DNA of 64,000 nucleotides from Armatimonadota bacterium (GTDB lineage: Bacteria > Armatimonadota > SYMT01), in the NCBI GenBank assembly GCA_041690135.1, contig JAWLHY010000002.1, forward strand, positions 688,342 to 752,341, given 5' to 3'. The notes under the pieces are model-generated. The model was not told the origin of the DNA. It saw only the letters and a list, made by a program, of their open reading frames with translations, and did not search any database. Positions 1 through 64,000 of this stretch are shown here, one piece after another (within the stretch, counting starts at the first letter, position 1; the number at the start of each line of letters is the position of its first letter). The position numbers were made by a program, and so were the translations under genes.

Positions 1-61
1 TCAGTTCGGCTACTCTCTCGCGGGCGGCACGGGTGTTTCTGCAGATACCGGAGAGGAATAG
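1..61 (+). CDS. rpoA: 3' end of upstream gene, probably RNA polymerase alpha subunit (partial)
   Basis: Open frame QFGYSLAGGTGVSADTGEE* whose TAG directly abuts the rplQ ATG; rpoA-rplQ order is conserved. Call rests mostly on synteny. Confidence 0.6.
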   Translation, partial: QFGYSLAGGTGVSADTGEE

Positions 62-541
62 ATGAGGCATCGAGTTCAGGGAAGGAAGCTGGGCTTGCCG
101 TCCGACCAGCGGATGGCGCTATTGAAGGGCCTGGTACGACAGTTGTTCGCGCACAACGCGATTGTGACCACTGAGACCCGGGCGAAGGAAGTGCGCCGGA
201 TCGCCGAGCGGCTGATCACGCTGGCGCGGGAAGACACGCTCGCCAACCGGCGATTGAGCCAGAAGTATCTGACGACCCAGACACCGTATCTCGCGGTGCC
301 GAAGCCGGAAGGATACAACCGCTTGAGCCCGAACGAAAAGACCCGCGTAACCAACAAGCTGAAGGGCCGCAAGGCGGAGCGGACGGGCGTAAGCACCGAG
401 GACTTTGTCTACCGGCTCTTCAACGAGATTGCGCCGCAGTTCCAGGATCGCCCGGGTGGTTACACCCGGATGTACAAGCTGGGCTTCCGCAAGGGTGATG
501 CGGCTCCGCTCGTGCGGCTGGAGTTGGCGCTGGAGGAGTAG
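62..541 (+). CDS. rplQ: 50S ribosomal protein L17 (with internal insertion)
   Basis: MRHRVQGRKLG, IVTTETRAKE and RPGGYTR...GFRKGDAAP signatures. Confidence 0.98.
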   Translation: MRHRVQGRKLGLPSDQRMALLKGLVRQLFAHNAIVTTETRAKEVRRIAERLITLAREDTLANRRLSQKYLTTQTPYLAVPKPEGYNRLSPNEKTRVTNKLKGRKAERTGVSTEDFVYRLFNEIAPQFQDRPGGYTRMYKLGFRKGDAAPLVRLELALEE

Positions 542-544
542 TCC

Positions 545-1357
545 TTGCGCCGGCTGCGTCTGGTGCTGGAGTATGACGGGACCGACTTCTCGGGGTTCCA
601 GCGCCAGGCGCACCGGAAGACCGTTCAGGGTGCCCTGGAAGCGAGGCTGCGGACCGTGCTGGGCCATCCGGTGGAGGTCACTGCCGCCGGTAGGACGGAC
701 GCCGGGGTGCATGCCACCGGGCAGGTAGTACACTTTGACACGAACGTGCGTATTCCAGCGGATCGGCTGGAATACGCGCTCCAATATCGGACCGGTCCGG
801 ACCTGCGGATCCGGCATGTCCAGGATGTGGACGAGAGTTTTCACGCGCGCTTCGGCGCCGTGGCGCGAACGTACCATTACCTGATCTCGCCGGAGCGGCC
901 GTCTCCGGTGATGGGGCGGTATGTGGCCTGGGCAAGTGGGCTGCTGCCCGAAGCTCTGGAGCGGATGCGGGCCGCGGTTCCCGCGGTGGTGGGGACGCAC
1001 GACTTCGGCGCCTTCTGTGCAGCTGGGGCGGATGTTCACACGACAGTGCGGACGGTCACGCGAGCACAGGTCGTGCCGGTCGGGCCGCTTTTGCGCCTGG
1101 AAATCTCGGCAGATGCGTTTCTTTGGCGCATGGTGCGGAGTATCGCGGGGGAGTTGATCGAAATCGGGAGGGGCCGCCGCAATCCGGAGCGGCTGAAGCA
1201 GGCACTGGTGGGGCGGGCACGAACCGCGATATCGGTGAGTGCTCCGCCGAGCGGGCTCTTCCTGGTGAAGGTAGACTATCCGGATGGGTATCCTGGCTCG
1301 GGTGAGGATGCGGTCGGTCCGGTAACGGATTGGCAGAAGTTTTGTTTTATGCGATGA
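545..1357 (+). CDS. truA: tRNA pseudouridine(38-40) synthase
   Basis: YDGTDFSGFQ, AGRTDAGVHA, FHARF, FLWRMVR; TTG start. Confidence 0.97.
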   Translation: MRRLRLVLEYDGTDFSGFQRQAHRKTVQGALEARLRTVLGHPVEVTAAGRTDAGVHATGQVVHFDTNVRIPADRLEYALQYRTGPDLRIRHVQDVDESFHARFGAVARTYHYLISPERPSPVMGRYVAWASGLLPEALERMRAAVPAVVGTHDFGAFCAAGADVHTTVRTVTRAQVVPVGPLLRLEISADAFLWRMVRSIAGELIEIGRGRRNPERLKQALVGRARTAISVSAPPSGLFLVKVDYPDGYPGSGEDAVGPVTDWQKFCFMR

Positions 1358-1412
1358 TAGGGCGCGGCGCCGGGCGCAGCGCGGTCGTCGGTGATCTGGA
1401 GAGCGAATTCCG

Positions 1413-1838
1413 ATGAAGACCTTTATGGCAAAGGCGGAGACGATCCAGCGGGAATGGTGGGTGGTGGATGCCACCGACAAGCCGCTGGGCCGGTTGGCCG
1501 CTGAGGTGGCCGCAATTCTGCGGGGTAAGCACAAGCCCACCTTTACCCCCCACATGGACTCCGGCGATCACGTGATTGTGATCAATGCGGACAAGGTGGT
1601 GCTGACGGGCAGCAAGGGCGAGGAGCGGATTTACTGGCACTCCCAGTATCCCGGTGGTCTCAAGTCCGTGACCAAGGCGGCGATGCACGAGAACAAGCCG
1701 GAGCGCCTGGTCGAGCGTACGATCAAAGGCATGCTTCCGCACAACCGGCTCGGTGCGCAGATGTACCGCAAGCTGAAGGTGTATGCCGGTGCGAGCCATC
1801 CGCATGAAGCGCAGGGCCCGAAGCCGCGCGAGATTTAA
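1413..1838 (+). CDS. rplM: 50S ribosomal protein L13
   Basis: [39 protein letters not shown]. Confidence 0.99.
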
Positions 1839-1865
1839 GATCCAGTTGAGAGTTGGAGGACTAGA

Positions 1866-2267
1866 TTGGCCGACGGAACCCTAACCTATTACGCCACGGG
1901 TCACCGGAAGAACGCCACCGCGAAGGTGTGGCTGGTTCCGGGCGGCTCGGGTACGATCACCGTGAACGGGCGGCCGGTGGAGGACTATGTCCAGCGCCGG
2001 GCCCTGGAAATGCTCGTTCAGCAGCCGTTTGAGATGACCGAGACCGTGGGGCAGTACGACGTGCGCGCCAAGGTACTCGGCGGCGGGATTTCCGGCCAGG
2101 CCGGCGCGCTCCGCCACGGAATCTCGAAGGCGCTCGTTGTCGCCGATCCGGAGTTCCGGCCGCCGCTGCGCCGGAACGGATTCCTCACGCGTGACCCGCG
2201 GGTGAAGGAACGGAAGAAGTACGGCCGCAAGCGCGCCCGGCGCGGGTTCCAGTTCAGCAAGCGCTAA
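1866..2267 (+). CDS. rpsI: 30S ribosomal protein S9
   Basis: [25 protein letters not shown]-terminal QFSKR; TTG start after GGAGG. Confidence 0.99.
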
Positions 2268-2306
2268 TCGCGAACTGATCTGGGGCTTCGGACCTGGAGC
2301 TTGGAT

Positions 2307-2345
2307 GCACACGCCCGCAGCACCCGCTGCGGGCGTGTGCTTTGT
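2307..2345 (+). terminator. Intrinsic terminator after rpsI
   Basis: Perfect 15-bp stem GCACACGCCCGCAGC-accc-GCTGCGGGCGTGTGC followed by TTTGT. Confidence 0.85.
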
Positions 2346-2513
2346 CTGGCGGAAGACTGGAAGTTCGTGGAACTCGGGCCGCAGGCTCGGCCGTCCTTTA
2401 CGTGGCACGTGTTTTCTCTCCCCCATAGAATCTCAACGTAGGAGTAGCGGGACCGGGTGGTGAACAACCCGGCGGACGTCTACCTCTGAGCTGCTTGCGC
2501 GCATACCAACTGG

Positions 2514-3521
2514 ATGGCACTGCTACACCGATTTCTCACCCTTGCCGCGGTCATAGCCGCTCCCGTCGCACCCGCGAAGGCCGATCTGCAAGTGTCGCTG
2601 CAGAATGCGCCCGCAGCCTCGGCTACCGCTGCGAGCGCTCGTACCGGCAAGAAAGTAGGCGGTAAGTCGGTCGCAATGAGCAAAGGGAGGCCGGTCGGGA
2701 AGGCGCCCGCGGTTCAGCGGGGAAGTCTGGCTTCGCGCTCGATGCCGCAGCAGGTGGGAGTGATGCGCCGGGGTGGGCCGCCGGTATTGCCGCCCATTGG
2801 TTCCACGTCGCTTGTGCCCGAGAGTGCACAGGCCGAGGCGGTGGAGACCTCTCCGGTGGCGGTGGATGCGCGCCTCGGGCGCATGATCGCTTATTCCACG
2901 GACGTCTACCGGCTTCCGGATCCTCGTTCCCAGTGGGTGGGCCGTCTGATGCAGGGGCAGCAGGTGGCGATTGTAAGCCAATGGGAAGGGTGGTACGCGG
3001 TGGTCATGGGGAACGGGAGCCAGGCGTACGTCCCGATGACTTCGGTGGAAGTGCTTCCCTATCAGGTGAAGTCGGTTACGCCAGTCGCTCCTAAACCGGC
3101 GCCCACGCCCACTGCCGGCGTGACGCAGATGGGCGGGGGGACGACGGCGGCCGCGGGTAACTTCGCGCGGGCGCTGATCCAGGAGGCGTTCAAGTACGAG
3201 GGGATGCCTTACGTCTACGGCGGCAACGGCGACGGCGGAATCGATTGCTCGGGCCTCGTAAAGAATTGCTACCGTTCGATAGGCCTGAATCTTCCCCGGC
3301 GGGCGAGCGAGCAGGCGCAGGTAGGTCAAGCGGTGCGCCTGGATCAACTCCAACCTGGTGACCGCCTGTATTTCTCGGTGAAGCGCCAGTTCGATCATAC
3401 CGGGATCTATCTTGGCAACGGTTACTTCATCCATGCCTCCGGCTCTCGCAAAAAGGTTACCGTCGATCACCTATCCACCGCGCTGTATGGGAAGAATCTG
3501 GAAAGCGCCCGCCGCTTCTAG
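2514..3521 (+). CDS. Secreted SH3b + NlpC/P60 (C40) cell-wall peptidase
   Basis: Signal peptide; SH3-like segment (EGWYAV...AYVP); PYVYGG..GIDCSGLV, DHTGIY, FIHAS (Cys-His-His). Confidence 0.92.
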   Translation: MALLHRFLTLAAVIAAPVAPAKADLQVSLQNAPAASATAASARTGKKVGGKSVAMSKGRPVGKAPAVQRGSLASRSMPQQVGVMRRGGPPVLPPIGSTSLVPESAQAEAVETSPVAVDARLGRMIAYSTDVYRLPDPRSQWVGRLMQGQQVAIVSQWEGWYAVVMGNGSQAYVPMTSVEVLPYQVKSVTPVAPKPAPTPTAGVTQMGGGTTAAAGNFARALIQEAFKYEGMPYVYGGNGDGGIDCSGLVKNCYRSIGLNLPRRASEQAQVGQAVRLDQLQPGDRLYFSVKRQFDHTGIYLGNGYFIHASGSRKKVTVDHLSTALYGKNLESARRF

Positions 3522-3536
3522 TGATAGACTAGTTCC

Positions 3537-4577
3537 ATGACGCGCATTGGTATCATCGGAGCCCGCGGTTTCGCCGGCGGGGAGCTTCTCCGCCTGTGCC
3601 TGGGGCATCCCCACTTTGAGGTCACGTACGTTACTTCCGAGTCACAGGAAGGGGCGGCGGTGACCGAGAGCTTTCCTGGACTTCTCGGCGCCACGGAGTT
3701 GCGCTATTCCGCCTTCGACGAGGAGCAGGCAGTCGCGGCCGCGGATGCATTCTTTTTCGCGCTCCCCGACGGCCAGGCCATGGCCCGGGCCGAGGCGCTC
3801 TTGAATGCCGGTAAGAAGGTCGTGGATGTCTCCGGCGATTTCCGCGTGAGCGATCGCGAGAATTACGAGCGGTGGTACGGGCGGACGCACCTTTCGCCTC
3901 ACTTGCTGGAGAAGGCCGCGTACGGGCTGCCGGAGATCCGCACCGATGTCCGGGAAGCAAGTCTAATTGCCAATCCGGGGTGTTACCCGTCCGCCATACT
4001 TCTCGCCGTGGCTCCGCTGTTCGCGGCCGGGCTGGCGGAGACGGATAGCCTGATAGCGGATGCAAAGAGTGGGGTGTCGGGAGCGGGCGGTCGGTCGGCT
4101 CTCGATCCGGCTTACTCCTTTGCGGCGATTACGGACAACTTCCGGGCGTACAGCGTCACGGGGCACCGGCATATCGCCGAGATGGAGCAGGAGTTGTCGC
4201 GGCTGGCAGGGGCCGAGGTCTCGATGCTGTTTACTCCGCACCTGTTGCCGCTGATGCGGGGGATCCTCGCCACCTGTTATGTGCGGTTGAAGGAGAAGAC
4301 CACCGCCGCGGAGTTGACGGCCCGCTACCGCGACTTCTACCGCGGTGCGCCCTTCGTGCACATGCTAGAGCAAACGCTGCCGGAGCTGAGATACGTGCAG
4401 GGTTCCAACGCCTGCCACATCGGCGTCCGGTTCGACGAGCGGACGCAGCGCGCCGTCTGCGTCAGCGCGATCGACAATCTGGTCAAGGGGGCAGCCGGCT
4501 CCGCGGTGCAGAACATGAACCTGATCTGCGGTTACGAGGAAACCGCGGGTCTCCGCGGTCCTGCTTTTGGTCCCTAA
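3537..4577 (+). CDS. argC: N-acetyl-gamma-glutamyl-phosphate reductase
   Basis: IANPGCY, SGVSGAG, IDNLVKGAAG.AVQNMN. Confidence 0.98.
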   Translation: MTRIGIIGARGFAGGELLRLCLGHPHFEVTYVTSESQEGAAVTESFPGLLGATELRYSAFDEEQAVAAADAFFFALPDGQAMARAEALLNAGKKVVDVSGDFRVSDRENYERWYGRTHLSPHLLEKAAYGLPEIRTDVREASLIANPGCYPSAILLAVAPLFAAGLAETDSLIADAKSGVSGAGGRSALDPAYSFAAITDNFRAYSVTGHRHIAEMEQELSRLAGAEVSMLFTPHLLPLMRGILATCYVRLKEKTTAAELTARYRDFYRGAPFVHMLEQTLPELRYVQGSNACHIGVRFDERTQRAVCVSAIDNLVKGAAGSAVQNMNLICGYEETAGLRGPAFGP

Positions 4578-4634
4578 CGGGCGCAGGATCTCCAGCAGTT
4601 TAGCCGCTGCGCTCCTCGAGGTTACCCCGACGCA

Positions 4635-4713
4635 GCGATAGGGAAAGGCTCGCTTCCGAACCCCGGCGGCGCCTGGCCGCGAGTGAGGTGCGGTACGAAC
4701 CCTTCCCTTTCGC
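4635..4713. repeat. Imperfect long inverted repeat between convergent argC and KGG genes
   Basis: GCGATAGGGAAAGGCTCGCTTCCGAACC pairs imperfectly with GGTGCGGTACGAACCCTTCCCTTTCGC. Confidence 0.6.
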
Positions 4714-4741
4714 TCGGGTCTATCGATAAGCCGGGTGAGCT

Positions 4742-4936
4742 TTACTCTTCCGTTTGTTGAGCGCGCTTGCCCTGCTCGATGAGCTGCTTGACCTTCTGGC
4801 CGCCCTTACGCCCGATTTCTTCGTAGAATTGGGGCCCATGGCGCTGTGCCGTTACTTCACCGCCCTTGCGGCCGGCTTCTCGAACGGTCATGCCTCCGGA
4901 TCGCTTGGTAGTGTCCTTCTGTTTCTTCTCTGCCAT
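4742..4936 (-). CDS. KGG-motif general stress protein (GsiB/YciG/Em-like)
   Basis: MTVREAGRKGG...FYEEIGRKGG; ATG at 4936 preceded by AGGAGG. Confidence 0.92.
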   Translation of the reverse strand: MAEKKQKDTTKRSGGMTVREAGRKGGEVTAQRHGPQFYEEIGRKGGQKVKQLIEQGKRAQQTEE

Positions 4937-5064
4937 TCGTGTCCTCCTGAATTCTCCGCGGTCCTTTTCCGCCGGACGGGCAGCCTCACCGCACCGACCC
5001 GGACGCAAAGCGCCCCAGGAAAAGGTTTCCCCCGAACCCAGGCTCGTCTGCGTTCGCTCGGTCT

Positions 5065-5091
5065 ATACCCCTTCAAGTCGAATAACGAAAC
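5065..5091 (-). promoter_or_regulatory. SigB/SigF-type promoter for KGG stress gene
   Basis: Minus strand GTTT-N17-GGGTAT upstream of a general stress gene. Confidence 0.7.
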
Positions 5092-5117
5092 CGACCGGAC
5101 ACAAACAGGCGTAGCGG

Positions 5118-5146
5118 TTGACCCTCTGGCGTGAGATAGCTATAAT
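5118..5146 (+). promoter_or_regulatory. Sigma70/SigA promoter for argJB
   Basis: TTGACC-N17-TATAAT. Confidence 0.85.
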
Positions 5147-5225
5147 CTCGACTAGGCCCCGGCACTGCAGTAGTGCGGGGGTGTTTTTGCTTCGGGTCCA
5201 GTAGCGTAAGGAGACGCGTCTCGTT

Positions 5226-6434
5226 ATGGCCCAGGTTACCCCGCTTTCCGGTTCGGTATGCGCACCCCAGGGATTTCGGGCCTCCGGCGTGGCTGCCGGC
5301 ATCAAGCCTTCCGGAAACCCCGACGTGGCCCTGATCGTTTCGGATGTTCCGTGCAACGCGGCCGCGGTGTTCACGACAAACCGCGTATGTGCCGCTCCGG
5401 TCCTCGTAAGCCGCGAGCATCTGGAAGACGGCCGCGCGCGCGCCATCGTGGTGAATGCCGGCAACGCGAACGCATGCACCGGCGAGCAGGGGATGCGGGA
5501 TGCGCGCCGGATGGCGGAACTGACGGCCGGGGCGGTGGGGGTGGACCCTCGGGAAGTGATTGTGTGCTCCACGGGGGTGATCGGGCGCCCGATGCCGATG
5601 GCGCACCTGGAGATCGGCATCGCCCGAGCCGCGGCAGAGTTGTCTCCCCATGGCGACGCACAGGCTGCCCGGGCGATCATCACCACCGATACGCGGCCGA
5701 AGGAATGCGCGGTGGAGGTCCGGATCGAGGATCGCATCGTCCGGATCGGCGGGATGTGCAAGGGCAGCGGGATGATCGCTCCGAACATGGCGACCATGCT
5801 GGCCTTCCTGACCACCGACGCGGAGATCTGGCCGGAGGTGCTGCGGCCGGCCCTGGTCGCGGCTACGGAGCGGACCTTCAACTGCGTAACGGTGGACGGC
5901 GATTGCTCCACGAATGACACGCTGGCTATCCTGGCGAATGGGCGCTCCGGGGTGCGGATCACCCCCGGCACTCCCGCTCATCGCGCTTTCTGTGACGGTC
6001 TCCTGGAAGTCTGCACCGAACTGGCGAAGGAACTGGCTCGCGATGGAGAAGGGGCGACGAAACTGGTCACCGTGGAGGTCCGGGGGGCGCGTTCGGCGGC
6101 GCAGGCCCGGCAAATAGCGAAGACCATCGCCAACTCCCCCTTGGTCAAGACCGCCCTTTTTGGCAACGATCCGAACTGGGGCCGCATCCTCTGCGCGGCC
6201 GGCTACAGCGGGGTGCCCCTCGACCCCGCCAGGCTGGCTTTGTCCGTGGGCGGTATCCCCCTGGTCGAGAGCGGCGAGCCGATCCCGTTTGACGAAGCCA
6301 CCGCTAGCGCGGCCATGAAGGTCTCGGAGTTACCGATCGTCCTCGATCTGAACCTCGGGAAGCACGACGCCACGGTTTACACCTGCGACTTCAGTTACGA
6401 CTACGTACGCATCAATGCGGAATACACGACCTGA
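5226..6434 (+). CDS. argJ: Glutamate N-acetyltransferase / ornithine acetyltransferase
   Basis: GNANACTG, STGVIG, KGSGMIAPNMATML, DGEGATK, DPNWGRI, INAEYTT. Confidence 0.98.
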   Translation: MAQVTPLSGSVCAPQGFRASGVAAGIKPSGNPDVALIVSDVPCNAAAVFTTNRVCAAPVLVSREHLEDGRARAIVVNAGNANACTGEQGMRDARRMAELTAGAVGVDPREVIVCSTGVIGRPMPMAHLEIGIARAAAELSPHGDAQAARAIITTDTRPKECAVEVRIEDRIVRIGGMCKGSGMIAPNMATMLAFLTTDAEIWPEVLRPALVAATERTFNCVTVDGDCSTNDTLAILANGRSGVRITPGTPAHRAFCDGLLEVCTELAKELARDGEGATKLVTVEVRGARSAAQARQIAKTIANSPLVKTALFGNDPNWGRILCAAGYSGVPLDPARLALSVGGIPLVESGEPIPFDEATASAAMKVSELPIVLDLNLGKHDATVYTCDFSYDYVRINAEYTT

Positions 6435-6438
6435 TCCC

Positions 6439-7299
6439 ATGAACCACTCCGAAAGGGCCCAGATTCTGATAGAGGCACTGCCGTATTTGCGGAAGTGGCA
6501 TGGCAAAACCGTCGTCGTGAAGTACGGCGGCGCGGCCATGACCGACGAGGCGCTGAAGCACCAGGTAATGCAGGACGTGGTCCTCATGCATTACGTGGGC
6601 ATCAACCCGATCCTGATCCACGGCGGTGGCCCGGAGGTCTCCGACGCGATGAAGCGGGTGGGTAAGGAGCCGGTCTTCGTCCGCGGTTTGCGCGTCACGG
6701 ACGCGGAGACGGTGGAGATCGCCGAGATGGTGCTGGCGGGCAAGACGAACAAGGGCATCGTCTCCCTCATCCACCAGCATGGCGGCCGGGCCGTGGGGCT
6801 CTCCGGCAAGGACGGGTACCTCTTCGTGGCGCGTAAGATGGAGATGGAAGGGGCCGACCTCGGCTTTGTGGGCGAAGTCGAGCAGGTGAACACCCACGTC
6901 ATCACCACCCTCGTGGCCGGCGGCTATATCCCGGTGATCTGCAGCGTGGCGGTAGGTGCGAACGGCGAAACGTTCAATATCAACGCGGACCACGTCGCCG
7001 GCCGCCTCGCCGCCGAGTTGAAGGCCGAGAAGTTGATCCTCCTGACCGACGTGCGCGGCATCCTGGAGGATGTGAAGCGTCCCGACTCGCTGCTGTCCCA
7101 GATCGATGCCGCCCGCGCTCGCGACCTGATTGCCACCGGCAAAGTGGACCGCGGCATGATCCCCAAGGTCGAGTCCTGTCTTATGGCGTTAGACGGTGGA
7201 GTGCCGCGTACCCATATCCTGGATGGGCGCGATCCTCACTGCCTCCTCACCGAACTCTTCACGGACTCCGGCGTCGGTACGATGATCACCTCGAACTAA
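6439..7299 (+). CDS. argB: Acetylglutamate kinase
   Basis: VVKYGGAAM, HGGGP, GLRVTD, NINAD, GMIPKV; start placed at ATG 6439. Confidence 0.98.
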   Translation: MNHSERAQILIEALPYLRKWHGKTVVVKYGGAAMTDEALKHQVMQDVVLMHYVGINPILIHGGGPEVSDAMKRVGKEPVFVRGLRVTDAETVEIAEMVLAGKTNKGIVSLIHQHGGRAVGLSGKDGYLFVARKMEMEGADLGFVGEVEQVNTHVITTLVAGGYIPVICSVAVGANGETFNINADHVAGRLAAELKAEKLILLTDVRGILEDVKRPDSLLSQIDAARARDLIATGKVDRGMIPKVESCLMALDGGVPRTHILDGRDPHCLLTELFTDSGVGTMITSN

Positions 7300-7418
7300 A
7301 GGGCATAGACGGGCAATTACCCGGTAGAAATCCCGCTACTATCCTGAGCTCCCTGGCGTCTAACAGAGGATCGAATCTCCTTTTGACCTCGATCGGACGT
7401 TTCTCGCAGGAGGGCGAT

Positions 7419-8366
7419 ATGCGCTGGATAGCACTGCTGGCGGTGTGCTGTGCCTGGGTTGGTTTCGTGCCGCAGAGGCGAGCCGTGGCCCAAACCGGCC
7501 AGGTAGTTTCCCTGAATTCCGAATTGCAGTTGGCAAGCCTGGCCCGGCTCTTGAGCCGGAGTACCGGCGAAACCTACGAAGTAGACCCGGCACTGCGGCA
7601 GCACCGCGGAAAAGTCAGTCTTTCCCGGGTAGCCCAAGAGGAGGTGCCGCAGCAACTCCGGAAGCAGTTGGCTCCCCAGATTCCGGGTGTGGTCGTGGAA
7701 CGGCGCGGGGAAGCCTGGGTGATTGCGTTGGAGAAAGGCGTGCCGGTTCCGCCGATCCTCGCGCCTAACGCCTCACCGTTGGGGCGAGTGACCACCGTGC
7801 TGGGGGGAGTACCCCTGCGCAAAGCGTATCGTCTCCTCTTCGAAGAGGCCCCCGGTGTACGGAAGGCCAGTCCCTTCACCGTGAGCGTGGATGAGAACGT
7901 GCCGGACATCCCGGTCTCTCTCGTCCATTCCGCCAACGATGAGACGCTGCTCATCAGACTGCTCACCCGAATGGCAGCCTCCTCGCAGCGAGATCTTCGC
8001 ATGGTGCGGACCGATGACCAGTTCAAGATCGGCATTCGGCCGGATGTTCGGGACGAGTTTGGTCTCTTCCCCCCGGTCGTTGCGCCGCAGAACCCGCGTG
8101 ACCGGCGCATAGTCAGCGCGTTCGAACGCTTTCCGCTGCGCGATGCGATCCGGATGGTTGCCTCCAGAACCGCCACTCCTTCCGGACGGGAGCGCGGGTT
8201 CGAAGTGGATGAGAAGGTGGCGAACACGCCGGTCACATTCAAGCTGATCACGCACGACCCGAACGTCCTGCTGCGGTCCTTCCTGGCGGAAGCCCGGAAG
8301 CAGATCAGGGGGCTTTCGTCGGAAGTCACCGATGAGAAGGTGATTCTGAAGTACACGGAACCCTAG
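7419..8366 (+). CDS. Secreted hypothetical protein with about three STN/secretin-N-like repeats
   Basis: Signal peptide after AGGAGG; three segments of pattern L..a.R.l....f.VD.....pV. Confidence 0.55.
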   Translation: MRWIALLAVCCAWVGFVPQRRAVAQTGQVVSLNSELQLASLARLLSRSTGETYEVDPALRQHRGKVSLSRVAQEEVPQQLRKQLAPQIPGVVVERRGEAWVIALEKGVPVPPILAPNASPLGRVTTVLGGVPLRKAYRLLFEEAPGVRKASPFTVSVDENVPDIPVSLVHSANDETLLIRLLTRMAASSQRDLRMVRTDDQFKIGIRPDVRDEFGLFPPVVAPQNPRDRRIVSAFERFPLRDAIRMVASRTATPSGRERGFEVDEKVANTPVTFKLITHDPNVLLRSFLAEARKQIRGLSSEVTDEKVILKYTEP

Positions 8367-9814
8367 CCCGCAGCGAGATACCGGCTCAGGGTTTCCACGT
8401 TCCGGGCGAAAGTGGCGCTGTCGAGGATCCGGCGGGTGGGGTCGTCTGGGCCGTGGGCCTTGAGCCGGCCCTCCTCCACCCAGCGCCCTCGTTCGTCCTG
8501 GGCGGCGATCACTTTCCGGACCTCCGCGGCCAGGCGGGGGTCCGGCTTTGCTTTCTTGAGCAAGGGTGGGGGAACCTGGCGCCCTTCACCTTGCGGGGCC
8601 TGGCGCTTCTGTCGCTCGTAACTGCGGGCGATGGTTTCCGTATCATCGCCGACCTTAAAGCCGTAGTGGGTCGGCAGGTCGGCGTCGCTGTAGGTCAGGA
8701 CGTACTCCCGGGTGAAGTAGAGCGGCTTGTTGGTCCGCAGCTCATAGAAGCGGGCCAGGCGTCCGTCCGGAAGCCGGGAGCGCCGCAGGTACTCCAGGGC
8801 GGAGGGAATAGGCTCGAGGTACTTTGCGTCGCCCAGCTCCCGGGCGAGATAGATCAGGGTCCGCAGCAGGCTCTGTGACTCTCCGCCGGTGACTGCTGGC
8901 GGCTCGAACTTGCGCGCCCAGGCCGGCTGCATGTTCTGATCGTACTGTTGGGCCCACGCGGGCTGCGGATCGGGCATTCGCGCGAGCAGGATGAACTCGC
9001 CCGCCTTCTCCACCGCCTTCCGGTACGCCGGTGTGCGATAGGTGTACCACGCCAGCAGCAGGGTCTCGATCAGGCGGTCGACGTTCCGATCGTTGAACGT
9101 ATAGTAGCCCCGGTAGTCGGTACCGGGATACTTTCGGGACCAGACGTCCGGATAGGATGCCGCCTTCATCGGAACGGCCTCGGGAAAGACTTCATAGCGC
9201 TGGGGCCAGGCGCCATGGGTGTATTGGGACTTCAGCAGCGCGTCCAGTCCGTTCAGCGTCACCCGATGGATGCGGTCGTCGCTTTGCTTCAAGATCGTGT
9301 CAAGCCGGATCAGGAAGCGTAGGGCGGCCTGGGTGGTGTCGTCGTCGTAGGTGGTGACGTTCTTGCCCCGGGGATCGCCGCCGGCCCGGTAGGCGTACCG
9401 GTTTCTATCCAGGCCGAACTCGATGCGGTAGTCCCACCCGCCACTTCGGAGCTGGCCCTCCGCCAGGGCCTGGCCGGTGGTCTTCGCGGCTTCCAGATAG
9501 TAGAGGTCTCCGGTGGCCTCGTAGGCCCGCAGGAACGCGGTTCCCACCGTGGGCGTGCCGGGCGGCTGAACCCAGGCGGTGGTGGGGCCGACGCGACTTT
9601 CTCCCTCGCGGCGGGACAGGTCTTCGCTGTAGCGCCAGACATAGCCGCCCTTCACCCCGACCTGCGTGTGAAAGAACTCCACGCCGCGGCGGAGGGCCCT
9701 CTCTGCCGCCTGGCGGAGCTCCGGGTCGGCGGCGGCCCGGGTGCGGGTGTTCAGGGCTCCCAGCGCGGATACGCCAGCGCCCAGCAATGCTCGTCGATCG
9801 AAGCGGCCGCTCAT
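8363..9814 (-). CDS. Tat-exported pectate lyase, PL10-like
   Basis: DRRALL Tat motif; TYDDDTT, GAWPQ.Y, TFND, AWAQQYD..MQPAWARKFEP. Confidence 0.88.
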   Translation of the reverse strand: MSGRFDRRALLGAGVSALGALNTRTRAAADPELRQAAERALRRGVEFFHTQVGVKGGYVWRYSEDLSRREGESRVGPTTAWVQPPGTPTVGTAFLRAYEATGDLYYLEAAKTTGQALAEGQLRSGGWDYRIEFGLDRNRYAYRAGGDPRGKNVTTYDDDTTQAALRFLIRLDTILKQSDDRIHRVTLNGLDALLKSQYTHGAWPQRYEVFPEAVPMKAASYPDVWSRKYPGTDYRGYYTFNDRNVDRLIETLLLAWYTYRTPAYRKAVEKAGEFILLARMPDPQPAWAQQYDQNMQPAWARKFEPPAVTGGESQSLLRTLIYLARELGDAKYLEPIPSALEYLRRSRLPDGRLARFYELRTNKPLYFTREYVLTYSDADLPTHYGFKVGDDTETIARSYERQKRQAPQGEGRQVPPPLLKKAKPDPRLAAEVRKVIAAQDERGRWVEEGRLKAHGPDDPTRRILDSATFARNVETLSRYLAAG

Positions 9815-9840
9815 GGTCTGCCCCCAATGATCTGGATAAA

Positions 9841-10005
9841 TCGTGATCGTGATCGTTCATTCCGGCGGGCGAGACGCCAGCGCCACTCACCCGACGTGAT
9901 CGAGATCGATCTCTGGCGGGCGAGGCGCCCGCGCCACTCCGCCCCCGCCTTCTCACAGTTGTGACGTAATCGGCCTCTGGCGGGCGGGACGCCCGCGCTC
10001 CGACC
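9841..10005. repeat. Three tandem REP-like palindromic repeats, each with a degenerate (CGTGAT)n leader
   Basis: GGCGGGCGAGACGCCAGCGCCACTC / GGCGGGCGAGGCGCCCGCGCCACTC / GGCGGGCGGGACGCCCGCGCTCC; fourth copy inverted near 46111. Confidence 0.85.
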
Positions 10006-10014
10006 ACTCACGCA

Positions 10015-11583
10015 TTACTTCCGGTACTCGATGAAGGAGAGACGTCCGCTTGCGACGGCGGCCGTCACGGCTTCGCCCAGTTCGGCAGGCTCGGTGACGC
10101 AGCGGGAGGGAATACCATAGGATGCGGCCAGAGCCGTGAAATCCGGGTTCACCAGGTCGACTTCGCACCGGCGGCCTTCGAAGTCGCGGTCCTGTACCCG
10201 GCGGATGAGCGTGAGACCGGCATCGTTCACGACCACCACCACCAGGGGGATGCCGTGCTGGGCGGCCGTCCCGAGTTCGGCCATCGTCATCTGGAAGCCG
10301 CCGTCGCCGGCGACCACGCAGACCGGACGATCCGGGCGGGCCAGCCGGGCCCCGATGCCGACCGGGAGCCCGAAGCCCATGCCGACGTAAACGCCGGGGT
10401 AGTAGTAGCCGTGGGGCTCGTAAGAGAACCAGTCCTTCCGGCTCAGGAAGCCGGGAAGGCAGACATCGAAGGAGACCAGCGCCTCCCGGGGAAGGGCTCC
10501 TTGCAGGGCCCCGAGGAGGGGGTCGGGTTTGCGGAAGTCGCTTTGCCGCTTCCATTCCGGGAATTGCGCGTCCCAGCCGCTCCGGTCGCCGGAGTCTGCA
10601 CCCAGAAGGCCGAGGAGCTGCTCCAGGCCTCCCCGGGGATGGCCGACGAGCGCAACCTCGGGCGCGTAGAGCCGCCCTACCTCGCGGGCATCGGCTTCCA
10701 GGTGGACCAATCGCAGGGGTGGGAAGAACCAGGGCCAGCGGGTATCCACCTGGACGAAGCGCACGCCGACCGCGAGGAGGAGGTCGTGCTCGCCGTAAGC
10801 TGCGGATCCCGGCGCGGAGTTGCTGTCTCCCAGCGCCCACGGGTGGTCCTCCGGCAGAGCGCCTTTCCCAAGCACGGTGGTCACCACCGGCGCGCGCAGG
10901 AGCGAGGCCAGTTCGCCCAGCGCCTGGGAGGCCCCCGCGTGGAGCACACCGTCTCCGGCCAGGATCAGGGGTCGTCGCGCAGAGCGCAGGGCGGCGGCAG
11001 CTCGTTGCAGCGCGGTGGGGTCGGGCATCCTTTCCGGAGCAGTGATGTGGTCGGGCAGTTCCGGCTCGCCGGCTTCCGCTCCGAAGACGTCCGCCGGTAT
11101 CTCCACCTGCACGGGGCCCGGGCGGTCGCGGCGCAGGTGATGGAAGGCTTCCGTGAGAACCGCGGGAAGCTCATGCACGTCGTGGACGGCGGCGCTCCAC
11201 TTGGTGATGGGCGCAAAGAGGCGCTGCTGGTCCAGCCCGTGGAACAGGTCCCGGCGGAACTCCCCTCGCCACTGCGTCTCGGATTGGGACGACAGCAGAA
11301 GGAGGCGCGAGCAGTCGGTATAGGCTCCCGCGACGGCACTGGCGGCATGGGTCGCCCCAGGGCCCGGGACGGTAAAGGCTACCCCGACGTCGTTGCTCGC
11401 CCGCGCGTAGCCGTCCGCCATCCAGGCGCCCCCGAGTTCGTGCCGCACCAGGATGTGCCGGAAGTCTCCTTCACGGGCGTGCAGCGCGTCGTACAGGTGC
11501 GCGTTCAGGGCCCCCGGAATCCCGAACCCCACCTTCACCCCCTGGCGCTCCAGGAAGCGCAGCACGATCTCCCCACCCGTCAT
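10015..11583 (-). CDS. Thiamine pyrophosphate-dependent enzyme (acetolactate synthase large-subunit-like)
   Basis: FGIPG, RHE.G...MADGYAR, GPGATH, GDGGFQM...VVVND motif; substrate unknown. Confidence 0.9.
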   Translation of the reverse strand: MTGGEIVLRFLERQGVKVGFGIPGALNAHLYDALHAREGDFRHILVRHELGGAWMADGYARASNDVGVAFTVPGPGATHAASAVAGAYTDCSRLLLLSSQSETQWRGEFRRDLFHGLDQQRLFAPITKWSAAVHDVHELPAVLTEAFHHLRRDRPGPVQVEIPADVFGAEAGEPELPDHITAPERMPDPTALQRAAAALRSARRPLILAGDGVLHAGASQALGELASLLRAPVVTTVLGKGALPEDHPWALGDSNSAPGSAAYGEHDLLLAVGVRFVQVDTRWPWFFPPLRLVHLEADAREVGRLYAPEVALVGHPRGGLEQLLGLLGADSGDRSGWDAQFPEWKRQSDFRKPDPLLGALQGALPREALVSFDVCLPGFLSRKDWFSYEPHGYYYPGVYVGMGFGLPVGIGARLARPDRPVCVVAGDGGFQMTMAELGTAAQHGIPLVVVVVNDAGLTLIRRVQDRDFEGRRCEVDLVNPDFTALAASYGIPSRCVTEPAELGEAVTAAVASGRLSFIEYRK

Positions 11584-11658
11584 TCAGCCATTCCTTTCGC
11601 CTCTGTGCCTACTCAAGGGCTTCTGGATCCAAAGGTCCAGGGGCGTATTGTACACCAG

Positions 11659-11689
11659 AGTGGCCAGCACCCCAAAGGTACTGGCCACT
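11659..11689. terminator. Hairpin downstream of DUF1501 gene
   Basis: AGTGGCCAGCACC-ccaaa-GGTACTGGCCACT. Confidence 0.55.
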
Positions 11690-11715
11690 GAAGCAACGTG
11701 CGTGCGGTGGAAACT

Positions 11716-13089
11716 CTATCCTACCAGTTCCTTCATCGGCTGGAGATGATCGAGGAGGTAGATGGGGCGACCTGTGCGGTCCTCGATCAGGGTAGTTTCC
11801 GGATTGATCCCCAGGTTGTGGTAGATCGTGGCGACGATCTCCTGCACGTGTACCGGACGCTCCTCGGCGCTACCGCCCAGGCGGTCGGTACGGCCGATAG
11901 CCTGGCCGGTCTTCATCCCGCCTCCGGCCATGATGGCGCAGCTCACCTGCGGCCAGTGGTCGCGGCCGGAGTCCTTGTTGATGGTGGGGGTGCGCCCGAA
12001 CTCGCCCCAGGCGATGACGGTCACGTCGTCCAGCATGCCGCGTTCGTCCAGGTCTTCCACCAGCGCGCTGAGGCACTGGTCGAGCTTGGAACCATGATCG
12101 CGTACCATGCCGAAGTTATCGCCGTGGCTGTCCCAGCGACCGTAAGAGAGGCTGACGCAGCGCACGCCCGCTTCTACCAGGCGGCGAGCGATCAGCAGGT
12201 GCTCGTTGCAGGTGGGGGCGCCGTCGTACTGGAACTTGTAGGGCTTGCCGTCCCCGTATCGCTCGCGAGTCTTCGGGCTTTCCTTGCTGATATCGAGCGC
12301 ATCGGCCAGGCGACTGGAAGTGAGCAGTTCGAAGGCCGCTTCGCTGGCGGAGTCACGGGCCTGCACGCCGAGGTCCATGTCCAGATCCCGGCGTTGAGCA
12401 TCCATCACCTTGAGCAGCCGGCGCCGGTCGGCGAGCCGATCGAGCGTGATCCCCTGCAGGCGGATCACATCTTCGCCCTTGGCGCCCCCACCGGCGGACA
12501 TGGCGTTCGGCCGGAACGGCTGGTAGGCGGGACCCAGGAAGCCGGCGCTGCCCGGTTCCGACCAGGGGGAGTGCTGGGTTTGCGCCGCCAACCCGATGGT
12601 AGGGGGAACGGCGCGGTCGACATAACCCTGGACCTTGGCCAGCACGGAGCCGATGGAGGGATAGCCCCCCTGGCCGGAGAGTGCGCGGCGGGGCCAGCCG
12701 GAGAGGCACTGGTAGGCATCGTGATCCCCGGCATTGCCGACCACCGAGCGGATGACGGCGAATTTGTCCATTCCGGCGGCGATCTTCGGGAAGACTTCGC
12801 AGATTTCGATGCCCGGGACCTTGGTGGCAATCGGCTTCATCGGGCCGCGGACTTCGTTGGGCGCGTCGGTCTTGATCTCCCACATGTCCTGGTGGGGCGG
12901 CCCGCCGCCCAGGAAGATGTTGATCACGGCCTTGTGCTGGTTCTTCTTGCCGGTGGCCGCCTCCGCACGCATCACGTCGGCCAGGGTCAGGCCGACGGTG
13001 CTGCCGAACGCAAAGCCGCCGATCTTCAGGAAGCTGCGCCGGGAGATGCCGTCGCAGTAGCGCGAGCCGCGTCCGTAAATCGTCAGCAT
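11716..13089 (-). CDS. DUF1501 domain protein
   Basis: DGISRRSFL, LGGGPPHQDMW, WDSH, GEFGRTP.IN..GRDHW. Confidence 0.93.
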   Translation of the reverse strand: MLTIYGRGSRYCDGISRRSFLKIGGFAFGSTVGLTLADVMRAEAATGKKNQHKAVINIFLGGGPPHQDMWEIKTDAPNEVRGPMKPIATKVPGIEICEVFPKIAAGMDKFAVIRSVVGNAGDHDAYQCLSGWPRRALSGQGGYPSIGSVLAKVQGYVDRAVPPTIGLAAQTQHSPWSEPGSAGFLGPAYQPFRPNAMSAGGGAKGEDVIRLQGITLDRLADRRRLLKVMDAQRRDLDMDLGVQARDSASEAAFELLTSSRLADALDISKESPKTRERYGDGKPYKFQYDGAPTCNEHLLIARRLVEAGVRCVSLSYGRWDSHGDNFGMVRDHGSKLDQCLSALVEDLDERGMLDDVTVIAWGEFGRTPTINKDSGRDHWPQVSCAIMAGGGMKTGQAIGRTDRLGGSAEERPVHVQEIVATIYHNLGINPETTLIEDRTGRPIYLLDHLQPMKELVG

Positions 13090-13221
13090 CGTTGCCTCTC
13101 CTCACTCCGCGCGCCGGGCGTGCGTTCCTCTTTCCAGCAGACTACCCGCGTGCAATCGTTGTGACACGACCGGGGTGGGTTCTGTTTCTTGAGTTCCGTT
13201 TGCGCCCGTAAGCTCCGGGGG

Positions 13222-16077
13222 CTACTTTCCCGCCTTGCGCTGCAGCGCAAGGCGGAGTTGGCTTTTTGCTTCCGTGGCGTAAGGATCCAGGGACAGGGCC
13301 CGCCGGAATGCGGCGATCGCGGCATCGATCCGCTTCGTCTCCAGGTACAGTAGCCCGAGGTTGTAGTGGGGGAGCGCCAGGTCCGGCTGTAACTGAAGCG
13401 CCTTGCGGTAATTCTGTTCGGCTTCCGTAAGCTTCTTCCGCAGCTTGCATAAGTTGCCGAGGCCGTTGTAGGCGTGGGCGTGTTTCGGGTCCAACTGGAG
13501 TGCTTTCCGATAGGCCTGCTCTGCCTCCGGAAGTTTCTTCAGGTCGAGATAGACATTTCCCAGCCCATTGTGGGGAGAAGCGCTTCCGGGCTCCAGTTGC
13601 AGCGCCTTCCGGTAGGCCTGTTGAGCTTCGAAGTACTTCGCTTGCTTACGGAGCACATGTCCCAGTCCGGTATGTGAGTGGGCATAATCGGCGTCCAGTT
13701 CTATGGCTTTGCGGTAGGCTGCTCCCGCCTCCGCATATTTCCGCTGTTCCAGGAGCGCATTGCCGAGGTTGTGCTGGGCGCCCGAATCGGACGGGTCCCG
13801 CTCCAGGACATTGCGAAACGACTGCTCCGCCAGGGGGTATTTCTTCTGATCAAACAGCACGTTGCCCAGCGCGAAGTGGAAATCCGTGTCCTCGGGGTCC
13901 AGTTGCAGCCCCTTGCGGAAGATCTGCGCCGCTTCGGAGGACCTTCCCTGGTCCTGGACCACCCTCCCCAATTCAAAGAGAGCGAAAGTGTTCGTGGGCG
14001 CGAGGTCGAGAGCGCGCCGGTAGGAGTTTTCGGCCTCCACCCACTTCCTCTGGTCGTGGAGCGTGCGACCCAACTCGTAGAGAGCGCTGGCGTCCTTGGG
14101 AGCCAGCCGGATCGCCTCTCCGAACGCCGCTTCGGATTCTGTGTACTTCTTGAGAGCCCGTAAGACCTTCCCCAGACCCAGGTGGGTTGGGGCATCAGCC
14201 GGTTCCAGGGCAGCGGCCTTCTGGTAGCACTCGACTGCCTCCGGGAGCTTCTCCTGTTCGAAGAGCACGTTGCCGAGGTTGTAGTGAGCGGTGGCGGTGT
14301 CCTCCAACTCGAGGGCCTTGCGGAACGAGGCTTCCGCCTCCAGCAGCTTCTTCTGTTCTCGATAGATGTTGCCCAGCCCCACGTACGCCGCGGCGTACGT
14401 GGGGTCCAGCGCAACCGCCTTGCGGTAGACGGCTGCCGCATCCGCATGCTTGCCTAGCTTGTAAAGGGTGTTTCCCAGGTCCTGGAAGTTGGCAATCGCC
14501 ATGGGGTCCAGTTCGGTGGCTTTGCGCAGGGCTGCTTCCGCTTCGACCAGCTTCTGCTGGCGGTAGAGGGCGTACCCGAGAGCTCCATGCGCGGCTGCCG
14601 ACGTAGGATCCAGCTCCGCAGCTTTCCCGTAGGCAACCGTGGCCTCCGCCAGTTCGTGCTGCGCGTCGAGGGCGTTGCCGAGGTCGAGCTGAAAGTCGGC
14701 TCGCCCGGGATCCAATTCCAGCGCCTTTCGCAGTGCCGCGACCGCCTCCCCATAGCGCTTCTGGTGGTGCAGCGCGAGACCCAGCCGGTGGTGGGTATTG
14801 GGTGCTTCGGGGCGCACCTCCAGCGACTTGCGGTAGGCGCCTTCCGCCTCCGGATACCGTTCTTGGGATTCCAGCGCCAGTCCCAGATTATGGTGCGTGG
14901 CGCCGTCCCTCGGATTGAGTTCAAGAGCCTTGCGGTAGGACGCTTCGGCTTCCGGGTAGTGGTGCTGGTGATACAGCGCGTTACCCAGGTCGTGATGGGC
15001 GCTTGCTGATTCGGGCTTCAGTTCGAGGGCCTGGCGGTAGGCCTGTTCGGCGTCGGCGTGTTGTCCCCGATCCGTGAACAGGTGGCCCAGTTGGGTGCGC
15101 GGGTAGGGGTTCTTGGGGTCCATTTCGCCGGCCCGCCGCAAGAGGCGTTCGGCCTCCGAGTATTTCTTCTGCAGGCGGTAAACGGTCCCGAGACCGGTAT
15201 AGGGCGGGGCGTAAGTAGGGTCCAGTTCGATCGCCTTGAGGTGGGCCGTCTCCGCCTCGGCGTACTTCTCCTGGCTGGTGAGGGCGAGCCCCAATCCGAA
15301 GTGGCAGTTCGCCAGCTCGGGACGCACTTCGATGGCCCGGCGATAGGCCGCTTCGGCGTCCGCGTACTTCCCCCGCGCGCGATAGCCGTCCCCCAGGTTG
15401 AGGTGCGGGTCCACCGCGGTTGGTTCCAGTGCACCGGCCTTGCGGAACGCCGTCTCCGCTTCCTCATACTGGTGCTGTGCATCGAGCCACTGCCCCAGTT
15501 CGAAGTGGGCCAGCGAAGCCTGGGGCGCCAGCTCGACGGCACGCCGGAGGGCCTCCTCGGCTTCAGAGAATGCCTGCTGTCGAAGCATACGGCCGAGCAG
15601 GCAGAAGGCGAGGGCGCACTGCGGGTCGCTTTGGAGTGCCTGCCGGATTGCGTTCTTCGCCGTCTCGAAGTCTTTGCGATCCAGGGCGAGGGTGGCGAGC
15701 CCGAGGTGACCGATAGTCTGGCGGGCATCCTGTCGCACGCTCGCGCGCAGGTGCTTTTCTCCCGCCGCATAGTCCCCGTTCCGCACCAGGGCAAAGCCCA
15801 GCAGGGCCCGAGCCCCCGCATGGTCCGGGTCCAGGGCCAGAGCCGCGCGCGCCAGGGAAAATACCTTCTCGGGAACCTCAATCTGCGCCAGGAGCGGTTC
15901 TCCCAGGCTGACCAGGTCATCCGCCGCCCCAGCTTCGGACGCGCATTCCCGCTCGAAGGGCGGAATCGGCCGAACGACCCCGCCTTCCGGTAAGGAGTGG
16001 GGTCCTGCCCAAACGGTAGCCGGCGGGACGGTAGCCAGAGCCAGCAGCAGGACGACAGTCGTTGAAGCGGGTCGCAT
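13222..16077 (-). CDS. Secreted protein with more than 20 tandem TPR repeats
   Basis: 34-aa repeats (AHxxLG..L...gky.EA..AYRKAleLdP) run to the C-terminus; signal-like N-terminus MRPASTTVVLLLALA. Confidence 0.9.
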   Translation of the reverse strand: MRPASTTVVLLLALATVPPATVWAGPHSLPEGGVVRPIPPFERECASEAGAADDLVSLGEPLLAQIEVPEKVFSLARAALALDPDHAGARALLGFALVRNGDYAAGEKHLRASVRQDARQTIGHLGLATLALDRKDFETAKNAIRQALQSDPQCALAFCLLGRMLRQQAFSEAEEALRRAVELAPQASLAHFELGQWLDAQHQYEEAETAFRKAGALEPTAVDPHLNLGDGYRARGKYADAEAAYRRAIEVRPELANCHFGLGLALTSQEKYAEAETAHLKAIELDPTYAPPYTGLGTVYRLQKKYSEAERLLRRAGEMDPKNPYPRTQLGHLFTDRGQHADAEQAYRQALELKPESASAHHDLGNALYHQHHYPEAEASYRKALELNPRDGATHHNLGLALESQERYPEAEGAYRKSLEVRPEAPNTHHRLGLALHHQKRYGEAVAALRKALELDPGRADFQLDLGNALDAQHELAEATVAYGKAAELDPTSAAAHGALGYALYRQQKLVEAEAALRKATELDPMAIANFQDLGNTLYKLGKHADAAAVYRKAVALDPTYAAAYVGLGNIYREQKKLLEAEASFRKALELEDTATAHYNLGNVLFEQEKLPEAVECYQKAAALEPADAPTHLGLGKVLRALKKYTESEAAFGEAIRLAPKDASALYELGRTLHDQRKWVEAENSYRRALDLAPTNTFALFELGRVVQDQGRSSEAAQIFRKGLQLDPEDTDFHFALGNVLFDQKKYPLAEQSFRNVLERDPSDSGAQHNLGNALLEQRKYAEAGAAYRKAIELDADYAHSHTGLGHVLRKQAKYFEAQQAYRKALQLEPGSASPHNGLGNVYLDLKKLPEAEQAYRKALQLDPKHAHAYNGLGNLCKLRKKLTEAEQNYRKALQLQPDLALPHYNLGLLYLETKRIDAAIAAFRRALSLDPYATEAKSQLRLALQRKAGK

Positions 16078-16096
16078 CACGCACTCCAGAATAAAG

Positions 16097-17608
16097 TCAA
16101 CGGGGCCGCGTCGAGAGCGAGGCCAGGATCTCCTGCAGGTAGCGCCGTAGATAGAAACGGCCCATCCGGTCCTTGTCCGGGGAGAAGACGGGGGCATCCC
16201 CTTCGGGACGGCCCTCGCGCTGTAGGATGACGGCGGCGACCGGTCCTGTGCCTCCGGCAACCGGTCCGGGAACGCGTGCCACCAGGCGCAGGGCGGCACG
16301 CTCGAGCCAGGCCGCGCGGTCGCGGGCGTGGCCCTCTTGCTCTAGCCAGGCGATGGGGACCAGCGCCGCCAGTATCCCGCCGGCTCGGAGCCGCTCCAGC
16401 AACTGCGCGGGCCGGTGCGCGGAATGGGATCCGGCAACCAGGTCGGCGAGGAGCCAGGCCGGGCCCTTGCCGTCGGTCACCTCGCGCGCGGACCACTGGC
16501 GGACGGTCCGCACGAAAGCTCCGCCGAGCGGGTAGGCCTCCACCACGCGCGGTGCGCGGGTCGCACCTTCCCGCTCGCGGTCGAGGATGGCGCAGACACG
16601 GGCGAGGAACTGGCCCACTTCCCGTTGCCAGCCGCTCAGCTCCCGGCCTCCTTCTTCCGCGGGGGCGCCGCCGGGAAGGTAGCGCAGCACCTCATTCGCG
16701 GTCCGCTCCCCTCCACCCCAGGTGAGGCGATGGACCGAAGGCGCCTCTTCCCAGAGCTTCTTCACACCCTCGGGAGTTTCCGGGCCCCGATCGAGCGCCA
16801 CCACCGTCTTCCCCTGCCGGGCCGCCTCCCGACATTCGGCAGCCATGACTCCCTCCTCGCGGATGTCGACCGCTACCACCACGTCCGCCAGGGTGAAGAG
16901 CAGGCCGTCGCGCCGGGGACCACTGCGGGGATGCCACCGCTCGCGCCAGCCGCAGGGGGAGAGCAAGAGCTGGAGCTCCGGATCGAAAGCGGTGTCCCAG
17001 ACGCGGGCCGTGGCCACCGGTTCTCGTTCCAGGCCCGCGGGAAAGGCTTCCGCGATACCGCGGTCCAGGACCATCACGGTAGGGGCGGCATGGCGCTTGG
17101 CGGCGGTGGCGGCAGCCTGGTACGCCTCGCGGTTGGTGGAGGTGACGAGCGCCAGGTCGCGCCGTGCGAGGGCATCGGCCACCGCGTCGGTAATGGCAAT
17201 GGCGGCGTGAGACGCATTCCGGCTATTGGCAAAGGCGACCCGCGGCTCTTCGAACAGGCCCAGCGCACCGTAGGCGAACACCAGGGGCCACCGCCGGTGG
17301 GCCGACTGCGCCAGGATGGCGGGGTACTCCGCGTCCGAAGGGACCAGCACATCCACTCCGCGGCGGGTAATGTCTCTCGCTTCCTCCGCGGCCCGCTCCC
17401 AGCGCGCCTCCCCCTCGGTCTCCAGCAGGGCCACGGCGCGGGCATCCAAAGAAACGAGCCGGCGCAGGTCTTCGGGCGCGGCGAGCCAGAGGTCCGCCAG
17501 GCCCTGACGCCCCTCGCGCGCGTGGTCCATCAGAGCCAGGAGCGTGCGCTCACCCACGTGGGGCAACGCCGACCAGGCCAGCACCGCCTGTAGTTCTTGC
17601 GGGTCCAA
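16097..17608 (-). CDS. Divergent DprA/Smf-like protein fused to degenerate N6-adenine DNA methyltransferase-like domain
   Basis: LPHVG, D.EYP..L, P.vFAYG, ANSR (for VGSR), A.RQGKTV; C-terminus follows the HsdM/N6-MTase layout without DPACG or NPPF. Confidence 0.75.
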   Translation of the reverse strand: MDPQELQAVLAWSALPHVGERTLLALMDHAREGRQGLADLWLAAPEDLRRLVSLDARAVALLETEGEARWERAAEEARDITRRGVDVLVPSDAEYPAILAQSAHRRWPLVFAYGALGLFEEPRVAFANSRNASHAAIAITDAVADALARRDLALVTSTNREAYQAAATAAKRHAAPTVMVLDRGIAEAFPAGLEREPVATARVWDTAFDPELQLLLSPCGWRERWHPRSGPRRDGLLFTLADVVVAVDIREEGVMAAECREAARQGKTVVALDRGPETPEGVKKLWEEAPSVHRLTWGGGERTANEVLRYLPGGAPAEEGGRELSGWQREVGQFLARVCAILDREREGATRAPRVVEAYPLGGAFVRTVRQWSAREVTDGKGPAWLLADLVAGSHSAHRPAQLLERLRAGGILAALVPIAWLEQEGHARDRAAWLERAALRLVARVPGPVAGGTGPVAAVILQREGRPEGDAPVFSPDKDRMGRFYLRRYLQEILASLSTRPR

Positions 17609-17842
17609 CAGTTAGCTCCTTGCCTTCGGTTGATCAGGATTGAGATGAAGATTGGGATCAGGATGGCGAGGGATCAGAGGTGCTGCCGGGTTAAACCGCC
17701 GGGTCGCCAACCCCGCCAAGAAAGAGACGAGGATCCTCAATTTCACCACAGAGAACACGAGCTTCCTCGTATGGAAGCGCTCGGATTGAGGAAGACGGGG
17801 ATCCTGTGAAGACTTGGCCCTTACCCAGGTACTCGTGGCACA

Positions 17843-18343
17843 TCAAAACGCCCCAATGGGGTTTGGGCGGAGTGCGAAACCACATTGCCAGGCTTTCTCG
17901 AACACCGTTCGGGAACAGGTGCTGTGAGCTTGTGTCGAGAGCGTAGCGTGGGAAAGTGGGTCGGAGAATGTCACCTGGAAGTCATCGATCGCCACTATGA
18001 CAACCGCGTGGAGCGGGCAGAAGCCATCCAGCGCATATCCAAGCACTTCGTCGTCGTAGGCGTGCAGGTTGGCGATAACCGGGGTGGGGTCGGGTTCGGA
18101 AAGGTGTGCCTCTACTTCCTCCAGGGTAAATGCCGGGATGGCCTGAACACCTGCCAGATTGCTGATGTTGCTGAATGGTGTGCCGGTATGGGGATCGAAT
18201 TCGAGTTGCTCTATAATCGTCTCCCAGGAATGTTCGATCCCCAAGAAGGCGCAAACCATCGCGACGCAGGCGGGAACACAGGCAGGAAGATCCTCCTCCT
18301 GGGGTTCGTAGGGAAACTCATCGGGATTGGGCAGCGACGGCAT
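17843..18343 (-). CDS. Cytoplasmic C39-like (papain-fold) cysteine peptidase
   Basis: PQEEDLPACVPACVAMV (Gln, Cys), LHAVVIVAID (His), FSDP (Asp), F.KAW C-terminus. Confidence 0.8.
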   Translation of the reverse strand: MPSLPNPDEFPYEPQEEDLPACVPACVAMVCAFLGIEHSWETIIEQLEFDPHTGTPFSNISNLAGVQAIPAFTLEEVEAHLSEPDPTPVIANLHAYDDEVLGYALDGFCPLHAVVIVAIDDFQVTFSDPLSHATLSTQAHSTCSRTVFEKAWQCGFALRPNPIGAF

Positions 18344-19610
18344 GCTGTGGCCCTTCTTGGGACTCGCTGACTACTCCTGTAATGGCGTCAACGTACAGCT
18401 TGCCTGCAGGGTGTTTGCCAGGTTCCGCCCAGCCCTCGGGTAATCTCGCCGCATCTTCCCTCGATAGACCGCGGGGAGGCGAGTAAAAAAAGGCGATCTC
18501 CCAGAGCCTCTCTGTTCTACGGGCCGGAAGTTCTACGCCGAACCTCTGACCGCGCGTGTGCGAAAGGTATGCGCAGGCGGCTCGGACGGCCTGCTGCTCA
18601 TTAGTGACACCCGGCCAGGGATCCGCGATCAGACGCGAGGGAATCCCCTGGTTGATGCGGTGTTCCCAGTAGAGCGCATCTTGTAGACGGCTCAATTCAT
18701 CCGCCCCTTTAGGGGTTATTGATCCCGACCGGGTAGCACCCTTGAGCGTCTCATATTGCTCAAGCTTCCGATCATCCAGGAGGCGGACTGGAAGCAGGGG
18801 TGTCCGGGGCCAGCCTGCGAACAATTCTTCTTGAGAGCCAGGATGATCTCTGGTATGCGGTGCCTCCTTGATAAGCTCTCTCGCTTCCTTCTCTGACCAA
18901 CCGTAGAGTTCGACGACCGCACTGAGCAAGTAGAGTTGGTGATCACGGATGTAGGATGGCAGGTCCAATCGGCAGGCCGACTGTGCTTCATACAGTTGAT
19001 GCAGGCGATAAGAGAGCAAAGCGACCTGCGCAAAAGTACTCGGCTTGAGCGCTGGGGCCGCTATCGGTAATCTCTCCAGTACTTTCTTAGCGAGTTCCTT
19101 GCTCTGGCTACCAACTTCCTGGGCAGTGCGAGCATAGAGAACGTGACCTATGGCGCTGTTCAGGATCCCTACCACCGCGAACGCCATCGCCAGTTCCCAG
19201 CCGGGTGCCAGTGCACCTATCCATGCCCGCCTGGGATAGATCGCCTCCGCGGTCACGGACCAGCGCAGATTGGCGGAACGGTCTGCCGCCACCAGCTTCA
19301 CCGGTGCATCCACGAGGGGTCGCGGGAGCTTCGTGATATGTGAACTGCCGTCTGCCTTTGCGAAGGCCGCCGAAATATCCTCGTACAGTGCCCACTGTTC
19401 TCGCCGGTGATAGTGGTAGCTCTTCAGGTCGGCAGCCTGGAGCACCCGGTAGTGCTCCGGAGATTCGCGCAGCCGGCCAACTGGAACAGTCACCTTCGGT
19501 GGGAAGCGAGCGCAACGGAGCGGCTCGATGATCCGCCCGAGCAGGATGAACTCCTGTTCTTCCTTCACCGACTTCGCAACCCGATCCAGCAGTTGAGTCC
19601 CTGTTGCCAT
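18318..19610 (-). CDS. TaqI-C/Eco57I-like target-recognition domain fused to helical and PepSY-like domains
   Basis: VVGILNS...LERLPI...VVELYGWSEKEA; C-terminal EQQAVRAA..YL...W.I...GKLYVDAITG; start placed at ATG 19610. Confidence 0.65.
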   Translation of the reverse strand: MATGTQLLDRVAKSVKEEQEFILLGRIIEPLRCARFPPKVTVPVGRLRESPEHYRVLQAADLKSYHYHRREQWALYEDISAAFAKADGSSHITKLPRPLVDAPVKLVAADRSANLRWSVTAEAIYPRRAWIGALAPGWELAMAFAVVGILNSAIGHVLYARTAQEVGSQSKELAKKVLERLPIAAPALKPSTFAQVALLSYRLHQLYEAQSACRLDLPSYIRDHQLYLLSAVVELYGWSEKEARELIKEAPHTRDHPGSQEELFAGWPRTPLLPVRLLDDRKLEQYETLKGATRSGSITPKGADELSRLQDALYWEHRINQGIPSRLIADPWPGVTNEQQAVRAACAYLSHTRGQRFGVELPARRTERLWEIAFFYSPPRGLSREDAARLPEGWAEPGKHPAGKLYVDAITGVVSESQEGPQHAVAAQSR

Positions 19611-19728
19611 GGCTTTAACATCCCCAGTGCTCTCGCTCGCAAGGCTTGCATTCATGGTACGGCTTGGGCAGCCCGTCGTCCACCAGACATTGCACTCGCG
19701 ATCCGTGGGTTCAATTGCCCAAGTCCAC

Positions 19729-21384
19729 TTACTCTCTCCGAGTGATCTCTGAGGTTGAGCCTTCCCATCGGCAGATTTCTCGGAGGAGCCGGTGTGTCTC
19801 TTCCCGGCTGGGGGTGGTGGTCCAGAGCTGCTCGCGGAACCGCTGATAGGGACCGAGGAGCGGGTGGGCCAGGAAGGCCTCGTAATCAATCCCCATCTCT
19901 CGCAGTTCCTGGGTGACCGTGGCCAGGTTGCCCCGCCGGCGATCCCGGGCGAGGCGTCGATTCAGCTCTGTCTGAATAGGCTCGGGCTGCTCCGCCACCA
20001 TGAACTTGAGGACGTTCTGGTCCAGGTTCGCACCGAACCGCTCCAGATACTCCGGTCCGGGATCAAGCGGAATCTCATCGGCCAGGGTTTCGAACAACGG
20101 CGGTTCGGGTGCCTCGCGGTCTCGAGTCCAGATCGCCTTCAGCAGCAGTCGCCGCCGCAGATCCTCCGGTTCCTCCTCCAGGTAGCGGTCGATGAGCGCA
20201 CAGGCGGCCGCTGGGTCCACCAGCACCTCGCCTTTCCACACGCTGAGCCCGGCGAGAGCCGCCTCCAGATGGCGGGCGAAGAAGGGTGGATTGAGGTAGG
20301 CGCCGTGGACGGGTCCCCGCGGATCGGTCCGACACTGGACTCGGATCCGGTCACCGGCGGCGTGGTCCAGGTAGGCGCGGAGATGGGGGAGGTGCGCCAG
20401 GCCGGCCACGTGGACCGCACGCAGTTCTCCTCCCGGCTCCACCGCGCGCGCAGCCCGGCATACCTTCTCCAGCAGCACTTCCAGCAGGTAGAAGTCGTTT
20501 ACCCCCAGCAGGAACCCTTCCAGGATCTGCTGCTGCACGAACTGCGGCAGCTCCGCTGCCGGTACCTGGAACTCGCGCGCCAGCGGCGCCAGGCGTTCCA
20601 CGGTGTAAGCTTCCACTTCCAACACCGGCGCGGGGGCGTGATCATACAGCACCAAGTGCCGCCCCGCACCCACCGGATTCTCCGAGGCGCCGACGTGGAC
20701 GATCCGGTTCGCCGCGAAGGCCTCCTGGAGGTGCGGCGGCAGGTCCGCGAAAAGTACTTCCAGCGACACGGGCTCCGGGCCCACTCCGCCAAGCTCTTGC
20801 CGGGGATAGCTTTGCGCATTGGGATAGGGGAGCGCGAGCGCCGGGGCCTCGAAGTCGTTCGCGACCAGCCCGTGCCGGTAGTAGAGGCGCGCGCGCAAGT
20901 AGCGGACGTGGGGGTTGACGTTGCAGCCAACGGTCCCGAAGCGCGGCGCGTTCCGGCGACAGTGCTCCAGGAGATCGAGCCAGAAGATGTTGCGGATGTG
21001 AACTTCCGCCTCACCACCGCTCTCGTCGCTGCTATTCGGTGCGGCGAGATACGCCTTCACGGGAGTGGTCGGCAGCTCCAGGCTGACCAGGTCAGCCTCC
21101 CGTACGACGGGGACTTCGCTCGGGAACCAGTGGCCGATATGCTCCACCCCCAGAAACGTCAGGACGAGCCGACGGTCCCCCTGGCGCAGGAGATCATCCA
21201 GCTTCCGGAGCAGGAAGCCGATCCGGTTGAGGTAGCGGTGTCGGGACGCCACGGGATACACGTGATCAGGACCAGGATGGCGATCGAAATCAAGAAGCGA
21301 CGCTGCGGGACCCGTCTCCGGAACATACAGAGAAGGGTGTCCCACATAGCTTCGCTGCCGGGCAAGAGGTTCCCTGCCTGCCAA
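19729..21384 (-). CDS. Hypothetical protein, possible EreA/ChaN/TraB-like fold
   Basis: Long ORF with normal codon bias; FLGVEH near N-terminus and VHVAGLAHLPHL later; start uncertain. Confidence 0.45.
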   Translation of the reverse strand: MAGREPLARQRSYVGHPSLYVPETGPAASLLDFDRHPGPDHVYPVASRHRYLNRIGFLLRKLDDLLRQGDRRLVLTFLGVEHIGHWFPSEVPVVREADLVSLELPTTPVKAYLAAPNSSDESGGEAEVHIRNIFWLDLLEHCRRNAPRFGTVGCNVNPHVRYLRARLYYRHGLVANDFEAPALALPYPNAQSYPRQELGGVGPEPVSLEVLFADLPPHLQEAFAANRIVHVGASENPVGAGRHLVLYDHAPAPVLEVEAYTVERLAPLAREFQVPAAELPQFVQQQILEGFLLGVNDFYLLEVLLEKVCRAARAVEPGGELRAVHVAGLAHLPHLRAYLDHAAGDRIRVQCRTDPRGPVHGAYLNPPFFARHLEAALAGLSVWKGEVLVDPAAACALIDRYLEEEPEDLRRRLLLKAIWTRDREAPEPPLFETLADEIPLDPGPEYLERFGANLDQNVLKFMVAEQPEPIQTELNRRLARDRRRGNLATVTQELREMGIDYEAFLAHPLLGPYQRFREQLWTTTPSREETHRLLREICRWEGSTSEITRRE

Positions 21385-21505
21385 CGCGAAAGCGTAGTTC
21401 GTTTCTCAGGATTCCGGTGAGGCCTTGACCCGGATGGGAACGGATGGAGCCGATAGGCACGGAGCCGGTGGGTGAGGGAAGATCGTTAGTCGTGGATAGG
21501 ACCGA

Positions 21506-21919
21506 CTACGGCTCGCGGCCGAGTTCCACGAGAAGGCAAGGGCCACCGTGGATCACGTTCAGGCCGGCTGCCTCCGCCTTGCGGACGGCGGCGGGGCTTT
21601 CGGCGCCGGGCTGCATCCAGACGTGCTTTACCCCGGCGGAGATGATGTCGTCCATCACCTGCTCCGTGACGGCGGGGGGCGTGATGATGGAGACCGCCTC
21701 GACCCGCTCCGGCAGCGCGGCCAGGTTGGGGAAGGTGGGATGGCCGAGGATGGTCTGCGAGCGGGGGTTGACGGGGTAGGCCCTCCGGTCGTGGCGCAGG
21801 TAGGCGGCAAAGACGTGGTGGCCGAACTTGGCCGGGTCGTCGCTGGCGCCGACAACGGCGAAGGAAGGGGCAGCGAGAAACGCCCGGATCTGCTCGCGAA
21901 GTTTTGCGGTGGCCGGCAT
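21506..21919 (-). CDS. CoA-binding protein (YccU-like)
   Basis: AVVGAS.DP.KFG, YPVNP, WMQPGAES, GPCLLV. Confidence 0.93.
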   Translation of the reverse strand: MPATAKLREQIRAFLAAPSFAVVGASDDPAKFGHHVFAAYLRHDRRAYPVNPRSQTILGHPTFPNLAALPERVEAVSIITPPAVTEQVMDDIISAGVKHVWMQPGAESPAAVRKAEAAGLNVIHGGPCLLVELGREP

Positions 21920-21953
21920 CCCAAAGACCTCTCCAGGTTAAACTTGCTTCAGC

Positions 21954-21979
21954 GTACCCGTGTCCCCGTAACAGGAAAC
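21954..21979 (-). promoter_or_regulatory. SigB/SigF-type promoter for CoA-binding gene
   Basis: GTTT-N16-GGGTAC about 35 nt upstream of the ATG. Confidence 0.55.
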
Positions 21980-21981
21980 GG

Positions 21982-22019
21982 AAAAGGGAGGGGGAGCGCC
22001 GTTGATCCCCCTCCCCTTC
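21982..22019 (-). terminator. Intrinsic terminator after methyltransferase gene
   Basis: Minus strand GGGGAGGGGGA...TCCCCCTCCC followed by TTTT. Confidence 0.75.
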
Positions 22020-22070
22020 AGTGTTTCGGCAGGGGTCTGCCTCACACGCTTGTGAACAGGTTAACCCGGA

Positions 22071-22955
22071 TCAGTCGGGCTTCCGCGCCACGACCAGTAC
22101 GCAGCCGCCCTCGCCGGTGGCGTGTTCGCGCTCCACGGTAAGGCCCGCCTCGCGGAGTACCGGGTGGAACTGTCCCGTGCTGTAGCAGGGAATGCGCGCG
22201 CTGAGGCCGCCCGCCAGCCCCGAGCGGTCGAGCTTTTCCCAGCGGTCCAGGATCAGAGTGGCGCCCGGCGCCATGATTCCTGTGAAGAAGCGAATCTCTT
22301 GCGCCAGTTCCTCCAGGGAGAGTTGCTGGGTGAGACCCAGGGAGAGGACCGCGTGGAACGGGCCTTCCTGCGCAGCTATGGCCGTCACGCCACGGTGGCG
22401 CCGCAGGTCTTCCTGCAAGAATGTGATCGCATGCCCGGCGCACCGGGCGTTCCAACTCGCTTCGGGGAGCACGGTACCTTCGGGGTCCAGGTCCACGCCC
22501 CAGCAGCGCACGCGGCCCGCGACCTCCGGTCGGGTCGCCCGGAGGCGCTCCAGCATGCCGGTAAGCTCGCAGCCCAGGCCGCAGGGGGTGCTGAGGACGC
22601 GGCACTCCCGCTCGCCGGAGCGGATCTGCATGACCGCGGCGGCGGTCAGTTCGCCGGTGGCGGCTTCCAGTCGCTCGCGCAGGCCGCGGTGGATCGGGAG
22701 TTCGAGGACCATCCGGTCGGCCACGCTCCCGAGCAGGCCCCTCTCCGGCGTGGGGACGTTGGCGTAGACGCGGGCGAGGTTCCGCGCGTCGTAGCCGCGG
22801 GTGAGGATCTCCCGCGCCAGGGCGCTGGAGAGGATAGGGAGGCAGCGCCCCTGTCCGCTTTCGACGAGCCCGTGGGCCATGCGGACCGGAGCCGGAGTCG
22901 AAGGGCTTTGTATACGCGCCCGCAGGCGCTCCCGTGCCAAAGTGAGGGCACTCAT
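22071..22955 (-). CDS. Class I SAM-dependent methyltransferase-like protein
   Basis: VLSTPCGLG, GVDLD, FLQED, SLGL, MAPGATLI; start at ATG 22955 or GTG 23009. Confidence 0.75.
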   Translation of the reverse strand: MSALTLARERLRARIQSPSTPAPVRMAHGLVESGQGRCLPILSSALAREILTRGYDARNLARVYANVPTPERGLLGSVADRMVLELPIHRGLRERLEAATGELTAAAVMQIRSGERECRVLSTPCGLGCELTGMLERLRATRPEVAGRVRCWGVDLDPEGTVLPEASWNARCAGHAITFLQEDLRRHRGVTAIAAQEGPFHAVLSLGLTQQLSLEELAQEIRFFTGIMAPGATLILDRWEKLDRSGLAGGLSARIPCYSTGQFHPVLREAGLTVEREHATGEGGCVLVVARKPD

Positions 22956-23255
22956 TCCGTTAGTGGTCTCCGCCTCTAAAGAGAAAGAGAAATCCAGTAC
23001 AACTTTCACGCGCGAAATGCGACACTCGCGCGGTCTGCTTTGTCTCTGTCATATAGACTTACGCTATGACCGTGGTCGCCGTCGCGGGACCTTAGACCTA
23101 TATTCGGTCCCCTCCGGCCCTCAATGCCAGCCCATCCTCTGCAGCGGGCGGCAGCGGGGTCGGCAGGCGACCTTCGAGCGGGGCGGGATGGAGATTGACC
23201 GCAAGCCCGCCGGTAGATCCTGCCGGAGACGCCGCGATTCTGATGAGGATGGTGT

Positions 23256-24059
23256 ATGGATTCTGTAGCTGCTGAACGGGGCCCCGTGGGCCTGAAGAGT
23301 TTCCGGTTATCGCAATTGCCGACGGCCCCGCGGGTGGTCCTCACGATGTTCCTGGCCCTGGTGGGCATCGGGTATATGGTCGCCCTCTCGCACCTTTACT
23401 TCACGTACAACGCGGTGGACGGCAAACCGGGTGTGGGCCCGGAAGATCTCAAGCAGAGCATCTATGGAAAGCGGGAAACCACCCTTCTCGAGTCGAAGCT
23501 GGTCGGCGGCACGATGGAGAAGTTCTGCCCGGACACTGGGGAACGCGACCAGATCGTGGCGTGGGCGCGGAAGGGGGCCCCGGAAGCGGAGTTCGCGTCG
23601 ATCCAGCCGATCCTGCAGCAGCGGTGCGTGAGCTGCCACAGCACGGATGGGGCCGCCAAGTTCCGCCCGCTCACCGACTTTACGGAAGTGGCCGCCACGG
23701 CCCAGATGGACAAGGGAGAGTCGATGCCGGCCTGGGCGCGAACGGCCCACGTGCATCTCCAATCACTTTCCGTGATCTTCCTGCTGGTGGGTCTTGCCTT
23801 CTCATTCTGCGGGCTGCCCCAGGCGCTGAAGTCCGTGGTGGTAACCCTGCCGTTCATTGCGCTGGTGACGGATTTCGGCGCGCGAGCGCTGGCGCAGCAC
23901 TACCCGGACGCAGTGTACGGAGTGATGGCCTCCGGCGCCGTGATGGGGCTTTCGCTGGTCTTCATGGTCCTGGCCACCCTTTACGAGCTCTGGGTCTGGA
24001 AGCCGCGCCCGCCCATGCCTCAGGGGCAGAGCGCCAAGGTGGCGTTTGAAGGGGCGTAG
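23256..24059 (+). CDS. Integral membrane protein with monoheme cytochrome c domain
   Basis: One N-terminal TM, soluble domain with CVSCH, about three C-terminal TMs with AHVHL. Confidence 0.75.
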   Translation: MDSVAAERGPVGLKSFRLSQLPTAPRVVLTMFLALVGIGYMVALSHLYFTYNAVDGKPGVGPEDLKQSIYGKRETTLLESKLVGGTMEKFCPDTGERDQIVAWARKGAPEAEFASIQPILQQRCVSCHSTDGAAKFRPLTDFTEVAATAQMDKGESMPAWARTAHVHLQSLSVIFLLVGLAFSFCGLPQALKSVVVTLPFIALVTDFGARALAQHYPDAVYGVMASGAVMGLSLVFMVLATLYELWVWKPRPPMPQGQSAKVAFEGA

Positions 24060-24081
24060 AGTTTTCGGAATGGAATGCGTG

Positions 24082-24115
24082 ATGGGCCGGGGATGATCCC
24101 CGGCCCATTTTTCTT
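24082..24115 (+). terminator. Intrinsic terminator
   Basis: ATGGGCCGGGGA-tga-TCCCCGGCCCAT-TTTTCTT. Confidence 0.85.
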
Positions 24116-24257
24116 GTCACACGGAAGGGTTCAAAACCGTAATTCCCAACGGCGCCTGCGGCGGAGGAAGGGGATTGGCGGCCCGGCGGAATACAATTCT
24201 CCGTGGCATCCCCGATCCTGCGTGCAGGGTGAGCGGAGAGGATAGCGAGGTTTCGGA

Positions 24258-24770
24258 ATGGAGAAGTCGGTAAACGACCCGGAGTTGGAGCACCCGGAAG
24301 GTCCTTCGCGCCGGGGTTTCCTGGGGCTGACGGCCACAATCGGGGCCGTCATCGGGATCATGGTCGGGGTGCCGGTGGGCGCGCTCTTCGCGGCGCCCCT
24401 CCTACGCCGGGGCACGGGCGCGGGGGATAACTGGGTTCCGATCGGTCCCGCCGAGGAGTTCAGCGAGCAGCGGAAAGACGTGGAGTACCGCTTCGAGCGG
24501 ACCGACGGCTGGTACACCGCGCAGCAGGTCCGTCGCGTTTCGGTGGCGAAGGTCGCCGACAATGAGTTTGCCGTGCTCTCCACCAAGTGCAGTCACGCGG
24601 GCTGCGGCGTGACCTGGAAGCCGGACCAGCAGGTGTTCTATTGTCCCTGCCACGGCGGCGAGTTCAATGCGGACGGCACCGTAAAGAAGGGCCCGCCGGA
24701 CACGCCGTTGGTGCGCCTGGAAGCCCGCCGGAACGAAGCGACCGGCCAACTGGAAGTGAAGGAGACCTGA
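24258..24770 (+). CDS. Rieske 2Fe-2S subunit of a Rieske/cytochrome b complex
   Basis: SRRGFL Tat motif; CSHAGC and CPCHGG boxes; GPP. Confidence 0.95.
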   Translation: MEKSVNDPELEHPEGPSRRGFLGLTATIGAVIGIMVGVPVGALFAAPLLRRGTGAGDNWVPIGPAEEFSEQRKDVEYRFERTDGWYTAQQVRRVSVAKVADNEFAVLSTKCSHAGCGVTWKPDQQVFYCPCHGGEFNADGTVKKGPPDTPLVRLEARRNEATGQLEVKET

Positions 24771-24812
24771 TGGGTTATGGTCGGGATCAGGAAAGGGTGA
24801 GGGGCTGAGCGC

Positions 24813-26306
24813 ATGCTGTCCAGGTTGAAGAGCTGGCTGATGGACCGCACCACGGTCGGGCCGGAAGCGATCCAGGCGATGAACCGCGGCCTGCCGAAGG
24901 GAGTGGGGTGGCTCCACACGCTGGGCAGCGTGGCGATGGCGTTGATCGCACTCCAGGCGGTGACCGGGATCGTGCTGGGGATGTACTATTCTCCCCATCC
25001 GGATGCCGCATATGAGACGGTTCGCTTCATCGACCGCGAGTTGCCGATGGGCCTGTTCGTCCGCAGCATCCATCATTACGGCGATAGCGCGTTGATCGTG
25101 GTGGTGATCGCGCACCTGCTGCGCACCTTCTTCCAGGGAACCTACAAAGCACCACGCGAGCTGAACTGGATCCTGGGTATCGTGCTGGTGCAGGTGGTTA
25201 TCGGTTTCGGCTTCACCGGGGCGCTCCTGCCGTGGGACCAGAACGCCTACAAGGCCACGGAAGTCCGGGTGTCCTACCCCTCGCAGGTCCCGATCCTGGG
25301 TCCCATCATCCAGACGGTGCTCCTGGGCGGGCGGGACATCGGCGCCCTCACCCTGACGCGTTTTTACGCCATTCACGCGCTCCTGCTGCCGGCGCTCTTG
25401 CTGCTGCTGATGCGTGCCCATACGGTGCTGGCCTGGAGGAAGGGGCCCACGCCTCCCGGCGCGCGCGTGGGTGAGGAAGCGGAGGTTCCGGTGGCCTCGC
25501 GCTTCGTGGAGCACCAGCTCTTCCGGAATGCCGTGGCGATCCTGGGCACGTTCATCGTCGTGTTCGTGCTGGCCGCCGTGCGCCCCTATGAGCTGGAGTT
25601 CAAAGCGAACCCGGCCGACGCCACCTACACGCCGCGCGCGGAATGGTACTTCCTGTTCCTGTTCCAGTTCGTGAAAGACTTCGACACGCTGCCGGTCCTG
25701 GAGAAGCTCCCCGCTTGGTTCCCCGCCCTCGTGATACCCGGAATCGGCATAACCTTCCTGGCCCTCGCTCCGTGGATCGACCGCAGCCCCGAGCGGAAGG
25801 CCAGCCGGCGCCCGGTGATGGTCGGGCTGGTGTGTCTTGGCCTGGTGGGAGCGGTCGCCCTCACCGTACGGGCCTATGCGCTGCTCCATCCGAACGCTAC
25901 TCCGAGCCATAGCCTTTACGCCCGCTTCACGGACGGTGGTGAGAAGCCTCTCCCGGCCGAGCTGGTGGCGGAAGGGAAGCAGGCCTTCGCCGCATGCGGA
26001 GGATGCCACAGCGCCTACGCCGATTTCCAGTCCGACCTGGGCCCGGACCTCACCGGCTACGGCCGCAAGACGTTCCTGGCGGAACTGGAGGGCCATCCGG
26101 AGATCGGAAAGCTGAGCTTCTACGAGCGTTACCGCGGCTACGTCCGTGGCGACTTGCGCCCGGAGCAGACGGTGATGCCGAAGTACACGGAAGAGATGCT
26201 CCCCACGGAGAAGCTCGACGCCATCGGCGCCTACCTCTCGCAGGACCCCGTCGAAGCGATCGTCCGCCACAAGGACCCGACTTCGCCATCAACACCCGGT
26301 GAATAA
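24813..26306 (+). CDS. Cytochrome b + subunit IV + cytochrome c fusion
   Basis: RSIHH...AHLLR, PRELNW, LPWDQ, RFYAIH...AH, AEWYFL, C-terminal CGGCH with distal MP. Confidence 0.93.
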   Translation: MLSRLKSWLMDRTTVGPEAIQAMNRGLPKGVGWLHTLGSVAMALIALQAVTGIVLGMYYSPHPDAAYETVRFIDRELPMGLFVRSIHHYGDSALIVVVIAHLLRTFFQGTYKAPRELNWILGIVLVQVVIGFGFTGALLPWDQNAYKATEVRVSYPSQVPILGPIIQTVLLGGRDIGALTLTRFYAIHALLLPALLLLLMRAHTVLAWRKGPTPPGARVGEEAEVPVASRFVEHQLFRNAVAILGTFIVVFVLAAVRPYELEFKANPADATYTPRAEWYFLFLFQFVKDFDTLPVLEKLPAWFPALVIPGIGITFLALAPWIDRSPERKASRRPVMVGLVCLGLVGAVALTVRAYALLHPNATPSHSLYARFTDGGEKPLPAELVAEGKQAFAACGGCHSAYADFQSDLGPDLTGYGRKTFLAELEGHPEIGKLSFYERYRGYVRGDLRPEQTVMPKYTEEMLPTEKLDAIGAYLSQDPVEAIVRHKDPTSPSTPGE

Positions 26307-27788
26307 ATGCGCATAGCCATTGGTGGTTTTTTTCACGAGTCGAACACCTTCTGCCGCCCGTACACCACGCTGGCGGATTACGAACGGACGCGCCTGTACG
26401 CGGGCGAGGAGATGACCGAGCCGCTGCGGGGGACCGATACGGAGATCGGCGGCTTCTTGCGCGGTGCGGACGAGCTCGGGTTCGAGGCGGTGCCTACGTA
26501 CTACGCCTGGGCGTGGCCGGCGGGGCCGCTGACCCAGGACTGCTTCCGGACCATCCTCGACCGGCTGAAGACGGCGATGGAGTCCGCGGCACACGGGGAG
26601 CAGCCGGTGGACGGCGTGCTGCTGCAGCTTCACGGCGCGATGGTGGCGGAAGGGGACGACGATCCGGACGGGACGATCCTGGCGGAGGTGCGGTCCGTCT
26701 TGCCCCCGGGCGTGCCGCTGGTCGCCACCTTTGATTTCCACGCCAACCTCTCTCCCCTCATGGTCGCTTCGTGCGATGCGATGATCGGTTACGATACCTA
26801 TCCGCACGTCGACCTCAACGACCGCGGTCGCGAAGCGGCGGGACTCCTGGTCCGGATGCTGCGCGATGAGATTCACCCATCGATGGCGCTGAGCAAACCG
26901 CCGCTGATGCCGCACATCGTCAAGCAGCGGACGGCCGATGGTCCCATGGCGGAGATGATGGCCCTGGCGCGGGAAGCGGAGCAGGAAGAGGGTGTGCTGC
27001 GGGTCTCCATCGCGGGCGGGTTCGCCTACGCCGACGTGCCGCGCATGGGGGCGGGGGTCGTGGTCATCACCGACGGGGATGAAGAGCTCGCGGCCCACGT
27101 GGCGGAGCGGTTGTCGGAAGAGTACTGGGCTCGGCGCGAAGCCTTCACCGCCGACCTTCCGGACGCGGCCGAGGCGGTGCGGCTGGCGCTGGAGACCGAT
27201 CCTTCGGCCGGTCCCGTGGTGCTGGCCGACCTGGCGGACAACGTGGGCGGCGGCGCCCCGGGAGACGGTACGGAGTTGCTGGCCGAGTTGCTGCGGCAGG
27301 AAGCGAAGGGCGCGCTGGTCCTCCTGGCTGACCCCGATGCTCTGGCGGCTTGCCTGCAGGCGGGGGTACGCGAAACCGTCCGCCTGCGAGTGGGCGGCAA
27401 GGTGGACCGGATGCACGGCGAACCCGTGGAGGTCGAGGGCAAAGTTCGGCTCCTGGCCGACGGCCTGTTCCGGAACATCGGTCCCATGCGGGATGGCCTG
27501 CTGGACGACATGGGCCGGACCGCGGTGGTGGACGTGCGGGGCCTGACGCTGGTACTTACCGAGCGGAAGCTGCCGATGTGGAACCTGGAGCAACTCCGGT
27601 CGGTGGGGGTAGAACCGACGCGTCAGCGGATCATTGTCTGCAAGGGGGCCATCGCCCACCGGGCGGCCTATGCCCCCATCGCGGGCCGCATGCTGGAAGT
27701 GGAGACCGCCGGAAGCTGTGCCGGCGACGTGCGAAAGTTCCGGTATGAGAATATCCGCCGCCCGCTTTATCCGCTCGATCGCTGGTAA
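26307..27788 (+). CDS. M81 family metallopeptidase (MlrC-like)
   Basis: HESNTF, LHGAM, DFHAN, YPHVD, DNVGGGAPGD. Confidence 0.93.
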   Translation: MRIAIGGFFHESNTFCRPYTTLADYERTRLYAGEEMTEPLRGTDTEIGGFLRGADELGFEAVPTYYAWAWPAGPLTQDCFRTILDRLKTAMESAAHGEQPVDGVLLQLHGAMVAEGDDDPDGTILAEVRSVLPPGVPLVATFDFHANLSPLMVASCDAMIGYDTYPHVDLNDRGREAAGLLVRMLRDEIHPSMALSKPPLMPHIVKQRTADGPMAEMMALAREAEQEEGVLRVSIAGGFAYADVPRMGAGVVVITDGDEELAAHVAERLSEEYWARREAFTADLPDAAEAVRLALETDPSAGPVVLADLADNVGGGAPGDGTELLAELLRQEAKGALVLLADPDALAACLQAGVRETVRLRVGGKVDRMHGEPVEVEGKVRLLADGLFRNIGPMRDGLLDDMGRTAVVDVRGLTLVLTERKLPMWNLEQLRSVGVEPTRQRIIVCKGAIAHRAAYAPIAGRMLEVETAGSCAGDVRKFRYENIRRPLYPLDRW

Positions 27789-27977
27789 GTGGGGCCCTGT
27801 CTCGCGCAAAGGTTTACACCCCAAGGGGGTGCGCCAAGCCGCGAAGGAAGAGAGTCCACAGATTACGCAGATGGGAAAGATGATGCCGATGGCGCGGCAA
27901 GACTTCAAAGACGGAGTTCATCTCACTCACCCATCAATCGGAAGTTGCGTAGTAAGTGAACTACTGGTGCCGTCTGG

Positions 27978-28889
27978 TTACTCGCCGAGGTAGGGAGATA
28001 GGGGGAGTTCGGGGAGAGAGGCTTCATCCAGAAGCAGTGGGAGGGGCTGCCGGAGGTCGAGACGCCAGATCGACACGCCACGGCGGAGGAAGGCGGTGCG
28101 GCCATCCCCGCTGATGGCCATCAGGTTGGCGCGGCTGGCCAACTTAAGGGTGCGGGGCGCCGGGTCCTCGGTACGGGCGATGAGATCTCCTTCGGGTTCA
28201 CCATAGCTGTTTCTGGTGAAGTGGATCGTCTCTCCGGCAACCTTCACGGTGTCTCCCTCTCCCGAGGTAGGGGGCATTTCGTCGAGGGCGGGCGAGAGGG
28301 GCGAAGGCACTTCCGTGGCCCAGAGGTCGTCAACTACCTCTTCGTCGGACCACTGGCGGGCGAGTTGGTCCGCCGTCGCTCCGCGGTAGGTCCGGCCGGT
28401 CCGGGGATCGAAGACCCACGGCCCGAGCGGTCCGAGGGACCAGTCGCCGTAGTTGTACGCCCAGAGGTAACGCTCCCCCCGTGGCTCTCCAGCCAGGCGC
28501 CAGAGGTAACGCAAGCGGTCGCCTTCCAATTTCCACGTTCCCTGCCGCGGAAGTGCGGCAAGCGGAGGACGAGTTGACAGGTGGAAGGGCCGGAGACTGC
28601 GGAGCTGCGCCTGGGCGAGGACCCACCACCCGTTCAAATCCGTGGGCGTGCCGGGTGGGGGCGCGGGGGGTTCACCCCAGTCGGCGGTCACCAGCCAACC
28701 CGAGGCGCCCGTAGCCTGAATCGAGACGTTGGCGGTCTCGGGGGTGGCGAAGAGGCGGCGCTCCACGCCTACGGGGGTCCGCCGTGGGAACGGCTGGGTC
28801 CGCAGCCAGTAGTAGAGGGGAGAGGCCACTGCCGCCACGCACCCGAGGCAGAAGCGGAGCCGGGGAGCTGCCAAGAGGTTGCGGTTCAT
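27978..28889 (-). CDS. Hypothetical membrane-anchored protein
   Basis: N-terminal hydrophobic segment; ATG overlaps the TPR gene stop. Confidence 0.6.
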   Translation of the reverse strand: MNRNLLAAPRLRFCLGCVAAVASPLYYWLRTQPFPRRTPVGVERRLFATPETANVSIQATGASGWLVTADWGEPPAPPPGTPTDLNGWWVLAQAQLRSLRPFHLSTRPPLAALPRQGTWKLEGDRLRYLWRLAGEPRGERYLWAYNYGDWSLGPLGPWVFDPRTGRTYRGATADQLARQWSDEEVVDDLWATEVPSPLSPALDEMPPTSGEGDTVKVAGETIHFTRNSYGEPEGDLIARTEDPAPRTLKLASRANLMAISGDGRTAFLRRGVSIWRLDLRQPLPLLLDEASLPELPLSPYLGE

Positions 28890-31117
28890 TTAGCCTCCTG
28901 CTTCGCTTCCACTGGCGGGCCGCCGAACCGGCGCGCGGCCGGCGCCAGCGGGCTCTCCGGATACTCCCGCTGGAGGTGCCGGTAGAACTGGATCGCCTTC
29001 CCCGTGTGGTTTTCCTTCCGCCGGTGACCCCAGTAGGTGTCCAGGGTGGCGAGGAAGGTGTGGCACAGCGCGGCTGAATAGAGGGACTGGGGAGCCTGCG
29101 GAGTCTTTGGGTAGTTCCGGACGATCCGCTCGAACCGCCACAGGGCCTGGAAAAGCGCGGCGTGTTCCTCGTGATACCGGCGGAGCTTTCGCTGCTCGGA
29201 AGCGGGAAGCTCCTTGCCTGGCTGCTCGACGTTGTGCGGACCCCCCTGGATATCGAAGGCGAGGGACCGCTCGCCCTTCCAGAGAATGCTGTTGTAGAAA
29301 AGGAGATGGCGGCCGTGGAAGACGTAGCGCGCCGCCTCGTAGGCCCAGTGCGCCCGTACCGCGTCCGTCTTCGCCGTCGCCTCTTTGCGGGCGCACTGTC
29401 CGAGATATCGCGCTGTCTCCAGGGGCGGGGGAACGGCCTTTCCCCGGCTGGAGGTGCGGGGGTAGGCCTGCTCGGCCGTTGCCAACCAGGCGCCCAGGGA
29501 AGCAAGCACCTTCTCCGCCTCGCTGTAATTCCCTGTTCGCAACAGCCGGAGACCCAGGGAGTAGCGGATAAGCCGGGTGCGCGGGTGGCGGGGGTAACGC
29601 CGGAGGAAGGTGCGAAGGTCTTCCGGAGTAGCGAGACAATCGACCAGGTAGCCGTAGTCCGGCCGGTACTCCAGGTCCAGGTAATGGCGGATAGCGTTAG
29701 GGTAGTCCTGCAGACGCTCGCTCAGGACGGCCGCTGCCTCGCGGGCGCCCCGGCGCATCTTGGGAAGGGCGGCCTCGCGTGTGAGGCGTTCATACTGCTC
29801 CAGGGCCTCCCGGTCGCGCTTCAGGTGGCTGAGCGCCAGGGCCAGTTGCCAGCGGGCCTGGTCTCGGGCTCCTCCCGCTGAACTGCGTTCCACCGCGCGG
29901 GTTGCCAGGCGGTGCGCGTTGGCGTGGCGGCCGGCCCGGTCTTCGATGACCGATAGGTGGTTAAGGAGTCGCGCCGAGAGGCCGGCTTGAGGTTCGCGGT
30001 CCAGCAACTGGAGCGCGTACTGCCCGAACCGGTGGAGACCTCGCGTCCCGGCACGACCGTAGTACAGGTTCAGGTCGAGGTAGATCGCCGCCGCTTCGGG
30101 CTCGCGCAGCGCCAGCTTCTGGAAGGCTTCATGGTCGGCCAGTGTCATCCGGCGGAGACACCAGCGGGCGGACGTCCAGGCCGGGAGGCGTTCCTCTCCC
30201 GCTGAGAGCGCGGCGATCTGGCGGCAATACCGCAGGAGGGCCTGGGGGTAGTCCCCCAGCCGGAAATAACAGGCTCCCGCCATCCCGGCGGCATCGAGAC
30301 CCAGGTGGCCTTTCGGCTGCAGGCGGCTGCAAGTATCGTACGCCTCCGCCGCCCGGCGCAGCAGGGGGCGCTGGGTGGGGAGTGCGGGCGCGGGGAGATC
30401 CCCCTCCTCGGCGGTCGCGAGTACCTGGCGGTACGGAATCCGCCCCAGCATATAGTGGGCTGTCGGGTGATCGGGACGACGCTGGACCAGCTTCTGGTAG
30501 GTCCGTTCCGCGGCTTCGAGTTGTCCCGCGTGGAAGAGCAGTGCGGCGCGTAGGTACTCCGCTTGCGTGCGGAAGGGCTCCGCCTTGAGCCGGGTGAGGA
30601 TCCTCGCGGCTTCGGCGTACTGGCCCGCATCCGCGTGGTCACGCGCCTGGAGGTAGGTCCGCAGTCCGAGCGTGTGTTCCGGCCCATCCCACGCGTGGAG
30701 CGCGGCGATCCGATCCGGTAGGGATGGTTTTGCCTCCTGGGGAGAGGGTGGGCTGTCGTAACTGCCGGAGGCGGAATGGGCGGCCTGCCGGTGCCGTTCC
30801 TGCCATTGGGTCCAGATTCGCGCCGCCCGTGAGAACTCCCCCTGCCGTTCCGCCGCTCTCGCGGTTCGTTCCAGCTGGCGGAGCTTTTCGTCGGGATCCG
30901 TCCAGTTCGTCGGTCCCAGGGCACGTTTCTCGGACGGACTGCCGATCCAGGGCTGGGGCATCCGCAGGAAGTCCGGGCGCGCCGCGTGGAAGTGCACCGA
31001 GCGATACTCCAGTTCGAAACAGGCCGTCAGGGGCGCGGCCACCCCTCCGGCGATGAGGGCCCCATAAAGGAGCCGCCGTATGCTCCTGGAGATAGGACGA
31101 TTGGCTGGTTCAGTCAC
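28886..31117 (-). CDS. Exported TPR-repeat protein (BamD/YfiO-like C-terminal repeats)
   Basis: N-terminal TM; TPR-like helices; recurring ...YP.TP.A / YPESPLA motifs. Confidence 0.75.
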   Translation of the reverse strand: MTEPANRPISRSIRRLLYGALIAGGVAAPLTACFELEYRSVHFHAARPDFLRMPQPWIGSPSEKRALGPTNWTDPDEKLRQLERTARAAERQGEFSRAARIWTQWQERHRQAAHSASGSYDSPPSPQEAKPSLPDRIAALHAWDGPEHTLGLRTYLQARDHADAGQYAEAARILTRLKAEPFRTQAEYLRAALLFHAGQLEAAERTYQKLVQRRPDHPTAHYMLGRIPYRQVLATAEEGDLPAPALPTQRPLLRRAAEAYDTCSRLQPKGHLGLDAAGMAGACYFRLGDYPQALLRYCRQIAALSAGEERLPAWTSARWCLRRMTLADHEAFQKLALREPEAAAIYLDLNLYYGRAGTRGLHRFGQYALQLLDREPQAGLSARLLNHLSVIEDRAGRHANAHRLATRAVERSSAGGARDQARWQLALALSHLKRDREALEQYERLTREAALPKMRRGAREAAAVLSERLQDYPNAIRHYLDLEYRPDYGYLVDCLATPEDLRTFLRRYPRHPRTRLIRYSLGLRLLRTGNYSEAEKVLASLGAWLATAEQAYPRTSSRGKAVPPPLETARYLGQCARKEATAKTDAVRAHWAYEAARYVFHGRHLLFYNSILWKGERSLAFDIQGGPHNVEQPGKELPASEQRKLRRYHEEHAALFQALWRFERIVRNYPKTPQAPQSLYSAALCHTFLATLDTYWGHRRKENHTGKAIQFYRHLQREYPESPLAPAARRFGGPPVEAKQEAK

Positions 31118-32621
31118 CGGCCGGTCCCTCCGAATGCGCTGCGCGGGTAACCGGCGCCAGGCGCACCACGGTGAGTTGGGGCCCGGCGGGGCTGGTCCAG
31201 CTCAAACGGGCGGTCACCGGACTCCGGGGGCGAAGGATACTGCACGGCTCCCAATCCACCCCCGGCCGCACCAAAGGAACGTCGAAACGCACCCGGTCGG
31301 CTCGCAAGGGTGATGCAGGAGCTTCTCCCAGGTACCAGGTCGCCGGAGCGGTGGCCTCGACTTCGCCATCGCCGGGGGCGACTTCGAGCCGGATCGAGGG
31401 CCCCAGCCGGGGCGGGTCCGGGTGCGGGTTGTGGACGCGCACCCGGACCCGCTCGCCCTCTCGGCTCAGGCGGATCTGCAGTGCCGCTGGTTCGGAGGCG
31501 CGGAAGGCCCTCGTTGCCGCCTTGAGCGCGACGGGCGCGAGGCCGAGGGGTTCCTCCGGGGCGGGCCAGCGGAAGAGGCAGACGCCTTCTACGCCGGGAA
31601 TGCGGGCGGAAGCGAGGCTCCGCACGGCGGCCCGCAGCCCCTCGATGCGGGGCCATTGAAACCAGAGCGACGTGCCGGGCGGGAACTCCAGGGAGCCGGA
31701 CCAGGCGCTCTCGCGGTTCCAAAGCAGCAGACTGTCTTCCACGGCAAAGCCCGGCTGTCTTTCCTGCGGAACCGCATCTCGGGTCGCCGCCTGGCGTACT
31801 TCCCAGGCCGGGTCCGCCAGCAGGCTCTCGGGCTGGAGGTCGTGGCGCTCACCGGCGAATCCCCCGCGGTCGTCCATCACCAGGCAGCGGCCGTACGCGG
31901 GGAGACCGGCCCAGACCCGTGCCCGACCCGCAACGCTGCGGCGAACTTGCGCCAGAAGATCCTCCGCTTCCCAGAGCGCGGGGGGCTCGCGACCGTCTCG
32001 CGGCAGGCGGTTTCCGTAAAACTGGGGAGTGATCTCATCGGCGGCTCCACAGAGGCCCGCATAATCGCGGGAGCGGAGCCAATCCGGGAGGGCGGTGAGG
32101 CCCAGCGCGGTGCTTGGCTGCAGGATGGGACGAAGGCGGGTCAGGAATTCCCGGTAATCCGCGAGGCGTGCAGTAGGCACGTCCGCATCCCATTGGACTC
32201 CTTCTACTGCCCGAGGAAGCGCGGCCTCGCGCACGAGGTCGGCCGCCTGTTTCGCTCCTCCAGTGGCGAGGAGGAGGTCGATAGCCCCGGAATGGACTCG
32301 GAACACGGCGTGGATAGGGACGGGCGAGGTGACCTGCCACTGCTGGCGCGCAATCAGCTTCAGGCGCTCCCCGCGGCGGACGACAGTTCCGGCCAGGACA
32401 TAGAGACGGTCCACTTCCGCCGCCTGGAGAGCCTGGAGTTCGCGGTCGTCGAATTGAAACGGCCGGTGCCAGTACCAGTAGGCGGTCCGGAGACGGGGCG
32501 GCGGGCCGGCCTCCGGACGGTTCACCGCCATCACCACCGCTCCCACCGCCGCCGCGGCTCCGAGCAGTTTCAGGGTGGCAGCCAGTCTTGTGTGAGGCGA
32601 TGGAGTGGGCATCGTAGGCAT
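31110..32621 (-). CDS. DUF3142 domain protein (GH18-like TIM barrel)
   Basis: YWYWH, GVQWDADVPTARL..Y..FL..LR, TALPDWL, AGLPAYG, FRWP. Confidence 0.75.
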   Translation of the reverse strand: MPTMPTPSPHTRLAATLKLLGAAAAVGAVVMAVNRPEAGPPPRLRTAYWYWHRPFQFDDRELQALQAAEVDRLYVLAGTVVRRGERLKLIARQQWQVTSPVPIHAVFRVHSGAIDLLLATGGAKQAADLVREAALPRAVEGVQWDADVPTARLADYREFLTRLRPILQPSTALGLTALPDWLRSRDYAGLCGAADEITPQFYGNRLPRDGREPPALWEAEDLLAQVRRSVAGRARVWAGLPAYGRCLVMDDRGGFAGERHDLQPESLLADPAWEVRQAATRDAVPQERQPGFAVEDSLLLWNRESAWSGSLEFPPGTSLWFQWPRIEGLRAAVRSLASARIPGVEGVCLFRWPAPEEPLGLAPVALKAATRAFRASEPAALQIRLSREGERVRVRVHNPHPDPPRLGPSIRLEVAPGDGEVEATAPATWYLGEAPASPLRADRVRFDVPLVRPGVDWEPCSILRPRSPVTARLSWTSPAGPQLTVVRLAPVTRAAHSEGPAGD

Positions 32622-32644
32622 GCGGCCAATGGGGAAAGGTCAGG

Positions 32645-33532
32645 TCAGTCCGTGGTCAGGCTCCGGGTCCAGCGAACCACGGCGCGCAGGCCCGCCACGC
32701 TCACGAGGACGCAGCCCAGCAGGAACCAGAGCCACTCCGGTACGAGGGGGAGGACCAGCGGACTGCCGACCGGCTCGAACAGGACCAACTGCGTCACCTG
32801 CCACACCGGGCTGCCGTACCACCAGAGGTTCTCTCCCCGGACAAAGAATTGCGGCAACGAGACGAGCGCCAGCCAGAAGACGCTGCCGGTGGCGAGATAG
32901 GCTGCGGTGACGGCTGCCAGCGTCCGCCGAAACCGGACGGAGCACCAGAGGCAACCGGCTGCCACCGTACCATTAGCGGCCAGCAGCACCAGGAGCAATA
33001 GGGGGCCCTTTTCGACCGGCAGCCGGGCGGCATGGAGTGCCGGCACCAGAACGGGCAGAGTGAGCCCCAGCAGTCGAACGGCGGGCCAGAGCACGGCCAC
33101 GTACTTGGCGGCCACCAGTTGCCCCGGCGTGAGCGAGGTCAACAGCAGGTCGGCCCAGGCCTGGCGTTCCCGCTCTCCGGCGATCGCCGCCGCGGCAGGG
33201 CCGGGGAGGAGCGCCGTTACGGCAAGGAGGTACCCCAGCAGCACCACCAGCAAGAAGGCTCGCGCCTCCCACGGTGATCGGCCGTCGGCGCTCAACCAGT
33301 GGGCCACCCCGGCATAGAGGGCGATGAGCAGCAGCAGCCCGATCCAGCGCATGGACTCCCGTACCCACTCCCGGCGTCCCGTACCGGGTCGCTCCGGTCG
33401 CCGGCGCAAGAGCCACTCGCGATCGAGTGCCGGATTGGACCAGAGCCAGTCCCGCGGGCTCAGCCGATCCCGGAGTGGCGGCGATTCAGAAAGATGCATG
33501 GGAGTCGGATTGGAGAGGAACGATGGCGCCAC
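32645..33532 (-). CDS. ABC-2-type transporter permease
   Basis: NP.L.RE, AAAIAGERERQAW..LLLT.L...LV.AK, about six TMs; start may be ATG 33499. Confidence 0.8.
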   Translation of the reverse strand: MAPSFLSNPTPMHLSESPPLRDRLSPRDWLWSNPALDREWLLRRRPERPGTGRREWVRESMRWIGLLLLIALYAGVAHWLSADGRSPWEARAFLLVVLLGYLLAVTALLPGPAAAAIAGERERQAWADLLLTSLTPGQLVAAKYVAVLWPAVRLLGLTLPVLVPALHAARLPVEKGPLLLLVLLAANGTVAAGCLWCSVRFRRTLAAVTAAYLATGSVFWLALVSLPQFFVRGENLWWYGSPVWQVTQLVLFEPVGSPLVLPLVPEWLWFLLGCVLVSVAGLRAVVRWTRSLTTD

Positions 33533-35565
33533 TTACATCTTCGCCGGAAAACGGGTGGAACGGCAGCAAGCCGCTTACGTAAGAGCAGCCGGTGTTGAAC
33601 TCCCAAATTATTTCCGGAATCGGATAAGGATTCGTATTGAACCCAATGGGTGCGGACGTTGCGACCGGTGGGGATCTGCCAGGTGGGATCAGTGCCGCGG
33701 GCGAAGACATGGGTATCCTGGCGGTCACCCCGGTCGTCGGTCCAGGCAAAGGTCACCTTCGTGGCATCCTGGGTGGGCACGCGGTAGCTGAGGTGCAATT
33801 CCCCGCGGGCGTAGATCCGGCCTCCGTTATTGCTGAACCGCACCCGAATGGGGCCGCGGGTGGGCCGGGGTAGTGCCAGGGAGCCCCAGCACAGGCTCTG
33901 CGACCAGAAGTCGGGTGGGTCCTCCCCTCGCCGCGAGATCGTCCAATCCTTGACCACCGGCTGCCACGTCCGCCCGCTATCGAGGGAGTAGTCGATCTGA
34001 TAGCGTATGCGGGGATCCGGGGGATTGCCGGAATTGACGTGGGCGGCGGCGTGGATGGTGGTGGCCTCCGTTCCGCGAGGAGCGGCCAGTTCCAGGGTGA
34101 CCGTCCGCGTTCCAAAAGCGCCGTCCACGACATGGCTCTGTGCCTGGGGGAGCGTGGGGCCGGCGGAGACCACCGCCTGGCCGGAAGCCTGGAACTCTAC
34201 GCGGTTGCCTCCCTCGCCGAGCCGCGGGAGGACGGAACTGTTGGCCTGGCACACGGTGGTGATGACCAGCCGCGAACCGCGGAGAGCGGGGGCTCCGGCG
34301 CCCAACTTCAACCAGTACTGCCGGTGTCCCTTCACGGGGTCGGTGAGGTCCATCCGGTCGCGGAGGGGGCCGCATGGCTTCCAGGTCCGGCCGCGGTCCA
34401 CGGAAACGGAGACGGGGCAGTCGGCGCGGCCTCGCAGCACCAGGCCGTTCCGCCCGCCGGGAGCGTAGATGCCCCAGGCGGATGCATCTGGCGGCGTGGT
34501 GCCGATGATGTACGGGGATTGGAATTCGAAGACGACGTGGGAGTCGCTCTCTTCCACGATTCCCTCCCGGTAGTCGCCGCGAAAGTCCGGACGGTAAGTA
34601 TAGACGGCGTTGGCGTACCGTGCCTGACCCTCCCGGTACGGTACGCCGGTGCGGGAGCGGTACATCTTCTCCGGCTGGTTCACCCAGGTGAGGGAGCGCT
34701 CCGGCCCTGGAATTCCTCGCGTGTTGTAGTTGCGCCCCCAGAACACAAAGGTCTTGCCGTCTTCGAGGCCGGGTTCGAGGTAGCGGCGCAGCGTTTCTCC
34801 GCGGCGGAGGTGGACCATCGGCGGGGGCCCGGCATAGCCGGCGAGGTACTCCGCCACCCGAAAGGCGCCGTACACCCCGCCATCTCCGGGGTGGAGCCCG
34901 CAGACGAGCCAACCGTTCTGCCTTTCCGGAAGAAAGGTGCGGTCCGTCAGGCGCTTCAGGTCCCGCTGGACCTCCGAAATGGAGAGCAACGCCGTGCCCG
35001 CGGGATTGAAGATCACTGTGGAGAGATCGTGGTCGAGCAGCGCCCACTTCCCCTCGCCGTAGAGACCGCCGGTGAGGAACACCTCGAACGAGTTATGGCC
35101 CTCCACGCCGACGCCCCGGCCTCGCCCGGGCCCGAAAAGCGCGTGCATCTCGGCGACCCACTGGGAGTGTGTGGTCCCGCAGAGGCCAAAGCCATGGGCG
35201 AAAAGGCCGGTCCAGTACTCCCGGGTGCGCAGGTCCTGTCCCACCTGAAAGCCGCGCCCCCAGAGGTCCTCCGCGCCTTCCTCTCCATGCCAGTAGTGAG
35301 TGTTGCGCCAGAGCCAGGACGCGAGTGCCTTCTGCTCGTCGGTCCGGACCTCCTGCCCCGTCACCCGGCGGTAGAGCTCCGCCTGGGTGGCGAAGAGCCG
35401 GGGATAGGTCGACATGGCCAGCTCACCGGGATACCAGGGGTGGTTCGTTTTCAATTGCGGGTCGCCGACGCCGGCCTGTGCGGGCTGGGACACCAACACC
35501 GCCGCCAGCACCAGGAGGCGCCACCCACTCGTAATCCGCTCGTCTCGGTTCCCCCAACACCGCAT
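33460..35565 (-). CDS. Secreted hypothetical protein with transglutaminase-like core and beta-rich domains
   Basis: Signal ending AQA; GFGLCGTTH...GH...EV...W.LLD (Cys-His-Asp). Confidence 0.65.
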   Translation of the reverse strand: MRCWGNRDERITSGWRLLVLAAVLVSQPAQAGVGDPQLKTNHPWYPGELAMSTYPRLFATQAELYRRVTGQEVRTDEQKALASWLWRNTHYWHGEEGAEDLWGRGFQVGQDLRTREYWTGLFAHGFGLCGTTHSQWVAEMHALFGPGRGRGVGVEGHNSFEVFLTGGLYGEGKWALLDHDLSTVIFNPAGTALLSISEVQRDLKRLTDRTFLPERQNGWLVCGLHPGDGGVYGAFRVAEYLAGYAGPPPMVHLRRGETLRRYLEPGLEDGKTFVFWGRNYNTRGIPGPERSLTWVNQPEKMYRSRTGVPYREGQARYANAVYTYRPDFRGDYREGIVEESDSHVVFEFQSPYIIGTTPPDASAWGIYAPGGRNGLVLRGRADCPVSVSVDRGRTWKPCGPLRDRMDLTDPVKGHRQYWLKLGAGAPALRGSRLVITTVCQANSSVLPRLGEGGNRVEFQASGQAVVSAGPTLPQAQSHVVDGAFGTRTVTLELAAPRGTEATTIHAAAHVNSGNPPDPRIRYQIDYSLDSGRTWQPVVKDWTISRRGEDPPDFWSQSLCWGSLALPRPTRGPIRVRFSNNGGRIYARGELHLSYRVPTQDATKVTFAWTDDRGDRQDTHVFARGTDPTWQIPTGRNVRTHWVQYESLSDSGNNLGVQHRLLLRKRLAAVPPVFRRRCKWRHRSSPIRLPCIFLNRRHSGIG

Positions 35566-35816
35566 GCTTGCGCCCCCTCGTTTCCTCGTTTCCCCCATAA
35601 CCACGGTTAGCTTTCACCCCATCAAGAACGGATTCCTGTACCCACTACCGGGGGGGCGGACCTGGGTACACTGAAACGGGCCTACCCGAAGTGCGGCTAT
35701 TCAAAGATCGTGACCAGGGTCCCTTGAGCTTTAGTGGAATGAGGCCGATTTGGATAGGGGGACCTAAGGATCGTGAACACAGGCCCTTTCCTAGGTCTCC
35801 AGCCGGTGTCGTATTT

Positions 35817-38825
<3,009 letters not shown>

Positions 38826-38867
38826 CGGTCCTTACCGCACCCCCCGCGGTAGGCTCGTCCGCCCACT

Positions 38868-39098
38868 TCAGCGCTGGAACGCCCGGAGCACTTCTCCCAG
38901 CTTCCCAAACAACTGCGCTTCCACGGCCGGGTCCGCATCGGTCGAAGCCGCCGAGCAGAGCAACAAGACCGCCTCCGCTTCCTGCTGGGTAAGCCACAAC
39001 GGCAGGAGTGATTGGGCCGGGGCGGGCCCCGAAGGTTCCCCGTGCGTCTCTTTGGGATGGTGTCGCTGGATGCGAATGGCGGTTGCGCTCTCCATCAT
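38868..39098 (-). CDS. Small hypothetical protein
   Basis: Short ORF with helical C-terminus; possible RBS upstream. Confidence 0.45.
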   Translation of the reverse strand: MMESATAIRIQRHHPKETHGEPSGPAPAQSLLPLWLTQQEAEAVLLLCSAASTDADPAVEAQLFGKLGEVLRAFQR

Positions 39099-39377
39099 TT
39101 CGGACACTCCTGGCGCTCGTTGGCGCGGCGTGCGGCCCCGGTCGCCCCGGGAGCCGCGATCTACTTCTCCCCTATGATGGACTTTCCACAGCACACCTAG
39201 GTGTGAAATACGTCACGCTCCTGTGGTGGAGCGGACTATGCGCCAGAAGAATGTATCCAGTGGTTGAACGTTGAACGATCTAACACCCGTCCGCCCGGAG
39301 ATGCAAGTGAGTTCTCTGGCGCTGCGAACAAAGGCGCGGGTCAACCTACCGGTTCACGGCAGGCCAAGACAGGTCTT

Positions 39378-40301
39378 ATGCTCAAGCCGACGGATTACGA
39401 CAACCCCTGGAAGGAAGCACTCGCCCGTTATCTGGCGGCTTTCTTGGAGCTCTGCCTCCCAGAGGCGTACCGCGACATCGATTGGAGCCGGGGATACCAG
39501 CTTCTGGATCAGGAGCTCCGGCAGATCACCCGGCGGTCGACGGCGGGACCTCGCAGAGTGGATCTGCTGGTGCAGGTGTGGCGCCGGGACGGTTCCGAAG
39601 CCTGGGTATTACTCCATGTCGAAGTCCAGGCGCAGGTAGACGCCGGCTTTGCGAAGCGTATGTGGCGCTACTACACGCGGATCATGGACCGCTACGACCG
39701 CCCGGTCGCAAGTATTGCGGTGCTCGCGGATGACAACCACGAGTGGCGGCCGGCCTCCTACTCCACCGCGCTCTGGGGATGCCGGTCGTCCCTGGAGTTT
39801 CCGGTGGTGAAGTTGCTGGATTTGAACGAGGCGGACCTCGCTGCGAGCCGCAATCCGCTGGCGGTGGTCATTCGCGCGCACCGGCGTGCGCAGGCGACAC
39901 GCCGTTCGCCGGCCCGGCGGTTGCGTAGTAAAATGGAGTTGGTTCAGGACCTGTATCGTGCCGGTCTGTCGAGAGAAGACACTCTCGAGTTGCTGCGCCT
40001 GCTGGACTGGCTGCTGACGCTGCCGGATGAACTGGAAGAGACCTTCTGGGATCAACTGCAGACATGGGAGGAGGAGAACCAGATGCCTTACATCACGAGT
40101 TGGGAGCGACGTGGAAGGCGCGAGGCGCTTCACGAGTTGATTCTTGAGAACCTGGCGCTCAAGCTCGGAAATCTTCCGGAGGACCTTGTCTCACGCGTTC
40201 ACGAGGTGGCCGACCAGGCTCGCCTGCGGGCACTGGTCCGCGCCTCGATGACCGCCAATAGCCTGGAGTCGTTCCGACGGCAGATGGACGACGCACACTG
40301 A
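39378..40301 (+). CDS. Rpn/YhgA-like PD-(D/E)XK nuclease
   Basis: DYDNPWK, LDQEL, RRVDLLV, LHVEVQ, F..RM..Y..R, MPYITSWE. Confidence 0.9.
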   Translation: MLKPTDYDNPWKEALARYLAAFLELCLPEAYRDIDWSRGYQLLDQELRQITRRSTAGPRRVDLLVQVWRRDGSEAWVLLHVEVQAQVDAGFAKRMWRYYTRIMDRYDRPVASIAVLADDNHEWRPASYSTALWGCRSSLEFPVVKLLDLNEADLAASRNPLAVVIRAHRRAQATRRSPARRLRSKMELVQDLYRAGLSREDTLELLRLLDWLLTLPDELEETFWDQLQTWEEENQMPYITSWERRGRREALHELILENLALKLGNLPEDLVSRVHEVADQARLRALVRASMTANSLESFRRQMDDAH

Positions 40302-40401
40302 CACAGACGGTACCTCCCTGCCGAGGGCGGAACTAGGCCCGATGCAGAATAGACGCTCCGATACTCCCTCGCCACCTTGGAGCCCAGGAAGGACTTCCTC
40401 C

Positions 40402-41079
40402 GTGAAACAGCTTTTCTACGTAACGCAGTCGTGCGGATACCGGCATGAAGTGCTGCCGTACTCCCAGGAAATGATGCAGAAGATCGGCCAGGACAGCGGC
40501 GCATTCGAGGCCACCTGCACGGATGACGTGAGCACCGTGGACTGGAATGACCTGGGTCGGTATTCCGCCATCGCCTTCTGCACCACCGGCGAACTGCCGA
40601 TCTCCGAGGAAGGCAAGGTGAACCTGCTCCGCTTCGTCCGCGAGGGTGGGGCCTTCATCGGCATCCATAACGCCACGGACACCTTCTACCAGTGGGCGCC
40701 GTACGGCGAGATGGTGGGAGGCTATTTCAACGGCCATCCCTGGCACGAAGAGGTGGGGATCATCGTGGAGGACCGGGACCACCCGGCCACGCGCCACCTG
40801 GAATCCACCTTCAAGATCCACGACGAAATCTACACCCACCGCGACTGGTCGCGTGCGAAAACGCACGTGCTGATGCGGATGGACAATGAAAGCGTCGACT
40901 TCGAGAAGGGGCGGGACAAACGGCCGGACGGCGACGTGGCGATGGCCTGGTGCCACCCCTATGGTCAGGGTCGCGTATTCTACACGGCGTTAGGGCACGG
41001 TATGCCGACGTGGACCGACGCGCGTTTCCACCAGCACCTCCTGGGCGGCATCCGCTGGGCGATGGGTGACGCGGAGTAG
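40402..41079 (+). CDS. ThuA-like domain protein
   Basis: GYRHE, GGAFIGIH.ATD, GGYF.GHPW, DEIY, GRVFYTALGH; GTG start. Confidence 0.92.
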   Translation: MKQLFYVTQSCGYRHEVLPYSQEMMQKIGQDSGAFEATCTDDVSTVDWNDLGRYSAIAFCTTGELPISEEGKVNLLRFVREGGAFIGIHNATDTFYQWAPYGEMVGGYFNGHPWHEEVGIIVEDRDHPATRHLESTFKIHDEIYTHRDWSRAKTHVLMRMDNESVDFEKGRDKRPDGDVAMAWCHPYGQGRVFYTALGHGMPTWTDARFHQHLLGGIRWAMGDAE

Positions 41080-41108
41080 GCGCTCCGTAGGGTTTTGGAC
41101 CCAAATCG

Positions 41109-41537
41109 ATGCTGCAGCACCTCCCGCAAAACGATGCTGTAGAAGCGGCGAGTGCACCTGTCCGGGTGGCAGTTCCTGCTTCCCTCGGCGACCCGGGGGC
41201 GCGCCTGGAAGCCGCCCGAACGGCGGATCGTGAGTGGCATGCGGTTCGGAGATCGGAGTTGGATGCCCTCGAATCCGCGATCGAGGCCAGGTACCGTAGA
41301 TTTCACGAGAACGTGCTTACCTGGGGCTTCTTCGCTGGGGCAGTTGCCTGCAGCCTCTTCTCTTGGCAGTGGCTGCAGGCCCGTGGCCTCTGGCTTCTAA
41401 CTCCCTTCGGCTTCATTCTGGGAGTCGTGGTGGCCTTTTTTCTTTGCGGGCTCCTGTTGGGTGGCTTCAGACTTTGGGTGTATCTCCCCTGTCTGCGCCT
41501 TTACCTCCGGAGAAAACAACGGCAGCTGGGGCTTTGA
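41109..41537 (+). CDS. Small hypothetical membrane protein
   Basis: Two C-terminal TM segments. Confidence 0.5.
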   Translation: MLQHLPQNDAVEAASAPVRVAVPASLGDPGARLEAARTADREWHAVRRSELDALESAIEARYRRFHENVLTWGFFAGAVACSLFSWQWLQARGLWLLTPFGFILGVVVAFFLCGLLLGGFRLWVYLPCLRLYLRRKQRQLGL

Positions 41538-41539
41538 TA

Positions 41540-43363
41540 TCAGCCGTTTCGTGGCTCCGTCTTTTCCGATTCGTTCGCTGGCGTTGATCCCGAGCGCCGG
41601 CCGAAACGGGCAAGGCGGCGACCCACGGTGCTCATCACGAACTCTGCCTCCGGCACCCGGAGGAGCTTGACGGCTGCCAGGTAGACGCCGCCGCCGACGG
41701 CCGAGCAGAGCAGGATCTCGACCAGCAGGAGCGGCGTGTTGATCCCCCACTCGCCGTATGCGCGGAGCGTGTTGTCCAGAACGAGGCGGCAACCCCAAGC
41801 CACCGCGCCCATTCCCAGGGCCGCGATGAAGACCCGGCCCACTGAATTCGAAATCTCCCGGCCGTTGATCCCCCCGAGCCGCTTGCGCCAGAGGACGAGC
41901 AGCGCCCCGAGGTAGAGCACCATGGAGAGGGTGTAGGAGAGGGCGAGCTTGTTGGACTGCAGGACCTTGAGCTCGTAAGGGACGCCGACCGCCGTGCCCG
42001 GCTCTCCGAAACTGGGAAGGCCGACCAGGAGCACGTTCAGCAGCAGGAAACCCACCGTGGCGACCGTGCCGACGAGCATCGGGGTGAGCGTGTCCTGGCA
42101 GGAGTAGAAGCCCCGGTTGACGATCTGCTGGCCGGAGACGGCGAAGATGGCCAGGGAGTAGAAAACGACGATCTGGCCGGTGGCCCAACTATCGGCCCAG
42201 GTCCACTCGCCGCGCTGGAAGAGCAGCGCCGTGATCGGCGTGGCCAGCACGATGATGAGCACGGCCGAGGGGATGGTCAGGAAGAGGATCGAGCGGATGC
42301 CCAGACTGAATTGGTTCCGCAGGCCGTCCCAGTCCCGCTTCGCCGCCAGGGCCGACATCGTTGGGAAGATCGCCACGCTCAAGGCTTGGGCGAAGATCCC
42401 AAGCGGCATCTGCATCAACTTGATGGCGTTATCCAGCCAGGTGATAGGTCCATCACCCAGGTCGCTGGCGAACGGTCGGGTAAGGATGACGCAGAGCTGC
42501 GGCAGCGAGAGGCCCAGAAGCACCGGCAGCATCAACTTCGCTACCCGGACCACGCCGGGGTGCCGGATCTCCAGCGACGGCCGGTACCGCACCCCAACCC
42601 GGCGCATCATCCAGGCCTGCATCAGCACGTTGCCGATGAACGCGCCCGCCAGCACTCCCCAGGCCAGCCCGTAGATGCCGGTCCGCCCTCCGTAAAGCGC
42701 CCCGCCGATAGCCCCGCCGATAATGATGGCCGTATTGTAGACGAGCGGTCCCAGGGCCGGCACCAGGAAGTGGTTGCGGGCGTAGAGGGTGCTCATCATC
42801 AATCCGCCCAGGAAGAAGAAGACCTGGGCGGGCAGGATGATCCGGGTGAGGCTGGCGGTGAGCGCGAGCTTGTCTGGGGTGAAGCCCGGACAGAGGGGGA
42901 TCAGCAGGGCCTCCGTGAAGAGCTCCCCCAGCAGGATTACGACGGAGAGCACCCCTACGATGACCGTTCCGAAGACGCTGAAGACTTTCCAGGCGTTCTC
43001 TTCGTCGTCGTTGGTGAGATATTCCGTGAATACCGGGATGAAAGCGCTGCTGAGGGCGCCGCCCGCAATGAGGTAGTAGAGCAGGTCCGGCAGGCTGAAC
43101 GCCGCTTTGTAGGCGTCGGTCGCAAATCCCGCGCCGAAGAAATAGCTGACCACCATGTCGCGGACCAGGGCCAGGATGCGGCTGCCCAGGATCGCCAGGA
43201 CCATGATCCCCGCCGCGGCGGCGACCCGCCCGGAAGTTCCCGTGGCGGCTGGAGTAGTATTCTTCGAGAGGGTGGGGGTGTCGGGATCCGTGGTGTGGGA
43301 TTGGGCCGAAGCCCGGGGGGCTGCGCCGGGGTTTTCGCCTGCGGGGGTTGCTTCACTACTCAT
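41540..43363 (-). CDS. murJ: Lipid II flippase
   Basis: SRILALVRD, DAY.AAF.LPD, GGALSSAFIPVF, QMPLGIF, LFQRGE, QDT.TP. Confidence 0.96.
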   Translation of the reverse strand: MSSEATPAGENPGAAPRASAQSHTTDPDTPTLSKNTTPAATGTSGRVAAAAGIMVLAILGSRILALVRDMVVSYFFGAGFATDAYKAAFSLPDLLYYLIAGGALSSAFIPVFTEYLTNDDEENAWKVFSVFGTVIVGVLSVVILLGELFTEALLIPLCPGFTPDKLALTASLTRIILPAQVFFFLGGLMMSTLYARNHFLVPALGPLVYNTAIIIGGAIGGALYGGRTGIYGLAWGVLAGAFIGNVLMQAWMMRRVGVRYRPSLEIRHPGVVRVAKLMLPVLLGLSLPQLCVILTRPFASDLGDGPITWLDNAIKLMQMPLGIFAQALSVAIFPTMSALAAKRDWDGLRNQFSLGIRSILFLTIPSAVLIIVLATPITALLFQRGEWTWADSWATGQIVVFYSLAIFAVSGQQIVNRGFYSCQDTLTPMLVGTVATVGFLLLNVLLVGLPSFGEPGTAVGVPYELKVLQSNKLALSYTLSMVLYLGALLVLWRKRLGGINGREISNSVGRVFIAALGMGAVAWGCRLVLDNTLRAYGEWGINTPLLLVEILLCSAVGGGVYLAAVKLLRVPEAEFVMSTVGRRLARFGRRSGSTPANESEKTEPRNG

Positions 43364-43377
43364 GGTTCTGTTATACT
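43348..43377 (+). promoter_or_regulatory. SigA-type promoter for rpsT
   Basis: TTGCTT-N18-TATACT with TG extension. Confidence 0.55.
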
Positions 43378-43413
43378 CGGCAGGTTTTCCAGTTTTCGAA
43401 GGGGGTTTGAACC

Positions 43414-43695
43414 GTGGCCAATCTCCGGTCAGCACTTAGAGATATCAAGAAATCGCGCAAGCGCGCCGAGCGAAATCAGTCGGTGCGAAGCGCTATCAAG
43501 ACGTTCGTGAAGAAGACCAAGGCGGCAATCGAGGGCGGCGACGCCCAAGCCACCCAACTTCTCAGCGACACCGCCGCGCTGGTCGATAAGGCCGCCAAGC
43601 GCAACATCATCCACAAGAACGCGGCGAACCGGCGGAAGTCCCGGCTGGCCCGGCGCCTGAACGCGGCCAAGGCCGCGGCCGAAGCGCAGGCCTAA
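43414..43695 (+). CDS. rpsT: 30S ribosomal protein S20
   Basis: MANLRSA...N...S.IKT..KK...IIHKNAANRRKSRLA. Confidence 0.98.
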   Translation: MANLRSALRDIKKSRKRAERNQSVRSAIKTFVKKTKAAIEGGDAQATQLLSDTAALVDKAAKRNIIHKNAANRRKSRLARRLNAAKAAAEAQA

Positions 43696-43792
43696 CCACT
43701 TCCCTACAGTCCCACGTTCTATCCCCCGAGTTCACCGGTTTCAATCGGCGCCCGCTTGGCGTCGTGCGGATCGGGTGCGGGCAACAGGTTTC

Positions 43793-43825
43793 AGGCTCCC
43801 CAACCAGGGGAGCCTTTTGTTGTTT
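43793..43825 (+). terminator. Intrinsic terminator after rpsT
   Basis: AGGCTCCCC-aacca-GGGGAGCCT-TTTGTTGTTT. Confidence 0.85.
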
Positions 43826-43965
43826 GTCTGGACCCCACGCCGAGGTGCTTGCCGGGAGCGGCGGGCAAGCGGAGCTCCGGGCGTTATCATGTTCTGGGTT
43901 GCCGGGCTCAAGGTCCAGCCCTGGAGTGGGTCGAGGCGCTCCCGAGACGGAAGGGTAGGTAAAGC

Positions 43966-44865
43966 ATGTTCAGGATTCTCTTTGCGACAGACGGTTCCGC
44001 AGCGGCCGCGGAGGCGGGGCGGTTCCTGCAAGCAATGCCCCTACCGGAGGGCGCGGAGATCGAGATACTGTGCGTGGTGAGTGAGCCGGTGCCGTTGGTC
44101 GGAGCCTACGCGGAGGGACCCTGGATGAACCAGGAGCCGCTGTATGAGATCGCGCAGACCGAGCGTGACCTCGCGCAGTCGCTCCTCGAACGCACCGCCG
44201 CGCAGCTTTCCCGCCCGGGCGTGGAAACGCGGATCGCGATCCGGGATGGGGCGGTAGCGCGAGAGATCATGGCGGCGGCCGACGACTTTCACGCCGACCT
44301 GGTGGTGGTGGGATCTCGCGGGCTGACCGGTCTCGATCGACTGCTCCTGGGAAGTGTCGCGCAGAGCGTCGCGCGCCACTCTCGCCGGCCGGTGCTGGTG
44401 GCGCGGACGCCCCGGCACGGTCTCAAGAGCTGCGTGCTCGCGACGGACGGTTCCGACCACGCGCAGCACGCCGCCGCTTTTGCCGCCCGGGTGCCGTTGC
44501 CGGACGGGATGCGCACCACCTGCGTGCACGCGTTCAAGCCCTACGATCCCTTCCCCGGCCTCTTCCCGACGGACCGGGAGGAGTTCGAGGCCGCGGTGGC
44601 GGAGGTGCGCGAAAAGCAGCGGGACACAGCGGCCCGCATCGTGACCCGCGCCGCCGAGCCGTTGACCCAGGCCGGGCGACCGGTGGTGACGGAAGTCCGC
44701 GAGGGGGACCCCGCCACCCAGATCCTGTCGCTGGCGGGCGAGGTAGACGCGGCCCTGATCATCGCGGGGGCGCGCGGGGCCTCGTTGATCGAGGGTCTGC
44801 TGGTCGGCAGCGTGGCGGACCACCTGGTGAAGGAAGCTGAATGCTCGGTATTGCTGGTGCGCTAG
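43966..44865 (+). CDS. Tandem-domain universal stress protein
   Basis: Two ATDGS...G.RG...LLGSVA domains. Confidence 0.95.
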   Translation: MFRILFATDGSAAAAEAGRFLQAMPLPEGAEIEILCVVSEPVPLVGAYAEGPWMNQEPLYEIAQTERDLAQSLLERTAAQLSRPGVETRIAIRDGAVAREIMAAADDFHADLVVVGSRGLTGLDRLLLGSVAQSVARHSRRPVLVARTPRHGLKSCVLATDGSDHAQHAAAFAARVPLPDGMRTTCVHAFKPYDPFPGLFPTDREEFEAAVAEVREKQRDTAARIVTRAAEPLTQAGRPVVTEVREGDPATQILSLAGEVDAALIIAGARGASLIEGLLVGSVADHLVKEAECSVLLVR

Positions 44866-44887
44866 GGACGGCTGCGCCAAGGAGGGG

Positions 44888-46105
44888 ATGATGCAGACAT
44901 GGGGTACGTTGCTCAGCGCTGATGAAGCCCGCAAGCGGTTCGCGGAAGCGTGGACACCGGTACTGGAGACGGAAGAGATACCCACGCCGGAAGCACTCCG
45001 TCGCGTTCTCGCCGCGGCCATTACCTCCACCGAGGATCTTCCGCCGTTCCGCCGTTCGCTGATGGACGGGTTTGCCTGCCGGGCGGAGGACATTGCGTCG
45101 GTACCCGCCACGCTGGCGGTTGTGGACGATATCCAGATGGGAACTGAGGCGCGCGTGCCGGTGGGGACAGGCGAGGCGGCGTGGGTCCCCACGGGTGGGA
45201 TGCTGCCGGAGGGGTCCGACGTGGTAGTCCCGATCGAGCAGGCGGAAACAGGGGCGGGAAAGGTCACGATCCTGACCTCGCTCGTCGCAGGGCGCCACCT
45301 GATCGAAGCGGGTGAGGACGTGCGTGCCGGAGAGCTGATCCTGGCGGCGGGGCACCGGCTGCGGCCACAGGACGTAGGGGCGCTGATGGGCCTGGGCATC
45401 ACTCGGGTTTCGGTCTACCGTCAGCCCCTCGTGGGCATCCTCTCGACGGGCGACGAGATTGTGCCGGCCGAGCAGACGCCTCCCCTGGGCAAGGTGCGCG
45501 ACCTCAACTCCTACTCGCTGGCAGCCTCCGTGGAGTCCGTGGGGGCACGAGCGCGACGCTACGGCATCATTCCGGATGAGTCCGATACCCTGTATGAAGC
45601 AGCCCGGCAGGCCCTGGCAGAGTGTGACGTGCTGATCCTCAACGCGGGCACTTCCGTGGGTAAGAAGGACGTCGTCGCGCCCGTGATCGATCGCCTCGGA
45701 CGGCCGGGGGTGCTGGTTCACGGAGTCGACATCCGTCCCGGCAAACCGACGGTCTTCGCGGTATGCGACGGCAAGCCGGTCTTTGGATTGCCCGGTCAAC
45801 CGGTCTCCGTGCTCAATACCTTCGACCAGTTCGTGGCCCCGGTGCTGCGGCAACTCCTCCGGCTGCCCCAGGAGGTCCCCACGCTCACCGCGCGGCTCAC
45901 CGAAGCGCTCCGTTCCGCCGACGGCCGCGAGGACCACGTGCGGGTGACGCTGGAACGCCGGGACGGGGAGTGGTGGGCTACCCCCATCTTCGGGGTGTCC
46001 GCCATGATCAGCACCATGGTCCGCGCCGCGGGTATCACCGTGGTTCCCTCGCGCTCTCCCGGGTTCGAGGCCGGGGATCAGGTGGAAGTCCGCTTGTTGG
46101 AGTGA
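44888..46105 (+). CDS. moeA: Molybdopterin molybdotransferase
   Basis: PPFRRSLMDGFA, TGGMLP.G.D.VV, STGDE, PGKPT, GLPG.PVS. Confidence 0.95.
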   Translation: MMQTWGTLLSADEARKRFAEAWTPVLETEEIPTPEALRRVLAAAITSTEDLPPFRRSLMDGFACRAEDIASVPATLAVVDDIQMGTEARVPVGTGEAAWVPTGGMLPEGSDVVVPIEQAETGAGKVTILTSLVAGRHLIEAGEDVRAGELILAAGHRLRPQDVGALMGLGITRVSVYRQPLVGILSTGDEIVPAEQTPPLGKVRDLNSYSLAASVESVGARARRYGIIPDESDTLYEAARQALAECDVLILNAGTSVGKKDVVAPVIDRLGRPGVLVHGVDIRPGKPTVFAVCDGKPVFGLPGQPVSVLNTFDQFVAPVLRQLLRLPQEVPTLTARLTEALRSADGREDHVRVTLERRDGEWWATPIFGVSAMISTMVRAAGITVVPSRSPGFEAGDQVEVRLLE

Positions 46106-46110
46106 GGAGA

Positions 46111-46161
46111 TGGAGCGCGGGCGTCTCGCCCGCCAGCGTCCGATCACGATCACGATCACGA
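46111..46161. repeat. REP-like repeat, inverted copy of the 9841-10005 family
   Basis: GGAGCGCGGGCGTCTCGCCCGCC followed by three GATCAC units. Confidence 0.85.
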
Positions 46162-46212
46162 AGGCGACAGTGCGGTTGATTTGACGCGGTAGCCGGTGCG
46201 ACCGGGAGCCCG

Positions 46213-46239
46213 GTTTGTGGAGGTTGCAGCTACGGGTAC
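46213..46239 (+). promoter_or_regulatory. SigB/SigF-type promoter for alpha/beta hydrolase
   Basis: GTTT-N17-GGGTAC. Confidence 0.55.
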
Positions 46240-46269
46240 CTACCAGGCTGAGGAAATAGAAAATTAACC

Positions 46270-46297
46270 GCGGATGCCGTGCCGGCACGGCATCCGC
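46270..46297. repeat. Perfect 28-bp palindrome
   Basis: GCGGATGCCGTGCC|GGCACGGCATCCGC. Confidence 0.9.
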
Positions 46298-46317
46298 ACA
46301 GCACGGTAGGGAAGAAA

Positions 46318-47136
46318 ATGGAAACGGTTGCAGGGGAGTTGAGGACGGACTCCGGATTTCTGGAGTCCGAGGATGGAACGCGGCTATTCTGGCAGGGGGT
46401 CGAGCCGTGCGATGAGTTGAAAGGGGCCGTGGCGCTGCTCCACGGCTACAACAGTCGCAGCGACTACCTGCTGCCGATGATGAACCGCCTGGCGCAGGAC
46501 GGTTTCGCCTGTTACGCCATCGACTACCGGGGCCATGGGCGCAGCGAAGGGTTGCCGTGCCACATCTTCCGGTTCCGGGAGTACCTGATGGATGTGCGCA
46601 CCCTCTGCCGGCACACGGCGGAACGGGCGGAGCGGCGCCGGACGTTCCTGTTCGGCAACAGCCTGGGCGGTCTCATCGCGAGCCACTACGCGCTGCGTCA
46701 CTCCGACCAGGTGTACGGCACGATCCTGACCGCGCCGTTCTTCGGACCGGCGTTCCGGGTGCCGGGCCCTCTGGATGCCTGCGGGCGCCTGGTGAGTTAC
46801 GTGTGCCCCACCTTTCGGGTGCCCCGTCGTCATCCGGATCTGCCGGAGCACGTGACGCTGCGCTGGTGGACGGAGACGGTGGCGGCCCAGCAGGTGCTCT
46901 TCCGGCACGCCCATAAGTTCACACTGCCCACGCTCATCCTGCACGGGCAGAAGGACGGCGTGGCGAGCCCTACCGTGGCCCAGGCCTACTTCGAGCGCCT
47001 CGGGTCTCGGGACAAAACGCTCCGGATGCTGCCCGGCGCTCGGCACCGCGATCTGGATCCCGCCGAAGGAAAGGCGTGGTGGAATCAGGTGACGGAGTGG
47101 CTGATGGTGCGGAGTGGGCGAATTCCCGCTGGCTAA
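46318..47136 (+). CDS. Alpha/beta hydrolase (lysophospholipase/monoacylglycerol lipase-like)
   Basis: LLHG, DYRGHGRS, GNSLGG, LHG.KD, GARH. Confidence 0.9.
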   Translation: METVAGELRTDSGFLESEDGTRLFWQGVEPCDELKGAVALLHGYNSRSDYLLPMMNRLAQDGFACYAIDYRGHGRSEGLPCHIFRFREYLMDVRTLCRHTAERAERRRTFLFGNSLGGLIASHYALRHSDQVYGTILTAPFFGPAFRVPGPLDACGRLVSYVCPTFRVPRRHPDLPEHVTLRWWTETVAAQQVLFRHAHKFTLPTLILHGQKDGVASPTVAQAYFERLGSRDKTLRMLPGARHRDLDPAEGKAWWNQVTEWLMVRSGRIPAG

Positions 47137-47236
47137 CGGGAGGGATTCGGCTGCAGCGCGGACGACAGTCTACCGATCACTTCATCTGGAGTAGAACTGC
47201 CCTGTCCGCGGCCCCAGCTACAGCCGATCCCCCCTC

Positions 47237-48682
47237 ATGCAAACCAAGACCCCGCACCTCGACGAGCCGCCGATTGCCGAACCTACCACGGAGCCGAAGT
47301 TCTTCCGCGCCCTGGGCCCTGTGGAAGGGACCTGTATTGTCGTCGGTACCGTGATCGGCTCCGGCATCTTCCGCGTTCCGGCGGAGGTGGCCCAGTCCCT
47401 GGGAGGCTTCGGTCTCGGTACCATCCTGCTGGTCTGGCTTCTCTGCGGTTTCCTCTCCCTCGCCGGCGCGCTGGCTTACGCCGAACTGTCGGCGCTCTTT
47501 CCGCGGTCGGGGGGACAGTACGTTTACCTGCGGGAGGCGTACGGTCCCCTCTGGGGCTTCCTGTTCGGGTGGATGGAGTTCTGGGTAGCCCGCCCGGGAA
47601 GTATTGCGGCTCTCGCGGTGGTGTTCGCCGAGTACAGCGGCCAGTTCACACACCTGGACGGCGACTGGGGGCTGCGCTGGACCGCCTTCCTGATGGTCTT
47701 CGTCCTGACGTGGATCAACTACGTCGGCGTGCGGTGGGGTGGCACGGTCCAGGTCGTCTTCACCGCTACCAAAGTTGCGGCGCTGCTGGCGCTGATCGCC
47801 TGCTCCTTCGGATTGCCCGAGGGGAGTACCGCCAACTGGGCCCCACTCTGGTCGGCGGGGAACGATCTCTCCCCCGGAGGACTGGCGGTGGCCGTGGGGA
47901 CCGCCATGATCGCCGTGTTGTGGACTTACGACGGCTGGGCCAACGGTGCGGCGGTCTCGGAAGAAATGAAGGAGCCGCAGCGCGATGTGCCGCGGGCGCT
48001 GATCGGGGGGACCCTGATCCTCATCGGGCTCTACATGGTGGCGAACCTGGCGTACCACTACGTGCTGCCGATGGGGCAGGTGGCGCAGCACGATAAGATC
48101 GCCGCGGCCGTGGCGGAACGGCTGTTCGGGACCATCGGGGCGGGCCTGGTGAGTGCGGCGGTGATGATTTCGACCTTCGGCGCGGTGAACGGCTTGCTGC
48201 TGACAGGGCCGAGGATCTTCTACGCGATGTCACGCGACCAGCTTTTCTTCCGGGAGATGGGGGAGTTACACCAGCGGTTCCGCACGCCGCACTGGTCGAT
48301 CCTCTTTCAGGGTCTCTGGGCGGGGCTATTGATCCTCGTCCCGTTCAAGGATCTCTTCAACTCCTGGTTCGGGGGCCTGGGATGGTCGATGCGGGTGGAC
48401 CTCTACGACCAGCTCATCACCTTTGTGATCTTCGCTTCCTGGGCCTTCTACGGAATGACCGTCGCCGGGGTGATGGTCCTGCGCCGCCGGCACCCGGAAC
48501 TGCCCCGTCCCTACCGCGCATGGGGCTACCCGGTGGTCCCGTTGCTCTTCGTGCTCACCAGCGCGGCTTTCGTCGCCCACACCCTGTTCCACAGCCCCGT
48601 GGAATCGCTCGGTGGCCTGCTGATCGTGGGCCTCGGACTACCTGCCTATGCCCTGTGGAAACGGCAGGCGGTGGCCGCGTAG
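47237..48682 (+). CDS. APC-family amino acid permease
   Basis: IGSGIF, YAEL...FP.SGGQYVYL, YDGW, EEMKEP.R..PRA. Confidence 0.95.
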   Translation: MQTKTPHLDEPPIAEPTTEPKFFRALGPVEGTCIVVGTVIGSGIFRVPAEVAQSLGGFGLGTILLVWLLCGFLSLAGALAYAELSALFPRSGGQYVYLREAYGPLWGFLFGWMEFWVARPGSIAALAVVFAEYSGQFTHLDGDWGLRWTAFLMVFVLTWINYVGVRWGGTVQVVFTATKVAALLALIACSFGLPEGSTANWAPLWSAGNDLSPGGLAVAVGTAMIAVLWTYDGWANGAAVSEEMKEPQRDVPRALIGGTLILIGLYMVANLAYHYVLPMGQVAQHDKIAAAVAERLFGTIGAGLVSAAVMISTFGAVNGLLLTGPRIFYAMSRDQLFFREMGELHQRFRTPHWSILFQGLWAGLLILVPFKDLFNSWFGGLGWSMRVDLYDQLITFVIFASWAFYGMTVAGVMVLRRRHPELPRPYRAWGYPVVPLLFVLTSAAFVAHTLFHSPVESLGGLLIVGLGLPAYALWKRQAVAA

Positions 48683-48684
48683 GC

Positions 48685-48779
48685 CTTCGGGTGGTCAGGT
48701 GTTCGGATGGTCAGGTGTTCGGGTGTTCGGGTGTTCGGATGTTCGGGTGTTCAGGCATTCAGGCATTGGGCATTCAGGC
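48685..48779. repeat. Degenerate 8-bp tandem repeat, about 12 units (GTTCGGGT / ATTCAGGC)
   Basis: Directly visible downstream of the permease. Confidence 0.9.
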
Positions 48780-49002
48780 GGTCGGTCCCCCCATGGGTGG
48801 TAAACATTCAGGCATTGACCACGCTCGTCATTGCGAGGAGCGGTGAATCTGCTGCAACTTCACAGTCTAGATGAGCCTTTCGTCGAAGCTCCCATTCAGT
48901 AAGTCTGAACCTGTGAGCGACGCGGCAAGCCCCCTGGTCAGGGAAGTCGCCCTTATGCGGAGCGGCCGTTCTCTGCTCAGGGCAGTTGGCCTGAAGCGGG
49001 AC

Positions 49003-49120
49003 TCTTTATCTTTATCCTGGTCCTAATCGTAATCCTGGTCCTAGTCCACTCCGAAGCAGCCGCCAGGCGGGTGAGCGTCCTTATCCTTATCCTCCCCTTC
49101 CTTATCCTTATCCTGATCCC
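49003..49120. repeat. Degenerate 6-bp tandem repeats (CTTATC/CTAATC/CTGGTC)
   Basis: Two tracts next to the DMT gene stop. Confidence 0.7.
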
Positions 49121-50133
49121 GGTCCATGCGGCTTCGGCAGGTAGCGGGCGGCCAGGGCGAGGACGATCAACGCACCCCCGGCCAGGGTAGCGGGGGTGGG
49201 GGTTTCCCGGATGACTAGGGCCACCCAGAGGGGGTTGAGCAGGGGCTCCACCAGGGCGAGCAGCCCCGCCTCCACGCTGCCGACCCGCTTGAGACCGTAG
49301 CTGAAGAGCACGTAGGGGGCCGCGATTTGCACGCAGCCCATCAGGACCAGGGCCAGGACCGGCATCCAGAGGGACGCCTCCCCCGATAGGGCGCGCGGAA
49401 TGAGGGTCAACTCCTCGGGCCGCTGAATGAGCAAGACCCCGGCCGCCAGGATTGCGACCCCGCCATTATTAAGCGCCGTGACGGCCACTGGATCGGCGTC
49501 TCGCATCCGCCGCAGCCAGAGCATGAACAGGCCGAACAGCAGGCCGCTCCCCGCCCCCATCAGCAGGGGCAGCCGTTCCGCGCCTCCGGCATTGTTGAAG
49601 TTGCCGAAGAAGAGGACGCCGATCCCGACCATGGCCACCCCGAGCGCCCGCACGTCCGATTTCCGGAACGGCTCGCCGAAGAGCCACGGTCCCAGCACCA
49701 GGGCGTAGAGGGGCGCCGTGTACTGCAGGAAGATAGCGTTCGCCGCCGTAGTGCCCTGGGTGGACGAGATGTACAGGGCCAGCAGGAGCGCATATAGGAT
49801 CACCGCCACGGCCACATCCCGCATCCTGGGAAAGAGGCGTCCCCGCAGGAGCGGGAGCAGGCAGAGCGCGGCGAAGAGGCTGCGGTAGAACGTGATGCCG
49901 AAAGCGCTGGACTGCCACGCCGGATGCGCCGAAAGGCCCTTGATGAAGAGGCCGCCCAGACTCCACAGCACCCCCGCCGCCAACAACGCGAGGCGGTATT
50001 TCAGCAGCGACTCTTCCTCTTCGGTTTCGAGTCCGGTTGGGTGCAATGGAGACAGACCGCGGTGAGTGCGTTCCGCTTCCTCATCTGCGAGAGCGGTAGA
50101 AGGCATAAGTACGCGAGGAAATCGCCACCTCAA
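49108..50133 (-). CDS. EamA/DMT family transporter (start uncertain)
   Basis: LWSLGG, TTAANAIFLQYTAP, LVEPLLNPLWV; about ten TMs. Confidence 0.9.
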   Translation of the reverse strand: MRWRFPRVLMPSTALADEEAERTHRGLSPLHPTGLETEEEESLLKYRLALLAAGVLWSLGGLFIKGLSAHPAWQSSAFGITFYRSLFAALCLLPLLRGRLFPRMRDVAVAVILYALLLALYISSTQGTTAANAIFLQYTAPLYALVLGPWLFGEPFRKSDVRALGVAMVGIGVLFFGNFNNAGGAERLPLLMGAGSGLLFGLFMLWLRRMRDADPVAVTALNNGGVAILAAGVLLIQRPEELTLIPRALSGEASLWMPVLALVLMGCVQIAAPYVLFSYGLKRVGSVEAGLLALVEPLLNPLWVALVIRETPTPATLAGGALIVLALAARYLPKPHGPGSG

Positions 50134-51941
50134 AGTTCCTGCCAGTGGGAACCGGTATAGATAAACCGCACGAAGTCGCCGCTTGCAGGGGTGCGACCGT
50201 CCCCACTTCCGTCCGTGGACCGCAGTCGGAGGTGGCGGTTATGGGCAATGCGGCGCGTCCCGTTAGCCGTAAAGGTCACTTCCTTGCCGGGGTATTTCCC
50301 TTCCAGATCTGCGATCACAACGTTCTCGTCCGCGCGCATCAGGTAATGATTGCCGCGGAAGACCCCCGGCGAGGCGGTGTTGTCCAGTACACCGGCTGCT
50401 CTTGGAAAGATCTCCCCACGCAGGTCGATGACCTTGCGGTAAGCGGGATTACCGTTCTGGTCATCCAACACCCACGGATTGAGCTTCTCACTCCCCTCCA
50501 CGGACCAACCGGTGCCGTGCGAAATGACGTGGCGGGCGACGGGTCCCACGTACGCCCGGGGGCGATACGGGAGCCCTCCGCCGCCGAAGGTGAGGCCCTG
50601 CAGGTGCAACGTCCCCCAGTATGCCTCGATGACGTAATTGCCGTCCGAGGGATGTGGACCCTTGCCGTCCCAACGGGCATCGTCCTCTTCCTCGTAAATT
50701 CGGTTGCAGTCGAAGCGGTTGTGGCCGGTCACCGAGATCCGGCTTTGAGCGTCCGCATTCCACGCGCGGCCCACGCGTAGAAAGGCGCGGGAGTCTTCGG
50801 AAGTGGTGTTGTGGATGTTGTAGCCTTCGCTGGGCGTGTAGAGCAGGTAGTTGGCCCGGCGCGAGTAACCGATGCCGCCGCCCTCGTGGCGGAAGCTGCC
50901 GTCCAGGCAACGAATCCCGAACGGCATCACCCGGGGATACCGGGTAACTTTGGCACCGGTCGCGTCCCGGGCCGTATACGGCGCATCGAAGTTGCTGGCT
51001 CCGTTTACGCCCCATTGGCGGAACCAATGCGTGAGGGACTGCGAGTGCTCAATGCTGGCGCCCGCCCGCGAGCAGTTGAGCACGCCACAGTGCTCCACGG
51101 AGGAGAGATCGTTGTTGGCGTCGTGATAGCGAATGGCGCGCCCATCCGCCAGGACGGTGCGCTTCTTCTCCAGGGTGCTGCCCTGGCTGCCCGCGGCCAC
51201 CGGAAGGCCGGATCGGTCGTCGATGGTGTAATCGATGGGTCCTACCCACTGCCAACCGAAGTGGAGACCGTACTCCCGGGTGCCGTCCGCATAGCAACGG
51301 CGGAAGTTTACGGCACTGGCGGAGACCTCCGCCTCACCGGGCAGCGTGCCGATGTTCGCCATCTGGAAGATGCAGTCCAACGGCCGATCCCGGCTGGTGG
51401 CGACATACAAGTTTTCGACGAGGGTGTCCGCGCAGCTTCCAAAGAAGAAGAGGGGGGTGATCGCGTCCGCAGTGCGGGACGCGAGACTGCCGCTGCCGAA
51501 GTAAGACGGCCCCTTCCAGGAAATGCGGACTCCGTAAGGGGTTTCACCACTGATGGTGAGCCCCTTCATGCTGATGATGTCGATAGGCCCGTCGGCCCGG
51601 TAGCTGCCCCGGGGAAGAAGGATGCGCGCGTCCCACACGCCGTACCCGTGCGCCCGGCGATTGGCCTTAATATCCCGGAGGATGCTCTTCATCACCTGCG
51701 TGAAGTTGGTCATCATCCCACCGGAGTCGTACGTGGCACCCCAACGCGCATCCCGGACGTTGTAGGGGCCGGATTTCGCTGCCTGGGCGGAAGGTGCCCG
51801 CTCGACCGGTTCTCCGGCGCTGGGCGTACCTGATAGAAGCCAGAGGTGGCCCAGCAGTACCACGGCTCCCCAGCGGCTGATCCTGCGAGTCAAACTGGAA
51901 GCTCCATTTCTGCTTACGGGATCGGGTTTGGCCGTCTCCAC
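50130..51941 (-). CDS. Secreted right-handed beta-helix (pectin lyase/tailspike-like) protein
   Basis: Signal-like segment; YNVRD..WGA...ILLPRGSY, resembling the pectate_lyase_3 N-terminus. Confidence 0.55.
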   Translation of the reverse strand: METAKPDPVSRNGASSLTRRISRWGAVVLLGHLWLLSGTPSAGEPVERAPSAQAAKSGPYNVRDARWGATYDSGGMMTNFTQVMKSILRDIKANRRAHGYGVWDARILLPRGSYRADGPIDIISMKGLTISGETPYGVRISWKGPSYFGSGSLASRTADAITPLFFFGSCADTLVENLYVATSRDRPLDCIFQMANIGTLPGEAEVSASAVNFRRCYADGTREYGLHFGWQWVGPIDYTIDDRSGLPVAAGSQGSTLEKKRTVLADGRAIRYHDANNDLSSVEHCGVLNCSRAGASIEHSQSLTHWFRQWGVNGASNFDAPYTARDATGAKVTRYPRVMPFGIRCLDGSFRHEGGGIGYSRRANYLLYTPSEGYNIHNTTSEDSRAFLRVGRAWNADAQSRISVTGHNRFDCNRIYEEEDDARWDGKGPHPSDGNYVIEAYWGTLHLQGLTFGGGGLPYRPRAYVGPVARHVISHGTGWSVEGSEKLNPWVLDDQNGNPAYRKVIDLRGEIFPRAAGVLDNTASPGVFRGNHYLMRADENVVIADLEGKYPGKEVTFTANGTRRIAHNRHLRLRSTDGSGDGRTPASGDFVRFIYTGSHWQEL

Positions 51942-52270
51942 ACGGGCCGGGGCTCTGCCCCGGTGCGAAAACTATATCCCGACCGCGCAACCCTAGCAGT
52001 ACCTTGCTTGTCGCGTGGAGCATAGCCGTACATTGTCCCGGTCAAAGGCCGCGTCAAAGCCTGCGTCGGCTGTCAAATGTGGTGCCCCGGTTAAAATAGG
52101 GAACGCTCTATTTCCCTCGCCGTGTCCTTAACAGTATCCCAATGCCGCTCCGGTTTTGGCCCATTTCGGCGCGGGGATGAACGGGTGGTCCGCTGTGGAG
52201 CGGCCCGTGGGGTGGGGCAAATTCACTGCGGAGTGTTAGGGAGATCGGCCGGCTGGATGAATACCGAACG

Positions 52271-54176
52271 CATGGGAAGGATGTGGCGAGCCATTCGCCG
52301 CCATCCGCGTTATCTTGTTCCGCTTCTGGGAGTAATCCTGGTGGTCCTGGGGCTCGGCACGCACCGCCTGATTATCGGACAGGCGGATAGCAGCGGCCCG
52401 GCTCCGGTGGCCGGGGCCGCGCGTGCCTCTCTGCCGACGGTGGATGTGGTCCTGGCGCGAGAGGGATCGCTGCGCTCGGAGTTGGAGTACACGGGTAGCA
52501 CCCGCGCGACCCGGGAGGTGGCGCTGCGGGCGCGGACGGAAGGACGCCTGCTCGACTTGACCCTGGACGTGGGCGACCCGGTACGCCAGGGCCAGGTAGT
52601 TGCCCGCCTGGATGATGTGCTTCTACGCAACAGTCTCCGGCAGGCGGAAGCGGAATTGGACAGCCGCCGGTCGGAAGTGATGGCCGCCCGCAACCGGGTC
52701 TCCGAAGCACGGACTCAGGTGGAGCAGGCGCGCCTGGATCTTCACCAGAAGCGTAGCGATTTCGACCGTGTGTGGCGGTTGTGGGGCCAGGGGTTCGAAT
52801 CCCGGCAGGCGGCGGAACAGGCAAAGACGGCCACACGGATCGCCGAGCAGGTGGTGCGCTCGCAGGAAGAGCAGGTGCGCAACCTGCAGTCGGCGGTTTC
52901 CGCGGCGACCTCACGGGTGGCGGCCCAGGAAGCCGTGGTCCGGCAGGAGCGGGAACGGCTTTCGTATTCCGTGGTCAAAGCCCCCATCACCGGGTTCGTA
53001 ACAGCCCGCCTGGTCGACACCGGAGACCTGATCGGTGCGGGCGGTGAGATCGTGCGCATCGGGGACTTCCGGCTCGTGCAGGTCGACGTGGAGGTAAGCG
53101 ACCTGGAACTCGCCCAGGTGAGCGTGGGCCAGCCGGCCCGGGTGCGGTTCGACGCGGTCGCGGAGCGTGAATTCGTGGGACGCGTGGATCGTATCTCGCC
53201 CCAGGCCGACCCGCTCTCCCGTCTCATACCGGTCACGGTAACCGTGGAGAACCCGGATGGGCGCGTGGGCGCCGGTCTCCTGGCGCGGGTGCGGTTCGGC
53301 GCCACGGGAGAGCCGCGTGTGCTCATTCCGGAATCGGCTCTCACCGTGGCCCGTGGCCGCCGGGCGGGTGCGGCAACTTCGGAGAGGACGGCCCGCGACG
53401 AGCCCCAGGCGACCACTGTCTTCGTGGCGGCGGCTCCGGATCCGCTGGAAGCGCCTCTCGGTGCTGCTCCGGGAACGCCAAACGCAGAGACCCGGACTCC
53501 GGAACCGGAAGCTGCCGGATCTCCGTTGGCGGTGACCCGCCAGCAGCTAACGGTCCAGGGGCGGCCGGTAGTGATTGGTACCCGGGCGGACGGGCAGGTC
53601 GAGGTATTGAGCGGGCTGCGTCCCGGCGACCGGGTGATCTCTCGCAGCAGTCGCCCGCTGAAGGTGGGGGATACCGTTCTCCCCAGCATCCTCTCCGCGG
53701 AGGCTCTGGCAGAGAGTGCGCCGCCGCCCGCGACCTCTCGCCCGGGTGGGGTTCTACCGCCGCCACCTTCACAGCTTCCGCGCGGGTCGGGCGCACCGAG
53801 TTCCACCAGCACCGGCGTGGGGGCGATCGGCGGGGCCGGCGGTGCTCGCGGCGGCTCCACGGGGAGCCGCTCGACGGGAGTTCTTTCCCCGGGCGGAGGC
53901 GCCACTGCCGGTGGGATGCGAGGGGGTTCCTCGTCCGGCTCGCGTCCTTCCGTCTCCGGCATGAACCAGCGTACCGGTCTCCCGAGCTTGCCGGCGCCGA
54001 CCCAGGGGATCGGTTCGGAACTCTCCGGCGCGGGTCGTGGCTTCGGCGGCTCCAACGGCGCGCGCGGGGTGCAGAATGGAACGGCAGGAAGCTTTTCCGG
54101 TGGTCGCTCCGGCGCACCTGGTGGAGTGTCGGGAAGTGGCGCCACCGGGAGCTTCGGACAGGGCGGTAGCCGATGA
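52271..54176 (+). CDS. RND efflux periplasmic adaptor with long Gly/Ser-rich tail
   Basis: N-terminal TM, DVGDPV..GQ.VARLD, coiled coil, APITG.V, VEVLSGL.PGD; start approximate. Confidence 0.92.
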
Positions 54177-57100
54177 GCGACGCGGAACGGAACGAAGGCC
54201 GCAGGAGCCATCGCCAGCGCGTGCGGCGCGTCACCCAGCGGGTGGCGGCGGTCCGGGCCGGCTTGAGTAGCCTCGCCATCCGGAGACCGGTCGGCACGCT
54301 GATGCTGACGCTCACGCTGATGGTCCTGGGCCTGTTCTACCTCTTCCGGCTGAACGTCGACCTGCTGCCCTCCATCACCTACCCGCGGATCGGAGTCCGG
54401 ATCTCCGCGCCCGGTGTCGCCCCGGAAGTGGCGGTGGAGGAGATCACGCGTCCCCTCGAGGAGGCGCTGTCCGCTACCGAGGGTGTGACCCAGGTCTTCT
54501 CGCAGACGCGCGAGGGGCAGGCCAGCGTCGACCTCTACTTCCATCCGGGCAGCGACATCGACCAAGCCCTGAACGACGCGACGGCCGCAGTGAACCGCGC
54601 TCGGGGCAGCCTCCCGGATACGGTGGAGCAACCGCGACTGTTCAAAGTCGATCCTTCCCAGTTACCGGTGATGGAGTTCGCGCTGACCTCGCCGCAGTTG
54701 GAGGGGAAGGAGCTCCGGGTCTTCGCGGAGGAGGAGTTGGCCCGGGAACTGGCGGTGGTGCCCGGCGTGGCCTCCGTCGATGTATCCGGGGGCGAGCGAG
54801 AAGAGGTGCAGGTCAACATCGACCTGGATCGGCTCCAGGCGGTGGGAGTGGGGCTCAGCCAGGTGCTGGCGACCCTGCGGGCCGAGAACCAGGACGTTTC
54901 GGGCGGCCGGCTGGAGGGGCAGCGTTCGGAGTCGCTGACCCGCACCGTAGGCCGTTTCCGCAGCGCCCTGGAGATCGAGAACCTCTCTTTTCCCGTAGAG
55001 AGTGCCGGCACGGCGACCGGCTTCGGCCGGCAGCGCGTGTACCTGCGGGAGTTCGCCACCGTCGTGGACGGGACAGAGGACCAGCGGGTCTTCGTGACTC
55101 TCAACCGCAACCCGGCGGTGAAGGTGAGTATTCAGAAGCAGCCGGAAGCCAACACGGTGGAAGTGGTGCGCGCGGTGCAGGTGCGCATCGCCGCCCTGCG
55201 CACCTCCGGCCTGATTCCCGAGGGCGCGGAACTGGTGACGACGCTGGACGAGGCGCGTTTCATTAACCGCTCGATCCAGGACGTGGCCTATTCCGCCCTG
55301 ATCGGGGCGCTACTGGCGGGCGGAGCCGTGCTGCTCTTCCTCGGATCGGTACGCCAGACGCTGATTGTGATCCTGGCGATCCCCGTCGGCAGCCTGATCG
55401 CCGTCGTGTTGATGGGGCTGTTTGGGCTCTCCATCAACCTCTTCAGCCTGGGCGGACTGGCGGTGGGCATCGGCGCGGTGGATAGCTGTATCGTGGTCCT
55501 CGAAAACATCGTGCGGGGGAGTGCCGAGCGACGGGCGGCCCTCGATACAGAGGCTGCGGCGGACCCCACCCTGCCGGACGGGGCGGCGCTGGGCCCGGAG
55601 CGGCTGGAACAGGTCTCCATCGAACGCGCGGGCGAGCTGGAGTCGGCACTCGTCGCGTCCACGACCACGAACCTGATGGCGGTGCTGCCGTTCCTCTTGA
55701 TCGGCGGCTTCGTCGCCCTGCTCTTCAACGAGTTGATCCTCACCGTCGCGTTCACGGTGGCCGCCGCGCTGCTGACCTCGCTTACCCTGGTCCCCACCGT
55801 CGCCTCCCGCCTCCTGGCGATTCCGCGCAGCAGCGGGTTGAAGGACTGGGCGCCGGTCCGTGCCTTCAACCGCGGGTTCGAGCGAGTCTCCAACGGGTAC
55901 GGTCAGGCGCTCCGCCTAGCCCTGGACCACCGCGGGTTGTTGCTGCTGGCGGCCTTCGGCGGGTTGGGGGCGGTCACCCTGCTGCTGTTCCCGCGGATTC
56001 CGACGGAGATCCTGCCGCGGATGGGCACGGGGCAGGCCCGACTGATCGCGCAGCTCCCACCGGGAACGCCGCTGGAGACGAGCCGCCGGATCATGGAGGT
56101 CGTGGACGACATCCTGCTGGCGCAGCCGGAGACGCGGTATGCCTTCACCACGGTTGGAGGCTTCCTTTTCGGCAGCAACACCTCCGAGAATCCGCTGCGG
56201 GCCTCGACCACCCTCACGCTGGCCGAGGGAACGGACGTGGAAGCCTATGTCGCGCGGGTAAACCGGGAGATGGCCCGGTTGAACCTGGTGGACGTCCGCC
56301 TGCGCCTCGCGCCCGAGCAGATACGCGGCCTGATCACCAGCAATAGCCCGGTGCGTGGCGCCGAGATCGACGTGATCCTGCAGGGGACCGACGACCGCCT
56401 CCTGGAAGAGGGGGGCCGGCAACTCCTGGCCGCGCTCGATGCCCAGGCCAAGCTTTCCGAGTTTCGACCGGATGCCGACCCGGTGCAGCCGGAGGTGCAG
56501 ATCCGGCGGGACCGGGAGCGCGCCGCCGCCCTGGGTCTCTCCTCGCAGGTGATCGGGGAAACGATCGCCACGGCGGTGGAAGGAAGCATTCCGACCCAGC
56601 TCCAGCGGGGAGAGCGCCTCATCGACGTGCGAGTTCGGTTGAACCCCGAGGCGATCCGCAGCACGGCCCAACTGGCGCGCCTGCCGCTGTTCGTGGGCGG
56701 AGGACGCCAGGTCCGGCTATCCGACGTGGCGACCCTGGAGAGCGGCCGGACGTCGGGGCAGATCCAGCGGATCAACCAGCGCGACGTCTTCGTCCTCGCC
56801 GGCAACCTGACGGAGGGCGCCAGCCTGGGAGAGGCGTTGGCGGAAGTGGAGCGCATCGTGCGCCAGGTGGAGCTGCCACCGGGAGTGACGGTGCTGCCCT
56901 CCACGGCGGCCCAGAGCAGCCGCGAGCTTCAGTCTTCCCTGCTCCTGCTGGGTGGTTTGGGAATCTTCCTGGTCTTCACGATCATGGCTGTCCAGTACGA
57001 CTCCCTCATCGACCCGCTGGTGATCTTGTTCACCGTGCCGCTGGCGTTGGCCGGCGGGGTGATCGGCCTCTGGCTCACCGGCACGCCCCTGGGCGCGACC

Positions 57101-57523
57101 GTGCTGATCGGGGTGGTGCTGCTGATCGGCGTCATCGTGGGCAACGGCATCATCCTGGTGGAGCTGGCCAACCAGATCCGGGAGCGAGACGGTATCGACC
57201 GCCGGGAAGCGATGCTCCTGGCGGCGCCCGCCCGCCTCCGCCCGATCACCATGACCACCGTCATTGCGGTGCTCGGCCTGTTGCCGCTGGCGCTGGGCTA
57301 CGGCGAGGGCACGGAACTGCTGCAGCCGCTGGGGATCACCGTGTTTGCCGGTCTTTCCCTGGGCACCGTGTTGACCCTGTTCGTGGTGCCGTCGCTCTAT
57401 CTGACCCTCCACGATCTGTTCCGCTGGAATCCCTTCGCGGGGCGGGAAGGCGGCGAGGTAGTTGCCGGGTCGTCCGTGGGCGCGGATAAGCCAAGGGTCT
57501 CCGCGCCCACCGGCGCGGAGTAG
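54173..57523 (+). CDS. RND efflux permease (AcrB/AcrD/AcrF family)
   Basis: AIRRPV, VDLLP, PLEEAL, RLRPITMT, LQPLG...GL. Confidence 0.96.
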   Translation: MSDAERNEGRRSHRQRVRRVTQRVAAVRAGLSSLAIRRPVGTLMLTLTLMVLGLFYLFRLNVDLLPSITYPRIGVRISAPGVAPEVAVEEITRPLEEALSATEGVTQVFSQTREGQASVDLYFHPGSDIDQALNDATAAVNRARGSLPDTVEQPRLFKVDPSQLPVMEFALTSPQLEGKELRVFAEEELARELAVVPGVASVDVSGGEREEVQVNIDLDRLQAVGVGLSQVLATLRAENQDVSGGRLEGQRSESLTRTVGRFRSALEIENLSFPVESAGTATGFGRQRVYLREFATVVDGTEDQRVFVTLNRNPAVKVSIQKQPEANTVEVVRAVQVRIAALRTSGLIPEGAELVTTLDEARFINRSIQDVAYSALIGALLAGGAVLLFLGSVRQTLIVILAIPVGSLIAVVLMGLFGLSINLFSLGGLAVGIGAVDSCIVVLENIVRGSAERRAALDTEAAADPTLPDGAALGPERLEQVSIERAGELESALVASTTTNLMAVLPFLLIGGFVALLFNELILTVAFTVAAALLTSLTLVPTVASRLLAIPRSSGLKDWAPVRAFNRGFERVSNGYGQALRLALDHRGLLLLAAFGGLGAVTLLLFPRIPTEILPRMGTGQARLIAQLPPGTPLETSRRIMEVVDDILLAQPETRYAFTTVGGFLFGSNTSENPLRASTTLTLAEGTDVEAYVARVNREMARLNLVDVRLRLAPEQIRGLITSNSPVRGAEIDVILQGTDDRLLEEGGRQLLAALDAQAKLSEFRPDADPVQPEVQIRRDRERAAALGLSSQVIGETIATAVEGSIPTQLQRGERLIDVRVRLNPEAIRSTAQLARLPLFVGGGRQVRLSDVATLESGRTSGQIQRINQRDVFVLAGNLTEGASLGEALAEVERIVRQVELPPGVTVLPSTAAQSSRELQSSLLLLGGLGIFLVFTIMAVQYDSLIDPLVILFTVPLALAGGVIGLWLTGTPLGATVLIGVVLLIGVIVGNGIILVELANQIRERDGIDRREAMLLAAPARLRPITMTTVIAVLGLLPLALGYGEGTELLQPLGITVFAGLSLGTVLTLFVVPSLYLTLHDLFRWNPFAGREGGEVVAGSSVGADKPRVSAPTGAE

Positions 57524-57554
57524 TGGGGTGGGGACCGGTCAGACCTGGAGATTA

Positions 57555-57583
57555 TTGCGGCGGAGGCCTAAGCGAAATATAAA
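57555..57583 (+). promoter_or_regulatory. Putative SigA promoter for DUF1559 gene
   Basis: TTGCGG-N17-TATAAA in an AT-rich intergenic region. Confidence 0.45.
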
Positions 57584-57699
57584 AATACAACATCTTGGGG
57601 TCTTGAGTCGCTGTATTCTTGATTTGCAGTGTTGCGCCTGCCGGCTTCGCTCGGCAAGCGGATAGTAAGTCTCACCGCAGAGATATTGGAGATCCCCAC

Positions 57700-58413
57700 A
57701 TGATCGGTCGCCTCAAGGCGCGCGGGTTTACTCTCATCGAGCTTCTCGTTGTAATTGCCATCATAGCAATCCTCGCCGCCATCCTGTTCCCCGTGTTCGC
57801 TCGCGCCCGTGAAGCTGCGCGGGCAAGCTCCTGTCGCAGTAACCTGAAGCAGATCGGCACCGGAATGCTGATGTATGCACAGGATTACGATGAACAGCTC
57901 GGGCACAGCTGGATCAACAGCCCGAACAACAACAGCTGGAAGCACTACCTCCAGCCGTACCTCAAGAACCAGGGCATCTATATCTGCCCCTCTTCACCCA
58001 CCCGGTTCACTCCGAACACCTTTGGATCGAACTACGGTTTCTACACGGCGCTGAACCGGCGAACCCTGGCCGACATCCAGGTTCCCGCGGGTACCGTGAT
58101 GTTCTGCGATTCCTCGAACACCAATAAGCCCGACCCGGCCAACCCGGAGACGTGGACGGAAACGTCGAGCACGGACTGGGAAGTCGGTTACAACCGGGTA
58201 TTCACCGGTACTCCTCCCGGAGGCTGCTGCAGCGGCGACACGAACCGTCTCGCTATTGGGCGACATAGCGGCATGTGCAACGTGGCCTACGCCGATGGGC
58301 ATGTGAAGGCGGTGCAGATCAAGCGGCTGCTCGGGCTGCAGGGACCGTGGGCTAACGGCCAGGCGAACGGCTATCCGGTCCAGCACCCGGACAACGAGTG
58401 GGATAACTACTAG
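57700..58413 (+). CDS. DUF1559 prepilin-type N-terminal cleavage/methylation protein with H-X9-DG motif
   Basis: [37 protein letters not shown]; [16 protein letters not shown]. Confidence 0.96.
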
Positions 58414-58455
58414 AGCCCAGCGACCCCGCAGTCTTGTGCTGCGGTTCCGGTTAGC

Positions 58456-58491
58456 GCTAGTGGCCGCTCCTGTAAAGGGGCGGCCACTGGC
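58456..58491 (+). terminator. Hairpin after DUF1559 gene
   Basis: GCTAGTGGCCGCTCCT-gtaa-AGGGGCGGCCACTGGC; weak U tract. Confidence 0.6.
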
Positions 58492-58548
58492 ACTTAGCTT
58501 AGATGTTGCTCGAATTCGAAAGCGCCGCTTTGCGTATACCGGACTGGT

Positions 58549-59841
58549 ATGCCACCCTTTCGCGACAAGCCGAAGAGCCCCAAGCTGCCACTGGGCACCT
58601 CCGTATCCGTATCTCCCGTTCCGGCGACCCGGACGCGACGCCTGACCGTGTTGGGGTTTACCCTGGTCATCCTTTTAGCGGGAGCCGTGTGGGTCAACGC
58701 GGAGTCATTCCTTCGCTGGCAGTATTCACGCTGGAGCCCGGACCAACTGCTCTCCGCTTCTCTTCGGAAGCCGGAGGACCGGGTCCTCGCGCATGCCACC
58801 GTAGCGCGCCTGCTCGAAGCGGGTCGCGCCGAGGATGCACAGAAAGTGATCCTCTCACTGGCGGAAAGAGATCCGAGTGATGTGACCAGCAGTCTCCTCG
58901 CGGCACGTGCCCTGTGGCGGTCGGGCGAGCCGGACCGGGCCGGCCCCTACTTCGACCGCATCCTGAAGGCGGCACCCGCAAACGCGGAAGTGAGGTACTG
59001 GGCTGCGGAGTTCCTTTACTTCCGGGGTTATGCCGAAGCTGCCGAGGAGCTGTTGAAAGAAGTGATCGAGCTGGATCCCAAGCGCGGTGCGGCCTGGCTC
59101 CGGTTGGGAGAGATCGCCCTCAATGATGAGCACTACGCCGAGGCATTGAGGCAGTTGGACCGCGCGGAGAAGTTGGCCCCTAGTGGCGAAGTCGCCCGCG
59201 TCCGCGCACGCGCTCTCAAGAACCTCGGTCGTGTGCCCGAAGCGGAAGCCGCTGCCCGCGCGGCGGTGTTGCGGGAGCCGACAACGACGTCCTATGCCGA
59301 GTTGGGTGAACTGCTGCAGTTCATTGGGGGAGAAGAGAAACTCCGGGAGGCGCAGACGTTCTTCCTACGCTCCCTGGATCAAGATCCGACCGCAGTAGAC
59401 ACGATGAAGTTGCTGGGGATCAACTACCGGATGCTGGGGGATCACCGCGCTGCGATCCGGATCCTGCGCCGGGCACTCCGCGCGGCTCCAGCCATGTCGG
59501 AGGGCTATCTCTTGCTGGGACAGTCTTACCAGTCGCTGGGAGATGTTCAACGGGCCCGGCGCTGCCTGCTGATCTATGATCGTCTGGAGCCCCTGGAGAC
59601 CCGCGTGAACGCCGCTCTCTACGCCGCTAACATTAGCCGTGGCTCGCTTCCTCACCAGATCCGCCTGGTTCGAGCGTACTTGCAAGCCGGGCGACAGGAC
59701 CTGGCCCGGGAGACTTTGGAGCGCGTCCGTCGCAAGCATCCGGAGGACCCTGCGATCGCCCGGCTGCTCCGGGAAGCGGAAGGTCCGCCGACCCTCCACA
59801 TTGAGCCGCTGCCAGCGGACCCGGAGCACGACTCACTATGA
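58549..59841 (+). CDS. Membrane-anchored TPR protein
   Basis: N-terminal TM followed by TPR repeats. Confidence 0.85.
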   Translation: MPPFRDKPKSPKLPLGTSVSVSPVPATRTRRLTVLGFTLVILLAGAVWVNAESFLRWQYSRWSPDQLLSASLRKPEDRVLAHATVARLLEAGRAEDAQKVILSLAERDPSDVTSSLLAARALWRSGEPDRAGPYFDRILKAAPANAEVRYWAAEFLYFRGYAEAAEELLKEVIELDPKRGAAWLRLGEIALNDEHYAEALRQLDRAEKLAPSGEVARVRARALKNLGRVPEAEAAARAAVLREPTTTSYAELGELLQFIGGEEKLREAQTFFLRSLDQDPTAVDTMKLLGINYRMLGDHRAAIRILRRALRAAPAMSEGYLLLGQSYQSLGDVQRARRCLLIYDRLEPLETRVNAALYAANISRGSLPHQIRLVRAYLQAGRQDLARETLERVRRKHPEDPAIARLLREAEGPPTLHIEPLPADPEHDSL

Positions 59842-61499
59842 AAGCTGCCGTTAACCTGCGGAGCCCGGTTCTCCTCGTTCTCTCCGGGCTTACTGTTCTC
59901 AGTGGGTGTGGGACTCCGACAGCGCCTGCCGAGCCCGCAGCGTCGAGATCAGCGCCAGCGAGCGCGGAGGTTCGCTTCCGGGACGTGGCTGAGGAGTGCG
60001 GCATCACCTTTGTTTGCGGCATCACGGATGAGACTCCGCTCAACATCACGCGGATGGTCTCCGGCGGCGCGGGATTTCTGGACTACGATCAGGATGGGTG
60101 GCCGGATCTCGTACTCGCGGGAGTCAAGGGAGTCCGTCTCTATCAGAACCAGGAGGGGAAGACGTTCCGCGACGTCTCGAGCGGCAGCGGCCTGGACCGC
60201 ATCTCCGGCGAACCCCAGGGAGTGGCGTCGGGAGACTTTGATGGGGATATGCTTCCGGACCTGCTCATCACCCGGTACGACGGTGTTGCGCTGATGCGCA
60301 ACCTGGGCCGCGGTCGCTTTGCAAACGTCACCGAGCGGGCGAGCCTGGATCTCCGCGGCTGGACCACCAGCGCGAGTTTTGCTGATGTGAACGGGGATGG
60401 GCGACTGGACCTGTATATAGGTCGCTATGTGCGTTTCGAACCGGGAATGCCGGAGTATCAGCAGGACGGGGACGCAATGCTGGCATTGGGACCGGATGCC
60501 TACCCGCCGCTGCAAGGCGCCCTCTACCTGAACCTGGGGAACGGGAAGTTTCGGGAGGCTACCCGCGACGCGGGTATGGCTGATGCCCACGGAAAGACCC
60601 TGGGGGTCGCCTTCGCGGACTACGACCAGGACGGCGATCAAGATCTCTACCTGGCGAATGACCAGGCGCTGGGGGACTTTTACCTGAACGACGGAAAGGG
60701 CCGCTTCCGCAATGTCGCCGTGGAGAACGGTACGGCGGCTTCGGTCAGTGGCCGGAGACAGGCAGGGATGGGCGTGGACTGGGGGGACTACGACGGTGAT
60801 GCCCGCTTCGACCTGATCGTCGCCACATTCTACAATGAGCCCAAGAGCCTCTATCACCAGGATGCAGGCGCCGTGTTTTCCGAGCGCGGCCAGACCGCCG
60901 GATTGCTGCGGAGCGTGCTGCGGGGTACAGCCTTTGGCGTGGCCTTTGAGGACTGGAACAACGATGGCGCCGTGGACCTGATGGTGGCCAATGGGCACGT
61001 TCAGGATCAGTTGGATCGGGTCGATCCCGACACTGGCTATCGTCAGGCGACACAGGTCTTCCTCAATGACCAGCGTAGCTTCCGCGAAGTCTCCGCGGCC
61101 GCGGGGCCTGCCTTCGCGCAAAAGATCGTCGGCCGCGCCCTGGCTGCGGCGGACTTCGACCGGGACGGTCGCCGGGACGCGGTGGTGGCGAATTTTGCCG
61201 GCCGGCCGCTCCTGCTCCGCAACGAAAGCGCGGCGGGACACTGGATCACCTTCCGCCTGCAGGGCAAGGGTGCCAACCGCCAGGGGGTGGGTGCGGTGAT
61301 CACGGTCGAAAGCGGCGGGCGCCGGCAGGTGTGCTCGGTGCAAACGGGACGGAGCTATCTTTCCGCGTTCCCGCCGGAGGCACACTTCGGGCTGGGAGCG
61401 GAGACGGAAGCGACGGCCGAAATCCGCTGGCCGGATGGCTCGGTCCAACGCGTGGCGAATCTCAAGTTGGACGCGGTCAACGAGATCGAGCAGCAGTAG
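59838..61499 (+). CDS. CRTAC1-like FG-GAP/ASPIC-UnbV lipoprotein
   Basis: LSGC lipobox; repeated DxDxDG..DL motifs; SYLS...HFGLG...IRWPDG. Confidence 0.93.
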   Translation: MKAAVNLRSPVLLVLSGLTVLSGCGTPTAPAEPAASRSAPASAEVRFRDVAEECGITFVCGITDETPLNITRMVSGGAGFLDYDQDGWPDLVLAGVKGVRLYQNQEGKTFRDVSSGSGLDRISGEPQGVASGDFDGDMLPDLLITRYDGVALMRNLGRGRFANVTERASLDLRGWTTSASFADVNGDGRLDLYIGRYVRFEPGMPEYQQDGDAMLALGPDAYPPLQGALYLNLGNGKFREATRDAGMADAHGKTLGVAFADYDQDGDQDLYLANDQALGDFYLNDGKGRFRNVAVENGTAASVSGRRQAGMGVDWGDYDGDARFDLIVATFYNEPKSLYHQDAGAVFSERGQTAGLLRSVLRGTAFGVAFEDWNNDGAVDLMVANGHVQDQLDRVDPDTGYRQATQVFLNDQRSFREVSAAAGPAFAQKIVGRALAAADFDRDGRRDAVVANFAGRPLLLRNESAAGHWITFRLQGKGANRQGVGAVITVESGGRRQVCSVQTGRSYLSAFPPEAHFGLGAETEATAEIRWPDGSVQRVANLKLDAVNEIEQQ

Positions 61500-61501
61500 C
61501 C

Positions 61502-63202
61502 ATGGCTCCCAGCGAAGAAAGGACAGGGGCAGACCCGGCCACCGATCCAGCAGAAGGGCGAAAGCCGGTGTGGGGGATGTGGCCGGCGTGGAAGGTCGCC
61601 GAAGCGCTCCTTTTTCTGGTCGCGGCGGTGGCGACCGCCGCTCTGCTTTTTGCGGGTCCGGTCCTGGTTCGAGACCCGGATGAGCTGTACCACTTCCGGC
61701 ATGCGGCGCTTTATGCGCAGCGCGGGCTCCTTTTCAGCGAGTTTCCCTGGACCGCCTTTTCGATCATCGGCACGGCCAATGCCGACCTGTGGTATGGCTT
61801 TCACCTGTTCCTCCTTCCGTTCACGCTGGGCACGGATCCGGTTGAGGGCATGCGGTACGCGGGGATCGCGATCCTCGCCAGTTCCCTGACCCTGACCTAC
61901 CTGGCCCTGGCTCGGGCGGGAATCGCCTATCCCTTTGTCTGGCCCTTCCTGGTTCTGTTTGCCGCTCCTCCCGCGGTGCTGCGGATGGTGATGCTCCGAC
62001 CCCACGTGCTTTCGTTGGGGCTCTTCGCCTGGCTGCTCGTTACGCTCATGCGCGGCCCCACCTGGGGGGTTTTCCTCGCGGCCTTTGCCGCTGCTTTCCT
62101 GCACCTCAATCTGGTGTGGATCGTGCTGCTTTCGACAGGCGTCGCCCTCCTGGCCCACTGGCTTCTGGAGCGGAAATGGGCATGGCGGGCGGCTGCCGCC
62201 GCGCTGGCGGGGGCGGCGGGCGGCTGGCTCCTCCGCCCCAACCCGCTCTCCGCGGCCAAACTGCTGCGGGTGCAGTTGGTGCAATGGGCCATTGAGAAAC
62301 AGCAGGGTACGCCGCTCCTGCTGGGCGGTGAGGCGCTGCCGGTCGATCCGGCCGGGCTCGTGCTCCAGTTCCTCCCGTTCCTGGGCCTCTGGTGCGGGGC
62401 GATCACCCTCCTGGTGGTGGTCTTGCTGCGGAAGCGGGAAATCTACCGCGCGCTCCCGGCACCGCAGCGTGCCTTCCTCTGGACCAGCGCAGTTCTGTCC
62501 GTGGTCTTCTTTGAAATGACGGTGCTGGTCTCGCTGCGGGCTTCGGACCAGTGGAAGCTGTTCGCCGTCCTTTTTGTCGCCGCGGTTTTCACGGCTTTCC
62601 TGCGGCCAGTTGCCCCGGGTGGGTCAATGGCTCTCGCGCCTCGGCTCCGCCGGATAATCACCGGGGTGGGGCTGGTCCTCAGTTTCATTCTGGCGGGACG
62701 GGTGCTCGCCCCGGGGGAGGAGCGCTGGCTGGCGCAGGGGTATTCGCCGGACCGGCTCCGAGGCGCGGCGGAATGGCTGCGTTATCAAAGCCAGCCGGGC
62801 GAGATCGTGTTTCACGCGCAATGGCAGGTCTTTCCGGAGTTGTTCTTCTGGAATCAGCAGAACCGGTACATCAACGGAATGGACCCGATCTTCCTTTTCG
62901 CTGCCGATGCGCGCCGTTACTGGAAGGCGCACCACCTGGCTACAGGACAGGGATCCGCATTCACCTGCGCCGCGCCCGAGTGCCCGGATGAGATCGTGGA
63001 AGATACCTACCAGGTGCTGCGCCGGGACTTCCAGGCCACGTACTTGCTGGTGGACAGAAGGAAGAGTCCTTACCTCGCGGCTTGGGCAGAGCGCGACCGT
63101 CGCCTGGAACGGGGGTTCGCTTCCGGGGAAGTGGCGATTTATCGCTTGGTGGGAGCGCCGACCGCTGCTCCCTCCGATTCCGAGACGGGCGCGCGGGACT
63201 GA
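61502..63202 (+). CDS. Polytopic membrane protein, GT-C glycosyltransferase-like
   Basis: DPDELYH after TM1, about 11-13 TMs, C-terminal soluble domain with GMDP. Confidence 0.6.
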   Translation: MAPSEERTGADPATDPAEGRKPVWGMWPAWKVAEALLFLVAAVATAALLFAGPVLVRDPDELYHFRHAALYAQRGLLFSEFPWTAFSIIGTANADLWYGFHLFLLPFTLGTDPVEGMRYAGIAILASSLTLTYLALARAGIAYPFVWPFLVLFAAPPAVLRMVMLRPHVLSLGLFAWLLVTLMRGPTWGVFLAAFAAAFLHLNLVWIVLLSTGVALLAHWLLERKWAWRAAAAALAGAAGGWLLRPNPLSAAKLLRVQLVQWAIEKQQGTPLLLGGEALPVDPAGLVLQFLPFLGLWCGAITLLVVVLLRKREIYRALPAPQRAFLWTSAVLSVVFFEMTVLVSLRASDQWKLFAVLFVAAVFTAFLRPVAPGGSMALAPRLRRIITGVGLVLSFILAGRVLAPGEERWLAQGYSPDRLRGAAEWLRYQSQPGEIVFHAQWQVFPELFFWNQQNRYINGMDPIFLFAADARRYWKAHHLATGQGSAFTCAAPECPDEIVEDTYQVLRRDFQATYLLVDRRKSPYLAAWAERDRRLERGFASGEVAIYRLVGAPTAAPSDSETGARD

Positions 63203-63487
63203 GGCTTGCGGAAATAGGCGCGCCTTCCGGAGTTTGATGGCGCTGCCTCGGCCACTCCGGGTCGCCAGGGCCGTTCAGGCAGTGCGGGGTGGCTACGGGT
63301 AATGTGCCTGTAACATCGGATTGGCGGTGGCTCGCCTCTTCCCCTACCAGAGCCCGCGGGTTCTAAAACCGGTCCACTGGTCCCAGGCGCGGCAGTAACG
63401 GCGGGACCGGGGGCCCAGCATCGGCACGTAGGAGTCGGGGTTGATCTGCTCCGGGGTCACGTTCAGCAGGTTCTCCAGGAAACAGGG

Positions 63488-64000
63488 TCAGGTCCGCAAC
63501 CGCCGGAAGGTCAGGCTGACGCGTGGGCCGGTCTCCGGCTGCGCGGGGACCCCGTGCTTCCATTCCAGTTGTACCTCCGGCGGCATGTAGAGCAGGCTTC
63601 CGTGCGGCAGCGGCTGGTCGAAGGTCACGGCCTTATCGTCGATACGCCGGAACCGCAGGACTCGCTCCGCGCCGAGCGAGATGATGGCGACCCCCGTTCC
63701 GGGCTCCAGGTCCTCCAGGGCATCTATGTGGAAGCCCATCGTGGCTTCACCGCTGGGATAGTAGTTCGCCAGGCAGTTGTTGGGTGTGAAGCCGATCCGC
63801 TCCGTCAGGGCTGCGACCACCTCCGCGAGACAATCCGGCATCGGGATTTCCGGATAGGACATGCCCGAGTAGTTGTACGGTACGCCGAAGTTGGCGGTGA
63901 GCCGGGCGCGCATCCGGGTGTCCCACTCCGTGCCGTCGCGGATGGCGGCCAGCAGCGCATCGGCGTCCTTCACGAACCGTGCCTCAAAGAGGCACTCCGG
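63488..64000 (-). CDS. AlkB-like 2OG-Fe(II) dioxygenase (5' end outside window)
   Basis: N.CL.NYY, GFHID, SLG, WKHGVP, RVSLTFR. Confidence 0.92.
   Translation of the reverse strand, partial: PECLFEARFVKDADALLAAIRDGTEWDTRMRARLTANFGVPYNYSGMSYPEIPMPDCLAEVVAALTERIGFTPNNCLANYYPSGEATMGFHIDALEDLEPGTGVAIISLGAERVLRFRRIDDKAVTFDQPLPHGSLLYMPPEVQLEWKHGVPAQPETGPRVSLTFRRLRT

Follow-up and report, generated by a model that had tools for sequence, protein, structure and literature searches.

A target-recognition-fold protein without a methyltransferase and a C39-like peptidase form a conserved, toxin-antitoxin-like gene pair in an Armatimonadota genome

The window analyzed in this study is a 64,000-nucleotide stretch of contig JAWLHY010000002.1 from an Armatimonadota bacterium. 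Three open reading frames (ORFs), here called genes A, B, and C, lie side by side on its minus strand between positions 16097 and 19610. The genes and their features (window positions) are as follows.

18318-19610, minus strand: gene A, 430 amino acids from the ATG common to its homologues; stand-alone protein resembling a target-recognition domain (TRD), whose tail is inhibitor-like; occupies the antitoxin position
18876-19574, minus strand: A residues 13-245, modeled as the TRD fold of gamma-class N6-adenine methyltransferases (MTases)
18630-18782, minus strand: A residues 277-327, helical hairpin, part of the predicted interface with B
18360-18611, minus strand: A residues 334-417, the tail, a small alpha+beta domain weakly resembling cystatin/PepSY folds and the portion that varies within the family
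18537-18563, minus strand: A residues 350-358 (SHTRGQRFG), conserved loop predicted to sit in the active site of B
18318-18343, minus strand: overlap of 26 nt between the stop region of A and the start of B, from ORF coordinates
17843-18343, minus strand: gene B, 166 amino acids; C39-like cysteine peptidase of the cytoplasm, occupying the toxin/effector position
18278-18280, 18008-18010, and 17960-17962, minus strand: conserved catalytic residues Cys22, His112, and Asp128 of B, respectively
17609-17842, no strand: spacer of 234 nt separating gene C from the A-B cassette
16097-17608, minus strand: gene C, 503 amino acids; DprA/ShosA-fold paralogue with a motif-less N6-MTase-like domain, outside the A-B module
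16118-16639, minus strand: C residues 324-497, class-I MTase fold in a reduced form

The 26-nt overlap implies that A and B are translationally coupled. Gene C differs from this pair in composition. GC content is 59.4% in A and 57.5% in B versus 71.8% in C, and GC3 is 0.63 and 0.65 in A and B, respectively, versus 0.82 in C and 0.77 to 0.85 in four neighboring genes. The GC3 of C is that of native DNA, and the composition of A and B is atypical. The spacer, which holds three imperfect 12-nt tandem repeats (17632-17669), marks where low-GC3 DNA gives way to native DNA. An earlier note on this DNA had described three co-oriented genes, with B overlapping A, and had cautioned that the GC difference and the gap could make the adjacency of C coincidental; both points are borne out. 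It had also seen neither an endonuclease nor an intact DNA MTase, and we likewise found none among the nine flanking ORFs scanned. These surroundings are metabolic and form no defense island, and the gene downstream of C encodes a TPR protein. As the note had expected, PADLOC returns no full system: A, B, and the upstream ORF have no match, and C matches the ShosA and PsyrA profiles (E 1.2e-13).

The AF2 model of protein A is confident across all three of its parts (pLDDT 91.5), and in this model residues 13-245 adopt the TRD fold of gamma-class N6-adenine MTases. Comparison using VIA aligns this region with M.BseCI residues 317-578 (Z 17.6, rmsd 3.5, 210 residues aligned), CamA residues 331-577 (Z 17.5; 204 to 210 residues aligned for these two enzymes), M.TaqI residues 256-410 (Z 12), and PglX/BrxX (Z 15 to 17). 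Foldseek also detects the match (E 1.2e-5). The domain had previously been called a TaqI-C-like TRD, a description that holds for the fold but not for Pfam, where TaqI_C (PF12950) remains below threshold (E 0.036, 14.8 bits versus a cut-off of 26.5) and covers only profile positions 78-118. The profile of the A family, in turn, weakly matches the TaqI_C region in real Eco57I/N6_Mtase enzymes. The TRD-like domain is basic, with a net charge of +6 and a pI of 9.3.

The hairpin that follows consists of helices 280-294 and 300-320 in the AF2 model and is YnzC-like (VIA Z 7.5). For the tail, described before as PepSY-like, a cystatin/PepSY-like match was indeed obtained, but it is weak: a cystatin-fold design scores Z 6.2 and the C-terminal (PepSY) domain of YpeB scores Z 5.6 over 60 to 63 residues, values that lie under the level VIA calls common and that come from a search with the whole-A model. 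Within the tail, all 10 sequences retain Gly354 and Gln355, but a Glu occupies position 355 at metagenome locus L006.

Homologues of A are few but well preserved. The family comprises 10 full-length proteins of 413 to 440 amino acids that are 38 to 89% identical and share 63 invariant columns. A wider profile search of 1.84 billion proteins produced 80 clusters (at 50% identity), most of which share only positions ~17-330. Every one of these clusters is 531 amino acids or shorter, and none of the 80 relatives has an MTase domain attached to the TRD-like protein. Because no relative exceeds 531 amino acids, the stand-alone form is the norm of the A family. These data bear on the possibility that A is what is left of a degenerating type IIG/TaqI-like restriction-modification (R-M) gene, with B as an unrelated neighbor, a fate for the TRD gene that the earlier note had also considered. 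The weak, partial Pfam match and the lack of a nearby MTase or nuclease among the ORFs scanned would suit such a remnant. However, A is conserved, which refutes this explanation and makes it scarcely credible: its homologues are full-length, its model is confident in all three parts, its relatives stand alone as a rule, and B is inherited with it.

Protein B scores above the Pfam cut-offs for both Peptidase_C39_2 (PF13529; 32.8 bits, cut-off 24) and Peptidase_C39 (PF03412; 22.7 bits, cut-off 22). Across 14 sequences, Gln15, Cys22, His112, and Asp128 hardly vary; the sequences that depart from this pattern are P0152, in which the His/Asp segment is deleted, and P0158, which is truncated at the N terminus. 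In an alignment with the C39-like peptidase 3erv, Cys22 and His112 fall on its Cys and His residues. B has no N-terminal hydrophobic stretch, which together with the Pfam scores agrees with its former description as a cytoplasmic Cys protease. No ABC transporter is encoded among the flanking ORFs, and no double-glycine leader substrate was found nearby. The protein is very acidic (net charge -21).

A and B travel together. In both metagenome loci (L005 and L006), a B homologue (49% and 44% identity) directly follows the A homologue. In five additional pairs of A and B proteins, the longest contig of each partner is equal in size (5780, 10449, 2796, 7635, and 6137 bp), and these five co-occurrences were deduced from the equal contig sizes rather than from DNA sequence. 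Both families are tiny (10 A proteins and 12 B proteins), and the A profile is patchy, appearing in 10 of 401 genomes of the phylum. Thus, A and B are a conserved mobile pair that is co-inherited, and the best reading of the locus is that they form a horizontally acquired, translationally coupled cassette.

Gene C has a different history. Its residues 1-314 match ShosA and the DprA of S. pneumoniae equally well (VIA Z 25.6 each), and the protein scores 45.2 bits against PF02481 (cut-off 29.6). Its score against the DprA equivalog model TIGR00732 is 31.5 bits, far under the cut-off of 191. A canonical DprA is encoded elsewhere in the genome (G000; PF02481 at 244.8 bits versus 47.5 for C). Residues 324-497 resemble the MTase domains of CamA (residues 30-299, Z 12.6), PglX (Z 13.0), and BseCI (Z 12.4) over ~168 residues. 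Motif IV, (D/N/S)PP(Y/F/W), is absent from all 18 family members, where an invariant (A/V)-D-L stands in its place, and no GxGxG of motif I is conserved, with three stray GxGxG strings at non-homologous places in the 18 members. The motif V/VI site reads GG-x-L-x-A-x-V-P-x-x-W-L. Judged by these motifs, the MTase-like domain is predicted to be catalytically dead, in line with the note's description of C as DprA fused to an N6-MTase-like domain without catalytic motifs. The C-terminal domain is present in six of six genomes of the same family and in the one genome of the same order, and only three weak matches (E 1e-4 to 1e-3) occur in the other 393 genomes of the phylum. No conserved neighbor of C is apparent across five loci. 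C is a DprA paralogue passed down vertically throughout the family, and it neighbors A-B by coincidence.

The earlier note had gone further and proposed that A, B, and C constitute one system in which the TRD and the dead MTase are reused halves of an R-M enzyme and the protease or DprA serves as the output. The three genes are adjacent and co-oriented, the TRD of A and the pseudo-MTase of C have the same best structural matches (CamA, M.BseCI, and PglX), and a near relative seems, from equal contig sizes, to carry all three genes on one 5780-bp contig. This relative is 86 to 89% identical, and therefore its contig reflects shared ancestry rather than independent linkage. Co-occurrence argues against the proposal throughout. 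C is found across the family regardless of A and B, whereas the A profile is detected in only one of the six same-family genomes. Among five genomes with C, the A profile appears in one, on another contig, and A or B was found at none of the five C loci within the flanks examined. Conversely, A and B are present at L006 but a DprA gene is absent from the 3.1 kb that follow them, and genome G016 carries two A-like genes and no C. The GC3 break and the spacer also separate B from C. The three-gene proposal is thus largely refuted and very improbable, and the earlier note is partly supported: its anatomy of the locus stands and A-B is a real unit, but its inference that all three genes work as one system is not supported.

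We modeled the A-B complex from shallow alignments of 10 and 14 rows. The ipSAE is 0.81 (0.78, 0.83, and 0.81 in separate runs), compared to 0.00 for the best control; 58 of 80 solved complexes reach the ipSAE mark, as do 2 of 110 mismatched pairs, a calibration that is only roughly valid here because the alignments are shallow. At least 85% of the contacts agree between runs, with a partner pLDDT of 86 or more. The modeled interface of A with B includes residues 280-322. Residue 355 of A lies against B residues 20, 22, 23, and 111-113 (expected error ~1 Å), and the conserved RGQRFG loop is accordingly predicted to lie in the Cys22/His112 site of B. The model fits an inhibitor and a substrate alike and does not discriminate between them.

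Distant relatives of A retain the TRD-like domain but differ in the tail and in the downstream gene. Among 33 longer relatives, 10 carry a C-terminal DUF433 domain instead of the A tail. A small gene lies directly downstream in all eight A-family loci for which DNA is available, although some of these loci are kin (L016 and L018 belong to one family, and L015 and L024 to one genome). The downstream gene is C39-like at three of the eight loci (the window, L005, and L006). It encodes a DUF5615 protein at L016 (81.4 bits) and L018 (68.8 bits) and a PIN protein at L024/L004 (58.5 bits). The corresponding gene at L015 matches DUF5615 weakly (E 0.0084), and that of L017 resembles the gene at L015 (E 5e-11). 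We found no conserved operator-like inverted repeat upstream of A homologues. The TRD-like domain is a reusable N-terminal module with a swappable tail and a swappable downstream partner. DUF433 has been described as the predicted antitoxin of PIN-family toxins (PMC2701414), and DUF433 with PIN_10/COG4634 is given as a toxin-antitoxin (TA) pair in PMC5499597.

An alternative to neutralization is that A is a DNA-binding regulator, with the TRD as its DNA-binding domain, and that B is a dedicated peptidase or Gln-modifying papain-fold enzyme that cuts or modifies A at RGQRFG when signaled to, as in ImmR/ImmA pairs. The placement of the invariant Gly354-Gln355 loop on Cys22/His112 in the model would suit a substrate equally well, the TRD is basic, and ImmA-type protease/repressor pairs in TA-like networks offer a precedent (PMC10440598). 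However, the PIN or DUF5615 nucleases downstream of relatives with DUF433 tails suit neutralization rather than processing. Furthermore, in the near relative B has an in-frame deletion of ~40 amino acids that removes His112 and Asp128 beside an intact A, which looks like the loss of a harmful partner. We regard the regulator explanation as unlikely, albeit one that merits consideration.

We favor, as probable, the explanation that A-B is a type II TA-like cassette in which the antitoxin bears the TRD and the protease is the effector, and that C is its neighbor by coincidence. A and B are adjacent, co-directional, overlapping, co-inherited, and patchily distributed, as are the genes of TA systems, and their relatives pair with recognized toxin families. 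In such a cassette, B would be the effector, a small cytoplasmic peptidase with a Cys-His-Asp triad that would be harmful when free. The basic N-terminal domain of A may bind DNA or act as a sensor, and the RGQRFG loop of its tail, predicted to enter the catalytic cleft, would keep the peptidase silent, so that A would inhibit B and not be cut by it. In distant relatives, a DUF433 antitoxin domain takes the place of the tail, and a gene for a DUF5615 or PIN nuclease toxin lies downstream. The module could alternatively be one of toxin and immunity rather than toxin and antitoxin. Several observations count against the TA-like explanation: A is 2.6 times the size of B, which, like the strong acidity of B, is unusual for classical TA pairs; PADLOC recognizes neither protein; the surrounding genes are metabolic; the fold match of the tail is weak; L006 has Glu in place of Gln355; and the A homologues share no operator-like inverted repeat upstream.

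Several known systems resemble parts of this cassette. Type II TA systems of DUF433 (COG2442, VapB45-type) and PIN/COG4634/PIN_10 (DUF5615) proteins match it in how the genes are ordered and overlap and in how large the downstream gene is, and they are the systems to which the distant A-family members with DUF433 and DUF5615 or PIN genes correspond. In contrast, the pair in the window has neither DUF433 nor a nuclease, and has a cystatin/PepSY-like tail and a C39-like peptidase instead. A also has an additional TRD-like domain of ~330 amino acids that is not mentioned in the available excerpts of PMC2701414 and PMC5499597.

In the Panacea (PanA) proteins of the NetFlax network, one conserved antitoxin domain is combined with unrelated toxins, and neutralization is attributed to a separate, swappable domain (PMC10440598). 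The A family likewise carries a conserved domain on antitoxin-like proteins with unrelated, putatively toxic partners. That domain is an R-M target-recognition fold and not Panacea/HTH, however, and with 80 clusters the A family is a very small one.

The TRDs of M.TaqI, M.BseCI, CamA, PglX/BrxX, MmeI, and type I HsdS share the fold of A residues 13-245 (Z 10 to 17.6) and have the LNSxxG and YPxR motifs in common with A. Unlike these proteins, A and its relatives lack an MTase domain and carry putative toxin-binding tails instead, and no intact DNA MTase that could partner the TRD of A was seen among the flanking ORFs scanned. The stand-alone S-subunit-like protein Esub1 of Streptococcus pyogenes (8vsr_B, Z 10.9; PMC11754733) is also a free TRD-like protein, but only the fold is alike: Esub1 has 185 amino acids and no tail, and the excerpted text of PMC11754733 reports no downstream toxin.

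B is similar to C39 and C39-like peptidases, including Tox-PLC39 of polymorphic toxins, in its Pfam scores and Cys-His-Asp residues, and PMC3482391 tabulates C39-like domains among the toxins that have cognate immunity proteins. B differs from them in being free and cytoplasmic, with no ABC transporter, secretion/RHS carrier, or double-glycine leader substrate nearby. C, for its part, shares the DprA/ShosA fold with canonical DprA and with ShosTA/PsyrTA, in which a DprA-like antitoxin is paired with a PRTase-type toxin. It lacks a ShosT/PsyrT-like partner, and its C-terminal domain has a dead MTase fold.

A bolder and more doubtful idea is that the TRD-like domain is a sensor mounted on antitoxins, a decoy R-M specificity domain whose engagement would free the effector and lead to abortive infection. 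The TRD might watch for foreign DNA, DNA modification, or an Ocr-type anti-restriction DNA mimic, and the effector held by the tail would be the C39-like protease here and PIN/DUF5615 nucleases in relatives. If this idea is true, the cassettes would represent a novel family of guard-type defense modules, and B would be the first free C39-like protease effector held by a cystatin-like plug.

The DNA between 16097 and 19610, in a window whose GC content is high (65.6%), is occupied by three ORFs on the minus strand, here called genes A, B, and C. Gene B starts 26 nt within the 3' end of A, and 234 nt separate B from C. We lean toward the view that A and B constitute a toxin-antitoxin (TA)-like pair in which A holds the antitoxin position and restrains the peptidase B, and we consider C to be very probably a bystander to this pair.

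18318-19610, minus strand: gene A, target recognition domain (TRD) protein, ORF of 430 aa from the ATG common to all homologues
17843-18343, minus strand: gene B, C39-like peptidase, ORF of 166 aa
16097-17608, minus strand: gene C, DprA/pseudo-methyltransferase, ORF of 503 aa
13222-16299, minus strand: TPR-repeat protein, ~950 aa, 20+ repeats
19729-21384, minus strand: ORF upstream of A, 551 aa

Sequence profiles by themselves are nearly blind to A. Its match to Pfam TaqI_C (E = 0.036) falls under the threshold, nothing was returned from PADLOC or NCBIfam, and the leads from an Atlas look-up, all below 0.9, were stand-alone TaqI_C clusters. An AF2 model built on 55 relatives (pLDDT 91.5, pTM 0.87) has three parts: a domain of residues 13-245, a helical hairpin (277-327), and a small alpha+beta unit (334-417). 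In this model, the first domain superposes on the TRDs of M.BseCI (VIA Z structure-match score 17.6) and CamA (17.5), and also matches PglX/BrxX (Z 15-17), MmeI and M.TaqI (Z 12), and type I HsdS (about Z 10). This TRD-like domain is basic (pI 9.3). Furthermore, the A-family profile weakly matches the TaqI_C part of genuine Eco57I/N6_Mtase enzymes in other genomes, and at one related locus (L020) the coordinates of the profile match and the TaqI_C part overlap. The earlier note had described A as a TaqI-C-like TRD with a PepSY-like tail; the fold matches and the weak TaqI_C-region matches uphold the TRD. For the tail, a designed cystatin fold ranks first (Z 6.2), followed by the C-terminal, PepSY-type domain of YpeB (Z 5.6), and because Z values of that size are common, a PepSY-like identity is plausible rather than established.

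Gene B exceeds the Pfam cut-offs of both C39 families. Its product is very acidic (net charge -21), its N-terminus carries no hydrophobic stretch, and Gln15, Cys22, His112, and Asp128 are conserved. In an alignment with the solved C39-like peptidase 3erv, Cys22 and His112 fall on its Cys and His. In the closest relative, the B homologue (P0152) is only 126 aa long, having lost ~40 residues, catalytic His112 and Asp128 among them, through an in-frame deletion; the homologues of A (89% identity) and C (86%) that match it in contig size (5780) are full length. The deletion could be a toxin inactivation or an assembly artefact. A catalytic deletion alongside an intact A favors the idea of a harmful partner kept in check.

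Genes A and B belong together. At two metagenome loci (L005 and L006), a B homologue directly follows an A homologue (49% and 44% identity), and five further A and B protein pairs seemingly co-occur, as judged from contigs of equal size rather than from the DNA. Both families are very small, with 10 (A) and 12 (B) proteins in a collection of 5.8 billion; when scanned using the A alignment, genome contigs gave no locus and metagenomes only two. The GC3 values of A and B are 0.63 and 0.65, whereas every neighbour tested has 0.77-0.85. The co-occurrence and the common low GC3 therefore identify the cassette as a foreign two-gene insert. Its flanks show neither direct repeats nor tRNA-like insertion scars. 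The A-B region has no promoter-like sites and 3 terminator-like sites (2.7 expected), none of them convincing, and the regions upstream of A homologues share no common inverted repeat, with an unrelated one in 2 of 5 regions.

Binding of A to B is supported by a predicted complex of A residues 270-430 with B. The model has an ipSAE (complex-model score) of 0.81, with three runs at 0.78, 0.83, and 0.81, compared with 0.00 for the best control; contact agreement between runs is at least 85% and partner pLDDT at least 86. The ipSAE mark is reached by 58 of 80 solved complexes versus 2 of 110 mismatched pairs, a calibration that is only rough because our own alignments served as input. The predicted interface is formed by the hairpin and tail of A, and its contacts of lowest expected error are between residues 350-357 of A and residues 53-57, 20-23, and 111-113 of B. 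The model thereby places the Gly354-Gln355 loop of A onto Cys22 and His112 of B. This loop is invariant in 10/10 sequences, and L006 has Glu at 355. As modelled, it would fit a plug and a substrate of B equally well.

An exhaustive profile search recovered only 80 clusters of A relatives, none longer than 531 aa, and most align over positions of about 17-330 only. The TRD plus hairpin is the constant module of the family and the tail its variable part; 10 of the 33 longer relatives carry a C-terminal DUF433. A small gene lies directly downstream of the A-family gene in all eight loci for which DNA was read, and its identity differs. Three loci have a C39-like partner. L016 and L018 have DUF5615 (81.4 and 68.8 bits), L015 and L017 a gene with weak likeness to DUF5615, and L024/L004 a PIN gene (58.5 bits). 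An ORF at 993-1499 of L017 was considered as a B-like gene and rejected as unlike B; the overlapping frame 1190-1705 resembles the downstream gene of L015. According to PMC2701414, DUF433 is a predicted antitoxin of PIN-family toxins, and an entry in PMC5499597 lists DUF433 with PIN_10/COG4634 as a TA system. The small toxin-like downstream genes and the DUF433 tails thus place A where the antitoxin sits in a family that swaps partners. The arrangement resembles that of the hyperpromiscuous antitoxin domains presented in PMC10440598, in which neutralisation is left to a separate, exchangeable part.

Two of these loci, L016 (1420-3122) and L018 (1-830), come from two genomes of another family in the phylum and have a clean sister architecture, in which a TRD-like N-domain with DUF433 (75 bits) is followed by an overlapping DUF5615/Mut7-C-like gene. 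At L004/L024 (G016:C541, 830-2870), the A-like gene and PIN pair is immediately preceded by an ORF with a Fic_N domain (74 bits), possibly another gene for addiction or defence at the same spot.

Under the mechanism we propose, the tail loop of A, inserted in the catalytic cleft of B, would keep B inactive, and the basic TRD-like domain would bind DNA, serving autoregulation or sensing. The peptidase would then be freed once A is lost or rearranged. The analysis establishes the folds, the A-B linkage, and the exchange of partners and predicts the binding; we infer both the toxicity of B and the trigger. The parts of this pair are known folds, combined according to the logic of type II TA modules. 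Polymorphic toxins, as covered in PMC3482391, include C39-like toxin domains that have immunity proteins. A literature search found no paper whose available text describes an antitoxin with a TRD or assigns the effector role in a TA pair to a free C39-like protease, and a search for TaqI_C together with antitoxin found none. If A and B work as proposed, the TA repertoire would gain a protease effector and a recognition domain derived from restriction-modification (R-M), and one TRD-like module would be joined to at least three unrelated effectors. What an orphan specificity domain senses would then be testable via a few small genes.

Gene C had been described as a DprA carrying a methyltransferase-like domain that lacks catalytic motifs, and this is borne out. 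Residues 1-314 match ShosA and DprA equally (Z 25.6), and for residues 324-497 the matches are methyltransferase domains, those of CamA, BseCI, and PglX (Z 12.4-13.0). The (D/N/S)PP(Y/F/W) motif is missing from all 18 family members, as is a conserved, glycine-rich motif I; the position expected for motif IV holds an invariant (A/V)-D-L. The genome also carries a canonical DprA gene:

G000:C15:168037-168654: canonical DprA (L007), PF02481 at 244.8 bits, 372-aa frame, on a different contig from the window

Gene C scores 47.5 bits against these 244.8 bits and, given the canonical gene on another contig, is therefore a second, divergent paralogue. PADLOC reports ShosA-like profile matches to C, which reflect the common fold; C lacks a partner resembling ShosT or PsyrT.

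The proposal in the earlier note that the three genes form one split R-M system fails on the distribution and composition of C. Its pseudo-methyltransferase domain, searched alone, is present in 6/6 same-family genomes and 1/1 same-order genome, and the remaining 393 genomes sampled from the phylum yielded just three weak, partial matches (E 1e-4 to 1e-3). Neither A nor B occurs in the available flanks of the five same-family C loci, and no neighbour of C is conserved among them; by coordinates, these public loci are the same genomes as the same-family set, so that the flank and presence counts are not independent. The A profile matches one of the five genomes, on a different contig from C. 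The GC3 of C is 0.82, a native composition. At L006, A and B are followed by an oppositely oriented dehydrogenase gene instead of C, and genome G016 has two A-like genes and lacks C. All three genes seem to share one contig (5780, judged from equal contig size) only in the relative at 86-89% identity, which we read as shared ancestry. The DprA/pseudo-methyltransferase fusion is thus a lineage marker gene outside any defence system, and a false three-gene defence lead is removed. Gene C remains an uncharacterised, family-wide DprA paralogue that merits separate study.

The wider neighbourhood is metabolic (DUF1501, TPP enzyme, pectate lyase, cytochrome b, M81 peptidase). The 551-aa ORF upstream of A was set aside as a module member: it has no Pfam, PADLOC, or NCBIfam match on either strand, and no homologue at L005 or at any other locus compared. 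Approximately 550 codons are open there on both strands (19729-21384, minus; 19792-21420, plus), with almost the same GC-by-codon-position profiles. A 312-aa ORF at 22071-23009 (minus) has a sub-threshold Methyltransf_20 match (19.7 bits; cut-off 21), which is the sole methyltransferase-like signal nearby and does not belong to a DNA methyltransferase family. The TPR gene lies downstream of C, with its start region overlapping the end of C, and is not kept next to C in relatives; a signal-peptide-like stretch (MRPASTTVVLLLALATV...) starts ~75 codons into its ORF. Within the B-C spacer, just upstream of the start of C, a 12-nt unit of the GATCAGGATTGAGA type occurs in three imperfect tandem copies (17632-17669); these could serve C as an operator or promoter element.
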